Sequence record: MK327934.1
Direction: 5' to 3' (one strand)
Length of the DNA stretch: 64,000 nucleotides
Source: Escherichia phage vB_EcoM_G2469
The notes under the pieces were generated by a model that was not told the origin of the DNA, made no database searches, and was given only the letters and a program-made list of their open reading frames with translations. Within the stretch, counting starts at the first letter, position 1; each line of letters opens with the position of its first letter. The translations under genes were made by a program, and so were the position numbers. This document shows positions 1 to 64,000 of this stretch, piece after piece.

Positions 1-2214
1 TTATTTGGCCGCTTCCACGGCCTTCATGAATTTAACGATTTGAGCGACCTGTTCTTTGGAAAGAGTACCACGTCGTCCCATGTAGTCTGACACAATATGA
101 TAATTGGTTTCGAATTCAATAACCATTTTATCATCATTATCGTAAGCATTATCTTTAAGCTTATCGAAAATTTTAGCACACAATTCTAACTTCTTATTCA
201 GGTCTGTATTAGTAGCACCTGCGAATCGATTCCATCCCCAACGATTATTTACTGTTGAGAGTTTTGCAAAGTCTTTACTGATTTCTTTGTTCTTAGAGCT
301 AAAATACTTACTAAGGAAGTTAAGCTCTTCATTACGAGTAATATGATTCAAATAAGGCTGTGCTCTACGACTTGGTGATACATACTCATCATAATCCACT
401 TTATCGATTAGCGTAATATAGTCATTAATTGATTTTTCGAACAAGCATTCTACTTCACCAAGTTTACGAACTTTCTTAGCAATCTGTGGACGGACTACAG
501 TGAACTCTTTAATACCTGACAAATCGGCAATACGGGTCAAGAAATTGGAGTCATAGTTCAACCAACCTTTATCTGCGTCAAGACATTCAGCATTAGAACG
601 ATTACGAACTATAGCATAACCTTGGATTTCATCTGCTTCACTTGCCGGAATAAAGAGGTCTTCTGATACCCAAACGTCATTTTCATTCTTAAAGAATCGA
701 TGAGCACTTGGCAATTTAGGACGAGGCTCATTAGTCCGTTTCCTGACTTCAATCCATGGCTTAACGATTTGTAAAAGCTCTGAAGTCTTGTACATGTTAA
801 TGTTGTCGCCATCAAAGATAACTTTAAGGCGTTCCAGAAGTTTCATTGCATCTTCGTCCGTAGGGTCAACGAATAGTACACTTTTACCAAAACCGCGTGG
901 AACTTTACCAGTTAATTTAACCTCGTCTTTAGACATTTCAATTGAATTAAGAGCTCGCATTAATGGAACGCGTCCCTTAACGTCGTCAATAACAATTTCA
1001 ACATTTTTAATGTTAATGCCAATCAGACTGTTAATTGAAATGGTTGCCGTTGAGCTACCGCTTTCACGAATACGACGAAGACGAGTGGATTCAACGATAT
1101 CGTATACGACACCAAGATTACACCACTCAGGCCCCATTTTAAAACGTTTGTACAACTCAGAATAAGTTAGTTGTTCTTTAGAGTATTTCAGTGATTCAAT
1201 ATTAGAACCGGCTTTTTCCATATATTTACGAGCAGAGTAACCAAGAGAATCGATTTCACGGAATACATGACGTGGATATTCACAATCAATCCATTTCTTA
1301 GAATCTTCAGCAAATAATTTTGCATCGATTTCTGCAACACGTTTATGGATATTTGCTACTGTACGTTTATCAAATGACAATGCTTCACGAGACGGGGCTA
1401 CATCTAGTTCACCCATAGGGAATTTAATATAAGCTGTAGTGCATCGCGTCATCATCCAGGTTTGTTCTTTAATAACACTTCCGATTGGATATACAATACC
1501 ACCATAAACAGCCATGATATTACCACGTTCACCCCATGGAGCTTCCTTGGCTAAATAAACATCATCGAATTCAGGAAAGTATTTGATATCTTTAACACCG
1601 CGAACTTCTGCAATATCACCTAGAGGACGCATAACATATGCAATTTCAGATGCGAACTTTTCAAAATCTTCTGGGTTAACCGGTACAACTACTTCTACAC
1701 CCGTACGGTCATCAGGACCCATCTTATCTACGAAGGTTGGCTTAATCTGTGGACCACTGTCATCTTGATAAATTACATAACCACGAACTTCACCGTTGTG
1801 ATAAGACGTAAGGTTAAACGTATCGGTATATGCTAGTGGAGCTTTAGAGCCGAGTCCGAATCCACCAATGAAATCGTTACTCGATGTTTTAGTTGAAGCA
1901 AAATATGAGTTATAGATTCCTGGCTCTTCATCATTACCTCGAATGGTGAAATCACTCATACCAGGACCAAAGTCTCGAACTACAAAACGTGGGTCTAAAC
2001 GACCTGGAGCCTGAACAATAAACTTATCAGTGCAACCATTAAGAATTTGTCCATCGATACAGTTTGTGATTAATTCACGTACACAAGCCAATTCTTTGTT
2101 TGTATAAAGGTCATTAGACAAAATCTTATAAACTTTGCTATTGCCTTGAATAGTGAATGCTGTGCTCTTACCGCCTGAACCAATAATCGTTTCTTTAGCC
2201 GTTTCAATAATCAT
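1..2214 (-). CDS. rIIA: rIIA protein (GHKL-ATPase-like, membrane-associated)
   Basis: 737-aa ORF, ATG at 2212-2214, stop at window edge; size and position match T4 rIIA (725 aa) ahead of gene 39. Confidence 0.85.
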   Translation of the reverse strand: MIIETAKETIIGSGGKSTAFTIQGNSKVYKILSNDLYTNKELACVRELITNCIDGQILNGCTDKFIVQAPGRLDPRFVVRDFGPGMSDFTIRGNDEEPGIYNSYFASTKTSSNDFIGGFGLGSKAPLAYTDTFNLTSYHNGEVRGYVIYQDDSGPQIKPTFVDKMGPDDRTGVEVVVPVNPEDFEKFASEIAYVMRPLGDIAEVRGVKDIKYFPEFDDVYLAKEAPWGERGNIMAVYGGIVYPIGSVIKEQTWMMTRCTTAYIKFPMGELDVAPSREALSFDKRTVANIHKRVAEIDAKLFAEDSKKWIDCEYPRHVFREIDSLGYSARKYMEKAGSNIESLKYSKEQLTYSELYKRFKMGPEWCNLGVVYDIVESTRLRRIRESGSSTATISINSLIGINIKNVEIVIDDVKGRVPLMRALNSIEMSKDEVKLTGKVPRGFGKSVLFVDPTDEDAMKLLERLKVIFDGDNINMYKTSELLQIVKPWIEVRKRTNEPRPKLPSAHRFFKNENDVWVSEDLFIPASEADEIQGYAIVRNRSNAECLDADKGWLNYDSNFLTRIADLSGIKEFTVVRPQIAKKVRKLGEVECLFEKSINDYITLIDKVDYDEYVSPSRRAQPYLNHITRNEELNFLSKYFSSKNKEISKDFAKLSTVNNRWGWNRFAGATNTDLNKKLELCAKIFDKLKDNAYDNDDKMVIEFETNYHIVSDYMGRRGTLSKEQVAQIVKFMKAVEAAK

Positions 2215-2226
2215 ATTTTTCTCTCA

Positions 2227-2427
2227 TCACAAGTTACGTTTAAAAATTTCTGCTACTTCAAGAAGTTCTTCTTTAGTAGCTGTATCGGTTTGTATTTTAT
2301 ATCGAATTTCTTTAAAGCGTTCTTTAAAGGACTCTGCTGACTCGATATCAAAAAATCTTTGGATAAGCCGGAATTCCCGGAGCACTGCTTTATCAAAAAG
2401 TTCCAAGTCCACGTTATATGTTCTCAT
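2227..2427 (-). CDS. small hypothetical protein (rIIA.1 position)
   Basis: 66-aa ORF, ATG start, stop 12 nt before rIIA start. Confidence 0.5.
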   Translation of the reverse strand: MRTYNVDLELFDKAVLREFRLIQRFFDIESAESFKERFKEIRYKIQTDTATKEELLEVAEIFKRNL

Positions 2428-2452
2428 AATATTCTCTTCAGTAGATTCCTAG

Positions 2453-2503
2453 GGCACTATTACTAAAGACCATATAATCTATCATCTTATGTGTAATAGT
2501 GCC
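2453..2503. promoter_or_regulatory. inverted repeat, 11-bp arms ggcactattac/gtaatagtgcc around a 29-nt spacer containing TATAAT
   Basis: read directly in the intergenic region between the glycosyltransferase stop and rIIA.1 start. Confidence 0.4.
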
Positions 2504-2519
2504 TCAGGCTATTCAGGAT

Positions 2520-3620
2520 TTACGCTGTGAAGATTTTATCCCACATCGCAACAACTGCATCTCGGTTATACTTCTTCCATACTGCTTCAGCACGTTTAAC
2601 TCGAGCTTCGTATGTGTCAGTGAATTCTAATACAGCTTTTGTGTAAAGCGCAACTACTTCTTTCTTAGGAGTAGAGGAATCAATTTCTACACGCACAGTA
2701 TCTGGGTCGTATTCGAATGTCGCATGAGGATAATCCTTAAAAACTAACTGAATTACAGGGACACCTTTAGAGATGGCTTCAATAGAACTATTCTCTACCG
2801 TACCTGTGTCAGGACACGTATTAATAAGTGCTTTAGCTATTTTAAGGCGTTCCATGATTTCACTGTGTGGAGCATCAATAATAACAGGATATTTAGCTGG
2901 TGGCGCCCATTTGCTTGGACAGTATCCTGCACCATTTTCGCCTAGTGCTTTAATCGCTTCAAGAGCAACATCAGTACGACGCATTTTAGTGTCATAACGT
3001 TGTGCACTAATAATCAGATCCGTCGCCGGAAGAACTTCAGGTTTATCATTCAAACAAATAACCGGATAATCTTCGGCTTCAAACAACGGATTTGCTCGCC
3101 AATAATCATAATCAATTTTGTCAGTCAGACCTGAAGTCATATAACAATATTTGCGTTCAAATTCACGGAAGGCTTTAGTAGGAGCATAACTCTTACCACC
3201 GTTCTTATGAATTTGAATAGTCTGGTCCCAAATTTGAACAATGCCACGAGATACCGGTTCAAATGGTGTTGCCATAAAATTCTTATGAACTTTAGAGAGA
3301 CCTGCGTCTTTAATTGCCTGAACGGTTAGTTTAGTCGGTTCCATAGTAACAACAAAATCGTATTCATGGATGCCGGCTAGTTCAACAATCTTACGAGCCA
3401 TAGTATAACTCATACCTAGACTGAATTTTGTCAGATGACCAACAGGATGATGATTAACTTTCCAGTCACCAAATGTGTCATTATCAAAACCGATATAATC
3501 AATATCAGCACCGATGGACACAAGATATTTCAACACATTTAAATGTACTGCTTCAAGACCACCTTGTACACGGTCAGGATTAAATGGGACTGCACGAGAT
3601 GGGATAAACATAACTTTCAT
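2520..3620 (-). CDS. glycosyltransferase, GT-B/GT4-like (candidate DNA hmC sugar transferase)
   Basis: 366 aa; N-terminus MKVMFIPSRAVPFNPDRVQGGLE is typical of GT-B retaining glycosyltransferases; sits where T4 has gene 60/mobA. Confidence 0.7.
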   Translation of the reverse strand: MKVMFIPSRAVPFNPDRVQGGLEAVHLNVLKYLVSIGADIDYIGFDNDTFGDWKVNHHPVGHLTKFSLGMSYTMARKIVELAGIHEYDFVVTMEPTKLTVQAIKDAGLSKVHKNFMATPFEPVSRGIVQIWDQTIQIHKNGGKSYAPTKAFREFERKYCYMTSGLTDKIDYDYWRANPLFEAEDYPVICLNDKPEVLPATDLIISAQRYDTKMRRTDVALEAIKALGENGAGYCPSKWAPPAKYPVIIDAPHSEIMERLKIAKALINTCPDTGTVENSSIEAISKGVPVIQLVFKDYPHATFEYDPDTVRVEIDSSTPKKEVVALYTKAVLEFTDTYEARVKRAEAVWKKYNRDAVVAMWDKIFTA

Positions 3621-3631
3621 AATTAAGCCTT

Positions 3632-3665
3632 ATTAAAATTAAAATGAAGCTCCCGAAGGAGCTTA
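3632..3665 (-). terminator. intrinsic terminator-like hairpin (stem aagctcc, loop UUCG on RNA) followed by U-rich tract
   Basis: hairpin 3648-3665 overlaps gene 39 stop; A-run on plus strand gives U-run on minus transcript. Confidence 0.5.
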
Positions 3666-5480
3666 GGACATCCATTCTTTACGAAGTTCTGAATCATCAC
3701 CCATCAACATTTCAAAGAGTTCTTTCCAATTTTCAGGAAGTTTAACTACGTCGTACACAGGGTTCTGAATCATTTCACGATATTCTGACTTTTCAAGGGA
3801 GCCTAATCCCTTGATGTATCTAATACTATGCTTAGGCAGTGTATCTTCAACTTCTTCATACTCAGCTACAGTATAAAACCATTTTTGAGTTTTGCCAATT
3901 TGTGCAATAATTACAGGTGTTTTAACAAAGCGAATACGTCCTTGTTCAAACAATTCAGGCCAATTACTAAAGAAAGCAAGCAAAGCCGGATAGATACTTC
4001 CAAGACCGTCATGATCGGCATCGGTCATAATTGCAATATTACGATAGTTCGTATTCTCTGCCTTTTCACCAAGAATAAGACCTGTGATAGCACAGATATC
4101 AAAGAGCTCTTTGTTCTTCATCATATCAGCATATGACATACCCCAGCTATTCATCACCTTACCACGTAATGGGAATCCGCCGTGTAGTTCACGGTCACGA
4201 ACATCAATGAGATAACCAATTGCCGAATCACCTTCTGTTAAAAACAATGTCGTATCTGCATCTTTACCACATTGGTTAGCTTTAATATGCTTATGAACCT
4301 TAGCTTTAGTTGCCTTTTTAGCTGCTTTAGTTTCTGCAGCCTTTTCTGCCGCCAATTTACGAGCTAATGCTGCTTCAACAATAGGCATAATCAAGGCTTC
4401 GTTTTTAAGAAGTGCCTGAGCAATTTTCTTAGCATCTAATTGGATATGATTACGAATATCACCATACGTTGACGTTAAACGTTCTTTAGTCTGAGAATCA
4501 AAACGCATGTTGCTCATGTCTCTAATAAACATCAACATTGTGAGGCATTCTTTAACACGAGCTTTAGTGACTTCAATACCCTTATATTTCTTTTTAATAC
4601 CTGGCAAAAGATGTTCGCAGATATCATCCATTACACATTCAACATGATGACCACCATTTTTAGTATGGATGTTATTCACATAAGTTAAATGACGGAAGCC
4701 ATCTGGTGATGTTGTGAATGCTATAGAGACTTTATCATTTTCTTGAATGATGTTATCTTCACCAAATTGTTTAGCAAATCGTTTAAAATTACCATCAACC
4801 TTTTTACCATTAAATGTGAACTTGATATCAGGATAAACGACTGCCAATGTTTGAAGTCGGTCTAAAGTAATATCTAAATAAATTTGAGATAAATTATGCT
4901 CTTCAAATGAAGAGAAATCAGGAGTGAAGATTACTTTAGTGCCTTTACCTTTAGATTTCTTAGAAGACCATGATTTGTTTTCCATTCCGTTTGAACAGTT
5001 AACAGTGATTTCGTTTTCGCCATCTGACGTGATGCCTGTAAACAACGTAGAGAAGATATTAGTTAAACTACTCCCGACGCCGTTCATACCACCAGTCTTG
5101 CGTTCAGAGTCATCACCAAAGTTACCACCGGCCTTTGGAATAGTCCAGGCTGCTACAGGCCCAGGAATTTGTTCACCTGTTTGGTCGGTAACTAAACCTT
5201 GAGGAATACCACGTCCGTTATCTTCCACCGAAACTTGATTATTTTTAATTTGCACATCAATTTTATTTGCAAACTTAAATGATGTACGAATAGCTTCATC
5301 AACCGAGTTGTCAATAATCTCATCGATTAATTTAACCAGACCAGGAACATATTCAACTTGTTGATATTTACCAAACAAAAAACGCTCATGGGCTTCTTTA
5401 GCAGAAGAACCAATATACATACCACTACGTTTCTTAATATGTTCTACATCTGACAATACCTTAATTTCATTTTTAATCAT
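3663..5480 (-). CDS. 39: DNA topoisomerase II large subunit, GyrB-like ATPase (fused 39+60 form)
   Basis: 605 aa; GHKL motif IIDNSVDEAIRT; uninterrupted ORF with no separate gene 60. Confidence 0.9.
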   Translation of the reverse strand: MIKNEIKVLSDVEHIKKRSGMYIGSSAKEAHERFLFGKYQQVEYVPGLVKLIDEIIDNSVDEAIRTSFKFANKIDVQIKNNQVSVEDNGRGIPQGLVTDQTGEQIPGPVAAWTIPKAGGNFGDDSERKTGGMNGVGSSLTNIFSTLFTGITSDGENEITVNCSNGMENKSWSSKKSKGKGTKVIFTPDFSSFEEHNLSQIYLDITLDRLQTLAVVYPDIKFTFNGKKVDGNFKRFAKQFGEDNIIQENDKVSIAFTTSPDGFRHLTYVNNIHTKNGGHHVECVMDDICEHLLPGIKKKYKGIEVTKARVKECLTMLMFIRDMSNMRFDSQTKERLTSTYGDIRNHIQLDAKKIAQALLKNEALIMPIVEAALARKLAAEKAAETKAAKKATKAKVHKHIKANQCGKDADTTLFLTEGDSAIGYLIDVRDRELHGGFPLRGKVMNSWGMSYADMMKNKELFDICAITGLILGEKAENTNYRNIAIMTDADHDGLGSIYPALLAFFSNWPELFEQGRIRFVKTPVIIAQIGKTQKWFYTVAEYEEVEDTLPKHSIRYIKGLGSLEKSEYREMIQNPVYDVVKLPENWKELFEMLMGDDSELRKEWMS

Positions 5481-5520
5481 GTTGTCTCCTCGTTATGAAG
5501 GTATTCTATCATTCGAAATC

Positions 5521-5545
5521 TAAAGCAAAAAGGGCCGAAGCCCTT
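5521..5545 (-). terminator. intrinsic terminator-like hairpin (gggc-UUCG-gccc) plus U-run
   Basis: aagggccgaagccctt preceded by A-run on plus strand, immediately after the stop of ORF 5544-5969. Confidence 0.5.
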
Positions 5546-5969
5546 ATTTAAATTTAATTTTCTGAAGTGCATCAATTGCAGCTAAACGCCCTTGTTCACT
5601 TTTAACTGTAATGACCACATCGCCTGATACGATCACCGAACCATCAACAAATTCTATAGAGCCTTTTTTGAAATCGACAGCTGTATCTGGTTCCGGAACT
5701 TCTTCAAAGAATTTAAATTCTGCACCATAAAGCAGAATATCACCTTGCATACTATGAATAGTTCGGCCATAATCGCCTACGGCTTCTACAGCAATAATCG
5801 AAACGCCGTAACCAATCATCTCTTCCACAATAAAATCTTTGGACAATAAAGTAGTATGCAGATTAGTATTAAGACGTTTACCAGTTGTATTAAGAATTCT
5901 CAAGAAATTATCTTCTTGTCCTTTGATAATACGATATTTCTTACCAACTTCAAAACCTTTAAAAGCCAT
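5544..5969 (-). CDS. hypothetical protein
   Basis: 141-aa ORF, ATG start, 2 nt after upstream stop. Confidence 0.5.
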   Translation of the reverse strand: MAFKGFEVGKKYRIIKGQEDNFLRILNTTGKRLNTNLHTTLLSKDFIVEEMIGYGVSIIAVEAVGDYGRTIHSMQGDILLYGAEFKFFEEVPEPDTAVDFKKGSIEFVDGSVIVSGDVVITVKSEQGRLAAIDALQKIKFK

Positions 5970-5971
5970 AA

Positions 5972-6151
5972 TTAACCCTTCTTAAGTAAGTCGTAAAAAC
6001 CACCGTTCACATGTTTAGGAGCAGAAACCCGACGAGTAGACAGACGATGACATTCAGGGCAAACATCGTTTTCTCGTTCAGAAATTCTTTTAATTTTTTC
6101 ATATTCATGACCACAATCTTCAGATTGGCATTTATAGTCGTATAACGGCAT
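5972..6151 (-). CDS. small zinc-ribbon protein (CxxxxC...CxxC), not in ORF track
   Basis: 59-aa ORF MPLYDYKCQSEDCGH...CPECH, ATG at 6149-6151; fills an otherwise empty 180-bp gap. Confidence 0.4.
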   Translation of the reverse strand: MPLYDYKCQSEDCGHEYEKIKRISERENDVCPECHRLSTRRVSAPKHVNGGFYDLLKKG

Positions 6152-6153
6152 TA

Positions 6154-6564
6154 TTATTCCTTAAAATGTGCTTTCAACATTTGATACAAAGACCATGCCT
6201 GGTCATTATTTTTGATAGTAATCGTCATCACAGGAAATTCAGACAATTCATCAAGTTCACCAGAATCTTGCTCTTCGGACGCTTGATACGGATTTTCAAC
6301 TTCGACAAAGAACTCTGCTTCATTCGTGGAAAGCCAGATAAAGTTTTCATCAAGGATATCACCGCCTGATGCATATCCAACCATGCCAGTAGATGTCACA
6401 ATTTTGGTAGGACGTCCAAGATGGTCAACATCTAATACTTTAAATGGTTCCATGCCAAGACGTCGTGCATAAATCCCATTATCAGTGTGGTCTTTAATAA
6501 ACTCTTCTTGGGCACGTTTATCTATAAATTGGTACCATGAGTTAACGCGGAATTTATTAGCCAT
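6154..6564 (-). CDS. hypothetical protein
   Basis: track ORF starts at TTG; internal ATG at 6562-6564 preceded by ggaagga SD; 136 aa. Confidence 0.5.
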
Positions 6565-6791
6565 TAGTAAGTTTCCTTCCAATAAGTTGTACCGTTTTCA
6601 GTGATTTCACGGAAGATACCATAGATAGGCATTTCATCACCGAGTTTTTCGTAAACGTAAACCACTTCAGTGTAGCATAAAAATTCGGTCCAGTTTTTCT
6701 GTACAACAACTAAATCAGGATTAAACAGAACATCTTCAAACTCATCGATGTTTGAATCAGTAGTTACGTTTTTAATGATTTGACGTTTCAT
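6564..6791 (-). CDS. hypothetical protein
   Basis: start moved to ATG at 6789-6791 with aggag SD; upstream part of track ORF is promoter read-through. Confidence 0.45.
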
Positions 6792-6819
6792 AATATTCTC
6801 CTCTTGTTTTGATAGGTCT

Positions 6820-6849
6820 ATAGTATCATAGACCATAGTTGTTGTACAT
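6820..6849 (-). promoter_or_regulatory. early-type sigma70 promoter (TGTACA -35, TACTAT -10)
   Basis: 17-bp spacing; conserved gataggtctata element with local inverted repeat. Confidence 0.45.
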
Positions 6850-7373
6850 CATTTTAGCAAAATAAAATCAACTTGTTCTGCCAATGAACGTCTGAACATT
6901 AATTGATAACTTCCGAGGATGAAATCAGGTGCTTCATAGACCGCGATGTAGTATCCTTTAGCTTTCAAGAGTTTAACATCCACCTGGTCATCAAACCATG
7001 CATAAACCGCGTCAACACTTTCAAATCCAAAATAGAACCCTTGAGCCCAATCTTCACTCAATTCAAATGTGTGCTCAATTCTATAGTATCTTAAGATATT
7101 TTGTTCAAGGAGTTTGTCTTCATTTACTGTAGGACGATTAGGGACATTATAGTTGTCACCGTGATGGTAGAAGTTACCTGAGATTATTCCATGTTTATCA
7201 AGGAACTCCCATGTTTCTTCAGAGTTGTCGGTGCCCGACCAACCGTACGGCGAGCGAGGTTCTTTATTCCAAGAGGTTTCCCAAATTCTGACGGCTTTAC
7301 CGTCTTCGATAGCAATTCCTGGTAATGATTCACGTTGAGTACAAAAACTACGTTCTACGCGGTAAACTAACAT
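6849..7373 (-). CDS. hypothetical protein
   Basis: 174-aa ORF, ATG start, gaggag SD. Confidence 0.55.
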   Translation of the reverse strand: MLVYRVERSFCTQRESLPGIAIEDGKAVRIWETSWNKEPRSPYGWSGTDNSEETWEFLDKHGIISGNFYHHGDNYNVPNRPTVNEDKLLEQNILRYYRIEHTFELSEDWAQGFYFGFESVDAVYAWFDDQVDVKLLKAKGYYIAVYEAPDFILGSYQLMFRRSLAEQVDFILLK

Positions 7374-7398
7374 ATTATTCTCCTCTGGTTAATATGGT

Positions 7399-7427
7399 TA
7401 TAATATCAAAACCGGAGGAGAAGTAAA
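7399..7427 (-). promoter_or_regulatory. early-type promoter GTTTAC-N17-TATTAT
   Basis: minus-strand GTTTAC ttctcctccggttttga TATTAT; spacer ttctcctc is complementary to downstream SD gaggagaa. Confidence 0.5.
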
Positions 7428-7432
7428 CAACT

Positions 7433-7852
7433 TTATGCGAAAGCAGCTGGGCTATATTTTTTAATTTGGAATTCAGGAACTACCATGAACTGTCCAGCGA
7501 AAACGATGTTATAAAGCTTAACACCATCTTCTACCCAACGGTCGCTAATAAATCCGGCGATTTGCTTAGTTTTCCACGGTGTTCCATCAGTTGCCGCAGC
7601 AATAGTGAATTCATGGTCTTTTTCAACAGAAACTGATCTGCATAGTCCCCATTTGAACGCTTTTTCTTCTGGTTCAATGAATTGGCTTTTAACGTAACCA
7701 ATGTTACCATCAGCATCACGAACTTTAACTTCGTTACGTCCAAAAACCGGATCACTCGCAGAAAGAACTTCAACCAACTTCCCGGCAACTTTAGAGCGAG
7801 AAGCAACAGATACATATACGTAATCACCTGTAGAGAGATTTACAATATTCAT
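7433..7852 (-). CDS. hypothetical protein, tandem paralog 1 of 3
   Basis: 139 aa; shares C-terminal motif QWVEDGxxLYNIVFAGxFxVV with the two ORFs upstream. Confidence 0.6.
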   Translation of the reverse strand: MNIVNLSTGDYVYVSVASRSKVAGKLVEVLSASDPVFGRNEVKVRDADGNIGYVKSQFIEPEEKAFKWGLCRSVSVEKDHEFTIAAATDGTPWKTKQIAGFISDRWVEDGVKLYNIVFAGQFMVVPEFQIKKYSPAAFA

Positions 7853-7861
7853 AATAATTCC

Positions 7862-8326
7862 TTAAGCTTTACGAGGAGACACATAGCGAGTGATTTCAGA
7901 TTCTTTAACAACTCGGAAGTCACCTAAGAATACGATATTGTATAACTTTTCACCATCTTCAACCCATTGGTCACTAATGAAGCCACACATAGTATCAGTT
8001 TTGCTTGGATAACCGTATTCATCGATGAAGTCAAATTCTTTATCAGTCTGGAATTCAACACCTTTACACAAGGCCCATTTGAACTGTGTAGTAGGCTCAA
8101 CGATATCGCTTGAAGCAAAGTGGGCACTTACACGAGTTTCCAAGAATTTAGGACTTACGTAAGCATACTGGGCATCTTGTCCGCCAAAACTTGGGATGAT
8201 TCGAACTTTAACTTCTTTAACACGTCCCATGCCGTTAGTACGAAGCCCTGCTACTTCAACCAGACGACCTGCAGCTTTAGAACGAGAAGCAGGAGATACA
8301 CGAAGGATTTCACCAATAGTAATCAT
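7862..8326 (-). CDS. hypothetical protein, tandem paralog 2 of 3
   Basis: 154 aa; shared N-terminal SRSKAAG and C-terminal QWVEDG motifs. Confidence 0.6.
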   Translation of the reverse strand: MITIGEILRVSPASRSKAAGRLVEVAGLRTNGMGRVKEVKVRIIPSFGGQDAQYAYVSPKFLETRVSAHFASSDIVEPTTQFKWALCKGVEFQTDKEFDFIDEYGYPSKTDTMCGFISDQWVEDGEKLYNIVFLGDFRVVKESEITRYVSPRKA

Positions 8327-8354
8327 AATTTCTCTCTTTGTTTAAATTGAATTC

Positions 8355-8384
8355 ACTATACTCCATCCATCCTTGGATGTACAA
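8355..8384 (-). promoter_or_regulatory. early-type promoter (TGTACA -35, TATAGT -10) with ccaaggatgg spacer element
   Basis: read on minus strand upstream of paralog 2. Confidence 0.45.
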
Positions 8385-8386
8385 CA

Positions 8387-8881
8387 TTAATTAAGGATAC
8401 TAACCACAGCACTACGTGGAACTACACTAAAATCACCTGCATGAACAACGTTCAGAAGTTCAACACCGTCTTCAATCCATTGGTCAGTTACCCATCCACT
8501 CACTGGACCTGCGAACGGACGTCGAATTGAAACAGCTTTACACAACAAATCAGTAGGCTCAATAGGCTTAATCAGAGTACCGTACATACAAGCGATATCC
8601 ATATCAATACAGATATCTTTAACGGGTTCTACTTCTTCAATCAACAGTTCAAAGTCGGTGCTTGGAAGGGCGGTAGTAGAAATTGTACCATATGAATTTT
8701 TAATTTCTAAGAATAACCAAGGGCCTTCAGCTTGTTTGATGAAGTTAACAATAGTGAAACTATTACCTTGAGTGGCACCTAAAATTTCACAAAACTTTTC
8801 ATAAGCTCGCACTGAAGCACCGTACCAGTTGATTTGTTTTTCGTCTTTCAGGATGTAAGTAGCCGTAGTATTGATATTCAT
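8387..8881 (-). CDS. hypothetical protein, tandem paralog 3 of 3
   Basis: 164 aa; C-terminal QWIEDGVELLNVVHAGDFSVV. Confidence 0.6.
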   Translation of the reverse strand: MNINTTATYILKDEKQINWYGASVRAYEKFCEILGATQGNSFTIVNFIKQAEGPWLFLEIKNSYGTISTTALPSTDFELLIEEVEPVKDICIDMDIACMYGTLIKPIEPTDLLCKAVSIRRPFAGPVSGWVTDQWIEDGVELLNVVHAGDFSVVPRSAVVSILN

Positions 8882-8912
8882 AATGTTTTTCCTGTTTGGT
8901 TAAGATAGAAAG

Positions 8913-8942
8913 ATTATACTCCAACCATCCTTGGTTGTAAAC
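8913..8942 (-). promoter_or_regulatory. early-type promoter GTTTAC-N18-TATAAT
   Basis: minus strand GTTTAC aaccaaggatggttggag TATAAT upstream of paralog 3. Confidence 0.55.
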
Positions 8943-8947
8943 TGATT

Positions 8948-9625
8948 TTATCGCTGTTTTACACTTAACGGGTCAGGATTCTCAGGGACATCTTCAAGGC
9001 CAAGCGCATAACGCTGAGCATATTTTAACATCAAAATATCTTTAGCACAATCATGAATACTATCATGGGCAACGAATCCTTTTAGCGTACCCATCGGTAA
9101 TGGACACATACTTAATCCTCGTGTCAACGAGTAAGCTTCGATTGCCGTACGAATATCGCGTTGAGCCCAGAATTTAACAGGTTCTAATTTATCAGTATCG
9201 ATCTCTGGTTCAAGAACACCTTCATCACGATAGAGGTCACGAATCAAATCGACCAAGATCGGGAAGTCAAAGCTCATACCACGGCACCACATCTGTGATT
9301 TCCATTGGTCAACTTTATTAGCTCGACAATAATCTAAAAAGATTTTAATGCCTTCAAGCGTAGTGACATCGTCTTCAGACGGAGCCAAGTTTTTACGTGC
9401 TTCAGCCGATTGTTCTTTCCACCATTTCATAGTGGATTTAGCGAAAACTCGCTTCCCTTTCTGAGAAGCTAAATTAAATTTAATTCGCTTACCTCGTTGA
9501 ACAAGTTCTTCAAATGATTCAACAACTTCAGGGTCGGAATTATATGCAATAACCGCAAGGTCAATAACAGCCGCTTTTGATGTATTGCCGAATGTTTCAA
9601 AATCTATAATAACATCAGTGCTCAT
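8948..9625 (-). CDS. dexA: exonuclease A, DnaQ-like 3'-5' exonuclease
   Basis: 225 aa; N-terminal IIDFETFG exonuclease motif; sits just before dda as in T4. Confidence 0.8.
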   Translation of the reverse strand: MSTDVIIDFETFGNTSKAAVIDLAVIAYNSDPEVVESFEELVQRGKRIKFNLASQKGKRVFAKSTMKWWKEQSAEARKNLAPSEDDVTTLEGIKIFLDYCRANKVDQWKSQMWCRGMSFDFPILVDLIRDLYRDEGVLEPEIDTDKLEPVKFWAQRDIRTAIEAYSLTRGLSMCPLPMGTLKGFVAHDSIHDCAKDILMLKYAQRYALGLEDVPENPDPLSVKQR

Positions 9626-9634
9626 AATTTTCTC

Positions 9635-10948
9635 TCAAATAAAATGGACGTCAAAACGACCACGAGTCGTGCCTACATACAATAACTGTTTAGCTAATTC
9701 TGAATCAGCATAATGGATACACGGTGTATAAACAAAGGCCGTGTCAACAGACATACCCTGGGCCTTATGGAAGGTTGATACTGGTAGTGCCTTCACCTTA
9801 GTGAACATACGTTTAGCATCCCAGAATTCGCTCCATGGAGCTTTACCACCTTTATTCCAAAATTTGTATGTTTCTGCGGTCTTAGCCAAAAACAAATTGA
9901 ATTTATAAAGCTCTTCTTCGGAAGAAATAACCTTTATATCTTCGCGGACGTATTCTTCATCATTGCCATATGTTTCTACTGTAAGATTCCAGTATCGTAT
10001 CATATATTCGCCTGAAACACCACGTGCTTTAACGAATGTAGACGTTTCTACAGCATCTCGAATACGAACGAATTGCCCGTTATTGAAAAGCATTTCGGTC
10101 ATATTTTTACCATCTAGCTTATATGTCTTAGTAAATGGCTCTTGTAGAACAATGACTTCGTCTTTAATAAATGGTTTTTCTGTTTCAAGAAGTTTTCGGC
10201 GAATAATTGAATTTAACTTGTCCACCGACTTATTTGTGAATGCCATCATTCGATTTTCGAAAAGGTCTTCAGGAGTTTTAACAACGTTAAAATAGTTCAT
10301 CATATACGATTTAAGGTCTGTATATCCATGAACACCGTGCCCATCAACTACTTTATCGTAAATCCATTTGCCATTACGAATATCAGTCGCAACATCAATA
10401 ATTGGTGCATTGCTACGTTTAACTTCTGTAAGGTCGCATTGCACAAAGTCTTTGTGAGTGAAGAAAGGACTTAGATACGCAGTTGATTCGCCTGGGTCTA
10501 CCGGACGAATCTGGCATCGGTCGCCGATTCCAATTACTGTACACCATTTAGGGATACTAGCTAACATTATTTTAAACAGAGAACGGTCGCACATTGACGC
10601 TTCATCAAATAACAGTACACGACACAAGGCTAAGTCGGGAACCTTTTTCTGTTCAAACAATACGTTTTCTTCGTATGTAGTTGGGTTGATTTTAAGAATG
10701 CTATGAATAGTCGATGCTTCTTGACCCGCAAGTTTGCTTAGAACCTTTTTAGCAGCATGTGTAGGGGCTGCTAAAATAATACCTGATTCTCCAGAAGAAA
10801 TAAGGGCTTCAACGATGAATCTAGTAAGGGTTGTTTTACCTGTACCAGCAGGCCCATTAATAGTTACGTGATGTTTCTTTTCTTTAATAGCGTTCATAAC
10901 AACGTTGAAGGCGTTTTTCTGGCCTTCAGTCAAATCATCAAATGTCAT
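9635..10948 (-). CDS. dda: Dda DNA helicase (SF1B)
   Basis: 437 aa; near-identical N-terminus to T4 Dda (MTFDDLTEGQKNAFN...GPAGTGKTT). Confidence 0.95.
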   Translation of the reverse strand: MTFDDLTEGQKNAFNVVMNAIKEKKHHVTINGPAGTGKTTLTRFIVEALISSGESGIILAAPTHAAKKVLSKLAGQEASTIHSILKINPTTYEENVLFEQKKVPDLALCRVLLFDEASMCDRSLFKIMLASIPKWCTVIGIGDRCQIRPVDPGESTAYLSPFFTHKDFVQCDLTEVKRSNAPIIDVATDIRNGKWIYDKVVDGHGVHGYTDLKSYMMNYFNVVKTPEDLFENRMMAFTNKSVDKLNSIIRRKLLETEKPFIKDEVIVLQEPFTKTYKLDGKNMTEMLFNNGQFVRIRDAVETSTFVKARGVSGEYMIRYWNLTVETYGNDEEYVREDIKVISSEEELYKFNLFLAKTAETYKFWNKGGKAPWSEFWDAKRMFTKVKALPVSTFHKAQGMSVDTAFVYTPCIHYADSELAKQLLYVGTTRGRFDVHFI

Positions 10949-11256
10949 CGTAAAGTCCCTGCAATTGGAATACTAACAATACGGCCTGTGTCCAGGATTC
11001 GTTGATACAATCTTTGCGTCTCCGCATCTAGTTTAACGTGTTTCATTTCAAGCTTATTAAACCAGAACTTACGCGGAGTTTCGACCATTCTTAGAACTCC
11101 CATTTTTAAATCTGTTTTATACTGTGTTTTCAAAGTATCGAAAACTTTATCTGCAATATCCTTTCTAAAAAATACTGCAGGACGATGTTCATCAAGTGGA
11201 ACCGGGACAGTAAATCCTTCCATATCTCGATAAACTATTGCATATACATAAACCAT
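10945..11256 (-). CDS. hypothetical protein (dda.1 position)
   Basis: 103-aa ORF, ATG start, 4-nt overlap with dda. Confidence 0.5.
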   Translation of the reverse strand: MVYVYAIVYRDMEGFTVPVPLDEHRPAVFFRKDIADKVFDTLKTQYKTDLKMGVLRMVETPRKFWFNKLEMKHVKLDAETQRLYQRILDTGRIVSIPIAGTLR

Positions 11257-11258
11257 AA

Positions 11259-12005
11259 TTAACCTTTAATCAGTTGGAATAATGATGCGCTAAGTGGTAA
11301 GCCACGTTTCAATTTTAATTTACCAATGAAACTAATCTTTTCAAAACGTTGCAGACCTTGGATAACTTTATCATATGTATCGAAAAGCGATTCAGCGTCA
11401 GTTAATTTAGTTTTAGTTTTCCAGTCAGAGCCTTTAAGAAGAACGTTTAGTTTAGTAAGTTCATGGCCTTCTGCTTGATGTGAGCCATTAATGCGTGCTT
11501 TCAAAGCAACAATTCTAAGTTTAGATTCGTTAGATAAAGGTTGATTTTTCATCATGTTCGCCATATGCTTAACACGATTTTCACGTTTTGCTCGGATTTT
11601 TAAAATAGTACCATAAACATTTTTAATTTGGGCCCATTTCTTCTCGTCGAGATTAAGTTTCTCTACTTTACGGGCAGAAGGATTAGCGATACGTCTTGCA
11701 ATGGCATCACGTTTCACAATAAGTTCTTCTAATGTTAAATCAGAACGAGCAGTGTTATATTTTTTCTTAACCGGGATAACATTACCTTTAATGTAGCCGA
11801 TATCGTTATTAAAACGTTCTAAAGATAATTTCTCACCTTCAACAGAGTTATTGAAAAATTCACCTGAGTAAGCGCAGACCTTTTGATCAAGAATGTTTTT
11901 AAGGTAATTAAAGTCTAAGTTAAAATCCTTAGAGCGTCTCTTCGCAGAAGCTCTGGTGTGGTCAAGACGACGATTGATTTTGTTAATTTTATTATTTGAT
12001 AACAT
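11259..12005 (-). CDS. hypothetical protein (T4 srd position)
   Basis: 248-aa basic protein; identity by position only. Confidence 0.5.
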   Translation of the reverse strand: MLSNNKINKINRRLDHTRASAKRRSKDFNLDFNYLKNILDQKVCAYSGEFFNNSVEGEKLSLERFNNDIGYIKGNVIPVKKKYNTARSDLTLEELIVKRDAIARRIANPSARKVEKLNLDEKKWAQIKNVYGTILKIRAKRENRVKHMANMMKNQPLSNESKLRIVALKARINGSHQAEGHELTKLNVLLKGSDWKTKTKLTDAESLFDTYDKVIQGLQRFEKISFIGKLKLKRGLPLSASLFQLIKG

Positions 12006-12056
12006 AATATTTTCCTCTGTCTTACGGACGTTAAGGTCATTTAGCTGATAAGCTTT

Positions 12057-12085
12057 ATAATATCATGCACTCAGGTAGTGTACAC
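12057..12085 (-). promoter_or_regulatory. early-type promoter (GTGTAC -35, TATTAT -10)
   Basis: 17-bp spacing; about 50-nt leader with agagga SD. Confidence 0.45.
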
Positions 12086-12159
12086 TCTTTTTTCATAAAA
12101 TGCTTTAATTTTTTATATGTTATAATGGTTCTGAGTTCCATCCGGTTATTCCAATTCAG

Positions 12160-12768
12160 TCAGTAACTGACAATAGACAGATTCCAGATTGTATAACGTC
12201 CATCTTGAATAATAGAATCTACACGCAGTGTAGTCCCTATAGGGAGCATAAATTCACATTCGTCAGATATAAGTCTAGCATTAGACCGTCTTGTCGCTTC
12301 AGGGAAAGCTCCATTGAACTCACAAGATGGCGCAGCCAGAATCATGTTAAGCATATGTTCACGGAAGTTGAAAGCAAATGGTGCATCTTTGATGCAGAAC
12401 ATATTAAATGTTCCGTAAAAATTATACGAAGCAAAGTTACGTGCTACACCGAACACTGGGCTGAAGCTCATTACTCTGTCAAATTTAATAATACTACCAA
12501 TGCCTTTATCATCAAGTGTGGCCATAGTTTTCTTAGAGATTCCACGATACATTGTCTCAGGAACAGAAGACGTCCAATTTCTACGAACGATTGAACTTAA
12601 CTCCTGTTGAATACAGTCTGGCTTGTTTTCCATACACTGCCAAAGGACGCTTTGTTCATTATCGTTGAATTGACTATCAATTTCGTACTGCAATACATCT
12701 TGATATTCGGGGTTTTGAGCACGACGAACCATTTCTTCAATTTCACACTCGTTATACGGCATAAACAT
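12160..12768 (-). CDS. modA: ADP-ribosyltransferase ModA-like
   Basis: 202 aa; R / S-x-S / E-x-E ART motifs; paralog of the next ORF; T4 modA position. Confidence 0.65.
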   Translation of the reverse strand: MFMPYNECEIEEMVRRAQNPEYQDVLQYEIDSQFNDNEQSVLWQCMENKPDCIQQELSSIVRRNWTSSVPETMYRGISKKTMATLDDKGIGSIIKFDRVMSFSPVFGVARNFASYNFYGTFNMFCIKDAPFAFNFREHMLNMILAAPSCEFNGAFPEATRRSNARLISDECEFMLPIGTTLRVDSIIQDGRYTIWNLSIVSY

Positions 12769-12796
12769 TTAGGTTTCTCCTGTGGTTGATAAAGGT

Positions 12797-12826
12797 ATAG
12801 TATCATCGTCTGTAGAGTTTGTACAC
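12797..12826 (-). promoter_or_regulatory. early-type promoter (TGTACA -35, TACTAT -10)
   Basis: 17-bp spacing, upstream of modA. Confidence 0.45.
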
Positions 12827-13407
12827 TAAAAATTCAACATTTTCAAATGAATGATTTTGTATAATCGAGATAAAGGGTCATATTCTAAGTCTTCAATTTC
12901 CACAATCTCAAATCTAGAGATACCTGAAACCATGTACTCTTGTTCAGATTCAATCATATCTAGGACGTCAACACGCTTTTCTTCCATAACATGCTTAGGG
13001 TTCTTTCCGGCGAGTACAATGTTAACCATGTTTTGGTAGTAATCAAAAATGAATGGAGCATTCCTGAGACTAAGAATAGTGTACGTCTGATATTCCCAAC
13101 TCCCAGAGAACTGTCTGGCCGTACCAAAGTCTGTTGTAAACGATGTTACTCGTCCAGGAGACCAATGGCATCCAACAGAAAGAAGGGAAAGACGTTCTAC
13201 TTCTTCTGGAGTTACACCACGGTAGAGTTCTACTGGTACTGTAGAAGTCATATGCTTACGAACAAGATGGTCTAATTCATAGTGGAAATCTGGGTCTTCC
13301 TTAGAATCAGTGCAAGCCCAGAGAATGTTTTGTTCTTGTTTAGTGAATTTATCATCAATTAGTGCTGCGAGATATTCGCGTTCTTGAAGTTCAGATTGAC
13401 ATGTCAT
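12826..13407 (-). CDS. modB: ADP-ribosyltransferase ModB-like
   Basis: 193 aa; ART motifs YRG, SFTTDFG, EQEYMVSG. Confidence 0.65.
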   Translation of the reverse strand: MTCQSELQEREYLAALIDDKFTKQEQNILWACTDSKEDPDFHYELDHLVRKHMTSTVPVELYRGVTPEEVERLSLLSVGCHWSPGRVTSFTTDFGTARQFSGSWEYQTYTILSLRNAPFIFDYYQNMVNIVLAGKNPKHVMEEKRVDVLDMIESEQEYMVSGISRFEIVEIEDLEYDPLSRLYKIIHLKMLNF

Positions 13408-13434
13408 GATAGACCTCCATTTAAAGATAAGCCT

Positions 13435-13463
13435 ATCATAACACGAGAGGAGGGAATGTAAAC
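13435..13463 (-). promoter_or_regulatory. early-type promoter GTTTAC-N17-TATGAT
   Basis: upstream of modB; leader has ggagg SD. Confidence 0.5.
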
Positions 13464-13627
13464 TACTTTTTAAGCTTTCCTACTAAAGGTCCATCAGGGA
13501 CAGGTTGTTCTAACATGAATAACGATGCTTTAAAAAGCAATGTCAACCCTTTCACCATTCGATACCATGTCTCAAAGTCTTTTTCCTTGATTTCTAGTAA
13601 GAATTTCTCTTTAAATTTCTCTTTCAT
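13463..13627 (-). CDS. small hypothetical protein (54 aa), not in ORF track
   Basis: ATG overlaps upstream stop as ATGA. Confidence 0.3.
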   Translation of the reverse strand: MKEKFKEKFLLEIKEKDFETWYRMVKGLTLLFKASLFMLEQPVPDGPLVGKLKK

Positions 13628-13803
13628 TTCCAAGGACTCCATGGTGGAGGGTCATCATAATAAGAGGCAAGGTCTTTCAGGGCTTCAACAGGTAAACTAA
13701 AGCCGTGTCGTTGTATAATACTATCTAGTTCATCGACAAGTTCACTACGATGCACTTTAGGAGCCTTGACTTCAGGCTCGTCAAACATACTCATAAGGTC
13801 CAT
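13624..13803 (-). CDS. small hypothetical protein
   Basis: track ORF uses GTG; ATG at 13801-13803 with aggtga SD. Confidence 0.4.
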   Translation of the reverse strand: MDLMSMFDEPEVKAPKVHRSELVDELDSIIQRHGFSLPVEALKDLASYYDDPPPWSPWK

Positions 13804-13804
13804 A

Positions 13805-14269
13805 TTATTCACCTAAATAAAAACTAGCAGGTTCAGAGAATGTTTCTAGTGCTACACCTTTTGTCTTAAAAAATTTCCAAATAGCTCGTTGCAAATGGAT
13901 TAAATCTGCTAATGATGTAATAAAGTATTTTTTGGCAAAATACTTATGGTCTCGCTTTTCAAACAGGTCTAAACGCTTTTCAGGATTCACATAAACAGCA
14001 TTTTCTGTAGATTCGTACCCTAAATCCTTTATGCCTTCTTCAAGACTAAACGGAGAATTTTTAGAATGAGTAATAGCTCCAACTGGCTCTACACGAATTT
14101 TGTAACCTTTAGGAATCTGCAATTTGCAGAATTCTTCTACGATATATTGCGGATTATTTAGACTTTTGTTAATGAGAATAGCTATTTCTAGTGGAGTCTT
14201 ATCTTCTACTGGTATATGTTTAAATGACTTGGCTTCAAGCAAATACATTTTAAATAACATAGCATCCAT
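13805..14269 (-). CDS. hypothetical protein
   Basis: 154-aa ORF, ATG start. Confidence 0.55.
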   Translation of the reverse strand: MDAMLFKMYLLEAKSFKHIPVEDKTPLEIAILINKSLNNPQYIVEEFCKLQIPKGYKIRVEPVGAITHSKNSPFSLEEGIKDLGYESTENAVYVNPEKRLDLFEKRDHKYFAKKYFITSLADLIHLQRAIWKFFKTKGVALETFSEPASFYLGE

Positions 14270-14448
14270 TATAATTTCCTCGATGGTTCACCCATATAAA
14301 GTTTTACAATACGTTCGCCTTCATCTTCGACGAGCTTTTCTTCATGTTTCTGGAATTCTTTAGCCATATTCTCTTCAAGAACATCCAGCCAATCTTCTGG
14401 TCTGACACCATCATTCCAGCTTTTAAACCATTTTACTATTCTGTTCAT
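14269..14448 (-). CDS. small hypothetical protein (59 aa), not in ORF track
   Basis: MNRIVKWFKSW...; ATGA overlap upstream, TAATG overlap downstream. Confidence 0.35.
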   Translation of the reverse strand: MNRIVKWFKSWNDGVRPEDWLDVLEENMAKEFQKHEEKLVEDEGERIVKLYMGEPSRKL

Positions 14449-14681
14449 TCGCAGCTCCCTGAGTCCGAACTACAATCGGAATAACTTGAACCAGAATCTC
14501 CAGACCAGGATGATACGTAAGAATGATTATAACTTGAAGAGTTTGAAGCAGACTTAAGACGAATAACTTCTTCCATCATGCCGTCACCAATGTATTCCCA
14601 ACTTTTTTCGTGTGTATCAGGAATAGGCATCATACCTTCGCCTGGTTTAGCAGCAAACAACTTCTTCAGCATCGTAAGCAT
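14445..14681 (-). CDS. hypothetical protein
   Basis: start moved to ATG at 14679-14681 with gagga SD. Confidence 0.4.
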   Translation of the reverse strand: MLTMLKKLFAAKPGEGMMPIPDTHEKSWEYIGDGMMEEVIRLKSASNSSSYNHSYVSSWSGDSGSSYSDCSSDSGSCE

Positions 14682-14874
14682 TAATTGTTCCTCGAACAAA
14701 ACGAACACCACCATCATCCCAACGGATTTCGGCATTAAATTTGACGTCTTCACCATCCATCATGAATGAGTGTACGACTACGTCATCATAATATCCAAGA
14801 CCGTATTTCAACGAAACTTCTTGTGCAATCAAAGCGCCTAATGTGTTATTAGGTTTAATCCAACGATTTAACAT
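14647..14874 (-). CDS. hypothetical protein
   Basis: 75-aa ORF, ATG start, agagga SD. Confidence 0.45.
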   Translation of the reverse strand: MLNRWIKPNNTLGALIAQEVSLKYGLGYYDDVVVHSFMMDGEDVKFNAEIRWDDGGVRFVRGTINAYDAEEVVCC

Positions 14875-14902
14875 ATTGTTTTCCTCTTGAGTAAGTAAGA
14901 AT

Positions 14903-14932
14903 ATCTTAACACAGTTTTTAGTGGATGTAAAC
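14903..14932 (-). promoter_or_regulatory. early-type promoter GTTTAC-N17-TAAGAT
   Basis: read on minus strand. Confidence 0.45.
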
Positions 14933-14940
14933 TCTAGAAA

Positions 14941-14968
14941 CGAAAAAAGGAATCCCGAAGGATTCCTT
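14941..14968 (-). terminator. intrinsic terminator (ggaatcc-UUCG-ggattcc plus U6)
   Basis: perfect 7-9 bp stem with tetraloop and A6 on plus strand, just downstream of soc. Confidence 0.6.
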
Positions 14969-14975
14969 AAATTAT

Positions 14976-15212
14976 TTAACCACCTACTTCCGTGGGTGTG
15001 AACATTGCTTTGTTCTTAGTACGCCAATCTGCTGCGTCAGTCACCACAGTAGTGTAAGCAGCTTTTTCAGACGGGAAAGTCTGATAATGAGCATCAGCAA
15101 TTCGGTGCTCATTTGAGTAAATCTCAAACGGTACAGAAACTTCCATACCTTTAACTTCTTTACCTTCACCAGCAGGATGCGTAAAGGTTTTGATGTTTAC
15201 ATAACCACCCAT
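14976..15212 (-). CDS. soc: small outer capsid protein Soc
   Basis: 78 aa; GYVNIKTF and AHYQTFPSEKAAY match T4 Soc. Confidence 0.85.
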   Translation of the reverse strand: MGGYVNIKTFTHPAGEGKEVKGMEVSVPFEIYSNEHRIADAHYQTFPSEKAAYTTVVTDAADWRTKNKAMFTPTEVGG

Positions 15213-15243
15213 AATTAACTCCTTTGTTGTTTAATTACAGGTG

Positions 15244-15251
15244 TATTTATA
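15244..15251 (-). promoter_or_regulatory. late promoter TATAAATA
   Basis: exact TATAAATA on minus strand about 30 nt upstream of soc ATG. Confidence 0.5.
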
Positions 15252-15257
15252 ACTTAA

Positions 15258-15779
15258 TTAGTAACCATTATCCTGACGTTCAAAGTTGTGTTGGTTTTTC
15301 AAGTAGTAAAGTTTAAAGATTTCTTCAGCGGAAAGACCCAGACCTTGGAACATATTCAGAACAAAGTGGAGGATATCAATCATTTCAAATTTAATTTCAA
15401 GCTGGTCTTCAGGAGACAGTTCATCGATACGACGATTTCGATATTCAGCATGTTGTGCTTTCCATGGCTTCCATACAGAGCTAGCGGCTTTTTCACCATT
15501 GCTCATACCACCAAGTGAAGTCAGCAGTTCACGGAATTCATCATCAATATAATCTTTCTGATTACGCAGCCAATCAACAACATCACCGGCAGTAGCCAAT
15601 TCATCAGGATGTTTGTTATGTTCAGGCTTGTCATTTGCCAGACGAACCTGTAAAGATTTCTGCATATCAAGCATTACCTGCAGTGGGTCTTTATCTTCGT
15701 GAATCAGAGCATTAAAATAAGCTTCTTCTGCTTTATCAACACCAGAAATAAGTTGTGAACATTCGTTAAAGTGTGCCAT
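15258..15779 (-). CDS. 56: dCTPase/dUTPase, MazG-like
   Basis: 173 aa; size and position of T4 gp56. Confidence 0.8.
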   Translation of the reverse strand: MAHFNECSQLISGVDKAEEAYFNALIHEDKDPLQVMLDMQKSLQVRLANDKPEHNKHPDELATAGDVVDWLRNQKDYIDDEFRELLTSLGGMSNGEKAASSVWKPWKAQHAEYRNRRIDELSPEDQLEIKFEMIDILHFVLNMFQGLGLSAEEIFKLYYLKNQHNFERQDNGY

Positions 15780-15869
15780 TATTTTTTCCTTTCAATTCAG
15801 TAATAAGTGAGTTAATTCTAACATTAATTTTATAAAGCGTAATAAATAATAGGTAACTAAGGAGATATT

Positions 15870-16067
15870 ATGTTTAAACTTCCATCGTTAATCAACGCTA
15901 TTAAAGGCAATAAAAAGAAAACTGCTATCGCTGCAATAGTTGTAGGCGGCATTATTTCATGGAACTTCGGGATTGCGCCATTGTTAGTTGCCCATGGTAT
16001 TATAGTTCCTTCTGTTCCATTGGATACTGTAGTTGATTTGGCCTTTGCTATTGTAGGACTGGTTTAA
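15870..16067 (+). CDS. small hydrophobic membrane protein (65 aa) on plus strand
   Basis: strong SD taaggagatatt then ATG; two predicted TM segments; convergent with gene 61 (4-nt overlap). Confidence 0.4.
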   Translation: MFKLPSLINAIKGNKKKTAIAAIVVGGIISWNFGIAPLLVAHGIIVPSVPLDTVVDLAFAIVGLV

Positions 16068-17086
16068 ATCTTCGAATAACGAGATAATCTCATTTTAGCA
16101 TGCAACCCACTTGAAATATTCTGTTTCATATATTCTAAAATTTCTTGTGGTGTTGCATTTTCTTTCATTACCATATCATTCACATCCTTTGATCTCCATG
16201 GAGCTCGGTCCCAGAACATGACACGTTCGCCTGCATCAACTAATCGCTTCATGCGAGCTATAGTATCCGGATGCCTAGGTTCATTATCCATTACCCATAC
16301 CCGACGTTCTTTAAATGGTACCACATCTAAATCTATCGAGCCGCCTGTAATAGCGATTGCGTTTGGTATGAATAAACTATCAATAGGACCTTCCATTACC
16401 CAGACGTCCCCTTCCTTAACACGTTCAACACCATAAATTTTTGTTGCAGACTCAAACGCTTTAATAGTGATATATTTCTGAGGAGCATCTTTACGAAGTG
16501 CACGTCCTTGGAATGACTCGGCCTTCCCGTCTTTATTAAAAATAGGAATCACTAAACGTGGTTCGGGAATCTCTTTCTTATACGTACCGGGTTGAATCTT
16601 GTTGACCAATTTAGGCCATTCTAATGTGAACCATAATCTGTTCCACGATTCTTTAGGAATACACCGAGACTTAACATATTTCACAATAGGATGCTCTTCA
16701 GGCAACTTGTCCAGACGAGAACAAGACGGTAAAGAATTTATAGTCTTTTTCTCTGGCTCCGGCTTAGCTTCAGGAACCTTTTCAATCTTTGGTTCCATTC
16801 TAGCTTTTTCTTTACGAACTTCCATTAGATATTCGCGATAAAGCTCTTCATCATACTCTTTTAAGTATCCGGAAATTGTATTGTGGTATTGACAGTTATA
16901 GCAATGTACATTACCAGGAGTACCGCCATAATACCATCCGCGAGCTTTCATTGCATCTGTTTGGGAGTCGCCACAAACTGGACATCGAAATGTTAATTTA
17001 AATGTGCTTGAATTATTGATTTGTCTAAAACGAGGTAGGTGAGAAAACGCACGATAAGCAAATTCATTATCTATCCATTCAGCCAT
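16064..17086 (-). CDS. 61: DNA primase
   Basis: 340 aa; N-terminal zinc ribbon CPVCGDS...CYNC; T4 gp61-like. Confidence 0.9.
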   Translation of the reverse strand: MAEWIDNEFAYRAFSHLPRFRQINNSSTFKLTFRCPVCGDSQTDAMKARGWYYGGTPGNVHCYNCQYHNTISGYLKEYDEELYREYLMEVRKEKARMEPKIEKVPEAKPEPEKKTINSLPSCSRLDKLPEEHPIVKYVKSRCIPKESWNRLWFTLEWPKLVNKIQPGTYKKEIPEPRLVIPIFNKDGKAESFQGRALRKDAPQKYITIKAFESATKIYGVERVKEGDVWVMEGPIDSLFIPNAIAITGGSIDLDVVPFKERRVWVMDNEPRHPDTIARMKRLVDAGERVMFWDRAPWRSKDVNDMVMKENATPQEILEYMKQNISSGLHAKMRLSRYSKI

Positions 17087-17125
17087 AGTATTCTCCAGAG
17101 GCCTTAAATTAATAAGGCCATCATA

Positions 17126-17593
17126 TCACAACTTATTAATATTTACTTTAATTCGCTTTCTTTTCTTGGAAGGAATTTGTTCTGGACCTTTATTTACGAC
17201 TGCACCTGTAGTTGTTCCTGATGCAATAGCTTGAGGACTGCCGCCTGAATCACCAGCAACCATATCCTCAAATAAAGGGAGTTCTTTAAATATTTCTTTC
17301 TGTTGTTCTTCCGTAATGTTATAGCGTGAAGCTACAGCACTCCAGGCAGACATCATTGAGGCCATTCCATTAAGACCCGGAACAGTGCTCATCATTCGCT
17401 TCATTGAACGAACTGAAGCATGAAAAGGTGTATACGCCGCTTTCTCTTCGGGAGTAGAAGGACGTTTAAGAACACTTCCACGTTCATCGATGATTTTGGC
17501 TTCATATGCTTTCCATTCGGTAAAAGGTTTTTGCATTAGTCGAATAAACTTATATGCGTAAACAGAATCTATTGCAGTGTTAATAATACCCAT
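17126..17593 (-). CDS. hypothetical protein
   Basis: start moved to ATG at 17591-17593 with aggagg SD. Confidence 0.5.
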   Translation of the reverse strand: MGIINTAIDSVYAYKFIRLMQKPFTEWKAYEAKIIDERGSVLKRPSTPEEKAAYTPFHASVRSMKRMMSTVPGLNGMASMMSAWSAVASRYNITEEQQKEIFKELPLFEDMVAGDSGGSPQAIASGTTTGAVVNKGPEQIPSKKRKRIKVNINKL

Positions 17594-17612
17594 AGGTACC
17601 TCCTGAGTATAT

Positions 17613-17810
17613 TTAATCAATTACAAAGATTGCTTTGTCACCATTTATATCTGTGACTTCATATGTAGTGCCTTCATACTGTGGAATATTCCAAATTACA
17701 CCGTCATTAGCTTTTACGCTAATATGGCATTGGTGTTTTGAAACAACTTCATAATCTTCAAAACTTGTAAAAACACTAATTTTAGAACCAGTGCAAATTG
17801 CAGTAGTCAT
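17613..17810 (-). CDS. hypothetical protein
   Basis: 65-aa ORF, ATG start. Confidence 0.45.
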   Translation of the reverse strand: MTTAICTGSKISVFTSFEDYEVVSKHQCHISVKANDGVIWNIPQYEGTTYEVTDINGDKAIFVID

Positions 17811-17811
17811 T

Positions 17812-18462
17812 TTAACCTCGATTCATAAATGCATTAAATATTTGGTCATCAACAGAAATTTCTAATTCGACTTCAATTGCTTCAGCCTTTTCTTCAGGTG
17901 GTAATTCGTATCCACACACTACAATTTTTTCATCGATATCAAAATATACAGAAGCAATACGATTAATGTTATTTTCAGTTAAGTCTAAATCAACATCAAC
18001 ATCTTTTTGACCTACACTTAAAGGATAACTAATACGGGTTATTTTATTATCTTTAACAAAGAGTCCGCCAACATACTCTGTACTACGTTTGAAGTTTACA
18101 CGTTTCCGAATTGAAAGATATGATGCATCTTTACCATGAGCTCGGCTCATAGGACATAATGAATAGCTAGAATAAGAGATGTCAAATCCTACACCTTCAA
18201 TATGAGCCAACGTGTCATGATTAAACCAATTATAATCATATGCCAAATCCATTATATTGTAATATGTGAAAGGCACAGGATTAACATCATATGTTGTACC
18301 TTTAAAATCTGCCCAGGCAACGATTTCGTTATCTTTAACAATTACAAAAATTACACCGAGATGGTATCCGTTATTATTTTCATTCGGCGTTATATTATAA
18401 CATTGTGCATTAGGAAATTTACCATATTTAAATGGCGCATTTTTGTGCATATAATAAATCAT
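17812..18462 (-). CDS. hypothetical protein
   Basis: track ORF uses GTG; ATG at 18460-18462 with aggtga SD. Confidence 0.5.
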   Translation of the reverse strand: MIYYMHKNAPFKYGKFPNAQCYNITPNENNNGYHLGVIFVIVKDNEIVAWADFKGTTYDVNPVPFTYYNIMDLAYDYNWFNHDTLAHIEGVGFDISYSSYSLCPMSRAHGKDASYLSIRKRVNFKRSTEYVGGLFVKDNKITRISYPLSVGQKDVDVDLDLTENNINRIASVYFDIDEKIVVCGYELPPEEKAEAIEVELEISVDDQIFNAFMNRG

Positions 18463-18463
18463 A

Positions 18464-18757
18464 TTATTCACCTGTGATTTCGGTTACGATATCTTTGTTA
18501 TCGAAATTAGGGTCACAATACAAAACATAGTTGTACTGCATGATACCGCCAGACTTAAGTTGTTCAACAACTTTATTAACCATATTAGGACGGTCTCGTT
18601 TAGTGATGTTCATGATATCAGAGAAGATTTGTTGTTCAACATCTTCTTGATTTGCAGTCATTGACCACTCACAGAGGTCTTTATCATAACCTGCCGTAAC
18701 TGGAGCCGGTGCACATGATACTGCAAGTAAGATTGCTGCCAATGATAACTTTTTCAT
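18464..18757 (-). CDS. sp: spackle-like periplasmic protein
   Basis: 97 aa with signal peptide; same size and position as T4 Sp. Confidence 0.65.
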   Translation of the reverse strand: MKKLSLAAILLAVSCAPAPVTAGYDKDLCEWSMTANQEDVEQQIFSDIMNITKRDRPNMVNKVVEQLKSGGIMQYNYVLYCDPNFDNKDIVTEITGE

Positions 18758-18786
18758 TTTAACTCCTTAGTTGATTTGATAGGACT

Positions 18787-18816
18787 ACTATACTATAGTC
18801 CATCTATAATGTAAAC
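18787..18816 (-). promoter_or_regulatory. early-type promoter GTTTAC-N18-TATAGT
   Basis: -10 flanked by ggactac/gtagtcc-type inverted repeat. Confidence 0.5.
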
Positions 18817-18820
18817 AAGT

Positions 18821-19069
18821 TTATTCTTTTTCGCGAATAATAATTACTTGTTGAGGCTGCTGAGCAGATTTCTTTTCGGCAACGATAGACCAAATTAAAG
18901 TTCCAATCCAACCAACCATCGTCCAGTTAAAGAGTAAAGATACAAAGAAGATTGCTGTTGTGCTTTTTGTGCCACGAATAAGTGCGATTACCCAAGGCAA
19001 CATGTAAATGATGATTGAACCAATACCTGCGATTAAAACTGCTACTGAACTAGCTACGAATAATTCCAT
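18821..19069 (-). CDS. small membrane protein
   Basis: 82 aa, two hydrophobic segments. Confidence 0.5.
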   Translation of the reverse strand: MELFVASSVAVLIAGIGSIIIYMLPWVIALIRGTKSTTAIFFVSLLFNWTMVGWIGTLIWSIVAEKKSAQQPQQVIIIREKE

Positions 19070-19097
19070 GTTAATTTCCTCTTGATTTGTTATGTTT

Positions 19098-19127
19098 ATA
19101 GTATCTTATTTTAACTTTGGTGTAAAC
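19098..19127 (-). promoter_or_regulatory. early-type promoter GTTTAC-N18-TACTAT
   Basis: read on minus strand. Confidence 0.5.
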
Positions 19128-19130
19128 CAA

Positions 19131-19499
19131 TTAATTAAATTTGTTTAAACGTTCAATACACTGGACGTAGTTATTCGCGATTTGTTTCTGGGTAGGCTCT
19201 TTACCAGTTGTTTCAACATAGCGAATGAATGCGATTTCAGTAGCCTGTAAGCAATGTTCTTTAACGCGTTGTTCTTTTGACAATGCTACAGTATCAGAGT
19301 CACGATAACGTTGAGCATGGGCATCAGCTTGAATCATTCGATTACCTACAGTAACCGGGTCTTCCACTTCAACTTTAGGTTGGTCATACTGTTTAACATT
19401 CGGATTGTAAATCAATTGGCCAACGTTATTAGGGATAAAGCCATGGGCACCACATCCGGTTAATCCAAATACCATTGCTAAAGCGATTAATTTTTTCAT
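19131..19499 (-). CDS. putative lipoprotein
   Basis: 122 aa; signal peptide with lipobox LTGC. Confidence 0.55.
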   Translation of the reverse strand: MKKLIALAMVFGLTGCGAHGFIPNNVGQLIYNPNVKQYDQPKVEVEDPVTVGNRMIQADAHAQRYRDSDTVALSKEQRVKEHCLQATEIAFIRYVETTGKEPTQKQIANNYVQCIERLNKFN

Positions 19500-19527
19500 T
19501 TCAATTTCCTCTGTAGTTGATAGAAAG

Positions 19528-19557
19528 ATAGTAACACAGTATGTGGTGCTTGTAAAC
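19528..19557 (-). promoter_or_regulatory. early-type promoter GTTTAC-N18-TACTAT
   Basis: read on minus strand. Confidence 0.5.
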
Positions 19558-19559
19558 AG

Positions 19560-19772
19560 CTATTTTAAACTTTTTCGAAATTTGCGTTTTTCTTGACGAA
19601 TCTGTCGTTTAGTCGGACGTACAGCAAATTTAACGAAGTCTACTTTGCCGTGTGGAAACTTTTCAGATGCTTCACAGTCCATCATTAGTTCCCATCCTTC
19701 CAGAATAAGAGCTTTCCATTGTGTAGTTGATGCAAATTCATATGTTGATGGTTTAAACACAGTCGAATACAT
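19560..19772 (-). CDS. small basic-tailed protein
   Basis: start at ATG 19770-19772 (gagga SD); C-terminus VRPTKRQIRQEKRK shared with ORF 49395-49565. Confidence 0.45.
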   Translation of the reverse strand: MYSTVFKPSTYEFASTTQWKALILEGWELMMDCEASEKFPHGKVDFVKFAVRPTKRQIRQEKRKFRKSLK

Positions 19773-19773
19773 A

Positions 19774-19965
19774 TTATCCTCTGAAATCAGCTTCAAAAAC
19801 TTTCTCGTCATTAATAAATGCTTTAACTAATGCATTGTTCACTTCAGCAAGTTGTACCGTAACCCACTCGATTTCTTCGCGATCACCTGATAACATGATA
19901 TCTTTAGTGAACATCTCACCGCTTTTAAACCAACCGATAAAAGTAACTTTAATTAATTTGCTCAT
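19774..19965 (-). CDS. small hypothetical protein
   Basis: start at ATG 19963-19965 in ATGA overlap with upstream stop. Confidence 0.4.
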   Translation of the reverse strand: MSKLIKVTFIGWFKSGEMFTKDIMLSGDREEIEWVTVQLAEVNNALVKAFINDEKVFEADFRG

Positions 19966-20279
19966 ATTTCCTCGCAAAATGCCCATTCAGCGTGATAAAC
20001 TGTAGCACCTTTAGTATCATTCATTTGAACTACATCTACCGGAGAAATTACTCGATAGAGACGTGGTTCACCTCCATAAGAGCGTGCTGCTCGTCCTGCA
20101 TAAATCTTTGCTAAACCGATATCTTCAGTAAAGAATACACGATCCAAGTTTTTCTTACGTCCAGTTTCAGACAGAACTCCTGTTTCTTCAGGAGGACAAA
20201 GCATGTTTTCGATGTTAGCTGAACTACTTGAACCGTGATAAAAAATCTTAAATTCTGCTTTACAATCGATGGTTTTCAT
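19962..20279 (-). CDS. hypothetical protein
   Basis: 105-aa ORF, ATG start, ggaga SD. Confidence 0.5.
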   Translation of the reverse strand: MKTIDCKAEFKIFYHGSSSSANIENMLCPPEETGVLSETGRKKNLDRVFFTEDIGLAKIYAGRAARSYGGEPRLYRVISPVDVVQMNDTKGATVYHAEWAFCEEI

Positions 20280-20285
20280 TTTGTT

Positions 20286-20334
20286 CTCCAGTAGTTGATA
20301 GGTCTATAATAACACAACTACTGGAGAAGTAAAC
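20286..20334 (-). promoter_or_regulatory. early-type promoter GTTTAC-N17-TATTAT inside a 12-bp inverted repeat that includes the SD
   Basis: arms ctccagtagttg (20286-20297) and caactactggag (20317-20328); -10 lies between them. Confidence 0.55.
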
Positions 20335-20709
20335 TTAAAAATGTAATTTAGATACATCTGCGTTGATTTCACTTTGGTTTGCGTCATATGCAATTAAACG
20401 AACCGCTTTAGATGGGTCATTCAATGCATAGAAATGATGGAACATTGCTCGAACGATATCACCATTTACGAGTTCTACCTGGATAGGAGAACCTTTTTCG
20501 AGTTGGAAATGTTCATAAGCTTTGATGGTTCGTAGATAATCAAGTTTTTGATTTCCGGCTCCAACTATTTGTACGATACGTTTGCCCATGTTTTCCATAC
20601 GAGATACAATAGTTTTAGGAGCAAGAATAACGTAGGTTGCCAGCGGAGAAACTACTTCAACAGTTGTGTTTTCGGTGATTGCAGTAAAAATTGCTTGAGA
20701 CATATTCAT
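20335..20709 (-). CDS. hypothetical protein
   Basis: 124-aa ORF, ATG start, agagga SD. Confidence 0.5.
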   Translation of the reverse strand: MNMSQAIFTAITENTTVEVVSPLATYVILAPKTIVSRMENMGKRIVQIVGAGNQKLDYLRTIKAYEHFQLEKGSPIQVELVNGDIVRAMFHHFYALNDPSKAVRLIAYDANQSEINADVSKLHF

Positions 20710-20738
20710 AATGTTTTCCTCTTGGTTGGTGTAAGTAC

Positions 20739-20768
20739 ATCATATCATGCCTAGAGGAAGATGTAAAC
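20739..20768 (-). promoter_or_regulatory. early-type promoter GTTTAC-N18-TATGAT
   Basis: read on minus strand. Confidence 0.5.
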
Positions 20769-20774
20769 CCCGAA

Positions 20775-20792
20775 AGGAGACCGAAGTCTCCT
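20775..20792. terminator. hairpin aggagac-cgaa-gtctcct, orientation ambiguous
   Basis: perfect 7-bp stem just downstream of gene 41; T-run follows on plus strand, weaker U-run on minus. Confidence 0.4.
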
Positions 20793-20796
20793 TTTA

Positions 20797-22239
20797 TTAA
20801 AATTTTAACTCATTGGCTAAGCTATCTAGGTCAGCACGTGTTGCTTTGGCTTTACCTACGCGTTCCGTACGATTCACCTCTGCCTGACGCATCTGAGCAC
20901 CTGCGTTTTCATTTACTGTGTTAGGTGTGTTCATGCCTTCTTGCTCAATCTCAACCCATTTCTGATTGCCTTTACGTACACCCATCAGGAATTTATTCCA
21001 CTTATTCTTATCGCCGTATCGTGATTTGATTTGTTTGATAAGTTGTTGTTCAGCTTGTGCAAGTTCTTCGGTTTCAATTACAGCCAACATGAAATCTGCC
21101 GTTGCTGGTAAACCTGCTGATTCTGCGATATCACTCATGTTCATATCCGAAGCATCCCATGCTGCACGTCCTACTTGAGCTGCAGTCCATAGAACTGTTT
21201 CAGATTCTACTGCTAATGCACGAAGTTCTTCTGCGATAGCTTTAACTAATGTGTAGCTATTTTCAGTGTAAACTCTGATACGACAAGACCCACAAATACC
21301 TAAGTAATCAACCATGATTACAGATGGCACAAAGTTCTTCTTAAGTTTTAACTCATTAAGCAATGCACGGAATGTATTAGCATTAGCTCCGCCAGTAGGA
21401 TACTGTTTAACTACTAAACGTCCTAATGTTGTTTTTGAACGCCATTTTTCCATCTTGGCTTTATATTCAGCATAAGATACGTTACCATCATCGATATCAT
21501 CGAGTGATACGTCAAGCATGTTTGCATCTATACGCTTAGCACAAACTTCTTCAGCCATTTCCATGGAAATATAAAGAACATTATGACCTGTTTGAAGATA
21601 ATCTGCAGCAAGTGAACAAAGGCCTAAAGATTTACCGACGTTAACACCAGCCATTAAAACGTTTAGTGTACCTGTTTCTGCGCCGCCTTTGGTGATTTTA
21701 TTCAAAATGTTTAATTTGAACGGGACCTTACGTGCTTTATTTAGATAAGAAAGCCAGCGTGCTTCGTAGTCTTCCATCCAGTCATGTCCAACATAACTAT
21801 CGAACGAAATTGAAAGTGCTTGACGCATAATATCAGGAATAGCTCCTACGTCAGGCATTTTCTTGTTACGTTGTTCTGGAGGTAGTTCAGCATTAGACTG
21901 AATCTCAATGATTTTAGATGTAGCATTATACATCGCTTTTTGCTGGACATATTTCTCAGTTTCTTTAACCAACCACTCATGGTCTTCAGGAGTATCAGCC
22001 AATTTTTCAATTAGGTCTGAAGTTCCTTTATATTCGGCTTCAGTTAAAGAACTGTTATCTAAAGCCACCTTTAACGCATTGATAGATGGCATTGCATTAT
22101 ATTCGTTAACGTGGCTCTTTATAATTTTAAAGACATTTTTTGCCGGTCCACGCTCAAAATACTCAGAATCCATATAAGGCCAGACCTTAGAAAAATAAGC
22201 CTGGTCGTATACTAGATGAGACAAAATAATTTCTACCAC
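20797..22239 (-). CDS. 41: replicative DNA helicase (DnaB-like)
   Basis: 480 aa; GTG start with aaggag SD; Walker A GVNVGKS; T4 gp41-like. Confidence 0.95.
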   Translation of the reverse strand: MVEIILSHLVYDQAYFSKVWPYMDSEYFERGPAKNVFKIIKSHVNEYNAMPSINALKVALDNSSLTEAEYKGTSDLIEKLADTPEDHEWLVKETEKYVQQKAMYNATSKIIEIQSNAELPPEQRNKKMPDVGAIPDIMRQALSISFDSYVGHDWMEDYEARWLSYLNKARKVPFKLNILNKITKGGAETGTLNVLMAGVNVGKSLGLCSLAADYLQTGHNVLYISMEMAEEVCAKRIDANMLDVSLDDIDDGNVSYAEYKAKMEKWRSKTTLGRLVVKQYPTGGANANTFRALLNELKLKKNFVPSVIMVDYLGICGSCRIRVYTENSYTLVKAIAEELRALAVESETVLWTAAQVGRAAWDASDMNMSDIAESAGLPATADFMLAVIETEELAQAEQQLIKQIKSRYGDKNKWNKFLMGVRKGNQKWVEIEQEGMNTPNTVNENAGAQMRQAEVNRTERVGKAKATRADLDSLANELKF

Positions 22240-22248
22240 GATAACTCC

Positions 22249-22590
22249 TTAAAAGAATTTAAATTTTTTCTTGGTTCGTTCATTAAAAGCTTGTTGTACT
22301 TGCATTGTAACACATTTTTCAACATGTGGTGCAAGTTCTGCTTTTCTGTCCTGGTCAAGAACTGCAAAGTCCATTACGATTTTACCATCAACCCAGTCTA
22401 GTTTTGTAATATAGACTATATGATGGGAACCGTCTTCAAGTGTAATCAGAATCTCTTGAATGACATTTTCCATTGCTGAACGGATAATTTTAAGAGATTC
22501 ATTAAACACTCGTTCTTTGCGAATGTCTTCCCCTTCCGAAGAAGGGGATTCATCAACGATTTCTAGATTTAAATCATCGAGATTATTCAT
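22249..22590 (-). CDS. 40: gp40-like protein
   Basis: track ORF starts at TTG; ATG at 22588-22590; sits between uvsX and 41. Confidence 0.55.
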   Translation of the reverse strand: MNNLDDLNLEIVDESPSSEGEDIRKERVFNESLKIIRSAMENVIQEILITLEDGSHHIVYITKLDWVDGKIVMDFAVLDQDRKAELAPHVEKCVTMQVQQAFNERTKKKFKFF

Positions 22591-23755
22591 CGAAATCTTC
22601 CATTTCGTCAAGGTCGTTTTCTATATCTGCTGCAGACGGAGCATCAGAAGTTTTAACCGGAACTTTAGTTGTTGCTTTGCAATTAATAAGGTCGTTAACA
22701 GCGTCATCAACTTCTTTAATAGAAGAGATAGCACCTAGTTTATATTTAGTTTCAATTGCATCTCGGAAAGGTTTGTGTTTAAACAAAGGTCCCCAGAATT
22801 CTACACAATCAGTAGCTTTAGCACGCCATGATTTTTCTTCACGAATCATTTCACCTGTTTCTTCGTCAAGGAATTCGCGAGCATACCAACCGGCTTTAGG
22901 CTTAACTACAAAACCAATTTCAGTTGCCATTTCTAACAAGCCACTGAATGGGTCAATACCGCCATCAAAATTAACCGTGATCGGGAAAGTAGATTTCTCT
23001 TTAACTGTACGAGATTTTTCCGCTTTCAACGTGAAGTCATAACCGGTCAATTCTGTACCTTCTTTAACCTGACGTTTAGAGATAAAAAATACCGTGTTGG
23101 CAGAATAAAGAATACCTGTACCACCGCCCATAATCTCTTTAGGATACAATCCGCCGATTTCCATTGCTGTATGGTTAATTGCAACACACGGAATATCTTT
23201 AATAGTCAGATAAGGAGTCACAATGCGGAACAGAGATTTAAGTGCCTTAGCACGAGACATATCACCTACAACTTTCTCGTTCAACGCATCTTCGGTTTCT
23301 TTCTTAGATGCAGTATTACCGATTGAATCGATAAAGATAATAACTTTATCACCGCGTTCAATAGCGTCAAGCTGATTAGTCATATCAACTTTAAGTTGTT
23401 CGACAGATTGAATCGGAGTATGAACTACACGGTCTAAATCAACACCCATTGAACGAAAATAAGATTCTGAAGCACCGAATTCTGAGTCATAAAACAAACA
23501 GATTGCATCTTTATATTTCTTCATATACGCTGCAACCATAGTTAGTCCAAACAACGTTTTAAAGTGTTTAGAAGGAGCAGCAAAAATAGTTAAGCCTGAT
23601 TGCAACCCTGCATTCAGTGCACCACCTAATGCGATATTCAACATCGGAATACGAGTAGGGACTTCATCACGATTATTAAACAGCTTAGACTTAGTCAAGT
23701 CTGCAGTCATTTTAGAAGTAGAAGCTTTAATCAGACGAGATTTTAAATCAGACAT
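22583..23755 (-). CDS. uvsX: UvsX recombinase (RecA-like)
   Basis: 390 aa; RecA-fold, T4 UvsX-like throughout. Confidence 0.95.
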   Translation of the reverse strand: MSDLKSRLIKASTSKMTADLTKSKLFNNRDEVPTRIPMLNIALGGALNAGLQSGLTIFAAPSKHFKTLFGLTMVAAYMKKYKDAICLFYDSEFGASESYFRSMGVDLDRVVHTPIQSVEQLKVDMTNQLDAIERGDKVIIFIDSIGNTASKKETEDALNEKVVGDMSRAKALKSLFRIVTPYLTIKDIPCVAINHTAMEIGGLYPKEIMGGGTGILYSANTVFFISKRQVKEGTELTGYDFTLKAEKSRTVKEKSTFPITVNFDGGIDPFSGLLEMATEIGFVVKPKAGWYAREFLDEETGEMIREEKSWRAKATDCVEFWGPLFKHKPFRDAIETKYKLGAISSIKEVDDAVNDLINCKATTKVPVKTSDAPSAADIENDLDEMEDFDE

Positions 23756-23804
23756 TGTATTTTTCCATAGGCATCATTATATTTTACTCATGTTTAAAAG
23801 ATAA

Positions 23805-23836
23805 GATGATTATATACTAAGGGTTATACAGCATTT
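23805..23836 (-). promoter_or_regulatory. candidate middle promoter (MotA-box-like TGCTGTA, 12-bp spacer, TATAAT)
   Basis: minus strand aaaTGCTGTAtaacccttagtaTATAAT upstream of uvsX. Confidence 0.4.
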
Positions 23837-23853
23837 AAAACTTTAAATGGCTC

Positions 23854-24402
23854 TTAACGAGCCCATTTGATGATTTCTGTAATCAAACCATTACGTTCGC
23901 TTGCATTAAATCCTATAACTTTGTTAGCACCATCATGATTAAGTAATTGATATGTTTGGATTTTGTTATGAATTGCAAACTCTTCAAAATGTGAAATGAC
24001 TGTATTAAAACCGAATGAAGACAAAGTAATAAGGTCGTCTTCAAAACTTTCAGTCATTTCGTTACGTGTTAAAATAATTGTGAACACATCATGGTTTTGG
24101 CAAAGACGAACATAATCCTGTTCATAAACGTCAAGAACCGAGTCAGCATCTTGTCGAATACGTCCATAAACCCAGTTACTAATATATCCACGGTCTAACA
24201 GATAAATCTTAGTAGGGTCTAAATAATTCAACATCGTTTCGAAACAGCCAACTTCATTTCGAGACTTAACATCGAAACGCCCATCAACTGTTCGTTTAGG
24301 GAAATCAATCTTTACATATCTTTCACTAATTTCCATTATGTCATTAATGAAAGTTGTTTTACCAGCATTATCTGGGCCATCTACTAAAATAATTTTAGCC
24401 AT
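23854..24402 (-). CDS. P-loop nucleoside/nucleotide kinase-like protein
   Basis: 182 aa; Walker A ILVDGPDNAGKTT near N-terminus. Confidence 0.6.
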   Translation of the reverse strand: MAKIILVDGPDNAGKTTFINDIMEISERYVKIDFPKRTVDGRFDVKSRNEVGCFETMLNYLDPTKIYLLDRGYISNWVYGRIRQDADSVLDVYEQDYVRLCQNHDVFTIILTRNEMTESFEDDLITLSSFGFNTVISHFEEFAIHNKIQTYQLLNHDGANKVIGFNASERNGLITEIIKWAR

Positions 24403-24403
24403 T

Positions 24404-25303
24404 TTATTCCTCGATTACGACATCTTCATATTTAGGTATATTATACGGCGAAGAAATTAAAGCATTAAAGTAGATGAACTCACCAAGACCTGGATGGAAT
24501 ACTTCTTCAGGATTTTCGAAATATTGAATTTTCGGACGCCCTTTAAGAATTTGATAGTACTCTGTTTTAGTTGGTTTAAAAATTCGAATCAGCGCTTCTT
24601 CAGGATACTTATTTCTGTCGAAGCTATTATTTGGATCGGTTATATAAAGCGGTTGGCCTAATTGAATTGCACATTCAACCACTTGTTCAAAACGATAGCA
24701 CGGGTCACTAATTCGAAATGGATGAAAAATACCATCTAGATAAATAGGAGCCAAATCACCTACAAGACGCTGCATGATGGAAGGACGTATAACTTTCTGC
24801 GTTACGATAATCTTATTACCATCTGCACCAGCGTTAACCAGCACTTCTTTTTGACGTTCATTCAACACAGTAGTTTGAAGTGAACGATTAACCGACAACA
24901 TATCAGTTTTTAAGAATTCATCAATATAAAAACGTGGTTTATTAGGGTCTGCAGTGATATTGAAATTGAATTCCACATCAAAAGCGCCGTCATATCCAGT
25001 GATATCTGTGATTAGAAAATCACAGTCATAATAAGCAATTAATGAATCAACCACAAATTCATTTTCAGACCAGAAATATTTACGAGTGTTATACGCGTTA
25101 TCTTTATACCATAATGGAACAAACTTAAATTCTGGAAAAAGACGTTCGCATTCTTTAATATCAGATGCATTACGTGGATATGTAATCACATCACCCGGAT
25201 TAGCACGGTGCAAATGAAGTTGGAAGTTGCCATCCTTAAGGATAGCATACTGTCCAGTTTCATAAGACCGCATACTCAAAATAGGTACGCGGAAAATAGC
25301 CAT
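24404..25303 (-). CDS. hypothetical protein at the beta-gt position (possible second sugar transferase)
   Basis: 299 aa, no resemblance to T4 beta-gt seen; TAATG overlap with gene 42. Confidence 0.5.
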   Translation of the reverse strand: MAIFRVPILSMRSYETGQYAILKDGNFQLHLHRANPGDVITYPRNASDIKECERLFPEFKFVPLWYKDNAYNTRKYFWSENEFVVDSLIAYYDCDFLITDITGYDGAFDVEFNFNITADPNKPRFYIDEFLKTDMLSVNRSLQTTVLNERQKEVLVNAGADGNKIIVTQKVIRPSIMQRLVGDLAPIYLDGIFHPFRISDPCYRFEQVVECAIQLGQPLYITDPNNSFDRNKYPEEALIRIFKPTKTEYYQILKGRPKIQYFENPEEVFHPGLGEFIYFNALISSPYNIPKYEDVVIEE

Positions 25304-26019
25304 TAGTCAAGGAATCCTTTAACATAATCAAAATCACGTTCAAACACATGGGCACTTACCATGGTATGAGTATAATCACCAACTTCTACACCGCATTCGT
25401 TAGCGATATAATGAAGTAATTTTCCTTGGAGATAAAAATCCAACTGCATAACAACAGCACAGTTCTGAGAACGCATATGACAGTGGGTATAAAGCTTACC
25501 ATCACGAATATAATAAGTCACTGAGTCAGTACATGGATATTCAAGCGTTTCGTCTGAATCAAGCAAAGCCTGATCAGAACTTTCTAGAATTTGGAACACA
25601 ACTCTTCGGGAGTTAGGCTTCTCTTTAAGTTCTTTTAGAAGAGCTGGTAATTGGGCCGCAATGCGAGGACCATAGAAAGTGTTGAAGTTCGCCGGCAAAA
25701 CATCTGATTTTGGTTTAGAAATAAATTTAGCGACATTAGGATATGCCTTAAACGCTTCTTCTGCGTTGGTACCACCAGAAATCATAAACTTCCAGAAGTC
25801 TTCGGCATATTCATAAGAGATGCGGTTAATACGTGGGTCGGTCATTTTGAATGATGATGGAGTGTCAACAACTACTGTCATAGACCCAATTTCATTACAA
25901 CGTCCAATACGAGAATCAGTTACGAATTCCGGGTTTTCTAAAATTTCACGATTGACTGTTTTAAATGCGGTTTGAAAATCTGCGGCTTTGATATATTTCA
26001 TTGTGTTATGTTTTCCCAT
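25303..26019 (-). CDS. 42: dCMP hydroxymethylase (thymidylate-synthase fold)
   Basis: 238 aa; T4 gp42-like. Confidence 0.9.
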   Translation of the reverse strand: MGKHNTMKYIKAADFQTAFKTVNREILENPEFVTDSRIGRCNEIGSMTVVVDTPSSFKMTDPRINRISYEYAEDFWKFMISGGTNAEEAFKAYPNVAKFISKPKSDVLPANFNTFYGPRIAAQLPALLKELKEKPNSRRVVFQILESSDQALLDSDETLEYPCTDSVTYYIRDGKLYTHCHMRSQNCAVVMQLDFYLQGKLLHYIANECGVEVGDYTHTMVSAHVFERDFDYVKGFLD

Positions 26020-26061
26020 GTTTACCTCAATACAATTTATTATATACTCAATTCGTAAAGC

Positions 26062-26301
26062 TTATTTGAATTTCTTGACAATGTTGATATAACGTAAAGC
26101 TTCAGCATCGATACTTCCAAGAACACTATGAAGAAATGCATCAGCGTAGTATTCCAATTGAACAGGTTCTTTAATCACTTTAGCCGCTTTAGTTTCAAAC
26201 AGGCCCATCAGGGCCTTTTTAAGAATTTGTTCATTAGTGTTCAGTTTAATAGTCAAAATCTCTTCATTAAGTTGGTGGTTAAAAGTTTTTCTAGAAATCA
26301 T
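26062..26301 (-). CDS. small hypothetical protein
   Basis: 79-aa ORF, ATG start, 4-nt overlap with next gene. Confidence 0.45.
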   Translation of the reverse strand: MISRKTFNHQLNEEILTIKLNTNEQILKKALMGLFETKAAKVIKEPVQLEYYADAFLHSVLGSIDAEALRYINIVKKFK

Positions 26302-27467
26302 TCCGGGTACCTCAAAGCGTCATCAGAGTTAGTTATATCAATAATAGATATAGAGTTTTCTGCTAACCCGTTTTTAGATAATTGACGTTTATAATATCTT
26401 TCACAATATGTACACGTCGTCCCGCAGATTTCATTAGCACAATCGAAATCCGGATGTCTGAACCACCTTTTTTCTAAAAAGCCATCTAACAAAGAGGTTT
26501 CAATATTTACTGTATGTGAAAACTCGGTCTCATTTTCAAGAGTGAAAATAGTCTCTAAAGGCTTCCACAGTTCTAACAAATTACCTTCAAACTTTTCAGA
26601 AGCGTATGCTTCAAGAACTTTCAAAATGTAGTCTGTGCTACCTGTACGTCCTGAAACTTTGAATTGAGTGATACCAATATCATTATAAAGTTTCAAATCT
26701 TGAGGACGAACAAAACGAGTTCTCAGCCAGTTAAATGGGTCTGTATCACGAGCTTTAATGCAGTGTTGCATTGGATATCCATTTAAGGATTTAGCATCAT
26801 CAGCGGTAACATCAGTACTATGGAAAATATAGCAAGAGTCACGATAGCTACAATGTGTTGTATACCCTTTACCAGCATTAGAACAGAACTCATTTACAAG
26901 AACTTCAAATATTATATTGTTCTTATTGCAAAACTCTGCTGCACGCTTCAGGAAAGAAACTGAACGGTTCTTATGAATTCCGCAGCAGACCTTTTTGATA
27001 TTATACTGGTCATGCAAGTATTTGATTTGAGTTACAGCATCGACATGTAGAATTGTTGAAACTTCAATCTCAATGTCTTTATTGACTTCACGAACAATTT
27101 CCATAACAACAGGGTTAGCGATAGTAATACGCCATACGCCTATTGACCAAAGATACTGAACATAATCCTGAATAGCTTTCTTCTTCCACTCAACTAGTTC
27201 TCTTTTTGAACCAGGATTTATCGTGTTGAGTGTATAGTTAAAGCAAATACCTAATTCGTTACAACGTTTAACGTAGTCTTCTAACATCTTTTTGTCAACG
27301 TCAGGAAGCCTAAAATCAGGTCTGGCTGCTACAAAAGCCATTTCTCTTGTAGAGCCATATACTTCGTTTATCAAGCTATTAGGATAGGTTTTATTGAGCT
27401 CTACGATTTTATCAAGAAGAGCTAAATCAAAATTCGTTCCGATTTTAAAAGTATTCATTTTTTGCAT
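26298..27467 (-). CDS. hypothetical enzyme with C-terminal Cys cluster
   Basis: 389 aa; C-terminal C-x4-C-x3-C-x2-C (CANEICGTTCTYC) contains CxxxCxxC; second CSxxxxxxxxHCSxxxxC stretch. Confidence 0.55.
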   Translation of the reverse strand: MQKMNTFKIGTNFDLALLDKIVELNKTYPNSLINEVYGSTREMAFVAARPDFRLPDVDKKMLEDYVKRCNELGICFNYTLNTINPGSKRELVEWKKKAIQDYVQYLWSIGVWRITIANPVVMEIVREVNKDIEIEVSTILHVDAVTQIKYLHDQYNIKKVCCGIHKNRSVSFLKRAAEFCNKNNIIFEVLVNEFCSNAGKGYTTHCSYRDSCYIFHSTDVTADDAKSLNGYPMQHCIKARDTDPFNWLRTRFVRPQDLKLYNDIGITQFKVSGRTGSTDYILKVLEAYASEKFEGNLLELWKPLETIFTLENETEFSHTVNIETSLLDGFLEKRWFRHPDFDCANEICGTTCTYCERYYKRQLSKNGLAENSISIIDITNSDDALRYPE

Positions 27468-27513
27468 CTCGCGTTAATTGATGCGATGGTTTTTGCAGGT
27501 CTTACTTAAATTA

Positions 27514-27915
27514 TTATAGATTCGGTTTATACGATTTAAATGTTTCGAATTCGCCTTTATTCATAAGAGCTTTGAATTCGTCAGGACGCATAGCTTTGTC
27601 GTCGATAATCCAATCATATACTGGTTTATGTGTTAGCAAATTATGGTACTTCAAGCCAATGTTTGCCAAGTTCTGAATCAGACTTGGGAGAATGTCAATT
27701 GCTATACGACCAGGACCTACTGACTTCATACCGCGAGCAGTGTAAAGCGTTATGGTATGCCCTGCATCATACAGGGCATTAATGGCAGACACCATTTCGA
27801 CGTCTGGTTTGAAGTTCACGTAATCACGATTGTTATTCCACTCTGTTATACAATCATCGACATCAAAACAAAGATTAAGCATGTTTTCTACACGGTGCAT
27901 TAGATTCGTTCCCAT
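27514..27915 (-). CDS. HAD-superfamily phosphatase (GmhB/KdsC-like)
   Basis: 133 aa; motif I FDVDDCIT near N-terminus; alternative start at 27900 in TAATG overlap. Confidence 0.6.
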   Translation of the reverse strand: MGTNLMHRVENMLNLCFDVDDCITEWNNNRDYVNFKPDVEMVSAINALYDAGHTITLYTARGMKSVGPGRIAIDILPSLIQNLANIGLKYHNLLTHKPVYDWIIDDKAMRPDEFKALMNKGEFETFKSYKPNL

Positions 27916-29585
27916 TGATGAGTGATATCGCCACCGATTGGACGATAGGAAACACCAGTTTCTTTATCAGTTAGTACCCATTTACCAGGATTTTTTGTAA
28001 TCAGAGTAGCCGTTACAGGTTCTGCTACGTCATAACTAATAGAGCCGTCCTGAAGTACACGGCCCATGTTACGTAATTGCTTAGTCAGAAGTTCCATACC
28101 TTTATAATATGCGGCTACCGCTTTAAGTGGATTATTCTTGAAATAACCACCTAATGCAATCCAGATAATTGCCACAGCCAAATGATGATATTCATTAAAC
28201 GAACTCAGCTTTCCATATTTGTAAACTAATGGATTGATGTTAATAGTCACATTACAAGTTGTTTCATCAATAGTAAACTGTCCCCAGGTCGGATTAGCAT
28301 TGAATTCATCATAACCTGAAACAGCATAAAGCACTTTAGCTTCATCATACAATTTTGGCCCGTAAATCTTGGTTTCACCAAAATATCCACGAGGGTCGAT
28401 AAATTTGACTTCGCCGTTATCAGTAATCATAGTATTACTGAAGTTCGGGTCACCATGAATAACAGAGTACTGTCCCTGAGAACGGTTATGATAACGAATA
28501 AGGTGTTCTAAAGCTTGTTTCAGCATTGGCTTCAGACGTCCAATCTTAGTGTAGTTCACATGTGTGATTTTACCAAATGAATCAATCAATGGTTGAATGC
28601 TTTCACAACGATCAATAACTTTCGTATAGAATTCTTTAGTGAAATCACGACGAACAGTTTCAGGACTTACAAAATAAGTGTCTGTGCTGAATTTCAGTGC
28701 ATCTAAAATTGCATCAACAATTTGTGGACGAGCAAGACTTGATTTGGATTTAATATATTCAAATGCCGGCTTACCTTTAATGCGTTCCATTTCAAAGTTA
28801 TTTTCATTAACAGAAACTAACTGAGGAACTGAATCTGATTTCACTTTAAGATACCATGAAATCTCATCTTTCTGAAGAGCTCGACCTTGTTCAGTTAATG
28901 CGAATTTAGTTACAGTTTCTTCACCAATTTCAACTGCATTAAAACTACGATTAAGTTCACGAACTTCATGAGCCTTTTCAAGTTTAGGCATATCACCAAG
29001 GTCGATGATATTCATAAGCTCTGATTTATTGAATGCGCCGCTGTAAAGGAATTCTACGAAATCACGTCCTTTGCAGTATTCATGAATTTCCTCATCGGTA
29101 GAACCCATGTAGAATTCCCAGTCTTTGAACTGGTAAATTCCCACAACATTACCACCTGTTGAACCTACGTTAGTGATATTTTCACCATCGAAATTATATC
29201 GACATTCGTCACCCTTAACATAGATTGCGTTAACATTCCAAGACCATGAACCAAAATCAGGAATAATATCACACCAGTTAACAATTACGTTATGGCCGTC
29301 TAAATCTTTGTGTAATTTAGCAAGAGCATAAGCAGAACCATACGCTTCATCGACTGTACGAATAGTCACATTGAACCCTTCTTGCTCACAATAAGCTCGA
29401 ACAGTTTCAGCAAATTTTGAATGAACTACTACAATAATTTCATCTGCGCCAAGGTCAGAATAAATTGTATACAAATTGCTCAGAATAGTGTCTTGTTTAT
29501 AGTTAACAAGCACCTTAGGAATATGGTGAGTAATTGGATATAAACGAGTTGCCAATCCAGCACCAAGAATAACAGCTTTTTTCAT
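27900..29585 (-). CDS. bifunctional sugar-phosphate nucleotidyltransferase / sugar kinase
   Basis: 561 aa; N-terminal MKKAVILGAGLATRL nucleotidyltransferase signature; C-terminal HGDPNFSN...IDPRG kinase motif. Confidence 0.75.
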   Translation of the reverse strand: MKKAVILGAGLATRLYPITHHIPKVLVNYKQDTILSNLYTIYSDLGADEIIVVVHSKFAETVRAYCEQEGFNVTIRTVDEAYGSAYALAKLHKDLDGHNVIVNWCDIIPDFGSWSWNVNAIYVKGDECRYNFDGENITNVGSTGGNVVGIYQFKDWEFYMGSTDEEIHEYCKGRDFVEFLYSGAFNKSELMNIIDLGDMPKLEKAHEVRELNRSFNAVEIGEETVTKFALTEQGRALQKDEISWYLKVKSDSVPQLVSVNENNFEMERIKGKPAFEYIKSKSSLARPQIVDAILDALKFSTDTYFVSPETVRRDFTKEFYTKVIDRCESIQPLIDSFGKITHVNYTKIGRLKPMLKQALEHLIRYHNRSQGQYSVIHGDPNFSNTMITDNGEVKFIDPRGYFGETKIYGPKLYDEAKVLYAVSGYDEFNANPTWGQFTIDETTCNVTININPLVYKYGKLSSFNEYHHLAVAIIWIALGGYFKNNPLKAVAAYYKGMELLTKQLRNMGRVLQDGSISYDVAEPVTATLITKNPGKWVLTDKETGVSYRPIGGDITHQWERI

Positions 29586-29626
29586 GTTGTGGTCCTCATT
29601 GGTAAGTAGGAGTATTGTACACTATT

Positions 29627-29770
29627 CTAGTTAAAGCATTCATACTTTGCTTGTAGTCCAATCATAATCCATCCAATTACAAGTGTTGGAATCATTACCG
29701 GAGCCGTTAAGCTCCAGTAGATAGTCATGACAAGCATCAATAGTAAAAGTCCTATTGTTATTGCTTTCAT
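29627..29770 (-). CDS. small membrane protein (47 aa), not in ORF track
   Basis: MKAITIGLLLLMLVMTIYW...; ATG overlaps upstream stop as ATGA. Confidence 0.35.
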   Translation of the reverse strand: MKAITIGLLLLMLVMTIYWSLTAPVMIPTLVIGWIMIGLQAKYECFN

Positions 29771-30402
29771 TGTTCGCCTCGTAACATGGCACCTAGTGCA
29801 CCGCCTGGATGGAACTTAAGGAAATCATTAGAGGTAAATCCACGTTCAGACGAAAGGTTGATAGCAAACGTATCGATAAGCGCTAACAACAATGTAGTGG
29901 ACATTGTCGGAGCTAAAGAGTTCTCGTCAACTTCTACCGCGATACCAGTACAGAACGTATAATCAAAAAGAGCTTCGTATTCTTGTGGAATGTCAGGGTT
30001 ACAATGTAACAGAATCTGTTTAACCTGAGGACGAATCATACGAAGATGTTTAGCAACACCTATCATTTCTTCAGTCTTACCAGAACGACTAATATGAATC
30101 AACACGTCATTAGGTGCAATAAATCCTGCGTCACCATGAGAATAATGCCCAGTGTTCAAATACATGCTAGGAATACCTAGTGAAGCAAATGTCTCGGAAG
30201 CTTTAGTTGCGATATTAGCATTCTTACCAACACCTGTAATAATTACCCGGCTTTCATAATTACTAAGTCCAGGGCGTCGAAGAGTTTCTAGAATAGCATT
30301 ATAACGAGCAGGGTTTTGACTAATTACTTTGGCCATAGCGGCCAAAGAAGAAGCTTGTTTTATGATTGCGTCAATAGCGATAGTAATAGGAGTAGTTTTC
30401 AT
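29767..30402 (-). CDS. SIS-domain sugar-phosphate isomerase (GmhA/KdsD-like)
   Basis: 211 aa; SIS motifs VGKNANIA and HISRSGKTEE. Confidence 0.75.
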   Translation of the reverse strand: MKTTPITIAIDAIIKQASSLAAMAKVISQNPARYNAILETLRRPGLSNYESRVIITGVGKNANIATKASETFASLGIPSMYLNTGHYSHGDAGFIAPNDVLIHISRSGKTEEMIGVAKHLRMIRPQVKQILLHCNPDIPQEYEALFDYTFCTGIAVEVDENSLAPTMSTTLLLALIDTFAINLSSERGFTSNDFLKFHPGGALGAMLRGEQ

Positions 30403-30442
30403 ATTTCTCTCATTTAATTAGTTTACCGTCCATGACATTATA

Positions 30443-33154
30443 TCAAAAATCGAACATATCGAACAGAGATGCTTTCTTCTCATAATCGAGTTTCGCTGCT
30501 GATGTGAATCCTTCAAGTGGTTTAATAAATGTCTTCTCAAGGAGAACAGTGTAGTCCATCCAATGAAGTACATCGTCTTTAATTAAATCTGTGATTTCAG
30601 TACCAGAAGGCCATGCGATACATTTATCACCGAATGGGTTTCCTTCACGTAAAGGCAGAACATATACTTTTTCACCTTCTACAACTTGTGGTGCATCAAT
30701 ATTACCTTTGATAGCTCGGTTATATGTCAGAATTCCACGAATATGGAACGGGCATTTAGGACCAGGGAATCCACCGACATCATATTTAGCAATGTTATTC
30801 GCAGAAGATACCGACGCGATGCTAATATAATTCAATTGACGGAATTCTTTTTCAAACTCTTTAAAATATTCTTGTAATGATTCTTCACCTTCTTGAAGCA
30901 TACGACGAATACATTCTTTAAGAGCTTTCTGTACTGCTTTAGGGGTCGAAGATTTCTGAGTTTCTAGACCCATGATTTTGAGTTTAGGCTCAGCGTAACG
31001 AGTACCTTCCATATCCCACACGTTTAATGCATAACGTTTCTTACCAGTCCAAAATCCACCAATACCTTTAGAACCGAGCGGAGGGCCAGCAATAGCTTCT
31101 CGGTCCATGAACATCAAATGTTGCTTATTATTCATGTATTCGCACATTTCACGGAAACCTCTATCAATAGCAGGTTCCATACGTTCACGAGCGAACTTAT
31201 CTAAGAAGTCTACCCAATGGTTGGTATCACGGAATTTAGATTCACCAACCTTATCAATAATTTTATCTGCAGATACGTAAATGGAGTCTGTATCACCATA
31301 AAGAACGAAAGCTTCACCTTCTGTACCGCAAACTTCATTCAGATATTCATTAACTTTACGTTCAATCCACTGTAAAGCCATTTGCCCGAATGTTGTGATT
31401 GCAGTAGCATTACGCAAATCATAATAACGGAACCAAACGTTTCCAAGTGCACCATAAAGCGAGTTGATGAGCAATTTACGGTTAATCTGTGCAGTCATAC
31501 CTGCAACTTCAGTACGTTGAGCTCTAAACAACATTTCATTAAGAGATTTAGCAGACAACTTTTTAATCTTTTCTTTAATCTCATCACTGAAGTCGAAACG
31601 ATAATCAACATCTAATGGTTCGTCAACAGAAAGATTAGGATTATGCAATGCCTCTTTAATTATTTCACCATTACGTTGAGCTGCAAGCATATAACCTTTA
31701 TGTTCTTTACGTTGATTAAAGACCTTAGTGATTTCAGTTGGAACTACACCATCACGGTCTTTATAATACATCATGCCGTTAGGAGAGCAACTGTACACAT
31801 CTGAAGGACGTTCAGCGATTGCGTTAATATAATCATGCAATGGAGCTACTTTAAACGTTCCTGCTATTGTTTCCGGGCTAATATTCACTTGGCGAATAAT
31901 ACTTGGATACAGAGATGTAAGGTCGAAACTCATTACATATTTGTATCGATTTGGAATAGGTTCCTTAACAAAAGCGCCGGGATAAGGTTGAACCGGGTGA
32001 GAACGACCTTGTGGAATCACCTTGTTCTGCTCTTTAAGGCTATTAAAAATAATAGCATCCCATGTTTTAATTGGGCTAAACACAGATTGAATCTGTATCT
32101 TAGCATAATAACCCATGTCCAAGCTCAAGTTGATGAACTGACGCTTAGCATCAATTTGCAATACACGATACACGTCGATAATGTTATAAGAAATATATCG
32201 TTGGTGATTGCTTTCACGAAGCTTAGAAATAGGGCCGTCATATTTCAGTTTACCAACGTTCAATTCAAATTCTGAAATGTAATCCAGAGAATACGACGGT
32301 TGATTGGTAAAAGAGAATTTTTTGTAAAGGTCAATGTAATCAAGAACAGAGATACCGAACAATGTAATGATTTCACGAGAACCATACATGTTTTCGATAA
32401 CTTTAACACGAGTTTTACGATGCGGTGATAAACGTTTCGCAGTAGATTCGCCAAAAATATTCTTGATTCGGTTATACACATATGGAATATCAAATGACTC
32501 AACGTTCCATCCAGTCAAAATGACAGGAGTTTTCTGTTGCCAGAAGTTGAGATATTCCATCAACAATTCTTTTTCGTTATCGAACGGCATATAAATGATT
32601 TTATCGATAATTTCAGATGGAACTTCATCACCACCTTGTTCTTGAAGCTTAGCCGCAATTTCGATAGACCATTCTTCTACATTACCATATGGAGAATTCA
32701 ATAGATCAAATACGTAGAACCTGTCGTCAATTGAGTCATAATGGGTGATAGCATCAATCGGATGTTTTGCTTGTGACGGCTCAGGGAACCCGTCTGGAGA
32801 TGTTACTTCGATGTCGAAGTTAGCCACACGAATTTTTGTATGGTCGTATTTGATTTCATAGTTATAAGTGTCAGACAAATACGCCAATTTGAAATCGTCC
32901 ATGCCAAGTGCTTCAAGTCCGATATCTTCCATGCGTTTAATCCATTGGGAGGCATCACGCATATTAGCGAACAACTTACGAGTACACGGCTTACCGTAGA
33001 TATCGAAATATTTCGTAGCCTGACTTTCTGGACAATGAGCAAACAGTGATGGTTTATATTCTACTTCACGAGTACGTTCACGGCCATTAGAATCGATGTA
33101 ACGTTCAAAAATTGAATCACCAATCTGTTCAACCGTTAAGTAAAATTCTTTCAT
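30443..33154 (-). CDS. 43: DNA polymerase (family B) with 3'-5' exonuclease
   Basis: 903 aa; exo FDIE, pol motifs DxxSLYPS and YGDTDS; RB69-type N-terminus. Confidence 0.97.
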   Translation of the reverse strand: MKEFYLTVEQIGDSIFERYIDSNGRERTREVEYKPSLFAHCPESQATKYFDIYGKPCTRKLFANMRDASQWIKRMEDIGLEALGMDDFKLAYLSDTYNYEIKYDHTKIRVANFDIEVTSPDGFPEPSQAKHPIDAITHYDSIDDRFYVFDLLNSPYGNVEEWSIEIAAKLQEQGGDEVPSEIIDKIIYMPFDNEKELLMEYLNFWQQKTPVILTGWNVESFDIPYVYNRIKNIFGESTAKRLSPHRKTRVKVIENMYGSREIITLFGISVLDYIDLYKKFSFTNQPSYSLDYISEFELNVGKLKYDGPISKLRESNHQRYISYNIIDVYRVLQIDAKRQFINLSLDMGYYAKIQIQSVFSPIKTWDAIIFNSLKEQNKVIPQGRSHPVQPYPGAFVKEPIPNRYKYVMSFDLTSLYPSIIRQVNISPETIAGTFKVAPLHDYINAIAERPSDVYSCSPNGMMYYKDRDGVVPTEITKVFNQRKEHKGYMLAAQRNGEIIKEALHNPNLSVDEPLDVDYRFDFSDEIKEKIKKLSAKSLNEMLFRAQRTEVAGMTAQINRKLLINSLYGALGNVWFRYYDLRNATAITTFGQMALQWIERKVNEYLNEVCGTEGEAFVLYGDTDSIYVSADKIIDKVGESKFRDTNHWVDFLDKFARERMEPAIDRGFREMCEYMNNKQHLMFMDREAIAGPPLGSKGIGGFWTGKKRYALNVWDMEGTRYAEPKLKIMGLETQKSSTPKAVQKALKECIRRMLQEGEESLQEYFKEFEKEFRQLNYISIASVSSANNIAKYDVGGFPGPKCPFHIRGILTYNRAIKGNIDAPQVVEGEKVYVLPLREGNPFGDKCIAWPSGTEITDLIKDDVLHWMDYTVLLEKTFIKPLEGFTSAAKLDYEKKASLFDMFDF

Positions 33155-33212
33155 TTAATTTCCTTTAGACGAGTTATTGTCTTTTGTTTGTTGATGAACT
33201 TATTATACTCCA

Positions 33213-33232
33213 AATGGGACCGAAGTCCCATT
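33213..33232 (-). promoter_or_regulatory. hairpin (aatgggac-UUCG-gtcccatt) followed by TATAAT
   Basis: lies between regA stop and gene 43 start; possible terminator or gene 43 control element. Confidence 0.4.
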
Positions 33233-33235
33233 GCT

Positions 33236-33604
33236 TTAATTACCAATTGTATATTTTGCTTTCAAAGTCCAGTCATCTTTCTGTTTAAAAGAGATAACAC
33301 GGAAGTTATTAGTCAGGCCAAACAGATCTTCACGAGCAGAGTCTTCAATAACAATCAATCCCCAGTCTTCAAGCAACTGAGCAATCGAATCACGTCGCTG
33401 ATAGTCTTCACCATCAATATCAACCTGACGTCCGTCCATACGCAGCATTTCTTTAAAGTGGACGATGTAATATTTACCTTGCTTTTGTAGGATATGACAG
33501 GACTGATAAAGAACTTTATCCTTGTTATTAGCGATGCCCATACGGGTCAGAGTCTCTTTGACTTTCAGAAAATCTTCGGGGTTCTTCAATTTAATTTCGA
33601 TCAT
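33236..33604 (-). CDS. regA: RegA translational repressor
   Basis: T4 RegA-like; start set to internal ATG at 33602-33604 giving 122 aa. Confidence 0.85.
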   Translation of the reverse strand: MIEIKLKNPEDFLKVKETLTRMGIANNKDKVLYQSCHILQKQGKYYIVHFKEMLRMDGRQVDIDGEDYQRRDSIAQLLEDWGLIVIEDSAREDLFGLTNNFRVISFKQKDDWTLKAKYTIGN

Positions 33605-33606
33605 TT

Positions 33607-34170
33607 TTACCATTCCAATGCTAATTTTTTAAATTGTTTTTGTTCTTTCACATTTTTTGTAACTTCTTTGAGAAACTCATCAGTGACCATGGCCTTCAGT
33701 TCTTTAAGGACTATTGGCAACTTGTTATTTTTTTCAAGGAGCCGCTTATACTCGGTAGCATCATTCATGTTGATTGTGTAATGTTTCATCAACAGTTTGA
33801 TAACTAGTAACTCTGAAGTGTCTTCAACTAGTTTAGCCCATTTAGAGAATCGACGACCACGCGGAATTGCAGCCATCATATAGTTGAAGTGCGCTTCATC
33901 ACTTAATTCAGAACCGACTAAGTTCATCATGTAAACAGCTGGCATACATTCCGGGAACTGGGATAATGAGTTCTCAACCATAAATTTTGAGTAGTCGACC
34001 TGAGCAATTGACGTAGATTTCTTTTCATTAATAGCATTAATGATTTTAAAGAATTCATTCTCAGGTTTTTCTTTAAACATGTCAGCACATTTTTGAATCG
34101 CATCAGCGTCGTTAGACTTCCATGCAATTTGGTGCTCGTTAAGTTGGACGTCATCATCAAATAAGTTCAT
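33607..34170 (-). CDS. 62: clamp loader small subunit
   Basis: 187 aa, same as T4 gp62; adjacent to gene 44. Confidence 0.85.
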
Positions 34171-34171
34171 A

Positions 34172-35134
34172 TTATTTCCAAGTCAGTTCGCAGGTCAGTT
34201 GAAGAAGCATATACATAACATGTAATTCAATATTACTTGCTAATCCATGAAACTTATTGTTTTCGCCTGCAATTTCATAAAGCGAAATAATACTTTTACC
34301 AGGTGCAACTTGGTCATAACATTCTGAAACTAATTTATCGATGAACCATGAATAATCTGCGGCATATTTTGGAGCTAATGCACGAAGTTGTTTGATATCT
34401 TTATTTTTCATTGCTTCTATGACATCATCTACCGTGCCACGATCATTGGTTACAATCGACAAAATACCTGCATCAAGAACACCTTTAGACGAGTACTGGT
34501 CTAATTGACCAATTGTACGTCGAAAGTCCGGGAAGTTCTTTTTAACCAGAGCTGCAACAACTTTCATATCAGCGATTTCGATATTTTCGTTCTTACAGAT
34601 TTCAACCATGCGATGAATCATTTTCTTCATCATTGAGATTTTATCTTCTTCGGTTGGACGTCCGAATTCGATAACTCGACAACGACTACGTAACGGTTCG
34701 ATAATTCCATCGATGTTGTTGGCAGTAATAATAATAGAACAGTTACTAGAGAATTCTTCCATGAATGTACGAAGGTGACGTTGTGATTCAGCGAGGCCAC
34801 TACGGTCAAATTCATCAATAACAATAACTTTAGGCTTGCCTTCCATTGAGACTGAACGAGCGAATGCAGTTAATGGACCACGCACAAAATCAATCTTACA
34901 ATCAGAACCGTTGACGAACATCATTTCGGCATTGATATCATTACATAATGCTTTTGCTACGGTTGTTTTACCGGTACCAGGAGATGGAGAGTGTAAAATA
35001 ATATGAGGAAGTTTTCCTTTAGATACTAAAGACTTGAATGTTTCATGGTCATACGCAGGCAGAATACATTCGTCAATGGAAGAAGGACGATATTTCTGTT
35101 CTAGAATGTGTTCTTTGGAATTGATAGTAATCAT
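34172..35134 (-). CDS. 44: clamp loader large subunit (AAA+)
   Basis: 320 aa; Walker [11 protein letters not shown], Walker B VIVIDEFD. Confidence 0.9.
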
Positions 35135-35159
35135 GTAATTTTCCTCATTATCATTAAAC

Positions 35160-35177
35160 TGGAGGATTTCTCCTCCA
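35160..35177 (-). promoter_or_regulatory. hairpin (ggagga-GAAA-tcctcc on RNA) between genes 45 and 44
   Basis: perfect 6-7 bp stem about 40 nt upstream of gene 44 ATG. Confidence 0.35.
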
Positions 35178-35209
35178 TAATCGTATCACAATAAACGTAA
35201 AGCTTTGAC

Positions 35210-35951
35210 TTAGAAGTCGTGAGTAGAATCGGCTTCCATCGCAATAACATAACTTACTTGAGAGCTTTCAAACTTGGCTGCAACTTTATCACCAGCTCCC
35301 CACAACATTACTTTATAGTTACCTGGCTGGATTTTCATATTAGCCATATTGATTACGAAGTTAAAGTTGTTAGAACCATCATAATCGGTAAGAGTCAAAG
35401 AATACTTAGGACGAGTTAGTCCAGAATCTTCAACTTTATTATAGCCATTGATAACAATTTTACCATCTTTATTTGTAATAGCAATTGTATCAATCTGAAG
35501 ACCACGTGAAACTCGAAGTAATTGTTGAAGGTCTTCGGCTTTAATTTCAGTAATCACAGAAGCCACCGGGAATTGAATTGGCTTATTAGGAAAAACAATG
35601 GTGCTCTTGTCAGCGGCAGGCCAATAAACTGTGGAACGTGTATCTGCAATTTTAATATTGCCATCAGTGTGCATTGAAATTTCAGCATCATCAGACACTA
35701 GACTCAAAATGCTTAAGAAGCTATTCAAATCATAAAGTGCTATCATCAGACACTAGACTCAAAATGCTTAAGAAGCTATTCAAATCATAAAGTGCTACGT
35801 CAAAATCAATTTCATCAGAGATATTTGCTTCCGCATAAGTGGTGCCATTAACTGCACGAGTCATAATAAATTTACCTTGACTCAGCAGAATGCCGGAGTT
35901 AATAGAGGCGAAGTTTTTCAGAATAGCGATAGTATCTTTAGACAGTTTCAT
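35210..35951 (-). pseudogene. 45: sliding clamp gene 45, frameshifted by a 55-bp tandem duplication
   Basis: fragments 35951-35730 (MKLSKDTIAILK...) and 35746-35210 together match T4 gp45; both repeat ALYDLNSFLSILSLVSDD. Confidence 0.8.
35688..35797. repeat. perfect 55-bp direct tandem duplication (2 copies)
   Basis: 35688-35742 is identical to 35743-35797. Confidence 0.9.
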
Positions 35952-35993
35952 TTTATTTCCTTTCAAGACAATTAGAAGTTTATAACAAATTTA

Positions 35994-36410
35994 TTATGCA
36001 GCAACAATCTGCTTTTTAATAGCTTCAGGCAGTGATTCAATATATTCTGGAATTTTAGAAGCAACAATTTCGCCAGCTGCAATTAGTTGTTCGTCGGCAT
36101 CAACACAGTAGAAATCTTCTAGACGCTCAGAACCGTCTTTATCAAGAACTATTTTTCCGCCAGCTTCAATAGAATCTTTATAGTGCTTACGCATCAGATG
36201 AATCCACATATCAGATACATCATTATCAATAAAACCATAAATCATAAAACGAGTTTCTTGTGGCAAAGATTGGAGTTTTTTAGCACTTGCGTCATCACAA
36301 TGCAGGACCCATGCTTTACGAACACGATTATGGTTATGTGGGTTAGCGTCAGTACGGATAGAAGTAACTTTCAGATCAGCAGCAGTGAAACCTTTAGCAG
36401 TAGTAAACAT
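35994..36410 (-). CDS. hypothetical protein (T4 rpbA position)
   Basis: 138-aa ORF, ATG start; identity by position only. Confidence 0.5.
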   Translation of the reverse strand: MFTTAKGFTAADLKVTSIRTDANPHNHNRVRKAWVLHCDDASAKKLQSLPQETRFMIYGFIDNDVSDMWIHLMRKHYKDSIEAGGKIVLDKDGSERLEDFYCVDADEQLIAAGEIVASKIPEYIESLPEAIKKQIVAA

Positions 36411-36422
36411 ATTATTTCTCTC

Positions 36423-36614
36423 TTATTCGTAGAAGTCGGTAACTGTCCATGCGGAATTGCGATTAGACATTATTTTATTATACTCATCTTTAAAAGCAGA
36501 TTTGAGCATTTGTTCAGTAACAATATGTTCTTCACCTGAAAACGTATTGGTCAAAACATATTTTTTAATTTCAGGGACAACGAGAAGATGTTGTCCGGTT
36601 GAATACTCCGCCAT
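36423..36614 (-). CDS. small hypothetical protein
   Basis: 63-aa ORF, ATG start. Confidence 0.4.
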   Translation of the reverse strand: MAEYSTGQHLLVVPEIKKYVLTNTFSGEEHIVTEQMLKSAFKDEYNKIMSNRNSAWTVTDFYE

Positions 36615-36638
36615 TATAAATCTCCGAGATTAAAGCAA

Positions 36639-36646
36639 TATAAATA
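36639..36646 (+). promoter_or_regulatory. late promoter TATAAATA on plus strand
   Basis: exact TATAAATA 45 nt upstream of the HNH ORF ATG; SD aagga. Confidence 0.5.
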
Positions 36647-36691
36647 GGTTTATCAATTTATCTGTTGCTGTATCAAATAAGGATTTAGTAA

Positions 36692-37408
36692 ATGAATTAT
36701 AACTCAATATACGAAAAGCTTATCACCAATGCTAAATCAAGAAGTTTAGATGGTTATACAGAACGTCATCACATTATACCACAATGTTTAGGTGGAAGTG
36801 ATGATGCTTTAAACTTAGTAGACTTAACACCGGAAGAACATTATTTGGCACATCAACTGTTGGTAAAAATCCATCCAGATAATGCCTCTTTAATATATGC
36901 CGCTCGTATGATGACCATATCATCTCCTAAAGCAGATAGAAGCAAAAACAAATTATTTGGATGGCTTCGACGTAAGAATCAAGAAGTTCAAAAGAACAAA
37001 GAATTCACTGCTGAAACCCGTAAGAAAATGTCTGAGTCTGCAAAAAATAAACCAAAGATTACATGTCCACACTGCGGTTTAACCGGCACTGAAGGAAACA
37101 TGAGACGTTGGCATTTTGATAACTGTAAACAAGGCCCTACGCCTAAAATAGTAAAACTTGATCAAGAAACAAAAGATAAAATAATTAAAACCATGGCCAC
37201 GAAAATTTGGAAAGAAGATTCTTGCCCGTTTTGTGGCTTAACTACTAAGTTATCGGCGTTAAAGCCACATATAAAATTCTGTAAATCAAATCCTAACAGA
37301 AAGAAAAAAGAGGACAAGAAAATTAAATGTCCTCATTGCGATAAAATAGGGATCCCTGCTAATATGCATCGTTGGCATTTTGATAACTGTAAACATAAGC
37401 CTCATTAA
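36692..37408 (+). CDS. HNH homing endonuclease with three C-terminal zinc-finger repeats
   Basis: 238 aa; HNH core ERHHIIPQCLGG...NLVDLTPEEHYLAH; CPHCG...RWHFDNCK repeated; opposite strand to neighbours. Confidence 0.75.
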   Translation: MNYNSIYEKLITNAKSRSLDGYTERHHIIPQCLGGSDDALNLVDLTPEEHYLAHQLLVKIHPDNASLIYAARMMTISSPKADRSKNKLFGWLRRKNQEVQKNKEFTAETRKKMSESAKNKPKITCPHCGLTGTEGNMRRWHFDNCKQGPTPKIVKLDQETKDKIIKTMATKIWKEDSCPFCGLTTKLSALKPHIKFCKSNPNRKKKEDKKIKCPHCDKIGIPANMHRWHFDNCKHKPH

Positions 37409-39093
37409 GAGGCTTTCATTACAGTAAATCGTCCAACTTTGCTCATTTGCAAATGTTGTCCATAAGCTTGTGGGTCATGGTCTCTGTGACTAATTATAAA
37501 CACGTTTGCATCGGTTAGAGAGTTAAGAATTGTTGAAATAGCTTTAATACCTTCAGAATCAGTCGCGGAATCCATGACTTCGTCCATAATTAATGTATTG
37601 ATTCTAACACCAGAGACCTTTTCAGCGATATCTCGCCATGTAAACAACAATGCGATATCGATACGTGCCTTTTCACCTTGACTAAATGAAGCATAACTGA
37701 ATTCTTCACGTCCACGTGATTTTATAGATTCATTGAATTCTTCGTCAATAGAAAACACGTAATCAGCTTCCATGATTTTAAGATAATGGTTAATCTGCTT
37801 GTTGAACAGAGGCACATATTTTTTAATGATAGCACCTTTAATACCAGAATCTTTTAACATATCTGTGATAATACCACGATGGTATTTTTCAAGAACGATA
37901 TCCGATTTTGTTTTAATGATTTTATCAAGTTCTTTTTGAAGCAAAGCTATCTCATCGGCATGGTCGATAAATTCCGCCGAGGCTTGTTCTATTGCAGCTT
38001 TAACTTTCTTAGCTTTATCAATAGTGGCAATCATTGCTTGTTTCTTGGTACGAATATCAGATGCAATGTCCTGTTTAGTCTTAACATTAGCTCTATATTC
38101 GTCCACTAGGACACTCAGATTATCTCTGTGACAGGTAAGTTGCTCGAATGAGTGATTACATTCATGAAGCTTATCGGTAATCTTAGAGACAATAGGATCA
38201 CCCTGGTGCAACTGTGATGCACAAGTAGGACATGTGCCGCCATCATGATACATCTTAATAACTTTGTTATATGAGTCAATTTTAGATTTAATCAAGAATG
38301 CTTCTTGTCCTATCTTGTTGAATGCCTCAGTAGGGTCTTCATCAAGAACGATATTAAGTAGTCGCTCATTAGCTTCTTCTATTTCTGCTTTTAATGAACG
38401 AGCTTCTTTGGCTAGGTCGTCATACATATTCTGTAGACGCGCTACATTATCACCAGATAATTTCTTTTGACGTTCGATATTCTCGTTATAAATCTTAATT
38501 TGTTGGATAACACCATCTTTCTTGGCATCGAGAACTTGTCCCTGGGAATTAAGTTCTCGAACTTGAGACTTATTGATTTTATCCATTTCAGCGAGTGTGC
38601 CGACTTCTAAAAGGTCTTCGACAAGTTTTCTACGAGCAGGGGTGCTAAGAGCCATGAAAGGGGTATACCCTGCCGTCCCAAGCACAACTATTTGTTTAAA
38701 AGACGCGTATGACATTCCGATGCTACGTTCAAATTCTTCTTGGAAGTCACGACTGCTGGCAGATTCATCGAGACGAACACCATCAACGGAGATTTCGAAA
38801 ATATTGGGCTTTTGGCCACGTCTAATGAAGTATTTTTTATCATCGAATTCCATCCAAAGCTCAACTAAGAGCTCTTTCTTGTTCGTGCTATTAATGATTT
38901 GTCCTTTCTTAACATCACGAAATGGTTTACCGAAAAGTCCGAAAGTAATGGCTTCTAACATCGTAGATTTACCACCGCCGTTTTTACCTGTGATTAAGGT
39001 CTTTTGGACTTTATCTAATTGGATATCGATAAAATTTTGCCCAACAGACATTATATTTTTATAACGAACACGATTTAATTTAAATGTTTTCAC
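37405..39093 (-). CDS. 46: recombination endonuclease subunit (Rad50/SbcC-like)
   Basis: 562 aa; GTG start; Walker A GKNGGGKST; T4 gp46-like. Confidence 0.9.
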   Translation of the reverse strand: MKTFKLNRVRYKNIMSVGQNFIDIQLDKVQKTLITGKNGGGKSTMLEAITFGLFGKPFRDVKKGQIINSTNKKELLVELWMEFDDKKYFIRRGQKPNIFEISVDGVRLDESASSRDFQEEFERSIGMSYASFKQIVVLGTAGYTPFMALSTPARRKLVEDLLEVGTLAEMDKINKSQVRELNSQGQVLDAKKDGVIQQIKIYNENIERQKKLSGDNVARLQNMYDDLAKEARSLKAEIEEANERLLNIVLDEDPTEAFNKIGQEAFLIKSKIDSYNKVIKMYHDGGTCPTCASQLHQGDPIVSKITDKLHECNHSFEQLTCHRDNLSVLVDEYRANVKTKQDIASDIRTKKQAMIATIDKAKKVKAAIEQASAEFIDHADEIALLQKELDKIIKTKSDIVLEKYHRGIITDMLKDSGIKGAIIKKYVPLFNKQINHYLKIMEADYVFSIDEEFNESIKSRGREEFSYASFSQGEKARIDIALLFTWRDIAEKVSGVRINTLIMDEVMDSATDSEGIKAISTILNSLTDANVFIISHRDHDPQAYGQHLQMSKVGRFTVMKAS

Positions 39094-39940
39094 TTAAATT
39101 TTTCCTCATGAATTCAGAAACTAAAGCCTGTAAAGAACTTTGTATAGGATATCCTAAATTGACTAAATTTTTAGAAAAAGTCACATATTTAGGTTTGTTC
39201 ATTTTAACCCATTCAACGTAAAGCATATCAAAATTTTCCCAATGATATCCTTTTCTTCTAGATTTCAAATGAGTGTCTCTAACTTTAGGATTTTTCCAAC
39301 TGCGTGAAACTCCAGCCGATAATGATTCTCTATATTCGGCTGTTTTAGATATTTTACGACAAGCATCCAAATGTTTTTGTTTATTAATAGGGTCACTAAA
39401 CCACTTTTGGGTCATAATAGAGACGGTTTCTTTAAATTCCTTTGAACTTGTCATAATTCTGTGTTTCTTTAAATTTTCCGGATTTTTAAACCATGCTTTT
39501 AAAGCTTGACTAATCTTAATTCTATTATCCTGATTGGAATAGTATAATGTCATTTTTATAGAATTAACTTTACAAACATTTTCGAATTCTAAAGAATACG
39601 CCTCGGCTATATTATTTAGTTCATGCGTTGTACAATTTAAATTAAATCGCCCGGTATACATTCTTTGAAGCGCGTTAATCATCTTATGGTTGCCAGTTTT
39701 TGCCAAAATGCTATGTGCAATAAAATGGTTATAATGACTTAAATGACACAAGTTCCATTTACATGTTTTAAAATCTGGAAAAATAGATTTTGGTAGTATA
39801 TGGTGAACCTGAGTCAGTCCTTTTACTTTATTAGTGGAATTAGTTTTTATAAAGTTTAAATACTCATCAAGTCCTTCCCACGAAGGGAAGGAGGTTTTAA
39901 GAATTTTATAAATTTGAGTTTCATAATCAGTCTTCGTCAT
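39080..39940 (-). CDS. HNH-like endonuclease
   Basis: HNH-like stretch QVHHILPKSIF...NLCHLSHYNHFIAH; start set to ATG 39938-39940 with gagga SD. Confidence 0.55.
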   Translation of the reverse strand: MTKTDYETQIYKILKTSFPSWEGLDEYLNFIKTNSTNKVKGLTQVHHILPKSIFPDFKTCKWNLCHLSHYNHFIAHSILAKTGNHKMINALQRMYTGRFNLNCTTHELNNIAEAYSLEFENVCKVNSIKMTLYYSNQDNRIKISQALKAWFKNPENLKKHRIMTSSKEFKETVSIMTQKWFSDPINKQKHLDACRKISKTAEYRESLSAGVSRSWKNPKVRDTHLKSRRKGYHWENFDMLYVEWVKMNKPKYVTFSKNLVNLGYPIQSSLQALVSEFMRKNLSENI

Positions 39941-40184
39941 TATACGCATCCTCAATACACGCTTCAGCCATTTTAAGAATAGAGCCGGGAGTATCGTTGT
40001 CCATTATATTAAAGCTAAATTCAATAGCCCAGTCGGTGCAGACATGAACTGCTTTAACTTCATTGCCTTCAACGCGTAATGGCTCAATCCAATACTTGAT
40101 AGTGTTCTCGAATCCATCATCATCTTTAACGTCCATTTCAACTTCAAGCCCAAGCCCAGCATTGTTAAATTCATCTAAAGTCAT
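39927..40184 (-). CDS. small acidic hypothetical protein
   Basis: 85-aa ORF, ATG start, 4-nt overlap with gene 47. Confidence 0.45.
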   Translation of the reverse strand: MTLDEFNNAGLGLEVEMDVKDDDGFENTIKYWIEPLRVEGNEVKAVHVCTDWAIEFSFNIMDNDTPGSILKMAEACIEDAYNDED

Positions 40185-41200
40185 TGTGTTGCCTCAATAT
40201 AAAGTTCGTTGGAATATTTGACCAGCGCTTCTCTGTCTTCGTCTGAGATATCTGGAATCGCGTCAATATATTCTTTAATGATATCTTGAAGTGATTTAAT
40301 CTCGATTTCCTGGTCGTCATCAAATTCAACACTATTATCAACTTTAGAAACCATACGAAGAGAGTGAACTACTTTTTCAAGTTCAGATTCAAACTTAGTC
40401 AACTCTGAATCAATTTCTGATACTATAACACGTACGGCTAGATTAGTATAATCAGAATAATTGATTTTGCCTTTAAACGGATAAGTGATTCGTCGATGCC
40501 ATGTTGTTTCATTAGGAATAAATTCCATACGTTCAACATCAGTGTCAAATACCCAGAATCCGCGCGGGTCGTTCTCATCACCTGCAGTAAGGGTCCATGG
40601 TGTCCCAATATATTTGACGTTAGCAGCTTCAGAGATTGTGTGGAAGTGGCCGGACCAGACTTGTTTATAGGTCTTTAAGAAATCAGGTTCAAGCCCATGA
40701 GACTTCATCCCTTTATAGAAATAAAAGCCATTCAGTTCCCAGTGACCAACACAATACGCTGCAGAAGAAGTCTTGATGTGCTCTAAGATTTCACCTGTAT
40801 TTTCTTCACACATCCATGGAACGATATCAATCAGACATCCGTCAAAATCTACAGTAGTCGGATGCTCATAAATAGTAAAGTTTTCAAATTGAGTTAACAA
40901 TTCAGAAACAGTGTTAGGTGTTATTGTATTCTTAAACGCCATGTCATGGTTTCCTATCGTGACATGAACGTGAATGCCTGCTTTAGAAATCATATCAACG
41001 ATTTCACGATTGAATTCCATTGTACGATGTGTTATTGCTTTACGGACGTCAAACCAATCACCGTACTGAATCCAAGTTTTAATCCCGTGTTTCTTAGAGT
41101 ATTCAATTGCTTGTCGAATACCATCACGTTGAATATCTTGAACCCATGGGTCGTCTTGTTTGACTCCGATATGGAAGTCGCCTAAGTGCAAAATTTTCAT
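40181..41200 (-). CDS. 47: recombination endonuclease subunit (Mre11/SbcD-like)
   Basis: 339 aa; phosphoesterase motifs GDFH, GNHD. Confidence 0.9.
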   Translation of the reverse strand: MKILHLGDFHIGVKQDDPWVQDIQRDGIRQAIEYSKKHGIKTWIQYGDWFDVRKAITHRTMEFNREIVDMISKAGIHVHVTIGNHDMAFKNTITPNTVSELLTQFENFTIYEHPTTVDFDGCLIDIVPWMCEENTGEILEHIKTSSAAYCVGHWELNGFYFYKGMKSHGLEPDFLKTYKQVWSGHFHTISEAANVKYIGTPWTLTAGDENDPRGFWVFDTDVERMEFIPNETTWHRRITYPFKGKINYSDYTNLAVRVIVSEIDSELTKFESELEKVVHSLRMVSKVDNSVEFDDDQEIEIKSLQDIIKEYIDAIPDISDEDREALVKYSNELYIEATQ

Positions 41201-41243
41201 ATTATTTCCTCATTAGTTAATTCATTCTATCATCCGTTTATAA

Positions 41244-41271
41244 AGCAAAAAAGGAACTCCGAAGAGTTCCT
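41244..41271 (-). terminator. intrinsic terminator (ggaactc-UUCG-gagttcc plus U6)
   Basis: perfect 8-bp stem, tetraloop, A6 on plus strand. Confidence 0.6.
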
Positions 41272-41443
41272 ATCCACATAGTACACCGTACAGAGGCTCA
41301 TTTGAACTTTTAAATCGAATGGGCTTGTACGTAATAGTTCCTTCGGCTTTAGCTTTATCATAAGACTCTTTAAAACGTCTCATTCTTTCTGCTTTGCCTT
41401 TACGGATTTTATCGAAATTTTCAGAAGTCGGGATGTTCGTCAT
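41270..41443 (-). CDS. small basic protein (57 aa), not in ORF track
   Basis: MTNIPTSENFDKIRKGK...; ends at the terminator hairpin. Confidence 0.3.
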   Translation of the reverse strand: MTNIPTSENFDKIRKGKAERMRRFKESYDKAKAEGTITYKPIRFKSSNEPLYGVLCG

Positions 41444-41482
41444 GCATAATCATCTCTCAGAAAATACCTAAACCGATTTCTC

Positions 41483-41689
41483 TCATCGTTTCCACCATTT
41501 CTTAACTTGAAATGAATCGACCCACACGAGTTGTTTTGGGTCTGCCTTTACAATAGGCGGACAAATTTCTGTAATAGAACCGTCGTGATATTCCTTTTCA
41601 GAAATTTTAACACAAAGAGGACCTCCCAATTTAAGGGTGAACCCTGCGTTCAGCCTCAGACGTTTAAACTTTGTTTGAACTAGCGCCAT
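41483..41689 (-). CDS. small hypothetical protein
   Basis: start moved to ATG 41687-41689 with gagga SD. Confidence 0.4.
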   Translation of the reverse strand: MALVQTKFKRLRLNAGFTLKLGGPLCVKISEKEYHDGSITEICPPIVKADPKQLVWVDSFQVKKWWKR

Positions 41690-41987
41690 TAATGATGTCC
41701 TCAATAGCCTGACGAGTAGTAACCCACTGGATTTTAATTAACTTGTCATTGTATGGTTGTCGTAGAATATCCCGAGATTTCTTAATAGCATATTCGTAAG
41801 CTTCGAAGTTGTTTTGAATTGCTGCTTCTTGAGCATGAGCATAAAGACGGTTTAGTTCAAAACGATTCTTTTTAAGAATCTTTTCGGATTTTTTACGTGC
41901 TTCAGCTTCATTTTTCTTTTGGATTTCTTGTAGCATTTTAGCTACTGCATCTTCTGCTTCTTTATTTTCAATAATCTCGGTAGTCAT
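41664..41987 (-). CDS. hypothetical protein
   Basis: 107-aa ORF, ATG start. Confidence 0.5.
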   Translation of the reverse strand: MTTEIIENKEAEDAVAKMLQEIQKKNEAEARKKSEKILKKNRFELNRLYAHAQEAAIQNNFEAYEYAIKKSRDILRQPYNDKLIKIQWVTTRQAIEDIINGASSNKV

Positions 41988-41988
41988 A

Positions 41989-42204
41989 TTATCTCATTAA
42001 ATTAAAATAAAAACGTCCATCCTCTTCAATACAGAACTCATATTCAACTGGAGTCCCGTTTATCGAAAATGACACGTCATGTGGGTTCAAAGGGTCGATG
42101 TCAAAATTAATTTTAAATTCACGACCCAACAGTTTTACCAAATAAGGGATTGCTTCGTCAAAAGGTTCTTCTAAGTAGTTAGAGATGTCAATTGTCATCC
42201 TCAT
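41989..42204 (-). CDS. small hypothetical protein
   Basis: track ORF extends into gene 55; start set to internal ATG near 42198-42204. Confidence 0.4.
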
Positions 42205-42745
42205 ATAAAAAATCCAAACTAGGCGAATCGCTAACAACTTCCTTCTTTTCAGCCCCAGGAGCTTTATAAGCGGATTCTTCATAATGCGTCATTTTATCGT
42301 AGATGTCTTGAATAAACGTTTCATCTACCAACGCTACCATATCATCGTCATGACTGTCGTAGACATTATGAACGAAGTAACTATATTTCTTTGCAACTTC
42401 CTTACGTTCTTTTTTGATACGTTGGACAAAAGCATTAAAACAAGCTCGAGTTATGTATGCATGTGGGTTATTGTACTTAGTTTCGTCGAAATTATGAAGT
42501 CCCTTAATAGAGGCTTCAATCCCATCTGCAATCATCTCCTGCTTCCAAGACTGGGTATATCCTGAAAAGTTGAAACGTTTGGACAGGCCTTCGGCGATAA
42601 GCATAATTGCTAAACCGATGGTATCATTCTGACGAATAATTTTGTTTGGGTCTTTATTATTTAAGAGCTCCTTTTTCCACTCGATTATAGCGGCGAGAAG
42701 CTCTTTATTATTCACATAGTTATTTTTAGGTTTTTGTTCAGTCAT
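42188..42745 (-). CDS. 55: late-transcription sigma factor
   Basis: T4 gp55-like throughout; start at ATG 42743-42745 gives 185 aa as in T4. Confidence 0.85.
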
Positions 42746-42764
42746 AAGTACCTCTTGGCTCAAT

Positions 42765-42815
42765 TCATAGGTCTATTATATCATAATATTTAGAGACCTA
42801 TCTTAAAGCACGAGA
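42765..42815 (-). promoter_or_regulatory. promoter region for gene 55 (MotA-box-like TGCTTTA and TATAAT flanked by ataggtct/agacctat inverted repeat)
   Basis: read on minus strand. Confidence 0.4.
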
Positions 42816-42817
42816 TA

Positions 42818-43086
42818 CTATCGGAGCAAACAATAAGCCTGAAACACTTTTTCCATTAAACGTTTGAACTCATGGATATCGATATAAAGCTCAGTAAGAC
42901 CGGCATTATAAAGAAAATCTAAAAAGTTCTCATGTGTTTCGTTATAGTCGCCTTCGTTTAATTGAGATACATGAGTTTCCCAAAAACCAACACCTTTAAC
43001 GAATGGAAATACGTGACTTTCATGTATTCGTCAACATAAAATTCGCCCAGCTTTTCTTCAGTTATACTGATTCGAGTTAATTTCAT
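42818..43086 (-). pseudogene. probable frameshifted small gene (about 88 codons across two frames)
   Basis: ATG at 43084-43086 in ATGA overlap opens 42 codons; a 70-codon open frame with no start codon continues in the +2 frame to 42818. Confidence 0.35.
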
Positions 43087-43310
43087 TCTAGTTCCTTTGC
43101 TGCTTCAAGAGCAGCATCCAGCGAATCAAATTGGTCAACGAAATCAATATTCAACGCATCGTCAACCGTAGCATATAACCACCATTGTTTGAATTCGTAT
43201 TCTAGAATAAATCCAGGACCTTCAATCTGAGGAAGACCTAGACTATTTGTACCAACTTCGTAACCAGCTAGACGCAGGTCATTAATCAAAGTTTCTGTTA
43301 ATACGCTCAT
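43083..43310 (-). CDS. small acidic hypothetical protein
   Basis: 75-aa ORF, ATG start. Confidence 0.5.
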   Translation of the reverse strand: MSVLTETLINDLRLAGYEVGTNSLGLPQIEGPGFILEYEFKQWWLYATVDDALNIDFVDQFDSLDAALEAAKELE

Positions 43311-43639
43311 TTTACCGCCTTAACAATTTTAAGGTCAACGAATTTTTTCTTACGTTGATTTTTCATACGACGGATAGTCTTTTCAGAGATTTCATGTTTC
43401 TGATAAGCTTTAGATTCAACACCAAATGCAGCAACGTCAAATTCAGAAAGAATATATTGTACTAGAATTTCACGAATAGAATTACGTCCAATTTTCTGGT
43501 CGTGTTTTTGCATGATTTCATAAAGACGGAATTCCCACGCATCAAGAACTTGAGGAGTAACAATATTGCCAGATTCCAGAAGAGCAACAACTTTATCGAA
43601 AGCGAAAGAATTAACTACGTTTTTGATTTTAGTAGACAT
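43307..43639 (-). CDS. hypothetical protein
   Basis: start moved to ATG 43637-43639 with gagga SD. Confidence 0.5.
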   Translation of the reverse strand: MSTKIKNVVNSFAFDKVVALLESGNIVTPQVLDAWEFRLYEIMQKHDQKIGRNSIREILVQYILSEFDVAAFGVESKAYQKHEISEKTIRRMKNQRKKKFVDLKIVKAVK

Positions 43640-43676
43640 ATTATTTTCCTCGGTTATTTTATTATCCAACGAGAGA

Positions 43677-43706
43677 ATTATACTCATCTCTCAAGAGTTT
43701 GTATAC
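43677..43706 (-). promoter_or_regulatory. early-type promoter (GTATAC -35, TATAAT -10)
   Basis: -10 flanked by gagag/ctctc inverted repeat. Confidence 0.45.
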
Positions 43707-43945
43707 TATTTTTTAAGCATGAAAAGTAAGTAATTTGTATCACGTGGAGTAATATCAACACCCATATCAAAGATGCCTTTATAGATTGGGTATTTGTTTT
43801 CGGTTGTATCGAAGCTGAAACTATTTCCATCACAACTAACAGTAATAGCATCTGTTAAAATGTCATACTCAATCCTAACAATTGAATCCCCAATTTTAAC
43901 GTCGAGGTGTTTTTTGAATTTGATAAAATCTAATTCTTGGGCCAT
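43706..43945 (-). CDS. hypothetical protein
   Basis: 79-aa ORF, ATG start. Confidence 0.5.
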   Translation of the reverse strand: MAQELDFIKFKKHLDVKIGDSIVRIEYDILTDAITVSCDGNSFSFDTTENKYPIYKGIFDMGVDITPRDTNYLLFMLKK

Positions 43946-43976
43946 GATATTTTCCTCATTTTAAGACGATAGGAAG

Positions 43977-44005
43977 ATAATAACATGTCTTCCTATCGTT
44001 GTACA
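43977..44005 (-). promoter_or_regulatory. early-type promoter (TGTACA -35, TATTAT -10)
   Basis: -10 flanked by gataggaaga/tcttcctatc inverted repeat. Confidence 0.45.
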
Positions 44006-44008
44006 TTA

Positions 44009-44209
44009 TTAACCGAACTTTTTAGCGCCTTTCCAGCCTTCGTACATAACTGCACAAGTCAGTAGTACAGCGTGCTGGCATTCTTTGTATTTGTAAATCC
44101 AGAACCAGCGTAAGAAGTCTTCATCCTCAACGCCGTTGAGTTTCATATTGGCAAAGAATTCGGCACGTTCTTCACGAAGCTTTTGCGATAACATAGATTC
44201 AGGATTCAT
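44009..44209 (-). CDS. small hypothetical protein
   Basis: 66-aa ORF, ATG start. Confidence 0.45.
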   Translation of the reverse strand: MNPESMLSQKLREERAEFFANMKLNGVEDEDFLRWFWIYKYKECQHAVLLTCAVMYEGWKGAKKFG

Positions 44210-44340
44210 TTTGTGTTCCAGGCCCCATTTTCATCGATGAACTTAATCCAGTCATTTACAGACCATTTAGTTGTATCACCCTTTGGATTAACATTTAAAG
44301 TATATAATCCCTGCTTAAAAAGCATTCGTTTGATATTCAT
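44206..44340 (-). CDS. small hypothetical protein
   Basis: start moved to ATG 44338-44340 with gagg SD. Confidence 0.35.
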   Translation of the reverse strand: MNIKRMLFKQGLYTLNVNPKGDTTKWSVNDWIKFIDENGAWNTK

Positions 44341-44347
44341 AATTTCC

Positions 44348-44641
44348 TCAACTGTAACGATAACATTCGTTAGCTTTACGTTTGGCTTCAGTATGAGAAG
44401 TATTATAATCATACTCTTCTTTACTGTAAACATCTTTTTTCAACTTACGAACTTCTTTGCGGAGTTGTCGATTCATTTCGTTCTTGACTTCAGAATCAAC
44501 GCCTTTCATACGTTTCCATTTATCTGAGCGGAAGATGTTTTCAACCATGTCTTTGTGGCTAACACCGTCAGGAGCTTTACGCTTACCAAAATAGTCGTAA
44601 TCGCGAACTTTCAAATCTTTACGACGATATGTTTTACCCAT
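44348..44641 (-). CDS. basic hypothetical protein
   Basis: start moved to ATG 44639-44641 with gagg SD; Lys/Arg-rich. Confidence 0.4.
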   Translation of the reverse strand: MGKTYRRKDLKVRDYDYFGKRKAPDGVSHKDMVENIFRSDKWKRMKGVDSEVKNEMNRQLRKEVRKLKKDVYSKEEYDYNTSHTEAKRKANECYRYS

Positions 44642-44648
44642 AAGTACC

Positions 44649-44897
44649 TCAGAGGTTGATTGATACAACGCGTTTGATAAAATTCACTTCACTTACTGAA
44701 AGGTCTTTAAGACCGATTGATTCTAAACGCTGAGTAAGCGTCAACATCGGGATATAATCCCAATGAGTTTTAGTTGCTTGATAAGTACGAACTCCATTAG
44801 CAATTTCAACGTTCAAATCGGAAATGGTAATGAATATCGGACGCTCGTCATTAACTTTAAGGGTTAGAACAACTTTCTTTGAATCTAAACTAATCAT
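44649..44897 (-). CDS. hypothetical protein
   Basis: 82-aa ORF, ATG start. Confidence 0.45.
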   Translation of the reverse strand: MISLDSKKVVLTLKVNDERPIFITISDLNVEIANGVRTYQATKTHWDYIPMLTLTQRLESIGLKDLSVSEVNFIKRVVSINL

Positions 44898-45076
44898 GAC
44901 TTAATTTCCTTCGCAATTGAACAGAAGATACCACGGTCACAAAGCATTTCACCAATTTCTGGATATTTGATTGAACGGTACCAAACATCCAGGCTTGAAA
45001 CTCTGGTTATCTGTATGGCATTACCATTGACAGAATAGTACTGGTCAACCTTAATTTCTTTATCTTCAATTGTCAT
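44894..45076 (-). CDS. small hypothetical protein
   Basis: start moved to ATG 45074-45076 with gagga SD; upstream part of track ORF is promoter. Confidence 0.4.
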   Translation of the reverse strand: MTIEDKEIKVDQYYSVNGNAIQITRVSSLDVWYRSIKYPEIGEMLCDRGIFCSIAKEIKS

Positions 45077-45104
45077 TTTATTTTCCTCTATAGTAGATGG
45101 TTTA

Positions 45105-45133
45105 ATCTTAACACATCTATTGAGGATGTAAAC
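45105..45133 (-). promoter_or_regulatory. early-type promoter GTTTAC-N17-TAAGAT
   Basis: read on minus strand. Confidence 0.45.
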
Positions 45134-45225
45134 TGTTTTATGAAAATATTTTTTGATTTGAGAGGGGCACAAGGAGATAGTGAAGTGAAGATTCCAATGG
45201 ATTATATTAGAAATGAGATAAAGAA

Positions 45226-45244
45226 GACCAGGCGGCACCTGGTC
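45226..45244 (-). terminator. hairpin gaccagg-cggca-cctggtc followed by U-rich tract
   Basis: perfect 7-bp stem overlapping the nrdH-like stop. Confidence 0.4.
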
Positions 45245-45566
45245 AATCTTCTATGATATCAGAGTCATATCCTAATGAAATCAAGGACTTTTTAAACTCT
45301 GCAATATTCTTTTGTTTCTTATCATTTAAAAATATGACAGGATAACGAATATTAAGTGAAGTGAATCCTGCACGTTTAGCAAGAGATACGATTAAAGGAC
45401 GGTCATATTCAATCTTACCATTATTAGTGAGGACTTTATAAAATGTATAAGGAGCATTGAGATCCTTTAAAAGTTTTGTAACAGCATAACATCCTGGACA
45501 ACGTCCTACTTCTTCAGGAATGCCATAGATTTCAATCTTGTTCTTTAAGTTCGAGTTTTGTTCCAC
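45243..45566 (-). CDS. nrdH: glutaredoxin-like protein (NrdH-like)
   Basis: CPGC redox motif; probable GTG start at 45564-45566 after aaggaa SD. Confidence 0.55.
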   Translation of the reverse strand: MEQNSNLKNKIEIYGIPEEVGRCPGCYAVTKLLKDLNAPYTFYKVLTNNGKIEYDRPLIVSLAKRAGFTSLNIRYPVIFLNDKKQKNIAEFKKSLISLGYDSDIIED

Positions 45567-45849
45567 GAGAAATAATTCCTTGGTAAGCCCAATAAGGAGG
45601 ATTAACAGAATCCTCGCCAGAGTTTTCTTCAGGAAAATAAACCTGGATAACAAATCCAGATTCATCAAAGGTAAAATAAACCGTAGGCAATTCACCTAAC
45701 AATTCGGCACGAGCATTAATTTCTTCTAGATCTCGTTCACGTCCAGCCCAAAAACTAGGATTTAGATTACATTCGTAAAAATAATAGTCATTACCGAACA
45801 TATCAAAACCATTCCAACTCTCTACTACATACCGCTCAAAACTAATCAT
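45532..45849 (-). CDS. hypothetical protein
   Basis: 105-aa ORF, ATG start. Confidence 0.45.
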   Translation of the reverse strand: MISFERYVVESWNGFDMFGNDYYFYECNLNPSFWAGRERDLEEINARAELLGELPTVYFTFDESGFVIQVYFPEENSGEDSVNPPYWAYQGIISRGTKLELKEQD

Positions 45850-45851
45850 AA

Positions 45852-46067
45852 TTAAGCCTTTTTATCAAGAACAGAATTCAGTTTATTAGTAATTTTGTCC
45901 AAACGTTCATTGAATTCGCTGGAGGATAAACCCTTTTCTGGAGAAATTAAACTAATCACGAAAAATACACCAGTAAAAGGAATAAGAAAAATAGCTCCAA
46001 CTGCCATAAACAAAAAGAACGTTACAGTTGTAAGAAAATCAGCTAAACCTTTACGAAATTTGTACAT
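45852..46067 (-). CDS. small membrane protein
   Basis: 71 aa, two hydrophobic helices. Confidence 0.45.
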   Translation of the reverse strand: MYKFRKGLADFLTTVTFFLFMAVGAIFLIPFTGVFFVISLISPEKGLSSSEFNERLDKITNKLNSVLDKKA

Positions 46068-46177
46068 ATTTACCCTTAATTAACTAAGCATTGATAATCA
46101 TTAAACTATATTGCGAATAAAATTCTGGACCAAAACGAAAAATCATATCATTTATAGTATCCATAATGTAATTCAAT

Positions 46178-46648
46178 TTAATCATGTTTCCACACCCCAT
46201 CGGTATTTGACCAAAGTCGCTGATTATCTGATCCTCGCCACAGCTTTTTAGTCGGAAGATTTTTCTCATACTTCCCATCAATAATAACATCAACATATTT
46301 AAGCATTTCTAGTTGTTTAATATCTTCAAACTTATATCCTGTCCACAACCAAATGCTTTTATTGGGATAAAGATTTTTTACTGTTTGAGCAATGCAATGA
46401 ATAACATCTCGGTTATCAGGATAGAGAGGGTCACCTCCGGTTATAGTTAATCCTTCTATATAATCATTATTCAAACATTCAATTAATTGTTCTAGTGTTT
46501 CACCAGTGAATGGAACACCATTTCTAGCATTCCATGTTGATTTATTATAACACCCTTCGCATTTATGCAAACAACCCGTAACGAAAAGAACGACCCTGCA
46601 TCCGGGGCCATTCACAAAATCGCAAGGATAAAATCTATCATAATTCAT
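46178..46648 (-). CDS. nrdG: anaerobic ribonucleotide reductase activating protein (radical SAM)
   Basis: 156 aa; CxxxCxxC-type cluster TGCLHKCEGC. Confidence 0.9.
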   Translation of the reverse strand: MNYDRFYPCDFVNGPGCRVVLFVTGCLHKCEGCYNKSTWNARNGVPFTGETLEQLIECLNNDYIEGLTITGGDPLYPDNRDVIHCIAQTVKNLYPNKSIWLWTGYKFEDIKQLEMLKYVDVIIDGKYEKNLPTKKLWRGSDNQRLWSNTDGVWKHD

Positions 46649-48462
46649 TGGTGTTTAACCCTATGCATGATTTCTTTATTTTTACCGAGATTAAATCCGC
46701 GTTCGTTCGGATTTCCCAAATAACCGCATGTTCTTCTTATGGTGTTCATCTTTTTAGGATCAGTTTCTCCACAGATAGAACAAACAAATCCGTTTTCAGT
46801 AGGAGTCATTTCATGGGTACTTCCACATGTAAAACATTTATCTACTGGCATATTAACACCAAAATAATCTAAATGTTGTGCAGCATAATCCCAGACGGCC
46901 TCAAGTCCTTTTAAGTTATTTTTCATATCAGGAAGTTCAACATAAGAAATGTGACCACCTGTCGCAATGAAATGATATGGCGCTTCACGAGAAATCTTTT
47001 CAAACGGAGTAATATTTTCTTCTACTGAAACGTGGAAACTGTTAGTGTACCAGCCTTTATCGGTAACATCTTTTACACTTCCATATTTTTCTGTATCGAG
47101 TTTACAGAAGCGATAACAAAGGTTTTCAGCAGGAGTAGAATACAAACTAAAAGCAAAACCAGTTCTTTCAGACCACTGTTTAAGATGAGCATTCATTTTA
47201 GTTAAAATTTCTTGTCCAATATCACGACCGACAAGAATATTCAATTCGTGAATACCAATGTATCCTAAAGACACTGAACTTCTACCGTTTTTAAATAACT
47301 CAATTATGTCGTCATCAGGTTTAAGACGAACCCCGAATGCACCTTCTTGGTAAAGAATAGGAGCAACAGTTGCTTTAACACCCTTTAAAGAACTAATTCT
47401 ACACATCAAGGCTTCAAAACACAGATCCATTCGTTCATTAAACAATTCGATAAATTTCTGTTCATTGAACTGTGTTCCAATATAAGAATCTAATGCGATA
47501 CGAGGAAGATTCAGTGTTACAACACCAAGATTATTACGTCCATCAAGAATTTCATTACCGGTTGAATCTTTCCACACACTCAAAAAACTGCGGCAACCCA
47601 TTGGAGAAACAGGAATAGATGAGCCGGTGATAGCTTTATTGTTCTTAGCTGAAATAATATCAGGATACATTCTTTTGCTTGCACATTCTAACGCAAGTTG
47701 TTTAATATCATAGTTCGGATCATCTTTATAAAGATTAACACCTTCTTCAACAAACATAACAAGCTTAGGGAAAATAGGAGTTATCCCATCACGACCAAGA
47801 CCTTTAATACGATTTTTCAGAATTGCTTTCTGAATCATTCGTTCAGTCCAGTCAGTTCCCGTACCAAATGTAATTGTTACAAAAGGCGTTTGCCCGTTTG
47901 AACTAAAGAGAGTGTTTACTTCATATTCATAAGCTTGGAATGCATCGTATACATCTTTTTCTGTTTTAGATTGAGCATAATTCAACGCATCAGCGATTTG
48001 CCATTTTTCTGCATCCTCAATATGTTTTGCATAGGTGCGTTTAACATAAGGAGAAAGTACTTTATCTACATTAGCAAAAGTCGTTCCGCCGTATTGGTGG
48101 GAAGCAACTTGTGCAGTAATTTGTGCCATAATTGCAGTAGCAACACCAATCGATTTAGGCGTTTCAATTTGAGCATTGCCTAATTTAAATCCGTTCTCAA
48201 GCATCCCCTTTAAATCGACTAAACAGCAATTAGTAAATGGAAGAGCAGGGGAATAATCAATATCGTGGAAATGGATAATTCCGCTTTCATGTGCTTTCAT
48301 AATAAAAGACGGGACCATATTTTTGGCAATGTGTTTAGACACAATACCAGCCATAAGGTCCCGTTGAGTTGGAAAAACACGAGAATCTTTATTAGCATTC
48401 TCGTTTAAAAGGTCTTTATTAGTTTTATTAATCAGTCCTTCAATTTCTTTTTCAATTTTCAT
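46645..48462 (-). CDS. nrdD: anaerobic ribonucleoside-triphosphate reductase
   Basis: 605 aa uninterrupted; C-terminal glycyl-radical motif RTCGYLG and zinc site CFTCG...CSIC. Confidence 0.95.
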   Translation of the reverse strand: MKIEKEIEGLINKTNKDLLNENANKDSRVFPTQRDLMAGIVSKHIAKNMVPSFIMKAHESGIIHFHDIDYSPALPFTNCCLVDLKGMLENGFKLGNAQIETPKSIGVATAIMAQITAQVASHQYGGTTFANVDKVLSPYVKRTYAKHIEDAEKWQIADALNYAQSKTEKDVYDAFQAYEYEVNTLFSSNGQTPFVTITFGTGTDWTERMIQKAILKNRIKGLGRDGITPIFPKLVMFVEEGVNLYKDDPNYDIKQLALECASKRMYPDIISAKNNKAITGSSIPVSPMGCRSFLSVWKDSTGNEILDGRNNLGVVTLNLPRIALDSYIGTQFNEQKFIELFNERMDLCFEALMCRISSLKGVKATVAPILYQEGAFGVRLKPDDDIIELFKNGRSSVSLGYIGIHELNILVGRDIGQEILTKMNAHLKQWSERTGFAFSLYSTPAENLCYRFCKLDTEKYGSVKDVTDKGWYTNSFHVSVEENITPFEKISREAPYHFIATGGHISYVELPDMKNNLKGLEAVWDYAAQHLDYFGVNMPVDKCFTCGSTHEMTPTENGFVCSICGETDPKKMNTIRRTCGYLGNPNERGFNLGKNKEIMHRVKHQ

Positions 48463-48932
48463 TTTAAACTCTTTCTAAGCTGCTTTTTGAATGAAGCTAT
48501 TAATTGTGTTTTAGTATCAGATTCATTATATTCAAATCCTCTTTGAAGCATCTCGGTCATCATTTCCTCTTTACCTAGTCTTGAGAACTCTTTAGTTTTG
48601 TCTGGAACAAAATTAGGATGGATATTATTAGCAGAATAATCTTGTTTCAAATAAGCAAGAAGAGCTTCAAGCCATTCGAGGTAGTCGACATCACGACCTT
48701 TAAGACCAGAACGGTTGAACTTATGCTTCATTTGGCCTTCTGCTGCGTTGCACAGAGAACAGAGTAACCCACGAACTCTACCGGCTTTTGGCCCGTTTAA
48801 TTCATGGTCGTGGTCAAGATGGTTACCTTGAACATCAGGGTCTAATTCACGGTGGCAAATAGGACACTTACCATTCTGTGCATCATAAAATTTTTGTTTT
48901 TCTTCTTTATATTTTGCGCCTGATAATAACAT
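48459..48932 (-). CDS. 49: endonuclease VII (Holliday junction resolvase)
   Basis: 157 aa; zinc and H-N-H motifs CPICH...HLDHDH...CSLCN. Confidence 0.85.
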   Translation of the reverse strand: MLLSGAKYKEEKQKFYDAQNGKCPICHRELDPDVQGNHLDHDHELNGPKAGRVRGLLCSLCNAAEGQMKHKFNRSGLKGRDVDYLEWLEALLAYLKQDYSANNIHPNFVPDKTKEFSRLGKEEMMTEMLQRGFEYNESDTKTQLIASFKKQLRKSLK

Positions 48933-48967
48933 GATAAACCCTTACCTTAAATAGATAAGGGTATTTA

Positions 48968-49393
48968 TTAACTTAAACGTCTTTCTAAATATTCAATGTA
49001 TTCTGCGGCTGCTTGCATCAGGTTACCTTCATAGCCGTCGTTATTTTCTTGTCCGGCTAATTTAGCTAATGCATAAGAAATTCGTTCACCTTCGAATTCA
49101 CCAAGTTTACTACCTAGCACATCCGCAATATCAGCCGAATCAATTTCTTCGAGTTCATCTATTGAATGTGATTCCCAGAAGCACCAAAGAGAAGTATCAC
49201 GGTCATAGATGCAAAGTTTCTCACCAGTATTCAACATCACTTCAATAATGCCATGGTCGCCATAACCATCTTCGGTCGTAGTACCAATTACCTTGATGAT
49301 TGTATCTTTCTTTAATTCAGGAAACTTATCTTGGAGTTCTTCGTCATCTTTAACAATCTTGAACCACTTACCACGTGTGTCAGAAATATTCAT
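48968..49393 (-). CDS. acidic hypothetical protein
   Basis: 141-aa ORF, ATG start. Confidence 0.5.
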   Translation of the reverse strand: MNISDTRGKWFKIVKDDEELQDKFPELKKDTIIKVIGTTTEDGYGDHGIIEVMLNTGEKLCIYDRDTSLWCFWESHSIDELEEIDSADIADVLGSKLGEFEGERISYALAKLAGQENNDGYEGNLMQAAAEYIEYLERRLS

Positions 49394-49394
49394 A

Positions 49395-49565
49395 TCAATA
49401 TCCTCTATAAAAGTTGCGATGCGTGCGTTTCGCTTTGCGAAGCTGACGTTTAGTTGGTCGAACCGTAAATGGTCGTCCGGAGAAAAAATTTGGTTCAGTT
49501 TTAATCAACACATACCAATCGTGTTCGCCACTTTTTAATAAACGGTATAACAATTTAACTTGCAT
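49395..49565 (-). CDS. small basic-tailed protein
   Basis: start moved to ATG 49563-49565; C-terminus VRPTKRQLRKAKR. Confidence 0.4.
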   Translation of the reverse strand: MQVKLLYRLLKSGEHDWYVLIKTEPNFFSGRPFTVRPTKRQLRKAKRTHRNFYRGY

Positions 49566-49693
49566 AATAATCTCTTCCCATTTCCAAATCAATCATATCG
49601 TTTACTGTAGGTTCATCATAACACGTTTCTTCGTCGTTGTAAACTGTTTCGACGTCTGGCTCGACAGTTTCCCATCGAGCCGAATACCATGGT

Positions 49694-50050
49694 TTAGCCC
49701 CGGAGTTTATTGAGCTCTTCATAATCAATCCAGGATTCTAGCCCTGACGGCAGATCACATTCAATGTTCCACAGAAGCTCTTCAATGGCTTGCAGGCGAT
49801 TATATTCTTCAACGGTAATGGTAACCATTGGTGCAACCGGTTCTGCCTTTTTAACCATCATATCGTTCATCAGGACGTAAAGGCCATCACGAACGACAGT
49901 GTCGTTCCAACCCCATGATTTGGCTTCGTAAGCTAATGATGAAGGGAGCACATTTAAAACTTCAATAATAGTTGGAGCATCAGGACCAAGTTCATTGGCA
50001 CAAACTTCGTATACATCTTGGAAATCTTTAAGATTTAATGAATATGTCAT
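49694..50050 (-). CDS. hypothetical protein
   Basis: 118-aa ORF, ATG start. Confidence 0.5.
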   Translation of the reverse strand: MTYSLNLKDFQDVYEVCANELGPDAPTIIEVLNVLPSSLAYEAKSWGWNDTVVRDGLYVLMNDMMVKKAEPVAPMVTITVEEYNRLQAIEELLWNIECDLPSGLESWIDYEELNKLRG

Positions 50051-50310
50051 TTAAAATATTCTCGTAGTTGGTCAAAGCCACCGATCGAAGTTCCATCAGG
50101 AGCAAACACCTGAGGCATCGTCAATCCAACATGTGTTTCACGTCCAAGCTTAGCCAGAAGCTCAGCAATTTTTTCTTCATCGAATACACCTTTTTCTGGC
50201 ATAACATTAATGAATTCGAACGGCTGTTTCTTAACAGTCAGCAATCGTTTCGCATTATCACAATAAATGCATTTATGAATAGTAGAGTCATACCCGTACA
50301 CTTTAAACAT
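50047..50310 (-). CDS. nrdC: thioredoxin/glutaredoxin NrdC
   Basis: T4 NrdC-like (MFKVYGYDS...CVYC-type active site); start at ATG 50308-50310 gives 87 aa. Confidence 0.85.
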   Translation of the reverse strand: MFKVYGYDSTIHKCIYCDNAKRLLTVKKQPFEFINVMPEKGVFDEEKIAELLAKLGRETHVGLTMPQVFAPDGTSIGGFDQLREYFK

Positions 50311-50716
50311 TATTTTTCCTTTCATCGATTAAATATGCAATGCCAAATACAATACATGTAATAAAACCTGTGATACAGATAGAAACCAACAACACTGTAC
50401 CAAAGAACCAAATCAAGTTATCTTTAGTAGTTTGTTTGATATCCATCTCACGAATTTCTATAGCTATCGTATCACCTTTATTCAGAAGCGTATAAAACGA
50501 CGGTGATACACGCCTGTCAAAAACTCGTCCTTGCTCATCTTTATAGACTGCAATAAATTCTAATTTAGAATATTTTCCTGTAGATTGGCCTGAGATTAAT
50601 TCCACTACCTCCACAGGAATTACTTTAGTTTCCATGTAAGTATTCTGACTGTTCCAAATGAATGGAATAATAGCAAAAACTAAAGCTGCGATAAAACAAC
50701 GAAGGCTATATCTCAT
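50303..50716 (-). CDS. membrane protein
   Basis: 137 aa, N- and C-terminal TM helices. Confidence 0.5.
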   Translation of the reverse strand: MRYSLRCFIAALVFAIIPFIWNSQNTYMETKVIPVEVVELISGQSTGKYSKLEFIAVYKDEQGRVFDRRVSPSFYTLLNKGDTIAIEIREMDIKQTTKDNLIWFFGTVLLVSICITGFITCIVFGIAYLIDERKNNV

Positions 50717-51021
50717 TATAATGTTCTCTCAAATTTGTGGAAGCATTTACGGCATTTCAATTTCAAGTTATCAGTGGTCCAGTTAACCAGTTGGACTTGG
50801 ATAGTTCCACATTCCGGGCATGGATGTTTTGCTGCCGATTTGGCAGCATTTTCACGTCGTTCAACCATTTTCATTATTTCGTTCCATGCCGGAGGAACGA
50901 ACTCTTCTTCACCGTGGATTTTATCTCGCTGAACAAATTCAATCTTTGAACTATCGTCAATAAACTTAACCAAGCGGTGATTAGTGTTCATATCAATATC
51001 CTCTAGAAGACGTAGGTTCAT
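50716..51021 (-). CDS. zinc-ribbon protein
   Basis: 101 aa; CPECG...CRKC. Confidence 0.5.
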   Translation of the reverse strand: MNLRLLEDIDMNTNHRLVKFIDDSSKIEFVQRDKIHGEEEFVPPAWNEIMKMVERRENAAKSAAKHPCPECGTIQVQLVNWTTDNLKLKCRKCFHKFERTL

Positions 51022-51971
51022 TATAACACCTCAATGGCATTTCGTAAACCGTCCGCTTTCGCATTCAGAGCTTTTAATGATTTAGTTTGTTCTGCAATTT
51101 GGGCTTCGACTTCTTTCAGACGAGATTTGAGATATTCGCGTTCTTCAGCCATGATATCGACCTTTTCTGCTTTAGGTTCTTTAATAGGCTTAGGTTTATA
51201 CGTATTAGGGTTCTTCAGCTTAATTCGGGTACGAGAACTGTATAACATTGAACCGTTATCTTCGGATTCGTCGAACGTTTCAACAACATCCATAGTCTCT
51301 AACAATGTAATAAGTTTATAAGACAACGAACGAATAGTTTTGTTGTGCTTATTAATTTCTTCGGCTTTCATGGTACCGAGATTACGTGAGTAATAATAAG
51401 GAACCTGGATATCAATTGATAATGATGCGTTACCATTACCGGTTGGTTTGAATACTGCAGTAACCCAATCTTTAACATGAACTTTATTTGTACGACCATC
51501 ACCGCCTGTGAATAATTTACGAGAATGTTTAAAAAGCATATTCACTTGTTTATTGAATTCACAAGCAAATTTATCAGCGAATTTAGTTTCAGGAATGGTA
51601 GATAACCAATCAGCCAAATGAGTCTTTTTAACATCATTAACAATAGTGAATTCAACCAAATCGGTTTTAGATGTCACAGATTTAATAAAGCTCGGCTTCA
51701 TAAAGTTTTTAATGTTATCGCGAGCTACAGTAGAAGATAATAAACGAGAACGTTTGAACCATTGAAGCAGTGTCCCTAATGAATGAGAATACGCATTCTG
51801 AGTATCTTTACAGATATGATTTTCTTGGCCTGTGTATGTACCAAAATCGCGAAGAATACCACTTACTACATCTCGGTGTGGAACATCAAATCCTAGTGCG
51901 CCAGTAGCGCGCTGAGCATGAACGTTAGCGATAAGGCCGGCAAAGTATTCAATGTAATGTGAACGTGTCAT
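51021..51971 (-). CDS. hypothetical protein with C-terminal coiled coil
   Basis: 316-aa ORF, ATG start. Confidence 0.55.
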   Translation of the reverse strand: MTRSHYIEYFAGLIANVHAQRATGALGFDVPHRDVVSGILRDFGTYTGQENHICKDTQNAYSHSLGTLLQWFKRSRLLSSTVARDNIKNFMKPSFIKSVTSKTDLVEFTIVNDVKKTHLADWLSTIPETKFADKFACEFNKQVNMLFKHSRKLFTGGDGRTNKVHVKDWVTAVFKPTGNGNASLSIDIQVPYYYSRNLGTMKAEEINKHNKTIRSLSYKLITLLETMDVVETFDESEDNGSMLYSSRTRIKLKNPNTYKPKPIKEPKAEKVDIMAEEREYLKSRLKEVEAQIAEQTKSLKALNAKADGLRNAIEVL

Positions 51972-51999
51972 AATATTTTCCTCTCGTTAAGATAAATTC

Positions 52000-52028
52000 A
52001 TTATACTCCAACCATCCTTGGTTGTACA
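52000..52028 (-). promoter_or_regulatory. early-type promoter (TGTACA -35, TATAAT -10) with ccaaggatgg spacer element
   Basis: same spacer element as at 8355 and 8913. Confidence 0.45.
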
Positions 52029-53024
52029 TCATTCCTTAAGAAGTTTTACTACTTGAATAAGATTAGCTCGTTCTGTTTTATTTTTACCATTTAAGCCTGC
52101 TAATCGTGAGATTTCATCGTCAGTCTGTTGAATAGTTACATTAAGTTCGTTAATCAAAGCTTCAAAGTATTTGATTTGCTCAGCATGTTTTGATTCAAAT
52201 TTCTGAACAGGAATAACGTCTTGGTTCAGTTCATCAATAAGGTCTTTAAGAGCATCTTCTTGGTTGATATCATATTCAACTTCTTTTATTTCTTCAACGA
52301 GCTCGTCTTTATATCTAACGTCTTTTAGTCCTGGAGCTGGTCCTGAAATCTCTTCTTTAAGAGTACAAACATACCCAATACGGTATCCAACGCCGTCTCG
52401 CTTGATATCAACTTCGTCGATAAATCCACAATGTTTAAGTCCAGAGCCGATTATGTCAAAATATCCTTGACGTCGTCCTTCAAACGTTACACGAACTACT
52501 AAGACGGTTTTGCCACCGACCTTTTGAAGCTCACATTTATAAAAGTTTGTTGAACCTGAATAACATGGATGAGTTTTAAAGTTCATCTGACGATCTAGGC
52601 CCATTTGTAAACGTGCTGTTACGGCCATAAACCGTGTTTGGTTCTCGTTAAGATGAGCAACAATCCATTTCAAAGGCATTTTACCCTGTTCACGGCCGAA
52701 CAAATCAGTACGTCCTAGATTACGCAGGATGTTGTTAGAGTTAATCATCGACAGAACGTTAAGTTTATTCAGCGCGCTGAAGATTCCATCAGCCATTGAT
52801 TTTCCATAACCTTTACACGCTTTAATAAGTGCTCGCGGCAGATTAGTATAGATTTCAGACGGCATATGAAAATCAAATTTACTAGTCAGTAATTGATGAA
52901 CTTGGATAGCAATTTGCTCATAATTAAGTGCTCTGCGATCGTTATGGTCTTTAAACCATACTTTAATCTGTGAAGCACATAAACCGTTAATTTCATGTTT
53001 TACCGCATCAGATGTAATGCTCAT
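52029..53024 (-). CDS. hypothetical protein with C-terminal coiled coil
   Basis: 331-aa ORF, ATG start. Confidence 0.55.
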   Translation of the reverse strand: MSITSDAVKHEINGLCASQIKVWFKDHNDRRALNYEQIAIQVHQLLTSKFDFHMPSEIYTNLPRALIKACKGYGKSMADGIFSALNKLNVLSMINSNNILRNLGRTDLFGREQGKMPLKWIVAHLNENQTRFMAVTARLQMGLDRQMNFKTHPCYSGSTNFYKCELQKVGGKTVLVVRVTFEGRRQGYFDIIGSGLKHCGFIDEVDIKRDGVGYRIGYVCTLKEEISGPAPGLKDVRYKDELVEEIKEVEYDINQEDALKDLIDELNQDVIPVQKFESKHAEQIKYFEALINELNVTIQQTDDEISRLAGLNGKNKTERANLIQVVKLLKE

Positions 53025-53086
53025 AACTATTTCCTCAGATTGAATTGGAACTCAAAACCATTATAACCCGTCCTTGGGTAAAGCGT

Positions 53087-53614
53087 TTATGCGTGAACCG
53101 TCTTTAAACGTTCTTCAAATTTCCGAAGAGTACTAATACGTTCTGCTTTCTGTTTTGTATAGTTTGCAATACGTTCTGAAGTGAGAGCGTATCGTTCGTT
53201 TACTGTTTCTTTCATGAAGTCAGGGATTTCACGAGAAGCTTTAATTTCATCAAACTTATCGAGTACTGCCTGGTCTTCAGCAATTAAATTTTCGTACATC
53301 TCGATATCTTTCTTGATGAAGTCGATATCTTCCTGGGTTACTTTGGATAAACGAGATGCTTTATCCTTTTTGTACTGCTCGTTAGTTTCACGAGACCAGA
53401 ATAATGTACGTTTTTTGTTAGTGTTTTTGTAGACTTCCACAATTCCAACTGAATCGATGATAACAATCCAATTCCAGCGAGATTTGAAAATCTGACCTCC
53501 ATCTACGGTAATCTCGTTACCATAAGCAACGTCATTAAAGAACTTGCTTTGTGCTTCAGATTTAAATTTACCGTCGTTATAATTTACCAGGTTGAAAATA
53601 TCTTTAGCGTTCAT
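53087..53614 (-). CDS. hypothetical protein
   Basis: 175-aa ORF, ATG start, ggagg SD. Confidence 0.5.
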   Translation of the reverse strand: MNAKDIFNLVNYNDGKFKSEAQSKFFNDVAYGNEITVDGGQIFKSRWNWIVIIDSVGIVEVYKNTNKKRTLFWSRETNEQYKKDKASRLSKVTQEDIDFIKKDIEMYENLIAEDQAVLDKFDEIKASREIPDFMKETVNERYALTSERIANYTKQKAERISTLRKFEERLKTVHA

Positions 53615-53641
53615 GTTTTACCTCCAGTAGTTGATAGGTCT

Positions 53642-53670
53642 ATAATAACATAACCATAGACCTTGTAAAC
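53642..53670 (-). promoter_or_regulatory. early-type promoter GTTTAC-N17-TATTAT
   Basis: shares the element ctccagtagttgataggtctataataaca with the promoter at 20286-20334. Confidence 0.5.
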
Positions 53671-53672
53671 AA

Positions 53673-53960
53673 CTAAAAGAAACTTTTTTCGGTATTTTTT
53701 CCACTGAACCAAACAGACTTCGGGATTTTTTGTAATTTTTCAGATTTAAGTTTCTCTTCCTGTTCTTTCTTATATACACCCTTGTCGTACTGGAGCATCT
53801 CTATGGCATTCTTTTGCAAACGATCTAAGGTAATTAAGGCTTTAGTTTTTCCTTTCAAGGAAGAGTCCTGGCGAACCTCCTCACTATATTGCATCGTAGA
53901 ACTAACCATACGATGAGCATACAGTTCGACTGCGGCTTTAATTTTTTGCATAAAATCCAT
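53673..53960 (-). CDS. hypothetical protein
   Basis: 95-aa ORF, ATG start. Confidence 0.45.
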   Translation of the reverse strand: MDFMQKIKAAVELYAHRMVSSTMQYSEEVRQDSSLKGKTKALITLDRLQKNAIEMLQYDKGVYKKEQEEKLKSEKLQKIPKSVWFSGKNTEKSFF

Positions 53961-54097
53961 AACATATCCTCTTTGATTTGTACATCATTATTTTAAATAT
54001 TTCTATGCCCTCAGTAGGTTCCTGGTGTCCTTCTTTGAGGTAAGCCATATGATTATTCATCTTTATGGCTTTTGTTACCTCAGAACTTCCTATAAGC

Positions 54098-55078
54098 TTA
54101 TTTCAGTAAAGTTACTTCAGAGATTTCTTCCCAACCATCTTTATCAGTTGAAATAAAATCTGCTACATAAAGAGCGGTACGTAATGATACATTGCGAAGA
54201 CGAGATACATTAGCCTTCATCCAGGACAATGCTTTATACGTTTCTGCATCCGTCAGACCACGTTTCTGCATCATGTCAGTAGATAATATTACATCTTCAA
54301 CTCGAACCATAATCTCTTCATTAGAGTGTACTCCAAGGTCGAGATACACTGAACGAGATACTAAAGCTTGAAGGTGTGGAGCAAGTTTCGAACCGCGTTC
54401 TAACTCTTTATCGATATCAACGTTTGTAATGAAAACGATAGTACCTTCAAACTCAAATTCTTTATCAATACCCTTATCATCGAGATAAGATGACGCAGTG
54501 CTCCAACAAACTTTGCGTTTATCTCCGGTATCTAATGCTGCTTTAAGAAGGTTCAAGATGTCCATATCTGAGAATACGTCAACGTCGTCGATTAAGAGAA
54601 CGCTGTCTGCATCACGGTTGAGCCAAAGTTGTTCGTAAAGGCCAATACCAGAGATTTTACCATTAATGCTTTTGTATTTGATGAAACCATTATCATTAGC
54701 ATTATTAAGTGCTTTATCCAGAGAATACGTCTTACCAATACCAGCTGCACCTGAAATAATGAGTGAACGAATTTTGCCATCGATAATGCCATTCGTCATC
54801 ATGTTCATTACTTTAAAGCGTTTGTTGATACGAGTTTTCATATCTTCGGTGCTTTCAACAACTGCAACCGGTGACGTCTCAACTCCTTCCATTACGATGT
54901 CTGATTTGAAGACCCATACTCCACGTTCAGAACCATCAATCATAACGAAAATTTTACCATCACCTAAGTGGGAACATTCAGGATTAAGCTTTGCCGGGAA
55001 CCATGTCTTTGTGGCAACATAAGAACCAGAGATTTCGTTATTACGATAGATACCTTTTTTGATTTGAACGTTGAACAT
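54098..55078 (-). CDS. P-loop ATPase (AAA-like)
   Basis: Walker A GAAGIGKT, Walker B LLIDDVD; start set to second ATG with tggaga SD. Confidence 0.6.
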   Translation of the reverse strand: MFNVQIKKGIYRNNEISGSYVATKTWFPAKLNPECSHLGDGKIFVMIDGSERGVWVFKSDIVMEGVETSPVAVVESTEDMKTRINKRFKVMNMMTNGIIDGKIRSLIISGAAGIGKTYSLDKALNNANDNGFIKYKSINGKISGIGLYEQLWLNRDADSVLLIDDVDVFSDMDILNLLKAALDTGDKRKVCWSTASSYLDDKGIDKEFEFEGTIVFITNVDIDKELERGSKLAPHLQALVSRSVYLDLGVHSNEEIMVRVEDVILSTDMMQKRGLTDAETYKALSWMKANVSRLRNVSLRTALYVADFISTDKDGWEEISEVTLLK

Positions 55079-55116
55079 TTTATTCTCCAATTTACTCATT
55101 TCGTTTCGATAGGTCT

Positions 55117-55145
55117 ATAATAACATGTTTAAAGCAAAAGTAAAC
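55117..55145 (-). promoter_or_regulatory. early-type promoter GTTTAC-N17-TATTAT with MotA-box-like TGCTTTA in spacer
   Basis: read on minus strand. Confidence 0.5.
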
Positions 55146-55147
55146 AA

Positions 55148-55369
55148 TTATTTGCGACGAGATTTTTTGGTAAGAGGTTGAAAGAACACTGCTTTACCGG
55201 CTGGGGTTAAGGTGACTCGTAATGCATTACCGATTCCTAAGGATGCTTTAACTAGACCTTTAGCTTTCAGTTCACCGAATGCTTGACGTTGGTCTGCATC
55301 ACGAGTGTTAACCATAAGACCTTTATCACCGGCTTCACGAATCATTTCTAACATTTTGGTTTTCATTTT
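55148..55369 (-). CDS. small hypothetical protein
   Basis: start moved to ATG 55367-55369 with aggag SD. Confidence 0.45.
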   Translation of the reverse strand, partial: KMKTKMLEMIREAGDKGLMVNTRDADQRQAFGELKAKGLVKASLGIGNALRVTLTPAGKAVFFQPLTKKSRRK

Positions 55370-55394
55370 GTTCTCCTCTTGTTTTGATAGGTCT

Positions 55395-55423
55395 ATAATA
55401 ACATATCCTAAAAGCATGTACAC
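55395..55423 (-). promoter_or_regulatory. early-type promoter (GTGTAC -35, TATTAT -10)
   Basis: 17-bp spacing. Confidence 0.5.
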
Positions 55424-55453
55424 TACTTTTTAAAAATATTTTAACCCCCTAAA

Positions 55454-55469
55454 GGGACCCGAAGGTCCC
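55454..55469 (-). terminator. hairpin gggacc-cgaa-ggtccc
   Basis: perfect 6-bp stem just after the stop of ORF 55475-55756; weak U-run. Confidence 0.35.
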
Positions 55470-55474
55470 CACAT

Positions 55475-55756
55475 TTACTTATCGCACTTAGCAACATAAT
55501 TAGGCATATCACAGAATACGGAGCGAGTAACTACTCGGCCCTTTGACCATGCTTCAGTTGCTTGTCCGGCCGTGCTATTAATATAGCTTGATCTGATATT
55601 CTCAATACCCTGAGAATGTGATGCATTTACCGAACCATTGGAAGGCCCAGAAGACTGGTTACCACCAGCTCCTGCACTACCGCCGGCTGGACCTGTGGTA
55701 GCACCAACAGAGAATGCCATCATTACTGCGAATAAACCAATTACTAATTTTTTCAT
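55475..55756 (-). CDS. secreted Gly/Ser-rich protein
   Basis: 93 aa; N-terminal signal peptide. Confidence 0.5.
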   Translation of the reverse strand: MKKLVIGLFAVMMAFSVGATTGPAGGSAGAGGNQSSGPSNGSVNASHSQGIENIRSSYINSTAGQATEAWSKGRVVTRSVFCDMPNYVAKCDK

Positions 55757-55787
55757 ATTTACCTCAAGTTAATGGTTATTTATCTAC

Positions 55788-56777
55788 TTATTTATAGTAA
55801 GAATTATGATTTTCGAGATAGACTTGTTCAAGGAAGTCATCCCAGAAACTCATATCTACTTTTTGTTGCATACCGTTCTTAGCGGCTTGTTCTGATGCTT
55901 GTTCAACTTGGTCAACGATATCTTCTAGGAATTCTTGTACAGTTTTAAACGTATGTTTACCAAGCTTAACATCAAGAATAAATGGAGCGTCCTGAAGTGG
56001 GTAAACCAGGTCGCCGGTTTTGTAAATTTCCAGTAGTTGAAGTCCACCACGACATGCATGACTCAATGCTTTCCAGTCAATACCTTCGTTAGCTTCTGCC
56101 TTACGAGCACGTTCACCATAGTTCTCTTCCAGTTTAACCAGGATGGCATTGAACTCTTTATTGGTTAACGTATCTTGGAATTTACGGTCTAACAGATTAT
56201 AGAATGTTTGCTTACCTGTTTTCTCGTTTTCGGTTTCAACCCACGAAGCAAATTCACCTACAGGCAGAACATTCTTCATATGTGATAAACGAATTACTGC
56301 ACCATTATCAAAGTATCGTCCCCATTCATTAGAACGTTTAAGGGCTTGACGAAGAACAGCCAGTCGAGAACCCTTGACACCGTATTTAGAAGCTTGCTTA
56401 CGGACATACCCTAAATAAGATTTCATGTTAGTGGTATAGAAACGAGACCTGTTATCTTGAATATACTTCCATACATCAGGCAAATCAGATTTAACTACTA
56501 GACTTTGTGGAGTGTGAAGCATGTCTAATGCGACGGTTTCACCATCCGCAGCTAGTTTAAAGAAATATTTGAGACTATACAACTCATGGTCCACGTCGTC
56601 TTTTGTGTTCTTAGAAGATGTGTTATTCGTGTTCTTGCTCATGTGTTCTTTAACGTTACCGGTCAAGATATCACGAGCATGAGGGACATAAATTTCTTTA
56701 AAATCGACGTCAGATTCAGGAGTAGACGTTCCATAAAGGTGGCTACCAAAGTAGCCTTTCATAATTGTTTTCATCAT
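55788..56777 (-). CDS. nucleotidyltransferase-fold protein (putative)
   Basis: 329 aa; N-terminal GSHLYGTSTPESDVDF resembles the GS...D.D minimal nucleotidyltransferase motif. Confidence 0.45.
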   Translation of the reverse strand: MMKTIMKGYFGSHLYGTSTPESDVDFKEIYVPHARDILTGNVKEHMSKNTNNTSSKNTKDDVDHELYSLKYFFKLAADGETVALDMLHTPQSLVVKSDLPDVWKYIQDNRSRFYTTNMKSYLGYVRKQASKYGVKGSRLAVLRQALKRSNEWGRYFDNGAVIRLSHMKNVLPVGEFASWVETENEKTGKQTFYNLLDRKFQDTLTNKEFNAILVKLEENYGERARKAEANEGIDWKALSHACRGGLQLLEIYKTGDLVYPLQDAPFILDVKLGKHTFKTVQEFLEDIVDQVEQASEQAAKNGMQQKVDMSFWDDFLEQVYLENHNSYYK

Positions 56778-57247
56778 TTAGCCTTATATTCAAGAGTAGG
56801 ACAGACTTTTTCTTTACGAGCTTTAAGGTATTCGCCTATTAATGATTTCTTACATTCAATAGGCTCAAGTCCATTTTTAATTCGTTCTTGGTTTTGTGCA
56901 ATGAGCTCAATTTCTTTATAATATTTTCTGTCGTTATATTTGTCTAACAACCAAGACGGACCAATTACCAACCCGGTAGAAATAAAAGCCATGACTGCTA
57001 CAATTAAAACGCCTACACCAATTGAAGCTGGAACTAATGTCCATAGACTGCTAAAAACAAAGAATTTAGTTAAAATTTCATGGCCAATGATTGTGACTGC
57101 TGCTAAAATCGCAAATCCAATAATTGAAACAGCTAATACCGGGATTAGCGTTTTCCAAAAATAAGCACACAACGTTTTCGGACGATTCCATGTACTATTG
57201 AACGCGGCATAAATTTTAAAGTGCCAAGAGTTTTCATTGATAATCAT
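56774..57247 (-). CDS. membrane protein
   Basis: 157 aa, three predicted TM helices. Confidence 0.5.
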   Translation of the reverse strand: MIINENSWHFKIYAAFNSTWNRPKTLCAYFWKTLIPVLAVSIIGFAILAAVTIIGHEILTKFFVFSSLWTLVPASIGVGVLIVAVMAFISTGLVIGPSWLLDKYNDRKYYKEIELIAQNQERIKNGLEPIECKKSLIGEYLKARKEKVCPTLEYKAK

Positions 57248-57256
57248 AATAATTCC

Positions 57257-57787
57257 TTATTTCAAAGTTGGGATAATAGAATCGAGATAAGCTTTAAGAG
57301 CAACTGCTTCATCTTTGTCTAATGTAATGATATGTTGACGAAGGTCATCAATTTGGCGAATAACTACGACATCACCGTCTTCATAAGAAGGATTAACGCC
57401 TAGGACTGTTGTATAGTCAGGGCGGTCCTGATTTGTAATAAAAGCATTACGGCATTTAGCCCATTGAAGTTTTGCCTTTTTGGCTGTTTCAGATTCCATT
57501 AATTCTTTCACCTTAGTGACGAATGTTTTCCAATTATTGATAGAAAGGCATTCATCTTCTGTTTCGATATTAACCCCACTATAAAGACCGTGATAAAAAC
57601 GAACTTGAAGGTCTTCATCAATGTTAATTACAGATGCATGGCCGGGCGGATTGAGTTTCAAAATCTTGTCCAGTTCCATAGGAAGAATAGTAACAGCATC
57701 ATCTTCTTGTGTCAGAACGTAAGCATAACCACGTTTTTCGATACATAAATCGCCAAACAACTCGGTTGTTTCAATTACAGTTTTCAT
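57257..57787 (-). CDS. hypothetical protein
   Basis: track ORF starts at TTG; ATG at 57785-57787. Confidence 0.5.
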   Translation of the reverse strand: MKTVIETTELFGDLCIEKRGYAYVLTQEDDAVTILPMELDKILKLNPPGHASVINIDEDLQVRFYHGLYSGVNIETEDECLSINNWKTFVTKVKELMESETAKKAKLQWAKCRNAFITNQDRPDYTTVLGVNPSYEDGDVVVIRQIDDLRQHIITLDKDEAVALKAYLDSIIPTLK

Positions 57788-57788
57788 A

Positions 57789-57968
57789 TTATTCACCAAT
57801 TAAAGTTTCAACAAAATTCACCAAAGCATCCTGGCAAGCATCAACCTGATTTTCATAAAAGTCTCCGTTATCATTTACCGCGTGATAAGCTACATCATTC
57901 AAATCTGAATCGGCTTCACGTAGGTCACGGATAAGGTCCATCAATTTATTAGCTTGTTCACGGGTCAT
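57789..57968 (-). CDS. small acidic protein (59 aa), not in ORF track
   Basis: MTREQANKLMDLIRDLREADSDL...; ATGA-coupled to the ORF upstream. Confidence 0.3.
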   Translation of the reverse strand: MTREQANKLMDLIRDLREADSDLNDVAYHAVNDNGDFYENQVDACQDALVNFVETLIGE

Positions 57969-58075
57969 TTTACCATACTCGTTTCAATAAGATTCACTAT
58001 GCCGTTTACCATGTTATAAGTAAACATCGGATAATTGTATTGTATCACAACGTATACGATAAGCAAAAGTTTCAT
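57965..58075 (-). CDS. small hydrophobic peptide (36 aa), not in ORF track
   Basis: MKLLLIVYVV...; ggaga SD; low confidence because of size. Confidence 0.25.
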   Translation of the reverse strand: MKLLLIVYVVIQYNYPMFTYNMVNGIVNLIETSMVK

Positions 58076-58104
58076 TTTGTTCTCCATTTGTTTTGATAGG
58101 ACTA

Positions 58105-58133
58105 CTATAACATAGTCCTATCAAGATGTAAAC
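58105..58133 (-). promoter_or_regulatory. early-type promoter GTTTAC-N17-TTATAG
   Basis: -10 flanked by gataggacta/tagtcctatc inverted repeat. Confidence 0.45.
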
Positions 58134-58339
58134 TACCGATTATGTTTTAAATGTTGATAAAGTTCTTCAACTTGTTTAGGGTCCAAAACAATTAGGTCAT
58201 TTTCTTGGCGAAGATAAATCCATCCCTTATCTCCAGGACCATTTTTACAAAACATCACCACCATATCATCATCTTCAGCGCTTTCAGGTAAAAGTTCAAG
58301 TACACCGTCTTCAGATTTTCCAGTATAATCGTAAAGCAT
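58133..58339 (-). CDS. small hypothetical protein
   Basis: start moved to ATG 58337-58339 with gagga SD. Confidence 0.4.
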   Translation of the reverse strand: MLYDYTGKSEDGVLELLPESAEDDDMVVMFCKNGPGDKGWIYLRQENDLIVLDPKQVEELYQHLKHNR

Positions 58340-58346
58340 AATATCC

Positions 58347-58526
58347 TCACATAATCTCGTTAACATACATTTGCAATTCGGTGTGGGCGTCAGCCATCTT
58401 TTTCATAGCTCTGTTAATGTCGATGTCTCCATCTTCGCAACCATGAGCATTTTCCCAATCAGATACCGCATTAGCGTACTCTTCAATCAAAAACATTAAC
58501 TTAGAAATTTTTTCTTTACGTGACAT
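58347..58526 (-). CDS. small hypothetical protein
   Basis: start moved to ATG 58524-58526 with aggaga SD. Confidence 0.4.
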   Translation of the reverse strand: MSRKEKISKLMFLIEEYANAVSDWENAHGCEDGDIDINRAMKKMADAHTELQMYVNEIM

Positions 58527-58553
58527 AACGTTCTCCTCTAGTAAGTAAGGTTT

Positions 58554-58582
58554 ACTATAACACAACCTGAGGAGAAGTAAAC
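58554..58582 (-). promoter_or_regulatory. early-type promoter GTTTAC-N17-TATAGT
   Basis: spacer ttctcctc complementary to downstream SD. Confidence 0.5.
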
Positions 58583-58591
58583 TGATAGATG

Positions 58592-58620
58592 CCAAAAAGC
58601 CCCGACCTTTCGGAAGGGGC
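58592..58620 (-). terminator. intrinsic terminator-like hairpin plus U5
   Basis: gcccc...ggggc stem preceded by A5 on plus strand, just after rI. Confidence 0.5.
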
Positions 58621-58627
58621 TAGTAAA

Positions 58628-58930
58628 TTAGATAGATGTAGGCTCTAATTTTATTTTCATGAACTCGGCAAATTGTCTGGCAGTTTTTATGCCTTGTTCA
58701 TGACATTCAAATGCATCATCACAGGGACTATTTTTGTAATGCTTTGCCATATACTTATAGAATTTTTCAGAATTCTCGACATTTTGAATTTCAAACAAAG
58801 TATATACGTTTTTAATCCCTGATTCCATAAAGTTATCAAAATATGGGTCGATATATGCAGTACCAACGATAGGAGTTGTTGCTGCAAAAAACCCCAGCAT
58901 CGCCATGACAGCTATCGCTCTTAAGGCCAT
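58628..58930 (-). CDS. rI: lysis-inhibition regulator rI (antiholin)
   Basis: 100 aa; signal-anchor then DPYFDNFMESGIKNVY, matches T4 RI. Confidence 0.8.
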   Translation of the reverse strand: MALRAIAVMAMLGFFAATTPIVGTAYIDPYFDNFMESGIKNVYTLFEIQNVENSEKFYKYMAKHYKNSPCDDAFECHEQGIKTARQFAEFMKIKLEPTSI

Positions 58931-58942
58931 ATAGGCCTCCTG

Positions 58943-59155
58943 TTAATTTTGGCCAGTATTTATTTTTCGCCTTTGGACGGCCTTAACATCTGTGAGGTAT
59001 TTTTCCAGCTTGCGCTTGCGTGTATAATCAGCTTTAGAACCAGTTTGACGGATATCCTCGTTTAAATGAGAAATAGAATGTCCTAATTCTCTTCGGATTT
59101 CATCCAATTGGGTTACAGTAAGATTACGAAGTTGTCTTTCGTTTAATTGCTGCAT
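58943..59155 (-). CDS. small hypothetical protein
   Basis: 70-aa ORF, ATG start. Confidence 0.45.
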
Positions 59156-59182
59156 ATATACCTCTTGGTTAGATATTAGTAT

Positions 59183-59764
59183 TTATAACAACCCTGTCAA
59201 ATCGTTCCAATGCTTCCGGCATAATGACACATATCTATCGGTATCACCAATTTCAATTTGACTGCCATCTGTAATTGGAAGTCCGTCTTCCGTGACTCTA
59301 GCTACCATTGTGGCCTTTTTACCGCAATGACAGACACCTTTAAGTTCAACAAGCTTATCGGCAATAGCCATTAATGCTTGAGAACCTTCAAATAGATTAC
59401 CTTTAAAATCTGTTCGTAGTCCATATGCCATTACCGGCACATTGTATACGTCAACAATACGACTAAGTTGATACACCTTTTCAGTAGTTAAGAACTGAGC
59501 TTCGTCAACAAATACGCAGTGAATATCCTTTTGTGCTGCAGCCCATTTATAGAATTCAAAGATATCCATGTCTTTTGTAATTATATTGGCGTCCTGACGA
59601 ATACCAATACGAGAGACTATTTCACCTTTTGAATCGCGAGTATCAATAGCCGGTTTAAGAACTAATACACCCATGCCACGTTCTTTATAGTTATGTGCGG
59701 CAGTAAGTAATGAAGCAGACTTACCAGCGTTCATAGCGGCATAGGTAAAAATTAAACTAGCCAT
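59183..59764 (-). CDS. tk: thymidine kinase
   Basis: 193 aa; near-identical to T4 Tk (MASLIFTYAAMNAGKSASLL...). Confidence 0.95.
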   Translation of the reverse strand: MASLIFTYAAMNAGKSASLLTAAHNYKERGMGVLVLKPAIDTRDSKGEIVSRIGIRQDANIITKDMDIFEFYKWAAAQKDIHCVFVDEAQFLTTEKVYQLSRIVDVYNVPVMAYGLRTDFKGNLFEGSQALMAIADKLVELKGVCHCGKKATMVARVTEDGLPITDGSQIEIGDTDRYVSLCRKHWNDLTGLL

Positions 59765-59773
59765 AAGAGTCCC

Positions 59774-59956
59774 TTATAGTGAATTCACGTAGTCAATGAG
59801 TTCTTGTTCTTTCCTGTCAAATGATTCCAACAATGCTTGATATTCTTCGTCCGTCAAAGGAGCATATTCATCATACGCATTGGTGGCTGCTTGCTCATCC
59901 AATAGGTCATGGATAAGTTCAAACAGTTTAGTTTTCTCTTCTTTAGTCAATTTCAT
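59774..59956 (-). CDS. small acidic hypothetical protein
   Basis: 60-aa ORF, ATG start. Confidence 0.4.
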   Translation of the reverse strand: MKLTKEEKTKLFELIHDLLDEQAATNAYDEYAPLTDEEYQALLESFDRKEQELIDYVNSL

Positions 59957-60165
59957 TTAGGTTCACCTTCTTTAACGAAATCTGGGTAAGGGTAAAATCC
60001 TGAGTAAAACCCTTCACCTTTATGATTGCTACAACCTTTGTTCGAACAGTAACACCAATAATCAAAATCACAAGCCATTTCGTCATTGCATAAAGCAAAA
60101 ACTACAGGCCATTCGCATTTTTCGCATTTAGCACCTGTAAGAATTTTTGTTTGACTCATAGCCAT
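59953..60165 (-). CDS. Cys-rich small protein (putative zinc-binding)
   Basis: 70 aa with about 9 Cys (CEKCEW...CYCSNKGC). Confidence 0.45.
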   Translation of the reverse strand: MAMSQTKILTGAKCEKCEWPVVFALCNDEMACDFDYWCYCSNKGCSNHKGEGFYSGFYPYPDFVKEGEPK

Positions 60166-60368
60166 GTCACCTTTAAGCAGTATTCTTCTACATGCTGTTT
60201 ACGACCTTTCTTATCAATAAAGGTATATTCAACGAATGTTCCGATGTAGTCTTTATCTACATCATGTGGACTATTAATTGGACATTTGGTACGACAAATG
60301 CGTTCCCATTGACGAATAATTACTGCCTTATTCTTTGGATCGTATGGATGTGGATAATGTATATTCAT
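60156..60368 (-). CDS. small hypothetical protein
   Basis: start moved to ATG 60366-60368 in ATGA overlap. Confidence 0.4.
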   Translation of the reverse strand: MNIHYPHPYDPKNKAVIIRQWERICRTKCPINSPHDVDKDYIGTFVEYTFIDKKGRKQHVEEYCLKVTWL

Positions 60369-60832
60369 AATAACGGTTCCCAATCAACAATCACAATTTC
60401 TAGTTTAGTAGAATACGTATCTAAAATCTCTTCGATGACATCCCAGTTTCCACCACCAATACCTGCACCAATTCTTGGCATATAAATTACAGGCTTTATT
60501 ATCTTATTCTTTCCGAATTCATTTAATTCTATTATACAATTCATTAAAGCAGAGTACTCAAAATTAGGTCCCGGCTCAAACTGTGTATAAAGATTAAAGC
60601 AATAAGCTTTATGGGTCTTAAAATATTTTTCATAAACCGAATAAGTCCCGAGTTTAGACTTGTCTCCGAATTCGGTTTGAAGTTTATCGGCTTCTAAAAT
60701 TTTTGGATAAGCCTTTGCTAATTGGCCTGCTACACCGGCGCCCATTGTATGAAAACAATTACACCCATGAGCAATATTATTACCTTTAGAAAACAGGGCG
60801 ACAATATCGCCCTTGATATAGTTTTTAATCAC
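60365..60832 (-). CDS. macro-domain protein (ADP-ribose binding/processing)
   Basis: macro motif GCNCFHTMGAGVAGQ; no in-frame ATG upstream, so probable GTG start at 60832 after agagga SD. Confidence 0.55.
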   Translation of the reverse strand: MIKNYIKGDIVALFSKGNNIAHGCNCFHTMGAGVAGQLAKAYPKILEADKLQTEFGDKSKLGTYSVYEKYFKTHKAYCFNLYTQFEPGPNFEYSALMNCIIELNEFGKNKIIKPVIYMPRIGAGIGGGNWDVIEEILDTYSTKLEIVIVDWEPLL

Positions 60833-61172
60833 TTGCTGCAAGTCCTCTATTATAAGAGTCAACTAGACGGTCCACCATAGAATTGCATGCTGCCTTATCT
60901 TTAGGTTCCGCCACCGAGCATTCTAATATTTGCCATTTTTTATAGTATCTTTTAATTAAGGTAGACGCCTTGAACCTACTAGACGCCCCATCTTTTTCTC
61001 CGTCTTTATACGCGTATAACAATTTTTGTGAAAAATCTACTTTACACTCTTGACTTTTACCACAATAATCAGACGCCGTTCTGTTTGTATACTCCGTTAC
61101 ATCAGTATATGTAGTATTAGCAAGAGCGTTAAATGAAACCAAGCTAACTATTAAAGCCAACATTTTGGTCAT
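60825..61172 (-). CDS. secreted protein
   Basis: 115 aa; N-terminal signal peptide. Confidence 0.5.
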   Translation of the reverse strand: MTKMLALIVSLVSFNALANTTYTDVTEYTNRTASDYCGKSQECKVDFSQKLLYAYKDGEKDGASSRFKASTLIKRYYKKWQILECSVAEPKDKAACNSMVDRLVDSYNRGLAASD

Positions 61173-61711
61173 TCTTTTATTTCCAGTAGTTTATTTGATT
61201 TAAGGTAATTAGCCTTTTCTAGGACTTCAGAAGCATATTTACTTCCAGCACTTGTCTTCCATCCCGCATTATATGAGGATATAGCTTTTCTTATATCCCC
61301 GTTATGTATATTTAACCAATAAGAAAATTCGATATAAGCCCATCTGGCCGAATTAGACCGCTTAGATAGCATTTTCTTAATTTGGGCATCAGTCATATTA
61401 TAACCAAGTTGGTTAATTCTTGCCCTCATTGTTGGTAGATAATTTTGGAACATTCCATACGCATGGTGACCTTTCTTATCTTTAAGATTAATACCGGCAG
61501 ATGATTCCTGCCATAGTATTGCGGCCATTATGTATCCAAGTCCTTTCTTATGCATATTTTCATGCGTTTTAAATTTTCCGTCCTTAGAAAACTGTTCCCC
61601 AAACTGATAAGCATAATTCAAGTTATCGAGTTGGACATTACTAAAAGTATGCTCGGAGCTATGTGCTGATAACGAAAGAGCAAATAGACCAGCGAGTAGT
61701 GCTTTTCTCAT
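61169..61711 (-). CDS. periplasmic lytic transglycosylase-like protein (SLT domain)
   Basis: 180 aa; signal peptide; SLT-like motif WQESSAG...YGMFQ. Confidence 0.55.
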   Translation of the reverse strand: MRKALLAGLFALSLSAHSSEHTFSNVQLDNLNYAYQFGEQFSKDGKFKTHENMHKKGLGYIMAAILWQESSAGINLKDKKGHHAYGMFQNYLPTMRARINQLGYNMTDAQIKKMLSKRSNSARWAYIEFSYWLNIHNGDIRKAISSYNAGWKTSAGSKYASEVLEKANYLKSNKLLEIKE

Positions 61712-61719
61712 GTTTACCT

Positions 61720-62178
61720 CTAGATTTTAATCACTGCTTTAGAAGCTTTTCCTGGTAGTCGTTTACTGTTAATAATAGCCATTCTGCATTGAAGAGTCTT
61801 CATTTTGAATGCCGGATTTTCGCGACAAACTGTAAGTCCTAACCAAAGATTTCCATCAGTTATTTCTAAACGGCCTGGGCGATATTCGACACCTTCGACA
61901 AAATCTTCATCAACATCTGGACGTGCCGGCATTGATAAAAATTCTGTAACTTCTTTAACATGATTTTTTACTTTATGAAATAATTCAAAAACGTAATTCT
62001 CATCTATTTCTCTCTGGATGGCACGATCTAAGAGATGTTGAGAATACTTGATATGAAAGCCTGGTAGTCCAAGAGACTTTGCAGCATCTTTTATACCGGC
62101 ATTTATTTTGCGGAACTCCGTTTCAAAGATTCGACGGAGTTTATTACGGCGGATAAAAACTTCCGAATTGATAGTCAT
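61720..62178 (-). CDS. regB: RegB endoribonuclease
   Basis: T4 RegB-like (MTINSEVFIRRNKLRR...); start at ATG 62176-62178 gives 152 aa. Confidence 0.85.
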   Translation of the reverse strand: MTINSEVFIRRNKLRRIFETEFRKINAGIKDAAKSLGLPGFHIKYSQHLLDRAIQREIDENYVFELFHKVKNHVKEVTEFLSMPARPDVDEDFVEGVEYRPGRLEITDGNLWLGLTVCRENPAFKMKTLQCRMAIINSKRLPGKASKAVIKI

Positions 62179-62206
62179 TTTGATTTCTCCTCTAGTTGAC
62201 AAGTCT

Positions 62207-62235
62207 ATAGTAACACAACTAGAGGAGAAGTAAAC
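62207..62235 (-). promoter_or_regulatory. early-type promoter GTTTAC-N17-TACTAT inside a 14-bp SD-containing inverted repeat
   Basis: arms ttctcctctagttg and caactagaggagaa on minus strand. Confidence 0.5.
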
Positions 62236-62239
62236 TACT

Positions 62240-62455
62240 TTATTGATAAAATGGAGTTAAAGCCCAAGATTCTTTAGATACTATATTGGCGAAATGCCTC
62301 ATCTCTTCAATTTGGCGACGACGCTGGTCAGCATAGTCTTCTTCGCCTTCTTCCTTACAATCTTCAAGGTCTTCTTCAAGATACTTTAAGTATTCACTAC
62401 AAATTTTGTTGACCTTTTCTTGGAAGTCCAATAACCCAGTAATAGTAGAAGCCAT
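62240..62455 (-). CDS. small acidic hypothetical protein
   Basis: 71-aa ORF, ATG start. Confidence 0.45.
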   Translation of the reverse strand: MASTITGLLDFQEKVNKICSEYLKYLEEDLEDCKEEGEEDYADQRRRQIEEMRHFANIVSKESWALTPFYQ

Positions 62456-62721
62456 TAGTATTTTTCCTCAGGTCGAAATACTGCACGACATGCCCACATA
62501 CTGGCTTCTTTTAGATGTTGCTTAGCGTACTTAAGAGCCTGCACTGCATCCATATCTTCTTTGGTTTGTTGCTCTGTTTCATTTTCTTTCAAGATATATG
62601 CTTCTTCAATCAGAGCATCAAACAACAATCCAAGACGGACTTCAGCATCTTTAATAGCGTTCACTTTACCAATTTTATCATCGGTATGCGGCTTGTAACC
62701 TTTAATATCTTCAATCGACAT
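62455..62721 (-). CDS. hypothetical protein
   Basis: track ORF starts at TTG and overlaps upstream gene; start set to ATG 62719-62721 with gagga SD. Confidence 0.4.
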   Translation of the reverse strand: MSIEDIKGYKPHTDDKIGKVNAIKDAEVRLGLLFDALIEEAYILKENETEQQTKEDMDAVQALKYAKQHLKEASMWACRAVFRPEEKY

Positions 62722-62935
62722 AAGGAATTTCCTCATCTGTGGCAAGGTCATATTCGACCAATTGGATAGGCTCATTAATACCATATCCACGTACAGTGAT
62801 ATCAGTTGTCGGATAGTTTCCAGTAATATCACCCGTTCTAAATGCTTCAATGAATGATTGCTCGCCTGAGCAACTAAACCAGGCGGCAAAACATTTTAAA
62901 ACATCTTCAGACCCTTCTATAATCAATTTAGCCAT
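62711..62935 (-). CDS. hypothetical protein
   Basis: 74-aa ORF, ATG start. Confidence 0.45.
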   Translation of the reverse strand: MAKLIIEGSEDVLKCFAAWFSCSGEQSFIEAFRTGDITGNYPTTDITVRGYGINEPIQLVEYDLATDEEIPYVD

Positions 62936-63297
62936 TATAGACTCTCAGTAAAGGTGCGAGCGATAACGTCACGCTGCTGTTCCGGAGTCAGAGAGTTAAA
63001 GCGAACTGCATAACCGGATACACGGATGGTCAGCTGCGGATATTTTTCCGGATGCTTAACTGCATCTTCCAGAGTTTCACGACGCAGAACGTTAACGTTC
63101 AGGTGTTGACCACCTTCAATTTTAACTTTAGGTTGATGTTCAATTTCAATTTCACGGGCATTCAAACCGTAGAAAATTTCCGGGTCTACAATAGCGTCTT
63201 CTTTAAAAGTCTTAGAGACAATAATCCGGGCTTGAGTACCATCTTCAAAATAAATAGTGCCTTTATGTGCACCTTCAAGAATTTGATATGCTTTCAT
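62935..63297 (-). CDS. autonomous glycyl radical cofactor, GrcA/YfiD-like
   Basis: 120 aa; C-terminal glycyl-radical domain with RVSGYAV; coding DNA noticeably GC-richer than flanks. Confidence 0.85.
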
Positions 63298-63303
63298 ATA
63301 ACC

Positions 63304-63612
63304 TCAGTTAGAAAATAAATTTATCCAAGTTTTTTCTTTAATCAAAAATGGGTCGGAATTAAACGCCATTAAACTTTGAGTGATTAATCCCTTAAATGGC
63401 CCATCAATAAATTCCATTTTGAAATGCGGAATACTAGTCATCAACCGTGCATTAGGAGCAGTACAAAGAACCTGCTGCCCTGCGAACGGTCCTTTAGTCA
63501 AACGGTATCGTTTAGGTTTAAAATGGTAAATCTCGTAATTTTCTACAAGAGCCATTTTATTGCATACTGGGCTGTTATAACAATATTCAAAAACTTCAAT
63601 AGTGGTCATCAT
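63304..63612 (-). CDS. hypothetical protein
   Basis: 102-aa ORF, ATG in ATGA overlap with upstream stop. Confidence 0.5.
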   Translation of the reverse strand: MMTTIEVFEYCYNSPVCNKMALVENYEIYHFKPKRYRLTKGPFAGQQVLCTAPNARLMTSIPHFKMEFIDGPFKGLITQSLMAFNSDPFLIKEKTWINLFSN

Positions 63613-64000
63613 TGCATTCCAATCACAAAAAATTGAGGACGAGCATTACCGCCGATGCAATATTTGCTTTTGCAACAGTGTTGGACTGTTTTAATATGTA
63701 CATTGTAAATCTTATCCATATCAGGAGCTTTAATAGGCTCGTCAATTATGTACAGAATACGAGAAAGCGTTAATCCACGGAATTTAGAACCTTCATTGCC
63801 AATAAAACTACGAACAGAATCAGTAAATAAACGGAATCGAATATCGTCGCTAGAATAACGAGAAAATTCTTTTTTAATGTTGCCGGCAGAAATTTTAGCA
63901 TAAGCTGAAGTATTAGAAAGAACAATAACTGTTCCACCATCATACAGCCAATTAACAGCAAAATTAGTTACTGCGGTCGATTTACCTGATTGTCTGCCGC
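63609..64000 (-). CDS. P-loop NTPase, C-terminal part (5-prime end beyond window)
   Basis: open frame to window edge; Walker A GRQSGKST, Walker-B-like YIIDE. Confidence 0.5.
   Translation of the reverse strand, partial: GRQSGKSTAVTNFAVNWLYDGGTVIVLSNTSAYAKISAGNIKKEFSRYSSDDIRFRLFTDSVRSFIGNEGSKFRGLTLSRILYIIDEPIKAPDMDKIYNVHIKTVQHCCKSKYCIGGNARPQFFVIGMQ

Follow-up and report, generated by a model that had tools for sequence, protein, structure and literature searches.

A predicted glycosyltransferase and kinase gene pair next to uvsX in an RB69-like phage, and its probable place in arabinosyl-5-hydroxycytosine hypermodification

Two closely packed minus-strand genes, flanked by uvsX and a thymidylate-synthase (TS) homolog in Escherichia phage vB_EcoM_G2469, probably form the downstream end of the arabinosyl-5-hydroxycytosine hypermodification cluster already known from RB69-like phages. 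The analysis covered a 64,000-nucleotide stretch of record MK327934.1, referred to as the window. In the five-step pathway proposed for the cluster, the neighbouring TS homolog would hydroxylate dCMP to 5-hydroxy-dCMP, as shown in the literature. This nucleotide would then be carried to the triphosphate, as has been shown with the gp1-type dNMP kinase, for incorporation by the phage polymerase; the 182-aa product of the pair would serve as a second pyrimidine dNMP kinase, giving extra capacity in a non-exclusive role. Upstream genes would provide UDP-arabinofuranose (UDP-Araf), whose synthesis has been shown for the homologs of phage HY126 (PMC13326640). The 299-aa GT-B enzyme would use UDP-Araf to attach the first arabinofuranose to the 5-hydroxyl group of cytosine in DNA, and a gp3-like enzyme (2520-3620) would add the second sugar, as the DLP3 data suggest.

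The locus and its gene assignments are already known, having been published in 2025-2026, and the locus therefore adds no new system. The same system is reportedly described by He et al. 2026 (Nat Chem Biol), as the Afh genes of phage HY126, and by Mahler et al. 2025 (Cell Host Microbe), as Aat. New here are the pairing of transferase and kinase in distant phage contigs, a Morganella phage kinase that occurs without the pathway, and fusions of the kinase to an MBD4-like domain.

Lee et al. (NAR 2026, PMC13326640; bioRxiv June 2025) found mono- and di-arabinosyl-5-hydroxycytosine in RB69 DNA, with the arabinose joined to C5 via an ether oxygen; the arabinosyl-hmC proposed in 2018 is not correct. 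RB69 gp48 was described as a flavin-binding TS homolog whose product is 5-hydroxy-dCMP and which alone gives rise to 5hodC in E. coli DNA, and the gp1-type kinase gp159 as converting 5-hydroxy-dCMP to the diphosphate. The authors proposed gp46:47 as the base-proximal arabinosyltransferase ('arabinosyltransferase 1') and gp3 as the enzyme adding the second sugar, the base-proximal arabinose being alpha-linked; gp45 was predicted to be a nucleotide kinase, without further discussion. Individual DLP3 transferases, including gp79 (the gp46:47 counterpart), were inactive on 5hoC-DNA, and the authors were unable to tell whether the first arabinosylation takes place on the mononucleotide or on DNA (PMC13326640).

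Gene layout and identity of the locus

By its sequence, the window is assigned to an RB69-like Mosigvirus, with nucleotide identity over the locus of 98.6% to RB69, 99.7% to phage AV110 and 98.5% to HY126. The ORF listing of the window confirmed both genes given in the initial annotation, of 299 and 182 codons, each with an ATG start; the 182-aa protein begins MAKIILVDGPDNAGKTT. The proposed TAATG coupling of the 299-aa gene to its upstream neighbour was likewise borne out, the TAA of the 238-aa ORF and the ATG of the 299-aa ORF sharing this motif. A 1-nt gap separates the 299-aa stop from the kinase ATG (GAGGAATAAAATG), and GAGGAA stands immediately upstream of that ATG. The genes of the pair and the neighbouring pathway features are as follows.

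23854-24402, minus strand: 182-aa thymidylate-kinase-fold P-loop kinase (RB69 gp45 homolog), predicted pyrimidine dNMP kinase
24404-25303, minus strand: 299-aa GT-B-fold glycosyltransferase (RB69 gp46:47 homolog), predicted first arabinofuranosyltransferase on 5-hydroxycytosine
25301-25305, minus strand: TAATG stop/start overlap coupling the TS-homolog and transferase genes (direct sequence reading and ORF coordinates)
25303-26019, minus strand: 238-aa TS homolog, 5-hydroxy-dCMP synthase (Pfam Thymidylat_synt, E 2.3e-15)
26062-26301, minus strand: 79-aa ORF (RB69 ORF049c), between the TS homolog and the U32 gene
26298-27467, minus strand: 389-aa U32-peptidase-family protein (RB69 gp50; Pfam Peptidase_U32, E 7.4e-11)
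27514-27915, minus strand: 133-aa HAD-like sugar phosphatase (RB69 gp51, AfhF-like; phrog_1238, E 5.3e-43; role per PMC13326640)
27900-29585, minus strand: 561-aa bifunctional sugar-1-phosphate nucleotidylyltransferase and kinase (RB69 gp52:53, AfhE-like; NTP_transferase, E 8.4e-10)
29767-30402, minus strand: 211-aa SIS-domain arabinose-5-phosphate isomerase (RB69 gp55; Pfam SIS, E 4.8e-10; phrog_5670, E 1.6e-116)
2520-3620, minus strand: 366-aa gp3-like glycosyltransferase, proposed second (beta) arabinosyltransferase (PMC13326640, PMC6024577)

The 299-aa and 182-aa ORFs are genuine conserved genes rather than chance ORFs, because they have phrog matches and many homologs and recur in about 345 phage records. 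In RefSeq, RB69 ORF045c (RB69p045), annotated 'thymidylate kinase', is the counterpart of the 182-aa kinase, ORF046c plus ORF047c that of the 299-aa gene, and ORF048c that of the neighbouring upstream gene. The RB69 reference (L001:8705-9605; NC_004928.1 24597-25497) thus breaks the transferase gene in two, and gp52/53 is likewise broken in that record. Lee et al. put the ORF046c/ORF047c break down to sequencing error (PMC13326640). The single intact ORF in the window and in about 180 near-identical database sequences agrees with such an error in the RB69 reference; apart from this split, the window gene shows no substantive difference from RB69 gp46:47 or DLP3 gp79.

The pair had been likened in position to T4 beta-gt, said to lie directly between uvsX and gene 42. 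The comparison is right in general, except that beta-gt is not directly beside uvsX, the T4 order being uvsX-segA-beta-gt-42. Calling the neighbour gene 42 was mistaken. The 238-aa TS homolog is only 25% identical to T4 gp42 but 99% identical to RB69 gp48, a 5-hydroxy-dCMP synthase (PMC13326640), and is nearly identical to PDB entries 9iqc/9ir2/9iqu (E 2.9e-160).

Further upstream, the 79-aa ORF049c occurs in some enterobacterial-phage clusters only, at 41-99% identity. The 561-aa protein has weak APH-like kinase matches besides its Pfam NTP_transferase match, and the gp52:53-type protein makes UDP-arabinofuranose (PMC13326640). All enterobacterial-phage versions of the cluster include the U32 gene, which is missing from the Acinetobacter-phage loci and from both distant contigs described below. 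Acinetobacter is a strict aerobe. RlhA, TrhP and UbiU/V are oxygen-independent C5 hydroxylases of the U32 family, and RlhA is annotated '23S rRNA 5-hydroxycytidine C2501 synthase'. The U32 gene might supply an anaerobic 5-hydroxycytosine route for gut phages; this is speculation because comparison with E. coli RlhA gave a match in just one short motif (E 0.049), a very weak similarity.

A promoter scan of 23500-30800 gave 19 promoter-like sites, below the 26.2 found in shuffled sequence, and a terminator scan of the same interval gave none that was convincing; operon boundaries are therefore not definable by these scans. By eye, the 98-nt spacer from the kinase stop to uvsX contains a MotA-box-like TGCTGTA 12 nt upstream of TATAAT (23809-23833, minus strand), which resembles a T4-type middle promoter serving uvsX. 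It was not among the sites that the sigma-70 scan reported.

Predicted folds of the transferase and the kinase

The 299-aa protein matched phrog_3891 (E 1.3e-155) and, in a word-indexed protein search, 138 homologs at E<=1e-3 with identity down to ~36%. It is an ortholog of RB69 gp46:47 (98-99% identity) and lies beside the 5hodCMP synthase within the UDP-Araf cluster. No Pfam family at E<=1 and no NCBIfam family was matched, and a PDB sequence search, run also with a 48-sequence profile, returned no match. GT4-type profiles (Glycos_transf_1/Glyco_transf_4) did not recognize the protein either, its likeness to these enzymes being structural only, and the family appears isolated at the sequence level. 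An AlphaFold2 model built from a 48-sequence alignment (A1; mean pLDDT 94.9) displays the two Rossmann-like alpha/beta domains and C-terminal nucleotide-sugar site of GT-B enzymes. All of its strong structural matches are GT-B glycosyltransferases and none is a nucleotidyltransferase. A retaining-type enzyme would fit the alpha linkage of the base-proximal arabinose. The fold matches include PDB 9iqz ('phage HY126 glycosyltransferase', 366 aa), presumably a gp3 homolog, to go by its equal length alone.

Descent from beta-gt was rejected. An hhalign comparison with T4 beta-gt gave a probability of 0.1%, which upholds at the sequence level the earlier statement that no similarity is visible, and T4 beta-GT was not among the top 60 structural matches of the model. 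The protein was also rejected as a paralog of the gp3-like transferase of the window (hhalign probability <1%). T4 beta-GT is a DNA-binding protein of pI 9.05, whereas the RB69-type transferase family, which has no detectable sequence homology to it, is acidic (median pI 5.3, net charge ~ -10).

For the 182-aa protein, the phrog_761 profile ('thymidylate kinase') gave E 5.7e-45 and the word-indexed protein search 27 homologs; identity to RB69 ORF045c is 99%. The best structural matches of its AlphaFold2 model (27-sequence alignment, A2; mean pLDDT 87.4) are thymidylate kinases (TMK), and its NMP-kinase fold is closest to Tmk. RB69 gp45, DLP3 gp78 and RL38J1 gp214 represent the same gene, with the same thymidylate-kinase structural matches. 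The residues invariant in the family (G9, D11, G14, K15 and T16; F34, P35 and K36; D70 and R71) align with 'EGLDKSGKTT...FPQR' of vaccinia TMK and with 'EGLDRTGKTT...FPER' and 'DRYVYS' of yeast TMK, and the protein carries the Tmk motif set, comprising a GxDxxGK[ST]T P-loop, FPxR and a DR after strand 3. We take the roles of these residues to be those of their counterparts in established TMK structures. The P-loop motif and thymidylate-kinase fold support the original description of this protein as P-loop kinase-like.

The protein nevertheless differs from canonical Tmk in falling below the curated family thresholds (no PF02223 match; TIGR00041 16.3 bits, cutoff 83.25). Its profile reached PDB TMKs at E 0.007-0.1 only, and the PDB holds no solved structure that matches it by sequence. 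The family is small, with 291 representatives among 1.84 billion proteins, and forms a phage-specific clade apart from canonical TMK. Assignment as a gp1-type dNMP kinase was discarded, no structural or sequence similarity to T4 gp1 (PDB 1dek) being found; its role is presumed to be analogous to that of gp1, phosphorylating a modified dCMP from a TS-family enzyme. The 5-hmdU DNA kinases of thymidine hypermodification act on the DNA base. A kinase role of this type is unlikely here because the ring oxygen remains as the glycosidic bridge.

The profile and structure searches that the initial annotation had proposed as a check thus returned a GT-B fold with a nucleotide-sugar site and a thymidylate-kinase fold. 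Its outline of a sugar transferase with an accessory kinase stands, given the folds, the linkage and the RB69 annotation; it was wrong on the chemistry, which is that of 5-hydroxycytosine. Its numbering of the transferase as a second one is reversed, the 299-aa protein being the predicted first, base-proximal enzyme and gp3 the proposed second (PMC13326640).

Linkage of the pair and kinases in other settings

By tblastn, the transferase was found in 348 phage records and the kinase in 343, and their genus profiles are the same. The order SIS, nucleotidyltransferase/kinase, HAD, (U32), TS, transferase, kinase is kept in about 13 IMG/VR loci, in a set of 11 enterobacterial-phage loci (including L005 and L007-L015) and three Acinetobacter-phage loci. 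The kinase is followed by uvsX in the enterobacterial-phage loci and directly by a gp3-like transferase in the Acinetobacter phages. Two metagenomic contigs of 355 kb and 168 kb, both very distant, also have TS, transferase and kinase in this order, with identity of 36-38% for the transferase and 28-30% for the kinase. In Dhakavirus the coordinates imply kinase, TS, transferase, so that the trio stays together in variable order. A scan of IMG/VR with the kinase profile found 17 loci only, mainly in Straboviridae.

Distant versions of the cluster share Flavodoxin_2/FMN-reductase genes with the TS homolog: directly upstream of it in L004 (6715-7275), two genes downstream in L026 (9068-9613) and ~6 kb off in L003 (1-523). 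Such neighbours fit the flavin dependence of 5hodCMP synthase. Pfam and tblastn scans of the RB69-like cluster, which were not aimed at flavodoxins, yielded no such gene.

Morganella phage vB_MmoM_MP1 (NC_031020.1) encodes a kinase homolog between DNA polymerase and uvsX (L022:20500-21030), with 54% identity and 37/37 family-invariant residues. When the transferase, the hydroxylase (5hodCMP synthase), gp3 and the arabinose-pathway genes were sought in the whole MP1 genome by tblastn, none had a homolog there; MP1 also encodes a gp1-type dNMP kinase. Retention of the kinase thus does not require the modification.

Nine or so relatives of the kinase (314-357 aa) carry a fused C-terminal domain of the MBD4-type HhH-GPD DNA glycosylase class. 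Those located in metagenomic or phage-like contigs are listed here.

L026:8001-9074: kinase-MBD4-like fusion
L027:127-1092: kinase-MBD4-like fusion
L030:6205-7173: kinase-MBD4-like fusion
L031:2233-3201: kinase-MBD4-like fusion

In a profile search the fused domain matched the PDB MBD4 glycosylase domain at E 3.7e-20. The invariant Asp of the fusion motif GKYAxDS aligns with the Asp in GKYGNDS of MBD4, which we take to be the catalytic Asp. Neighbours of the fusions in phage-like contigs include TS homologs, glycosyltransferases, an FMN reductase and a SIS isomerase. No description of a kinase-glycosylase fusion was found in the literature searched for this locus.

Competing readings of the pair

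The assignment of the pair to the arabinosyl-5-hydroxycytosine pathway is favoured by the 98.6% identity to RB69, the co-occurrence of transferase and kinase and the conserved gene order. Against it stand the inactivity of DLP3 gp79 on 5hoC-DNA, the acidic transferase, the kinase scores under the Tmk thresholds and a report on Thanatos protein TH1_063. Nor is the need for gp45 evident, because the gp1-type kinase handles 5hodCMP and gp48 alone gives 5hodC. In a different route, the 299-aa enzyme would arabinosylate free 5-hydroxy-dCMP and the 182-aa protein would be a dedicated kinase for the bulky sugar-nucleotide; the glycosylated nucleotide would be raised to the triphosphate and used by the polymerase, and only later sugars would be added on DNA. 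A second kinase is sensible for another substrate, since the gp1-type kinase already takes 5hodCMP, and the adjacency of transferase and kinase is kept across very distant lineages. The inactivity of the counterpart transferase on 5hoC-DNA, with the substrate level left open by its authors (PMC13326640), points the same way, as does the acidic character of the transferase family beside T4 beta-GT, overall charge being weak evidence. However, the MP1 kinase, with all its invariant residues, persists without transferase, hydroxylase or arabinose genes, and the Dhakavirus arrangement means that gene order is no mirror of such a pathway. Moreover, all T-even sugar modifications known so far take place on DNA, as do the later additions of arabinose. 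We therefore consider a nucleotide-level first arabinosylation unlikely. If it were true, it would be the first case of a sugar modification of phage DNA built partly at the nucleotide level, and would explain both the conservation of the pair in unrelated lineages and the inactivity on 5hoC-DNA.

MP1 also bears on another account of the kinase, as a general pyrimidine dNMP (dTMP-like) kinase of nucleotide supply that is merely located in a variable region. An intact copy beside uvsX, at the same position, in a phage without the whole pathway speaks for this account, and thymidylate kinases are the best structural matches, with TMK motifs present. It sits poorly with the near-perfect co-occurrence of kinase and transferase in ~345 phage records, with the adjacency to TS and transferase genes in unrelated phage types, and with a family so small and distinct from canonical TMK; RB69-type phages, too, already carry a gp1-type dNMP kinase. 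On balance this account is improbable. The suggestion of the initial annotation that the two genes might be an unrelated nucleotide-metabolism pair is not supported for the 299-aa protein and keeps a small probability for the kinase, because MP1, which lacks the pathway, retains an intact copy.

For the transferase, Brandt et al. found that TH1_063, a 300-aa GT-fold protein encoded beside the Thanatos TS homolog and likely the counterpart of the 299-aa transferase, has UDP-xylose pyrophosphorylase activity. The 299-aa protein might by analogy be a UDP-pentose pyrophosphorylase supplying the activated sugar rather than a cytosine transferase. This seems very improbable: the strong structural matches are all GT-B glycosyltransferases, the cluster already contains a bifunctional kinase/nucleotidyltransferase for UDP-Araf, and a first-sugar enzyme is required, for which this protein is the sole candidate in mono-arabinosylated Thanatos.

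The preferred reading remains that the pair completes the arabinosyl-5-hydroxycytosine cluster. The pathway shields the DNA of Mosigvirus and related phages from many restriction enzymes and from type I CRISPR-Cas, and resistance based on such modification bears on phage therapy and phage engineering.

Follow-up and report, generated by a model that had tools for sequence, protein, structure and literature searches.

The presence of arabinose in the DNA of phage RB69 was reported by Thomas et al. in 2018, who coined the term ara-hmC for the modification (PMC6024577). NMR and LC-MS analysis of RB69 DNA has since revealed that the acceptor base is 5-hydroxycytosine (5hoC), to which arabinose is joined by a direct C5-O ether, and that both mono- and di-arabinosyl 5hoC are present (PMC13326640). 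The modified base originates from 5-hydroxy-dCMP (5hodCMP), which is made by RB69 gp48 with incorporation of 18O from 18O2; in aerobic E. coli, gp48 alone suffices for the formation of 5hoC (PMC13326640). The DNA of phage NP contains 5-ara-dC and 5-ara-ara-dC as analyzed by HPLC/MS, and the hmC assignment is considered erroneous in the same report (PMC13390438).

The synthesis of the sugar donor has been outlined by Lee et al. in 2026 (PMC13326640), who, reporting work by He et al. (2026), give the order Ru5P, Araf5P, Araf1,5P2, Araf1P and UDP-Araf. Lee et al. also relay the activities that He et al. determined for the AfhE enzyme of HY126 and the Mg-dependent phosphatase activity of HY126 AfhF. 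An arabinose-5-P isomerase role for RB69 gp55 and an arabinosyltransferase role for ORF003c/gp3 have each been proposed twice (PMC6024577, PMC13326640), while gp46:47 was assigned as an arabinosyltransferase through structural matches (PMC13326640, Table 1). Here, we compare with these systems a gene cluster present in a 64,000-nucleotide stretch of DNA (the window) from Escherichia phage vB_EcoM_G2469 (MK327934.1).

Gene content of the cluster and its relatives

The closest DNA matches are Mosigviruses (97.7-99.8% identity), and the proteins of the window are 94-100% identical to those of RB69. Judged by its sequence, the phage is an RB69-type Mosigvirus, and its putative arabinosyl-5-hydroxycytosine (ara-5hoC) cluster corresponds to RB69 ORF045c-055c plus ORF003c. 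Positions 26062-30402 are filled by six co-oriented and partly overlapping ORFs (Table 1), with a thymidylate-synthase homologue on one side and the gene for DNA polymerase on the other. A sequence-only reading of this DNA had described five of them, all of which we found on the minus strand exactly where it had placed them; the 47-aa ORF had been missed. The genes are tightly packed, with overlaps at 29767-29770, 27900-27915 and 26298-26301. This arrangement is no chance pattern; the 4.3-kb stretch is kept at ≥95% identity in 154 phage records and each of the cluster ORFs matches a PHROG family. The sequence-only reading was correct in its comparison with T4, where only imm and imm.1 separate gene 43 from gene 42; in the window, imm is placed elsewhere (18824-19069).

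The pathway can be assigned to the window on the basis of its near-identity to RB69, HY126 and NP (the latter with 97.9% DNA identity across the 4.3-kb stretch), phages for which the individual steps have been either shown or proposed. We consider it very probable that the region at 26062-30402 is the sugar-donor half of an ara-5hoC DNA hypermodification cluster. While the pathway has already been published for RB69-type phages, the probable hydroxylase role discussed below for its U32 protein is our own suggestion.

Table 1. Features of the predicted ara-5hoC hypermodification cluster in the window
Feature	Coordinates	Strand	Details
Second arabinosyltransferase (RB69 ORF003c/gp3)	2520-3620	-	366 aa; 99.2% identical to RB69ORF003c
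gp56 dCTPase	15261-15779	-	tblastn with RB69 gp56; PMC13326640 Table 1
Thymidylate-kinase-like nucleotide kinase (RB69 gp45)	23854-24402	-	phrog_761; PMC13326640 Table 1
Base-proximal DNA arabinosyltransferase (RB69 gp46:47)	24404-25303	-	299 aa; phrog_3891; PMC13326640 Table 1
Thymidylate-synthase homologue, predicted 5-hydroxy-dCMP synthase (RB69 gp48)	25303-26019	-	Pfam Thymidylat_synt; PDB 9iqc/9ir2
Small ORF (RB69 ORF049c)	26062-26301	-	79 aa; no Pfam/NCBIfam match
Peptidase-U32-family Fe-S protein (RB69 gp50)	26298-27467	-	389 aa; Pfam Peptidase_U32
HAD-type phosphatase, AfhF type (RB69 gp51)	27514-27915	-	133 aa; PDB 9iqw
Bifunctional kinase/nucleotidyltransferase, AfhE type (RB69 gp52:53)	27900-29585	-	561 aa; Pfam NTP_transferase
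Hydrophobic peptide (RB69 ORF054c)	29627-29770	-	47 aa; phrog_3610
SIS-domain D-arabinose-5-phosphate isomerase (RB69 gp55)	29767-30402	-	211 aa; Pfam SIS

Sugar donor, acceptor base and transferases

The SIS-domain protein (Pfam SIS, 39.8 bits; 98.1% identical to RB69ORF055c) matches the PDB entries 3etn, 5uqi and 2xhz, the latter an arabinose-5-P isomerase, with E values from 1e-18 to 7e-25. The bifunctional enzyme is 98.9% identical to the combined ORF052c and ORF053c of RB69, in whose record it is split into two, and it matches PDB 1jyk. Its NTP_transferase domain covers residues 3-99, and weak matches to Pfam families of the APH/fructosamine-kinase type are found at residues 344-409; the motifs GAGLATRLYPIT and HGDPNFSN are found at residues 8 and 377, respectively. 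Over residues 5-133, the HAD phosphatase shows 100% identity to PDB 9iqw_A (E 8e-88); 1xpj is a further PDB match (E 5e-10), and the DxD motif FDVDDC occupies residues 17-22.

In the envisioned route, the SIS enzyme would convert host ribulose-5-P into arabinose-5-P, which the 561-aa enzyme would phosphorylate at C1 to Araf1,5P2 through its APH-like C-terminal kinase domain. The HAD phosphatase would then strip off the 5-phosphate, and the N-terminal nucleotidyltransferase domain of the 561-aa enzyme would join the resulting Araf1P with UTP to form UDP-Araf. We observed nothing that contradicts this sugar pathway, the biochemistry of which is that of the near-identical phages. The sequence-only reading had deduced that the phage encodes an isomerase, a kinase, a phosphatase and a nucleotidyltransferase which together provide an activated sugar for modified cytosine in DNA; its comparison with the logic of GmhA/HldE/GmhB agrees with the order from Ru5P to UDP-Araf as reported by Lee et al. 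(PMC13326640), and its guess that the sugar is arabinose was right. It erred in regarding the bifunctional enzyme as lacking a characterized phage counterpart, since AfhE of HY126 is one, and the phosphatase likewise has a characterized counterpart in AfhF of HY126 (PDB 9iqw).

The thymidylate-synthase homologue, which matches PDB 9iqc/9ir2 with an E value of 3e-160, has kept C146 and possesses E143, N169 and D177. Position 169 is an aspartate in both E. coli ThyA and T4 gp42; the D169N exchange of the window protein is diagnostic for 5hodCMP synthases. With flavin and O2, the protein would convert dCMP into 5-hydroxy-dCMP, and kinases would raise the product to the triphosphate for incorporation by the polymerase. 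The nucleotide kinase of the window is 98.9% identical to RB69ORF045c and its family, phrog_761, is that of thymidylate kinase. The gp56 dCTPase, detected with 97% identity over 173 aa, would deplete the dCTP pool, leaving only modified C for incorporation. One or two arabinoses would finally be attached by the gp46:47-type and ORF003c-type transferases. The gp46:47 homologue is a single intact ORF without a Pfam match, and the second transferase gene, located outside the 4.3-kb region, has the same coordinates as RB69ORF003c. The sequence-only reading had seen no T4-type glucosyltransferase in the window; this holds for beta-gt, of which the window contains no homologue, but it overlooked these two arabinosyltransferases, which are not of the T4 type.

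The same reading had the activated pentose placed on hmC provided by a gene-42-type dCMP hydroxymethylase, in line with the 2018 proposal of ara-hmC. The neighbouring gene does encode a thymidylate-synthase homologue with the N177D change that specifies dCMP, but N169 sets it apart from T4 gp42, with which it shares only 25% identity, and together with the match to PDB 9iqc it shows that the neighbour was misidentified as gene 42. Published structural analyses have already refuted ara-hmC in the case of RB69; hmC was the wrong acceptor base (PMC13326640, PMC13390438), and this explanation is very unlikely to apply to the window. Even less credit can be given to the view that the cluster consists of auxiliary metabolic genes serving the synthesis of a host envelope precursor (a Kdo-, capsule- or LPS-type sugar) unrelated to DNA. 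The top NCBIfam families of the SIS isomerase are KpsF/GutQ and KdsD arabinose-5-P isomerases, the phosphatase matches the capsule biosynthesis phosphatase family TIGR01689, and 9iqw was deposited under the name 'capsule biosynthesis protein'; however, all of these family matches fall under their cut-offs, the genes reside among those for DNA polymerase, 5hodCMP synthase and DNA arabinosyltransferases, they co-occur with these genes in at least 11 Straboviridae genera, and UDP-Araf serves as the donor on DNA in vitro.

The Peptidase-U32-family protein

Beyond the label that it carries in Table 1 of Lee et al., we found no published role for gp50 in the accessible literature. The sequence-only reading, which could likewise name no characterized phage counterpart for this cysteine-cluster protein, had counted it with the sugar-nucleotide genes; it is a U32-family protein that probably serves base hydroxylation and not sugar synthesis. 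It scores 42.2 bits against Peptidase_U32 (cut-off 22.4), and the AF2 model (pLDDT 92.5) has a U32 protein, 5d88, as its closest PDB fold. An alignment of 54 sequences contains 10 invariant cysteines, among them those of the C-terminal CX4CX3CX2C cluster (C343-x4-C348-x3-C352-x2-C355). Its pN (0.085-0.16) is the lowest in the cluster at a saturated pS (0.73-0.82), which argues for strong and long-lasting selection. Among the E. coli paralogues, the top profile match is RlhA, a cytidine C5 hydroxylase, and hhalign pairs the conserved E193/C206/C212 with RlhA residues E161/C169/C176; C169 and C176 are essential for the formation of ho5C2501, and E161 is nearly so (PMC5727448).

The genomic company of U32 in other phages is informative. 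A gene for an AroQ chorismate mutase adjoins it at 13 of the 15 Straboviridae loci, 56 phage records show this neighbourhood, the two have moved together in Thanatos-2, and DAHP-synthase::chorismate-mutase fusions, or DAHP synthase alone, are found beside it on unrelated viral contigs. A gp46:47-type glycosyltransferase is encoded within 5 kb of U32 at 22 of the 33 non-Straboviridae loci (within about 130 nt at nine of them), in unrelated phage contigs directly upstream, and AfhE/SIS homologues are present at no fewer than 10 of the 33. In several unrelated phage lineages, U32 is linked to genes for DNA glycosyltransferases, nucleotide kinases, dUTPase/dCMP deaminase and DNA polymerase. A 5hodCMP-synthase-type protein is encoded at none of the 33 loci (up to 10 kb on each side).

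Collectively, this comparative evidence suggests that gp50 is probably a cytosine C5-hydroxylase that depends on prephenate but not on O2. Prephenate is an established requirement of, or O-donor for, U32 hydroxylases (PMC5727448, PMC6599085, PMC10990095), although in vitro reconstitution as a hydroxylase has not yet been reported for any U32 protein (PMC10990095). The Fe-S protein would hydroxylate C5 of cytosine on dCMP, or possibly on DNA, and would thereby supply the 5-hydroxy acceptor when oxygen is absent, for instance in the gut. The pairing with gp48 would then resemble that of TrhO with TrhP and of UbiI,H,F with UbiU,V. U32 is found in none of the 57 AfhE-carrying phage records from Acinetobacter, a strict aerobe; the Dhakaviruses of E. 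coli possess the pathway without U32, and the match with host lifestyle is therefore imperfect. Since the window encodes no chorismate mutase and its 79-aa ORF is unrelated to these enzymes, prephenate would need to be supplied by the PheA/TyrA enzymes of the host.

In Table 1 of Lee et al. (PMC13326640), gp50 carries the name 'sugar or heterocycle reductase'. U32 might accordingly reduce a sugar or heterocycle; alternatively, it might assist the 5hodCMP synthase in Fe-S electron transfer and re-reduce its flavin. Its gene lies only one or two genes away from gp48 in Straboviridae, and electron transfer is the proposed role of U32 Fe-S clusters (PMC10990095). However, no thymidylate-synthase homologue is found within up to 10 kb on either side of U32 at 32 of the 33 non-Straboviridae loci (the exception being an ordinary ThyA with D169/N177), so that U32 cannot be a mere gp48 accessory there. 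Furthermore, the recurrent chorismate-mutase and DAHP-synthase neighbours are left unexplained, and the label comes without an argument in the text of that paper. We hence regard a reductase as unlikely.

Somewhat harder still to defend is a U32 protein that hydroxylates RNA, for example host or phage tRNA at U34 or 23S rRNA at C2501, with an incidental position in the cluster. The known nucleic-acid substrates of U32 proteins (RlhA, TrhP) are indeed all RNAs, and RlhA is the closest E. coli match; yet the phage protein shares only about 23% identity with RlhA and lacks its DUF3656/C-terminal region, and its gene is linked in several unrelated lineages to DNA and nucleotide genes, not to tRNA genes. 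A collagenase-like peptidase, as implied by database names and the Pfam family, is scarcely credible, since the characterized members RlhA, TrhP and UbiU/V work in hydroxylation pathways, a U32 protease mechanism has never been established (PMC5727448, PMC10990095), and the genomic context of U32 is nucleotide metabolism.

The two small ORFs

The 79-aa ORF fills the slot that chorismate mutase occupies in other genera, but hhalign detects no resemblance to phage chorismate mutases (probability 0.1%). Its identity to the RB69 counterpart (93.7%) is the lowest among the cluster proteins, and in the HY126 record two 1-nt insertions leave only 40 aa of it; it is probably dispensable. The published pathway gives no role to the 47-aa peptide; an ORF of the same size is present at the corresponding position in Winklervirus Virsaitis27.

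The cluster and its place in the arabinosyl-5-hydroxycytosine system

The window represents the leftmost 64 kb of a T-even phage of the RB69 type, genus Mosigvirus; its gene order is exactly that of RB69 from rIIA on, its proteins share 93.7-100% identity with those of RB69, and many Mosigvirus genomes match the 4.3-kb stretch considered here at 97.7-99.8% identity. The ORFs described in the sequence-only reading are all present on the minus strand, and T4 indeed has no genes here other than imm.1 and imm. That reading overlooked one further ORF, which encodes a hydrophobic protein of 47 amino acids. The cluster ORFs are closely packed, some of them overlapping, and promoter and terminator scans of positions 23500-30800 gave no more matches than were obtained with shuffled sequence. 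Since gp48, the glycosyltransferases (GTs) and the dCTPase also belong to the system, the functional unit is larger than the group of genes originally noted.

Coordinates of the genes in the window and of features in comparison loci from other phages
Feature	RB69 name	Position	Size or remark
Kinase gp45		23854-24402
Arabinosyltransferase gp46:47	ORF046c+047c	24404-25303	299 aa
Thymidylate synthase (TS) homologue gp48		25303-26019
Small ORF gp49	ORF049c	26062-26301	79 aa
U32 protein gp50	ORF050c	26298-27467	389 aa
HAD phosphatase AfhF (gp51)	ORF051c	27514-27915	133 aa
Bifunctional enzyme AfhE (gp52:53)	ORF053c+052c	27900-29585	561 aa, single gene here
Hydrophobic ORF	ORF054c	29627-29770	47 aa
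SIS isomerase gp55	ORF055c	29767-30402
Second arabinosyltransferase	ORF003c	2520-3620
dCTPase		15261-15779
imm		18824-19069
Functional unit		23854-30402; 2520-3620; 15261-15779
Homologue of the 79-aa ORF, HY126		L023:5661-5783	shortened to 40 aa by two 1-nt insertions
U32 locus with several GTs, 61-kb phage contig		L017:7777-16179
Radical-SAM/SPASM gene, DnaE-polymerase contigs		L020:7980-9011; L021:7972-9000; L011:1-249
dCMP deaminase, UDG-fused polymerase or ThyX genes, jumbo/DnaE-polymerase phages		L011:7447-8004; L012:7504-7929; L022:8850-10977
Seg-type homing endonuclease gene, Virsaitis27		L001:5352-5990
Seg-type homing endonuclease gene, phiR1-RT		L005:2852-3490

The window belongs to the RB69 gp45-gp55/HY126 Afh arabinosyl-5-hydroxycytosine system (Thomas 2018; Mahler 2025; He 2026; Lee 2026), from which it shows no material difference: the genes and their order agree, and there are matches to the PDB entries 9iqw and 9iqc. 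The cluster as described in the sequence-only reading is already known, its sugar-nucleotide pathway having been proposed in 2018 and established in 2025-2026; the Afh gene names are absent from the HY126 GenBank record.

The DNA of RB69 contains mono- and di-arabosylated 5-hydroxycytosine (5hoC) in which the sugar is ether-linked straight to C5, and gp48 uses flavin and O2 to make 5-hydroxy-dCMP (PMC13326640). Independent work on NP, a Mosigvirus with 97.9% identity to the window over the cluster stretch, found the same nucleosides and called the hydroxymethylcytosine (hmC) assignment erroneous (PMC13390438). Replacement of cytosine by arabinosyl-5hoC in virion DNA has been shown for two phages, RB69 (PMC13326640) and NP (PMC13390438), that are both near-identical here. 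The expectation that a modified cytosine in DNA receives the activated sugar was right, but the choice of hmC as this base was wrong (PMC13326640, PMC13390438), as was the designation of the neighboring enzyme as a dCMP hydroxymethylase. At the position of residue 169 of E. coli ThyA, the TS homologue of the window carries Asn, the D169N signature by which 5hodCMP synthases have been defined (PMC13326640), whereas ThyA and the folate-dependent T4 gp42 possess Asp. It retains the catalytic Cys146, has Asp at position 177 (N177D), matches PDB 9iqc with an E value of 3e-160, and shares 25% identity with T4 gp42. Residue 169 was read from alignments with E. coli ThyA and T4 gp42; a three-sequence TS alignment mis-registered the window protein.

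The absence of glucosyltransferases that had been reported for the window stands with regard to T4 beta-gt, which found no match in a tblastn search of the window at E<=0.01, and RB69 itself lacks both the alpha- and the beta-glucosyltransferase (Thomas 2018, PMC6024577). As regards transferases in general the reading was wrong, for two arabinosyltransferases of a non-T4 type are present: the ORF003c homologue (99.2% identity to its RB69 counterpart) and the gp46:47 homologue, an intact ORF that matches phrog_3891 and whose GT fold is taken from Table 1 of PMC13326640.

Like the T4 glucosyl-hmC system (gp42, alpha-gt, beta-gt, gp56, gp1), the system of the window phage occupies the genomic slot between genes 43 and uvsX, employs a TS homologue to make the modified dCMP, depletes dCTP, and carries out glycosylation on DNA. 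It departs from T4 in its base, which is 5-hydroxylated instead of 5-hydroxymethylated (D169N; flavin/O2 versus folate), in making the sugar donor itself where T4 takes UDP-glucose from the host, and in possessing transferases that are unrelated to T4 beta-gt (tblastn).

Synthesis of the UDP-arabinose donor

A role in making UDP-arabinose was suggested for ORF055c and ORF53_52c by Thomas et al. (2018, PMC6024577), who also traced the 052/053 split of the GenBank entry to a sequencing error. In the window, gp46:47 and gp52:53 each form a single intact ORF, and this independently supports the view that both splits in the RB69 record (ORF046c/047c and ORF052c/053c) are Sanger sequencing errors.

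According to the HY126 biochemistry of He et al. 2026, in the form in which Lee et al. 2026 relay it (PMC13326640), the isomerase converts ribulose-5-P to the arabinofuranose (Araf) derivative Araf5P, the kinase domain of AfhE forms Araf1,5P2 from it, the Mg-dependent phosphatase AfhF releases Araf1P, and the transferase domain of AfhE yields UDP-Araf. The text of Lee et al. follows this order of events, which we adopt, while their Table 1 keeps an older one in which the phosphatase acts on Araf5P to give free arabinose before the kinase comes into play (PMC13326640). As relayed there, the route bears out the isomerase/kinase/phosphatase/transferase logic that the sequence-only reading had likened to GmhA/HldE/GmhB, together with its guess of arabinose as the pentose, the sugar published for RB69/HY126; the bifunctional enzyme, for which no characterized phage counterpart had been known to that reading, has one in HY126 AfhE.

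The window proteins carry the corresponding features. The SIS protein is of the KpsF/GutQ arabinose-5-P isomerase type (Pfam SIS; PDB 3etn, 5uqi, 2xhz), is 98.1% identical to RB69 ORF055c, and has KpsF, GutQ and KdsD as its top NCBIfam matches, all under the cut-off. AfhE combines, in a single chain of about 560 residues, an N-terminal sugar-1-phosphate nucleotidyltransferase domain (Pfam NTP_transferase; motif GAGLATRLYPIT) with an APH-like kinase at its C-terminus, where weak matches to APH/fructosamine-kinase-type proteins are accompanied by an HGDxxxxN catalytic motif; it shares 98.9% identity with RB69 ORF052c+053c. Residues 5-133 of the HAD protein are 100% identical to PDB 9iqw_A (AfhF), with the DxD motif kept.

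With the ADP-heptose pathway (GmhA/HldE/GmhB), this route has in common an SIS isomerase, an anomeric kinase that generates a bisphosphate, the removal of the distal phosphate by a HAD enzyme, a nucleotidyltransferase, and the fusion of kinase and transferase in one protein. Its isomerase is however of the KpsF/GutQ (arabinose-5-P) rather than the GmhA type, its kinase APH/choline-kinase-like instead of ribokinase-like, and its transferase RmlA/MurU-like instead of cytidylyltransferase-like; the domain order is transferase-kinase, and a pentofuranose, a UDP carrier and a DNA acceptor are involved. Pfam and NCBIfam return NTP_transferase/GlmU/RmlA/MurU, APH-like kinases and KpsF/GutQ/KdsD, and neither an HldE architecture nor GmhA. 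Judged by domain family, the enzymes of the window are no members of the heptose pathway, although they are predicted to work like it.

In MurNAc recycling, AmgK and MurU constitute a pair of anomeric sugar kinase and uridylyltransferase, and AmgK may be the counterpart of the C-terminal kinase of AfhE. AfhE differs from this pair in holding both activities in one chain, in its arabinose phosphate substrate, and in the phosphatase step that intervenes. NCBIfam gives weak MurU matches for AfhE, and Lee et al. list the N-terminal domain as resembling MurU (4y7t) and the C-terminal one as resembling APH-type sugar kinases (Table 1, PMC13326640).

The U32 protein gp50: family, conservation and gene neighborhood

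The residual value of the cluster lies in gp50, its most strongly conserved protein, whose role is absent from the literature searched and for which comparative evidence suggests a specific, cheaply testable function. In its accessible portions, the published Afh scheme assigns no role to gp50, gp49 or gp54, and Lee et al. mention gp50 only in their Table 1, as a "sugar or heterocycle reductase", the text being silent about it (PMC13326640). Neither U32 proteins tied to phage DNA modification nor a proposal of a gp50-type, O2-independent cytosine hydroxylase were found in the searchable literature; the primary papers of He et al. (2026) and of Mahler et al. (2025) may address gp50.

gp50 scores 42.2 bits against Pfam Peptidase_U32 (cut-off 22.4). 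A PDB sequence search with it gave no match; its AF2 model (pLDDT 92.5) has 5d88, the uncharacterized U32 protein Mk0906, as the top solved fold, followed only by generic TIM barrels. Characterized U32 proteins take part in O2-independent, Fe-S- and prephenate-dependent hydroxylations (PMC5727448, PMC6599085, PMC10990095): RlhA forms 5-hydroxycytidine 2501 in 23S rRNA (PMC5727448), TrhP forms ho5U34 in tRNA in parallel to the O2-dependent TrhO (PMC6599085), and UbiU/UbiV, drawing the oxygen from prephenate, take over from the flavin monooxygenases UbiI/H/F when O2 is absent (PMC10990095). Among these four E. coli paralogues, the profile of gp50 matches RlhA best (E 1.2e-5), followed by TrhP (1.7e-3), UbiU (6.8e-3) and UbiV (0.17). 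In the hhalign register, E193, C206 and C212 of gp50 fall on E161, C169 and C176 of RlhA, the conserved Cys pair and Glu of the U32 motif, whereas a MAFFT alignment with the E. coli paralogues mis-registered the Cys motif; RlhA cannot form ho5C without C169 and C176, and E161 is almost as indispensable (PMC5727448). Ten Cys residues are invariant in an alignment of 54 U32 sequences (down to 47% identity), namely C195, C206, C212 and C236 of the U32 core, C161 and C180, and the C-terminal C343-x4-C348-x3-C352-x2-C355; the Cys residues beyond the RlhA-like pair are candidates for Fe-S binding. gp50 resembles RlhA, TrhP, UbiU and UbiV in its U32 domain, in the equivalents of the three RlhA residues, and in possessing further C-terminal Cys residues; unlike the E. 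coli proteins, it falls into a distinct phage-only subfamily with less than 25% identity to them and without DUF3656.

The U32 protein occurs in 221 phage records and is at least 82% identical in every one of them, while AfhE drops to 42-73% in the same genomes. Because synonymous sites are saturated at U32 (pS 0.73-0.82), as they are in the neighboring genes, and its non-synonymous divergence is the lowest of the cluster (pN 0.085-0.16), recent horizontal transfer is ruled out as the cause of this conservation, and the gene is, on the evidence of these substitution patterns, under long-term purifying selection. Among the phage records, U32 is confined to those from phages of Enterobacterales and Shewanella. 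It is missing from all 57 Acinetobacter phage records with AfhE and, counter to this host-range pattern, also from the Dhakaviruses of E. coli.

In other phages, orthologues of gp50 are coupled genomically to enzymes of prephenate supply. An AroQ chorismate mutase adjoins U32 in other genera of the Straboviridae, with Pfam CM_2 above cut-off in Winkler-, Kanagawa-, Teguna- and Bragavirus and in Shewanella phage Thanatos-2; the linkage recurs in 56 phage records and in 13 of 15 Straboviridae loci from IMG/VR. The pair sits at a different position of the cluster in Thanatos-2, and the two genes therefore move together. Several unrelated phages have a DAHP synthase beside U32, and in three viral loci it takes the form of a DAHP-synthase::chorismate-mutase fusion, the genes being arranged as GT - SIS - AfhE - kinase - DAHPS::CM - HAD - U32. 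No chorismate mutase was detected in the window (HMM search) or in any Mosigvirus record (tblastn), and Marfa, like the Mosigviruses, is without one.

An unrelated 79-aa ORF fills the mutase slot in the window. It was considered as a degenerate chorismate mutase and rejected (BLASTP E values of 0.15 and 7, hhalign probability of 0.1%, no match in Pfam or NCBIfam). Measured against RB69, its product shows the weakest conservation in the cluster (93.7%), and the HY126 record contains two 1-nt insertions in it. HY126 makes the full modification, and the ORF is therefore probably dispensable, unless these insertions are sequencing errors.

Phage-like contigs with DnaE-type polymerases, among them one of 466 kb, are the only place where more distant U32 homologues (45-58% identity) were encountered; there they are situated within nucleotide-metabolism and replication modules. 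A full-length gp46:47-type GT lies no more than 5 kb from U32 in 22 of the 33 non-Straboviridae loci (BLASTP E 2e-13, 3e-14, 4e-10), and within about 130 nt in nine of these 22, several of which show overlapping reading frames; a gp45-like kinase is often found directly upstream. Homologues of both SIS and AfhE are present in at least 10 of the 33 loci. A TS of the 5hodCMP-synthase type was encountered in none of the 33, within up to 10 kb flanking each side, the sole TS there being an ordinary ThyA with D169 and N177.

Proposed role of gp50

From sequence, selection and gene neighborhood we infer a hydroxylase function. The most economical reading, which we consider somewhat more probable than the contrary, is that the phage U32 subfamily comprises prephenate-dependent Fe-S enzymes that make 5hoC independently of O2, as the anaerobic counterpart of an aerobic enzyme in Straboviridae and as the sole hydroxylase in DnaE-polymerase phages. 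gp50 would make 5-hydroxycytosine as dCMP, as dCTP or in DNA; in phages of the RB69 type and many further Straboviridae it would serve under anoxia as the twin of the 5hodCMP synthase that depends on flavin and O2, and its activity would keep the DNA of gut phages fully modified in anoxic hosts. Such a coexistence with an O2/flavin-dependent enzyme for what is presumably the same product resembles TrhO/TrhP and UbiI,H,F/UbiU,V, whereas the presumed substrate, a deoxynucleotide or DNA, sets gp50 apart from the U32 hydroxylases of RNA and quinones. In DnaE-polymerase and jumbo phages without a TS-type enzyme near the module, U32 would be the only hydroxylase, paired with the same GT, kinase and UDP-arabinose genes. 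The chorismate mutase or DAHP synthase of the phage would supply the oxygen donor; in the window phage, prephenate would come from PheA/TyrA of the host.

U32 might instead serve as a reductase or electron-transfer partner of gp48, or hydroxylate RNA; like the notion of a protease, these readings have weaker support, chiefly since U32 can be present with no gp48 homologue nearby and always lies amid DNA metabolism.

If the proposed hydroxylase function is correct, gp50 would represent the first DNA-directed substrate use in the U32 hydroxylase family and would add a third aerobic/anaerobic pair for one and the same hydroxylation to TrhO/TrhP and UbiI,H,F/UbiU,V. It would also explain how an O2-requiring anti-restriction modification is kept by phages of gut bacteria in anoxic hosts. 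A compact enzyme of 389 residues could prove tractable for reconstituting prephenate-dependent hydroxylation in vitro, which has long been sought, and predicted glycosylated 5-hydroxypyrimidine DNA would extend to many uncultivated phages without the D169N TS marker that is now used.

Several further observations concern the gene neighborhoods. On L017, a 61-kb phage contig, U32 lies downstream of two GTs, one of the gp46:47 type and the other Gly_transf_sug, and is followed by a TET-associated-glycosyltransferase-like gene, dUTPase/DCD and UDP-galactopyranose mutase; by analogy with Rhizobium phage RL38J1, this suggests a hexofuranosyl (Galf) decoration of 5-hydroxypyrimidine in this uncultivated phage. 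A radical-SAM/SPASM gene, located immediately upstream of U32 on several DnaE-polymerase contigs, separates the gp45-like kinase there from the gp46:47-like GT. In jumbo/DnaE-polymerase phages, genes for dCMP deaminase and UDG-fused polymerases, and once ThyX, are located beside or near U32, which raises the possibility that some U32 members act on dUMP instead of dCMP.

The 47-aa peptide encoded between the isomerase and AfhE has two predicted hydrophobic segments and matches phrog_3610; its ORF overlaps the stop codon of the isomerase gene, and Winklervirus has an ORF of the same size in the same slot. Genes for Seg-type homing endonucleases are inserted between the HAD phosphatase and U32 in two genera, and homing endonucleases adjoin AfhE in other records; apparently the cluster is a hotspot of such insertions.

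Follow-up and report, generated by a model that had tools for sequence, protein, structure and literature searches.

RlhA (YdcP), an E. coli protein of the U32 family, is the synthase of 5-hydroxycytidine C2501 in 23S rRNA; its residues E161, C169 and C176 are functionally essential, and it also requires C-terminal cysteines, Fe-S biogenesis and prephenate (PMC5727448). For tRNA ho5U34 two unrelated routes lead to one product, an O2-independent one which uses the U32 protein TrhP and prephenate and an O2-dependent one which uses TrhO, and only the U32 route is kept in anaerobes while both are kept in facultative organisms (PMC6599085). UbiU and UbiV each bind a [4Fe-4S] cluster through four cysteine residues and are the anaerobic counterparts of flavin/O2 hydroxylases; prephenate is their oxygen donor, a role which has been proposed for all U32 proteins, and no U32 enzyme has so far been reconstituted in vitro (PMC10990095). 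Among the characterised U32 hydroxylases the substrate is a lipid quinone or polymeric RNA and not a free nucleotide (PMC5727448, PMC6599085, PMC10990095).

In RB69-type phages every cytosine is replaced by arabosylated 5-hydroxycytosine (5hoC), which allows evasion of restriction and CRISPR. The function of RB69 gp48 and its HY126 homologue as 5-hydroxy-dCMP synthases was established by experiment; gp48 is flavin-dependent, the source of its oxygen being O2 as determined by 18O2 labelling, and gp48 together with a kinase is enough for aerobic 5hoC synthesis (PMC13326640). This only hydroxylase known for the arabosylated-5hoC pathway needs O2, yet the hosts are gut bacteria. RB69 also carries a U32-type gene, gp50, the function of which was not addressed in the Thanatos, Durham, 2018 RB69 or 2021 Tevenvirinae papers.

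We analyzed a 64,000-nucleotide stretch of Escherichia phage vB_EcoM_G2469 (MK327934.1), here called the window, in which an anaerobic ribonucleotide reductase (NrdD/NrdG) is also encoded. The protein encoded at 26298..27467 on the minus strand was found to be the orthologue of RB69 gp50. The open reading frame has an ATG start and comprises 389 aa (stop codon included in the coordinates), as the initial annotation had it with no strand given, while the opposite (plus) strand of this interval was stop-rich. A second in-frame ATG at codon 4 (Met4, MNTFK..., start at 27458) corresponds to the start of most homologues and of the HY126 gene as annotated in GenBank, and the product may thus be 386 aa. 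The placement of the gene within a sugar pathway cluster was also correct. On one side, and like gp50 and the genes of the other side on the minus strand, lie genes for a HAD phosphatase (gp51/AfhF type, 27514..27915; PMC13326640), a bifunctional nucleotidyltransferase-kinase (gp52:53/AfhE type, 27900..29585; PF00483 and kinase-family matches; PMC13326640) and an arabinose-5-phosphate isomerase (SIS domain, gp55 type, 29767..30402; PF01380 and annotations). On the other side, gp49 (79 aa, 26062..26301, phrog_8601), the start of which overlaps the gp50 stop (ATGA), is followed by the ThyA-family, flavin- and O2-dependent 5-hydroxy-dCMP synthase (RB69 gp48 type, 25303..26019; PF00303), DNA arabinosyltransferase 1 (gp46:47 type, 24404..25303; assigned per PMC13326640) and a thymidylate-kinase-like nucleotide kinase (gp45 type, 23854..24402; assigned per PMC13326640 Table 1). 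No PADLOC defence model matched gp50, and promoter and terminator matches in the cluster were not commoner than in shuffled sequence.

Residues 97-289 of gp50 matched Pfam PF01136 (Peptidase_U32) at 42.2 bits (E 7.4e-11, gathering score 22.4), and this domain was carried by all listed homologues save three with no recorded domain (P0062, P0091, P0117). The protein has the U32 TIM-barrel fold; in the fold search, where the top matches were U32 and CutC barrels, U32 was clearly the best, and a PDB sequence search returned nothing meaningful. Both the family name and the GenBank annotations ('peptidase', 'collagenase-like protease') would make gp50 a true peptidase or collagenase of the PrtC type. 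We find this scarcely credible, as the collagenase reports behind the name are few and disputed, the characterised members are hydroxylation factors (PMC10990095, PMC5727448) and the genomic context of gp50 is that of nucleotide and DNA modification. No catalytic mechanism has been defined for the U32 'peptidases' (PMC5727448).

Profile comparison with the E. coli paralogues gave RlhA as the best match (Prob 73.5%, E 2.9e-5, 203 columns), a result of moderate significance obtained against a single RlhA sequence, while TrhP (Prob 12.8%) and UbiU and UbiV (hhalign 6% and 0.3%) fell far below. The sole NCBIfam match was to UbiU, with a score of 18.4 bits where the cutoff is 440, and neither DUF3656 nor U32_C was detected by Pfam. 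Judged by sequence, the gp50 type is a separate U32 subfamily, outside the RlhA, TrhP, UbiU and UbiV orthologous groups, and it comprised 487 cluster representatives at E<=1e-30. On balance we take it to be a branch of its own, carried mostly by phages, within the family of U32 iron-sulfur hydroxylases. Since tRNA genes and modifiers of translation are known from T4-like phages and RlhA is its best paralogue match, gp50 could instead be a phage copy of an RlhA- or TrhP-like RNA hydroxylase which tunes translation through host or phage rRNA or tRNA. This appears quite improbable: gp50 has neither DUF3656 nor the RlhA C-terminal region and reached no RlhA or TrhP family model, its conserved neighbors in unrelated phages are DNA glycosyltransferases and dNMP-pool enzymes and not tRNA or ribosome genes, and the gene is gained or lost as a cassette within the DNA-modification cluster.

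Thirteen of the 389 residues of gp50 are cysteine, and two sets of four are conserved. The first belongs to the U32 core motif at residues 193-236 (26760..26891, minus strand), which reads E193-F-C195 ... H205-C206-x2-R209-x2-C212-Y-x2-H216 ... Y-P-M-x2-C236, and the second is a C-terminal cluster at residues 343-355 (26403..26441, minus strand) of the form C-x4-C-G-x2-C-x-Y-C, which was confidently modelled in the predicted structure (pLDDT 92-94). Both had been noticed in the initial annotation, the first of them in part. The C-x4-C-x3-C-x2-C it described is present as C343-ANEI-C348-GTT-C352-TY-C355, and the stretch CSNAGKGYTTHCSYRDSC (residues 195-212), which it had compared loosely to U32-family cysteine motifs, is part of this core motif. 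In the alignment with RlhA, E193, C206 and C212 of gp50 fall on E161, C169 and C176. Conservation of the cysteines in homologues had been named beforehand as a check, and nine of them (C161, C195, C206, C212, C236, C343, C348, C352 and C355) were invariant in 72 homologues with a mean column identity of 53%, so their conservation is not due to chance. The eight residues of the two sets (195/206/212/236 and 343/348/352/355) were also invariant in 21 sequences which together represent all of the genomic contexts and reach down to 38% identity. In the U32 hydroxylases of the RlhA/UbiU kind the U32-motif cysteines ligate a [4Fe-4S] cluster, and by this pattern the two sets of gp50 are putative Fe-S ligands. 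In distant family members C206/C212 at first seemed to be missing, but the raw sequences keep the three core cysteines and the gap came from a shifted register of hmmalign in a loop rich in indels. A strict regular expression written for the core under-counted (141 of 252) and was left unused.

The C-terminal CxxxCxYC had also been likened to the CxxxCx-aromatic-C of radical-SAM sites, which would make gp50 a non-canonical enzyme that binds SAM much as ThiC or Dph2 do. Among 106 motif-bearing family representatives the spacing between the second and third cysteine was x3 in 53 and x2 in 53, and from this variation the cluster is better described as a four-ligand site than as a radical-SAM motif. 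With C-x2-C-x2-C in half of the representatives, a fourth cysteine (C343) that is equally invariant, no match of gp50 to PF04055 (Radical_SAM), whereas NrdG of the same window does match it, and U32 as the clear best fold, the radical-SAM assignment was abandoned as very improbable.

The gene neighborhoods were then compared across 51 U32 loci, where the commonest partner was a DNA glycosyltransferase of the gp46:47 type (41/51). Genes for mononucleotide handling recurred beside the U32 gene (MazG/dCTPase-like, dUTPase/DCD, dCMP deaminase and Tmk-like kinase), and in what we call 'Type B' phages the U32 gene lies beside PolIII alpha together with a glycosyltransferase, a dCTPase-like MazG and a Tmk-like kinase but with no sugar-synthesis genes. 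A sister operon combines a guanylate kinase-methyltransferase fusion, a glycosylase-like protein with weak DNA glycosylase resemblance and a U32 gene. The initial annotation had raised a metal-dependent sugar step (epimerisation, dehydration or oxidation), and an enzyme of redox or other metal-dependent chemistry, with the sugar or the glycosylated base as its substrate, would suit the position of gp50 between the arabinose-activation genes and the transferase, its co-occurrence with AfhE-like genes (33/51 loci) and isomerase genes (22/51) and the label 'sugar or heterocycle reductase' given by Lee et al. (PMC13326640 Table 1). This proposal fared badly. RB69 and DLP3 both have plain arabinosyl-5hoC as their product (PMC13326640), yet DLP3 has no gp50-type gene; U32-less Straboviridae retain all of the sugar genes; the U32 gene of Type B phages occurs with no sugar synthesis; and the chorismate mutase and DAHP synthase neighbors described below would be left unexplained. 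A role on the sugar is thus improbable, and gp50 probably acts on the base side of the modification.

Of 17 Straboviridae-like loci, 13 have a Pfam-verified chorismate mutase directly beside the U32 gene, as do six jumbo-phage loci. In L029, L031/32, L034 and L043 the neighbor is a fusion of DAHP synthase with chorismate mutase, and L002, L018 and L063 have a DAHP synthase there. In at least three unrelated phage lineages the gene adjacent to U32 encodes chorismate mutase or its fusion with DAHP synthase; as both supply prephenate, they suggest that the U32 protein uses prephenate. This chorismate mutase was present in 51 phage records in all of GenBank, with all of the matches listed coming from U32-bearing genera, and the informative labels of its neighbors were peptidase/U32 and a thymidylate-synthase gene, while U32-less Straboviridae also had no chorismate mutase. 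No chorismate mutase partner was found in this Mosigvirus window, where gp49 occupies the slot held by chorismate mutase in sister genera (L006-L019). That gp49 might be a degenerate chorismate mutase was ruled out (HMM score 0.6 bits, hhalign probability 0.6%), and a supply of prephenate to the CmoA/carboxy-SAM pathway (PMC12783734) was set aside, since no CmoA/CmoX-like gene was among the clusters annotated near U32 genes.

The distribution of the gene was compared with that of the O2-dependent hydroxylase. In GenBank the U32 gene was found in 221 phages, the hosts of which were all Enterobacterales or Shewanella, which are facultative anaerobes. Enzymes of the gp48 type were found in 373 phages, including 57 of Acinetobacter and about 20 of Rhizobium/Agrobacterium, and no Acinetobacter or Rhizobium phage in GenBank carried the U32 gene. 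A set of 185,579 genomes contained only 13 contigs with the gp50 family, most of them in bins of obligate anaerobes, and no ThyA-type hydroxylase was detected in these 13 loci. Nor was one found within +/-10 kb in 34 viral or metagenome loci from outside Straboviridae, where a canonical ThyA was seen in one. This pattern of host and oxygen, which rests on few clades, is consistent with an enzyme that acts in the absence of O2. Among 5hoC Straboviridae, phage NrdD/NrdG was found in the syntenic regions of 3/6 U32-bearing and 0/4 U32-less genera, a difference which is not significant (Fisher p = 0.17); it was absent at the syntenic site of the U32-bearing TG1, PEi26 and Marfa, and the synteny of Thanatos-2 differs. 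The first four U32-less genera examined were all without NrdDG.

Taken together we propose, at a probability of roughly 57%, that gp50 is an O2-independent, prephenate-dependent C5-hydroxylase of a pyrimidine deoxynucleotide, which in RB69-like phages would be dCMP. The fold and family, the cysteine sets, the neighborhoods and the range of hosts are observations, from which Fe-S binding, the use of prephenate, independence of O2 and the substrate are inferred. The phage dCTPase would provide dCMP, the base of which gp50 would oxidise by two electrons, with the electrons leaving through one or more cysteine-ligated clusters. Prephenate would lose CO2 and donate hydroxide to give 5hodCMP and phenylpyruvate, so that the oxygen atom would come from prephenate, as has been proposed for RlhA, TrhP and UbiU/UbiV. 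The 5hoC would be incorporated by kinases and DNA polymerase and then glycosylated by the gp46:47-type transferase. Where the hosts are facultative anaerobes, as for Mosigviruses and other Straboviridae, gp50 would act as the anoxic counterpart of the O2/flavin-dependent gp48, and in phages of obligate anaerobes the gp50 type would be the sole hydroxylase. Against this proposal stand the sufficiency of gp48 and a kinase in air, the polymer and quinone substrates of the characterised U32 hydroxylases and the missing chorismate mutase partner in this window. As U32-less coliphages such as Bp7 exist, the gene is accessory.

The same chemistry could be performed on the polymer, with cytosine (or uracil) hydroxylated in DNA after replication. 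The characterised nucleic-acid U32 hydroxylases all use polymers, rRNA for RlhA and tRNA for TrhP (PMC5727448, PMC6599085), the second genomic context of the family adjoins the protein with weak DNA glycosylase resemblance, and the glycosyltransferase that is the closest partner of gp50 has DNA as its substrate. However, RB69-type phages destroy dCTP and replace cytosine in full, which fits a supply at the nucleotide level (PMC13326640), the repeated neighbors are enzymes of mononucleotides, and Pfam detected no DNA-binding domain in gp50, which leaves hydroxylation of the polymer unlikely.

Should hydroxylation of dCMP by gp50 be correct, it would explain how such phages could make their modification in anoxic niches such as the gut, and the U32 'organic O-donor' chemistry, recently recognised for RNA and quinones, would be extended to DNA precursors. 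The chorismate mutase and DAHP synthase genes of phages would gain a function, and phage DNA modification would differ with oxygen, which is relevant to gut phage therapy. Because its substrate would be a small soluble nucleotide, gp50 would allow a U32 hydroxylase to be reconstituted directly in vitro for the first time. Uncultured lineages of anaerobe phages, in the hundreds, would be likely carriers of hydroxy-pyrimidine-based DNA modifications. More tentatively, and at somewhat less than even odds, gp50-type U32 proteins may be the primary C5-pyrimidine hydroxylases of a widespread O2-independent DNA hypermodification in phages of anaerobic bacteria, with donor supply raised by phage DAHP synthase and chorismate mutase as auxiliary metabolic genes. 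In RB69-like phages the enzyme would then be the anoxic twin of the flavin/O2 enzyme, and the sister operon would point to 5-methoxy-type DNA bases.

Of the known systems, the U32 protein Mk0906 of Methanopyrus kandleri (PDB 5d88) shares 14% identity with gp50 over 247 residues and stops short of its C-terminal ~100 residues, the four-Cys cluster included. RlhA and gp50 share the U32 barrel and the aligned E...C-x6/7-C-Y-I-x-H motif, RlhA has additional essential cysteines in a C-terminal region, and its product arises by C5 hydroxylation of cytosine. The two differ in that RlhA has 653 aa, DUF3656 and an rRNA substrate, whereas gp50, of 389 aa, has no DUF3656, ends in a compact four-Cys tail of its own and is encoded in a DNA-modification cluster. 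UbiU/UbiV, to which similarity is very weak, form a heterodimer that acts on a prenylated phenol with the assistance of UbiT, unlike the single chain of gp50 with its eight conserved cysteines. The 5hodCMP synthase of RB69 gp48 and HY126 AfhA type, encoded 279 bp downstream, makes by experiment the product that we propose for gp50, but it belongs to the ThyA superfamily and its fold is unrelated. The distribution of gp50 and gp48 among phages mirrors that of TrhP and TrhO, although the latter pair acts on tRNA and its O2-dependent partner, TrhO, is a rhodanese and not a flavin-dependent ThyA homologue.

The window comes from a Mosigvirus, an RB69-like T4-type coliphage, and the 6.6-kb stretch around the U32 gene shares 98-99.3% identity with many Escherichia and Shigella phages. 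The ORF of 389 aa (26298..27467, minus strand) is the orthologue of RB69 gp50 (RB69p050) and its product is 99.7% identical to the counterpart in phage HY126, which the GenBank record labels 'hypothetical protein'. Since most homologues and the HY126 record start at an in-frame ATG that is codon 4 here, the product may be 386 aa. Straboviridae versions carry a C-terminal tail of about 25 residues (gp50 residues 366-389; window 26301-26372, minus strand); in most of these versions its last residues are ...DDxLRYPE or close to it. Most non-Straboviridae lineages lack this tail. Model confidence of gp50 drops to 60 at residues 371-380, and the tail may be a docking peptide.

The whole cluster lies on the minus strand. 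In transcription order it begins with an arabinose-5-P isomerase (29767-30402), an AfhE-type nucleotidyltransferase-kinase (27900-29585) and a HAD phosphatase (27514-27915) just ahead of gp50, which is followed directly by gp49 (26062-26301; 79 aa, phrog_8601), then the ThyA-family enzyme (25303-26019), a glycosyltransferase (24404-25303) and a thymidylate-kinase-like protein (23854-24402). In the window, the 299-aa glycosyltransferase and the 561-aa AfhE-type enzyme are each encoded by one intact ORF, in agreement with the gp46/47 and gp52/53 splits of the RB69 reference being sequencing errors (PMC13326640). The gp50 stop codon and the gp49 start share an ATGA overlap, by which gp49 is translationally coupled to gp50.

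RB69 DNA contains mono- and di-arabinosyl-5-hydroxycytosine, not hydroxymethylcytosine, and the 5-hydroxy-dCMP is made by the flavin-binding ThyA homologue gp48 with 18O2 as the oxygen source (Lee et al. 2026, PMC13326640). The paper lists gp50 in Table 1 only, as 'Sugar or heterocycle reductase', a label based on a fold match to 5d88; its Discussion, which cites 'two other pyrimidine hydroxylation pathways' (RlhA and TrhP), does not point out the kinship of gp50 with both. An earlier survey gave RB69p050 'homologs among peptidases', and a protease is the least probable function we considered, fitting the data more poorly than hydroxylation. Prephenate-dependent U32 hydroxylases are an already known kind. 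In the literature searched, which lies apart from He et al. 2026 and Mahler et al. 2025 (the main risk to any claim of novelty), no link between U32 proteins and phage 5-hydroxycytosine (5hoC) was found, nor any description of a phage-borne U32 subfamily with its own four-Cys tail and ties to DNA glycosylation and phage prephenate supply.

By family and fold gp50 is a U32 protein, and the most economical reading, to which we give a probability of roughly 0.57, is that it hydroxylates C5 of a pyrimidine deoxynucleotide (dCMP in RB69-like phages) in a prephenate-dependent, O2-independent reaction. Both cysteine stretches claimed in the initial annotation are present (residues 195-212 and 343-355), and they are conserved: nine cysteines do not vary among 72 homologues. 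With every genomic context included, down to 38% identity, exactly eight stay invariant, four of the core (C195, C206, C212, C236) and four of the tail (C343, C348, C352, C355). These residues would be the candidate Fe-S ligands. Invariance extends to E193, R209, H216, G273-R-T and W301-K302, and G276 comes close; the gp50-type subfamily comprises 487 representatives of 50%-identity clusters (E<=1e-30). Where remote members seemed to have lost C206/C212, the alignment was at fault. The resemblance of the tail motif to radical-SAM sites, raised in the same annotation, did not hold up; the fourth cysteine is equally conserved and the C2-C3 spacing varies (x3 in 53 and x2 in 53 of 132 full-length cluster representatives), and a radical-SAM-like enzyme is very improbable.

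Genomic context elsewhere is the key evidence on gp50. Neighbouring genes were clustered for 47 viral, 3 metagenome and 13 genome contigs encoding U32 relatives. The commonest partner was a gp46:47-type DNA glycosyltransferase (41/51 loci), with an AfhE-like enzyme near U32 in 33/51 and an isomerase in 22/51; an RNA hydroxylase, as kinship with RlhA and TrhP might suggest, fits the data less well and is improbable. A gp48-type ThyA enzyme was near U32 only in the 16 Straboviridae-like loci, and just one of the 34 other loci had a ThyA-family gene within 10 kb, that one a canonical ThyA. In a group of ~40-50-kb phages the genes run primase, MazG, Tmk-like kinase, glycosyltransferase, U32, PolIII alpha, and sugar-synthesis genes are lacking altogether; this is the classic base-modification layout, with U32 where a ThyA-type enzyme normally sits. 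The main rival keeps the same chemistry and places it on DNA after replication, which we consider unlikely.

The U32-less Straboviridae examined (Bp7, Konradin, PspYZU05 and Kosakonia 305) have an isomerase-AfhE-HAD-ThyA-glycosyltransferase-kinase cluster lacking both U32 and chorismate mutase, from which we conclude that the two are gained or lost as a cassette and, since the remaining cluster is retained, are dispensable for arabinose chemistry. DLP3 likewise makes tri-arabinosyl-5hoC without a U32 gene (Lee et al., PMC13326640). These clusters speak against the sugar step proposed initially, and a sugar enzyme or 'reductase', as the published label has it, is improbable, though somewhat less so than an RNA hydroxylase.

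Other contexts were also observed. On a 466-kb jumbo-phage contig (L001:944-11086) the U32 homologue follows MazG/dUTPase-like and radical-SAM/SPASM genes, a 402-aa glycosyltransferase-like gene, thymidylate kinase, UDG, PolIII alpha and dCMP deaminase, which looks like a different, possibly more elaborate base-modification module. In another conserved context, on a Phocaeicola faecalis scaffold (L070:3044-7134) and likewise in L060, L066-L069 and L071, the order is a GP88-family protein (PF17338), a guanylate-kinase and SAM-methyltransferase fusion, a ~267-aa protein weakly like archaeal 8-oxoguanine DNA glycosylase (1xqo, E 0.0035) and the U32 homologue, suggesting that a nucleotide or DNA base is hydroxylated and then O-methylated. 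Some 4 kb downstream of its first U32 gene, the Bacillota MAG contig L060 carries a second, divergent paralogue (13227-14357), which scores 111 bits against the family HMM. In L003 (7777-16179) and L026, which share one further layout, U32 has glycosyltransferases (Gly_transf_sug, TAGT-like), dUTPase/DCD and UDP-galactopyranose mutase as flanking genes, which suggests a galactofuranosylated hydroxypyrimidine. Rhizobium phage RL38J1 has 5hoC with Galf, which this product would resemble, but a ThyA-type gene is not nearby in L003/L026.

Prephenate use by gp50 is suggested by a prephenate-supplying enzyme being a recurrent direct neighbour of the U32 gene. A DAHP-synthase/chorismate-mutase fusion (PF00793 and PF01817, e.g. 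84.8 and 86.1 bits) adjoins it in L029, L031/32, L034 and L043, DAHP synthase in L002, L018 and L063, and in six jumbo-phage loci a 107-aa chorismate mutase (55 bits) overlaps the U32 stop codon. In 13/17 Straboviridae-like loci a mini chorismate mutase occupies the exact gp49 slot (36-50 bits; cutoff 27). It was found in only 51 of 50,697 GenBank phage records; among the matches listed, all genera with it bear U32, and the informative labels beside it were 'peptidase'/U32 and 'thymidylate synthase'. The Mosigvirus of the window is an exception in this respect, with U32 present but a gp49 that has no detectable relatedness to the chorismate mutase holding its slot in sister Straboviridae genera. 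E. coli itself makes prephenate via PheA and TyrA.

The window encodes NrdG (156 aa) and NrdD (605 aa; glycyl-radical motif RRTCGYLG) at 46178-48462, in tandem with endonuclease VII (46178-48932, all minus strand), and the phage therefore invests in anoxic dNTP supply. Across ten genera the association of U32 with NrdDG was not significant (p = 0.17). Bp7, Kosakonia 305, Konradin, PEi26 and Marfa have no nrdD/nrdG genes at the syntenic site, and in the stretches examined of TG1, PspYZU05 and Thanatos-2 neither nrdD/nrdG nor an endonuclease VII anchor was found.

The U32 gene occurs in 221 GenBank phage records, all Straboviridae, with hosts that are Enterobacterales or Shewanella only (facultative anaerobes), a pattern drawn from few clades. 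The O2-dependent gp48-type enzyme occurs in 373, among them 57 Acinetobacter and about 20 Rhizobium/Agrobacterium phages; no phage of these two host groups is found among the 221 U32 carriers. Across 185,579 species-representative genomes the gp50-type subfamily was on only 13 contigs, several sharing modules seen at viral U32 loci and most assigned to bins of obligate anaerobes (Erysipelotrichales, Oscillospiraceae, Romboutsia, Tannerella, colon Clostridia, Angelakisella and a Phocaeicola faecalis isolate). For phages whose hosts are facultative anaerobes, gp50 would provide an anoxic alternative to gp48, and in phages of anaerobes a gp50-type protein would be the sole hydroxylase. The phage distribution of gp50 and gp48 is the pattern of TrhP and its O2-dependent counterpart TrhO, where anaerobes have the U32 enzyme only and facultative organisms have both routes (Sakai et al., PMC6599085).

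Follow-up and report, generated by a model that had tools for sequence, protein, structure and literature searches.

T4-type phages need a sliding clamp, the product of gene 45, for replication as well as for late transcription. The clamp of phage RB69 is the closest described protein to the one considered here and has been crystallised (PDB 1B77/1B8H). A second described system that bears on this locus belongs to genome assembly rather than to phage biology. When the path through a de Bruijn graph is circular, the assembler outputs it as a linear contig in which the first k bases are the same as the last k bases. In SPAdes, the end overlaps of circular contigs measure 55, 77, 99 or 127 bp, and they are normally trimmed at finishing. 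End overlaps produced by the SPAdes version that was used in the study behind the present record were cut manually by another group (PMC9583785), and in a further paper contig ends 'overlapping by 55 bp' serve as proof that the sequence is circular (PMC8851603). Re-opening of genomes is treated in the Phage Annotation Guide; the pitfall of an untrimmed overlap is not. In the literature we found only general statements, and none of the papers found explicitly describes a k-mer duplication left inside a record after rotation of a contig. This class of finishing error is familiar; its internal form after rotation is less so.

Phage vB_EcoM_G2469 (MK327934) is a Mosigvirus with a genome record of 170,452 bp and a coverage of 429x (Korf et al. 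2019, Viruses 11:454, Table S4; PMC6563267). It was isolated from pig manure on plates and put through host range tests, and it has been deposited under DSM 103258 (Korf et al. 2019). Both PacBio and Illumina sequencing were used in that study; the Illumina genomes were assembled with SPAdes 3.12.0 "(55kmer)", and the assemblies of circularly permuted T4-like genomes were "arranged according to" published relatives (Korf et al. 2019, PMC6563267). The sequencing platform of each individual phage, Illumina or PacBio, is not given in the paper or its supplements. The window analysed here consists of the first 64,000 nucleotides of this record. Its gene order 62-44-45-rpbA-45.2-46 is that of Shigella phage Shf125875, in whose annotation each CDS is called similar to its counterpart in RB69, and by megablast the gene 45 region matches Mosigvirus genomes (RB69-like phages) at 97-99% identity. 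Bases 1-120 of the window are identical to bases 1-120 of vB_EcoM_MM02 (MK373784), another T4-like phage of the same study, in which the first CDS occupies 1-2214 on the minus strand. The common start of the two records shows that the assembly was rotated to a reference layout. The features of the window to which the text refers are as follows.

1-120, no strand: re-opened genome start; the record's first base falls at the stop codon that ends the first CDS, which is on the minus strand.
35210-35951, minus strand: true gene 45 (sliding clamp); minus one 55-bp copy it is a 687-nt ORF of 228 aa.
35730-35951, minus strand: N-terminal gene 45 fragment (QBO62750.1); 73 aa, consisting of clamp residues 1-70 followed by STL and a stop.
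35210-35746, minus strand: C-terminal gene 45 fragment (QBO62749.1); 178 aa, consisting of MI followed by clamp residues 53-228.
35743-35797, minus strand: copy A of the repeat; upstream in the sense of the gene 45 mRNA, in frame, encoding residues 53-70.
35688-35742, minus strand: copy B of the repeat; downstream in the mRNA sense and entered out of frame, giving S-T-L-stop.

An earlier note on this DNA had described a perfect 55-bp tandem duplication within gene 45. Direct comparison bears this out: bases 35688-35742 equal bases 35743-35797 at 55 of 55 positions with zero spacer, and Tandem Repeats Finder agrees (period 55, 2.0 copies, 100% matches, 0% indels, score 222). The duplicated 55-mer is TCATCAGACACTAGACTCAAAATGCTTAAGAAGCTATTCAAATCATAAAGTGCTA. 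In full, identity at period 55 extends over 111 nt, from 35687 to 35797, which allows the repeat junction to be placed between 35741 and 35742 or between 35742 and 35743, an ambiguity of 1 nt. With a slash marking the boundary of the copies, the junction reads ...AAATCATAAAGTGCT / ATCATCAGACACTAG... or, in a second rendering, ...TTCAAATCATAAAGTGCT / ATCATCAGACACTAGAC... The one additional matching base at the edge of the repeat is a chance match. A perfect repeat of a 55-mer is not attainable by chance within 64 kb. A scan of the 64-kb window at all periods from 12 to 399 found no further perfect two-copy tandem duplication. When the window was aligned to MM02 by megablast, the alignment broke exactly at 35742, where the subject steps back by 56 nt.

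The duplication shifts the frame of gene 45 by +1, and two ORFs of 73 and 178 aa result. Since 55 leaves a remainder of 1 on division by 3 (3 x 18 + 1), the annotation pipeline met a frameshift here and predicted two CDS, both of which were deposited under the name 'putative sliding clamp'. The ORF list gives these fragments the same coordinates as the earlier note had done (35951-35730 for the N-terminal and 35746-35210 for the C-terminal piece), and the peptide that was said to be carried by both, ALYDLNSFLSILSLVSDD (residues 53-70), is indeed present in each. In Pfam, the 73-aa fragment matches positions 1-73 of the 116 positions of the DNA_PPF profile (E 4.6e-17), and the 178-aa fragment matches DNA_PPF positions 55-115 together with the complete gp45-slide_C domain (E 8.6e-45). 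As deposited, DNA_PPF is thus cut at about profile position 73, and positions 55-73 occur twice. In an exact-sequence protein look-up, the 73-aa and 178-aa sequences were found in vB_EcoM_G2469 only.

Deletion of one copy had been expected to give a single gp45 of about 228 aa. The ORF obtained in this way encodes a protein identical to RB69 gp45 (AAP75962.1, CLAMP_BPR69), a sequence found on 447 contigs, and it matches the crystallised RB69 clamp at 228 of 228 residues. DNA_PPF and gp45-slide_C stand together in one chain of about 228 aa only after one copy has been removed. In its single-copy form gene 45 of G2469 therefore has the same 228 residues as RB69 gp45, whereas the deposited gene is in two pieces that share residues 53-70. 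Without the duplication, this is an unremarkable gene of the gp45 clamp family.

The earlier note had also proposed an alignment to related T4-like genomes, and this alignment places the insert in G2469 alone. In a phage collection that excludes MK327934 itself, the region of the gene 45 junction has matches in 153 related records. Every one of them is aligned as two pieces, with a span of about 56 nt, and so contains a single copy; one continuous alignment across the junction, as expected for a record with the duplication, was obtained for none in the collection. The 35-mer at the junction had zero matches in IMG/VR, and the fragment was absent from a contig index of public sequencing runs. 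These results bear on the possibility that the duplication is genuinely present in phage DNA, either in a defective sub-population maintained by wild-type helpers or as a new mutation in the lysate that was sequenced. Recombination is very active in T4-type phages and can give rise to tandem duplications. The duplication is, moreover, present in the record as deposited, and two free-standing homing endonuclease genes lie less than 4 kb from gene 45, where they could provoke double-strand-break repair nearby and thereby, in principle, rearrangements. However, none of the 153 related records carries the insert, and a minority defective allele would not be the sole path in the de Bruijn graph at a coverage of 429x. 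A clamp-null phage forms no plaques, yet G2469 was isolated, propagated and deposited; with an essential gene inactivated, its isolation on plates, host range testing and deposition would not have been possible.

The length of the repeat unit, 55 bp, is equal to the k stated for SPAdes in the study, and it suggests how the duplication may have come about. G2469 would be one of the Illumina/SPAdes genomes of the study. At k = 55 the de Bruijn graph that SPAdes builds from its circularly permuted, T4-like genome would form a closed circle, and SPAdes would output this circle as a linear contig with the same 55-mer at both ends. The break point of such a contig is arbitrary, and in this case it would have happened to land in gene 45. 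The contig would next have been rotated by the authors to the start of published RB69/T4-like genomes. If the old ends were joined at this step and neither copy of the overlap was removed, two adjacent 55-bp copies would be left inside gene 45, and copies A and B would be the two ends of the original SPAdes contig.

This explanation makes a prediction that was tested: other T4-like genomes of the study should each hold one perfect 55-bp tandem repeat, at some other place. Scans at periods 12-399 covered 383 kb in total, made up of the 64-kb window of G2469, the 169,201 bp of MM02 and the first 149.6 kb of vB_EcoM_G2285 (MK327933). Over its whole length MM02 has a single perfect tandem duplication, which is 55 bp long and located at 121220-121329. 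It splits the essential gene 29, which encodes the baseplate hub and tail-length determinator, into MM02_00204 (82 aa) and MM02_00205 (446 aa); with one copy removed, gene 29 is a single ORF of 590 aa. G2285 likewise has, in the part scanned, a single perfect tandem duplication of 55 bp, at 103157-103266. This one lies near the 3' end of the essential portal gene 20, which is annotated as two CDS, of 511 and 38 aa, both named 'putative portal vertex protein'; after removal of one copy the portal protein has 523 aa, the length of the MM02 portal protein. Thus, each of the three T4-like genomes examined has one perfect 55-bp duplication, and these lie at unrelated loci, in the essential genes 45, 29 and 20. 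Apart from these 55-bp repeats, the 383 kb contain no perfect two-copy duplication at the periods scanned. The sister repeats are also peculiar to their own records. At the gene 29 site the duplication occurs in MM02 only, the other 149 of 150 matching records being single-copy, and at the portal site G2285 alone, of 692 matching records, was aligned in one piece; the close relatives among the matches listed there span 255 nt, which corresponds to a single copy. In a small siphovirus from the same study, vB_EcoS_MM01 (MK373793, 43 kb), there is no 55-bp duplication inside the genome and no overlap between its ends. The defect is therefore not universal in the study, and the MM01 result is consistent with the mixed use of PacBio and Illumina or with occasional trimming.

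The repeat length that equals k, the repeats of the same length in the sister genomes, the absence of the insert from relatives and the rearrangement step in the published methods together argue for an assembly or finishing artefact. On this comparative evidence the duplication in gene 45 would, with very little room for doubt, be the untrimmed SPAdes end overlap of k = 55 in a circular assembly that had been rotated, and it is almost certainly not a real biological feature. A genuine duplication in the phage DNA is very unlikely: it would have to be exactly as long as the assembler k, and it would have to coexist with duplications of this same length at unrelated loci, in different essential genes, of two sister genomes. 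More improbable still is a technical error that had nothing to do with k, for example chimeric molecules in the library, faulty polishing or a slip in manual copying and pasting. The authors did rearrange their sequences by hand, and a manual join is also a part of the explanation favoured here, but exactly 55 bp three times in three genomes would be unexpected from an unrelated error, and chimeric reads do not persist in a consensus at 429x. Four causes had been put forward when the duplication was first noticed. Of these, only an assembly or sequencing artefact is supported; a defective genome, a heterogeneous population and an engineered change are not.

It is also conceivable that the duplication is physically present in packaged DNA and is tolerated, the match to k = 55 and to the two sister genomes being a coincidence. 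A working clamp would then be made by ribosomal recoding, through a +1 shift or a 55-nt hop, or would be assembled as a split clamp from the 73-aa and 178-aa fragments. For each codon of copy A the same codon is available 55 nt downstream as a landing site, such that a hop would restore the exact wild-type protein, and the fragments overlap by 18 residues, with an ATG at the start of the downstream ORF. Against this, the insert is found in no relative, hence nothing about it is conserved, and the first in-frame stop is three codons past copy A (after AGC ACT TTA), not directly after a take-off codon. Independent translation of the downstream ORF is not favoured by its leader: the native gene 45 start has AAGGA 8 nt upstream, but no Shine-Dalgarno sequence lies at a workable distance before the ATG of the 178-aa ORF, where there is only GAG, 13 nt upstream. 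A split clamp would be broken inside the N-terminal DNA_PPF domain, at about profile position 73 of 116, and not between the domains. Finally, gene 29 of MM02 and gene 20 of G2285 would each need a comparable tolerance of their own. Taken together, we give this possibility next to no weight. If it were true, a 55-nt hop would be a second, spontaneous example of bypassing of the gene 60 type. The biological readings of the duplication are effectively excluded, and the untrimmed overlap is the explanation retained below.

The remaining core replication genes of the window had been described as intact, and their lengths agree with this. The ORFs for primase (340 aa), helicase (480 aa), UvsX (390 aa), DNA polymerase (903 aa), gp62 (187 aa), gp44 (320 aa), gp46 (562 aa) and gp47 (339 aa) all have the same length as the corresponding annotated CDS of MM02.

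Several mobile genes and variable segments were also observed. Between gene 45.2 and gene 46 the window has an insertion of 806 bp (36610-37415) in place of 67 bp in MM02. It includes an ORF at 36692-37408 on the plus strand, opposite to its neighbours, for a free-standing homing endonuclease of 238 aa (PHROG 655, E 7e-67); at the equivalent place G2285 has a plus-strand CDS of 717 nt (38035-38751). A second insertion, of 826 bp against 215 bp in MM02, occupies 39093-39918 between gene 46 (37405-39093) and gene 47, and here an ORF on the minus strand (39080-39955) encodes a homing endonuclease of 291 aa that also belongs to PHROG 655 (E 3e-31). With these two insertions gene 46 is flanked by two related mobile endonuclease genes. 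Repair induced by a homing endonuclease was considered as a cause of the gene 45 duplication and was rejected, as it explains neither the exact k length nor the sister genomes. In G2285 the annotation describes several interrupted genes, among them those for DNA polymerase (a group I intron with an ORF), nrdD, nrdB (with an HNH endonuclease inside) and thymidylate synthase (with an intron endonuclease). Within the pieces of MK327933, the interrupted genes lie at 29902-33703 and 46415-49277 of piece L007 and at 37759-40026 and 42678-44554 of piece L009. Unlike those of G2285, the polymerase (903 aa) and NrdD (605 aa) of the window are uninterrupted; mobile introns and endonucleases evidently vary widely among these close relatives. 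Segments of the window that do not align with MM02 or that differ from it in length were located at 48238-48457, 49697-50046, approximately 51974-52026, 55127-55380 and 62247-62449. They probably represent the small, variable ORFs that are common in the early regions of T4-like phages.

The true genome of G2469 would probably be 170,397 bp long, with one copy of the 55-mer and an intact clamp of 228 aa. On this account the record MK327934 exceeds the true length by 55 bp, and its two 'putative sliding clamp' proteins are spurious; both fragments have already reached UniProt (A0A482GHH4, A0A482GAQ3). MK373784 and MK327933 have the same defect, in gene 29 and in the portal gene respectively, and further genomes among the 27 T4-like ones of the study may be affected. 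The duplication has no biological importance, and its relevance is to data quality. Pseudo-frameshifts of this kind can mislead pangenome and core-gene analyses as well as analyses of 'defective phages', and automated scans would flag them. All artefacts of this class would be caught by a simple filter for perfect tandem repeats with a length equal to a common assembler k (21, 33, 55, 77, 99 or 127).

Two known systems resemble the gene 45 interruption. The likeness to T4 gene 60 is superficial. There a 50-nt hop bypasses part of the message, and in both cases about 50 nt interrupt a replication gene that a T4-type phage needs, with matching codons that flank the gap. The G2469 insert differs in that it is not conserved and has no stop directly after the take-off codon in copy A; it is a mere copy of the neighbouring sequence, with the length of an assembler k. 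Programmed translational bypassing of the gene 60 type was rejected, given that the insert is present in no relative and that its stop is misplaced. The untrimmed end overlap of a de Bruijn assembly is a far closer likeness. Like the repeat in G2469, such overlaps are perfect copies with a length equal to k, and they occur once per genome at an arbitrary position. Usually the copies occupy the ends of the record and are frequently mistaken for short direct terminal repeats. In contrast, the copies in G2469 are internal and adjacent, because the contig would have been rotated before it was trimmed, and in this position they mimic a frameshift mutation in an essential gene.
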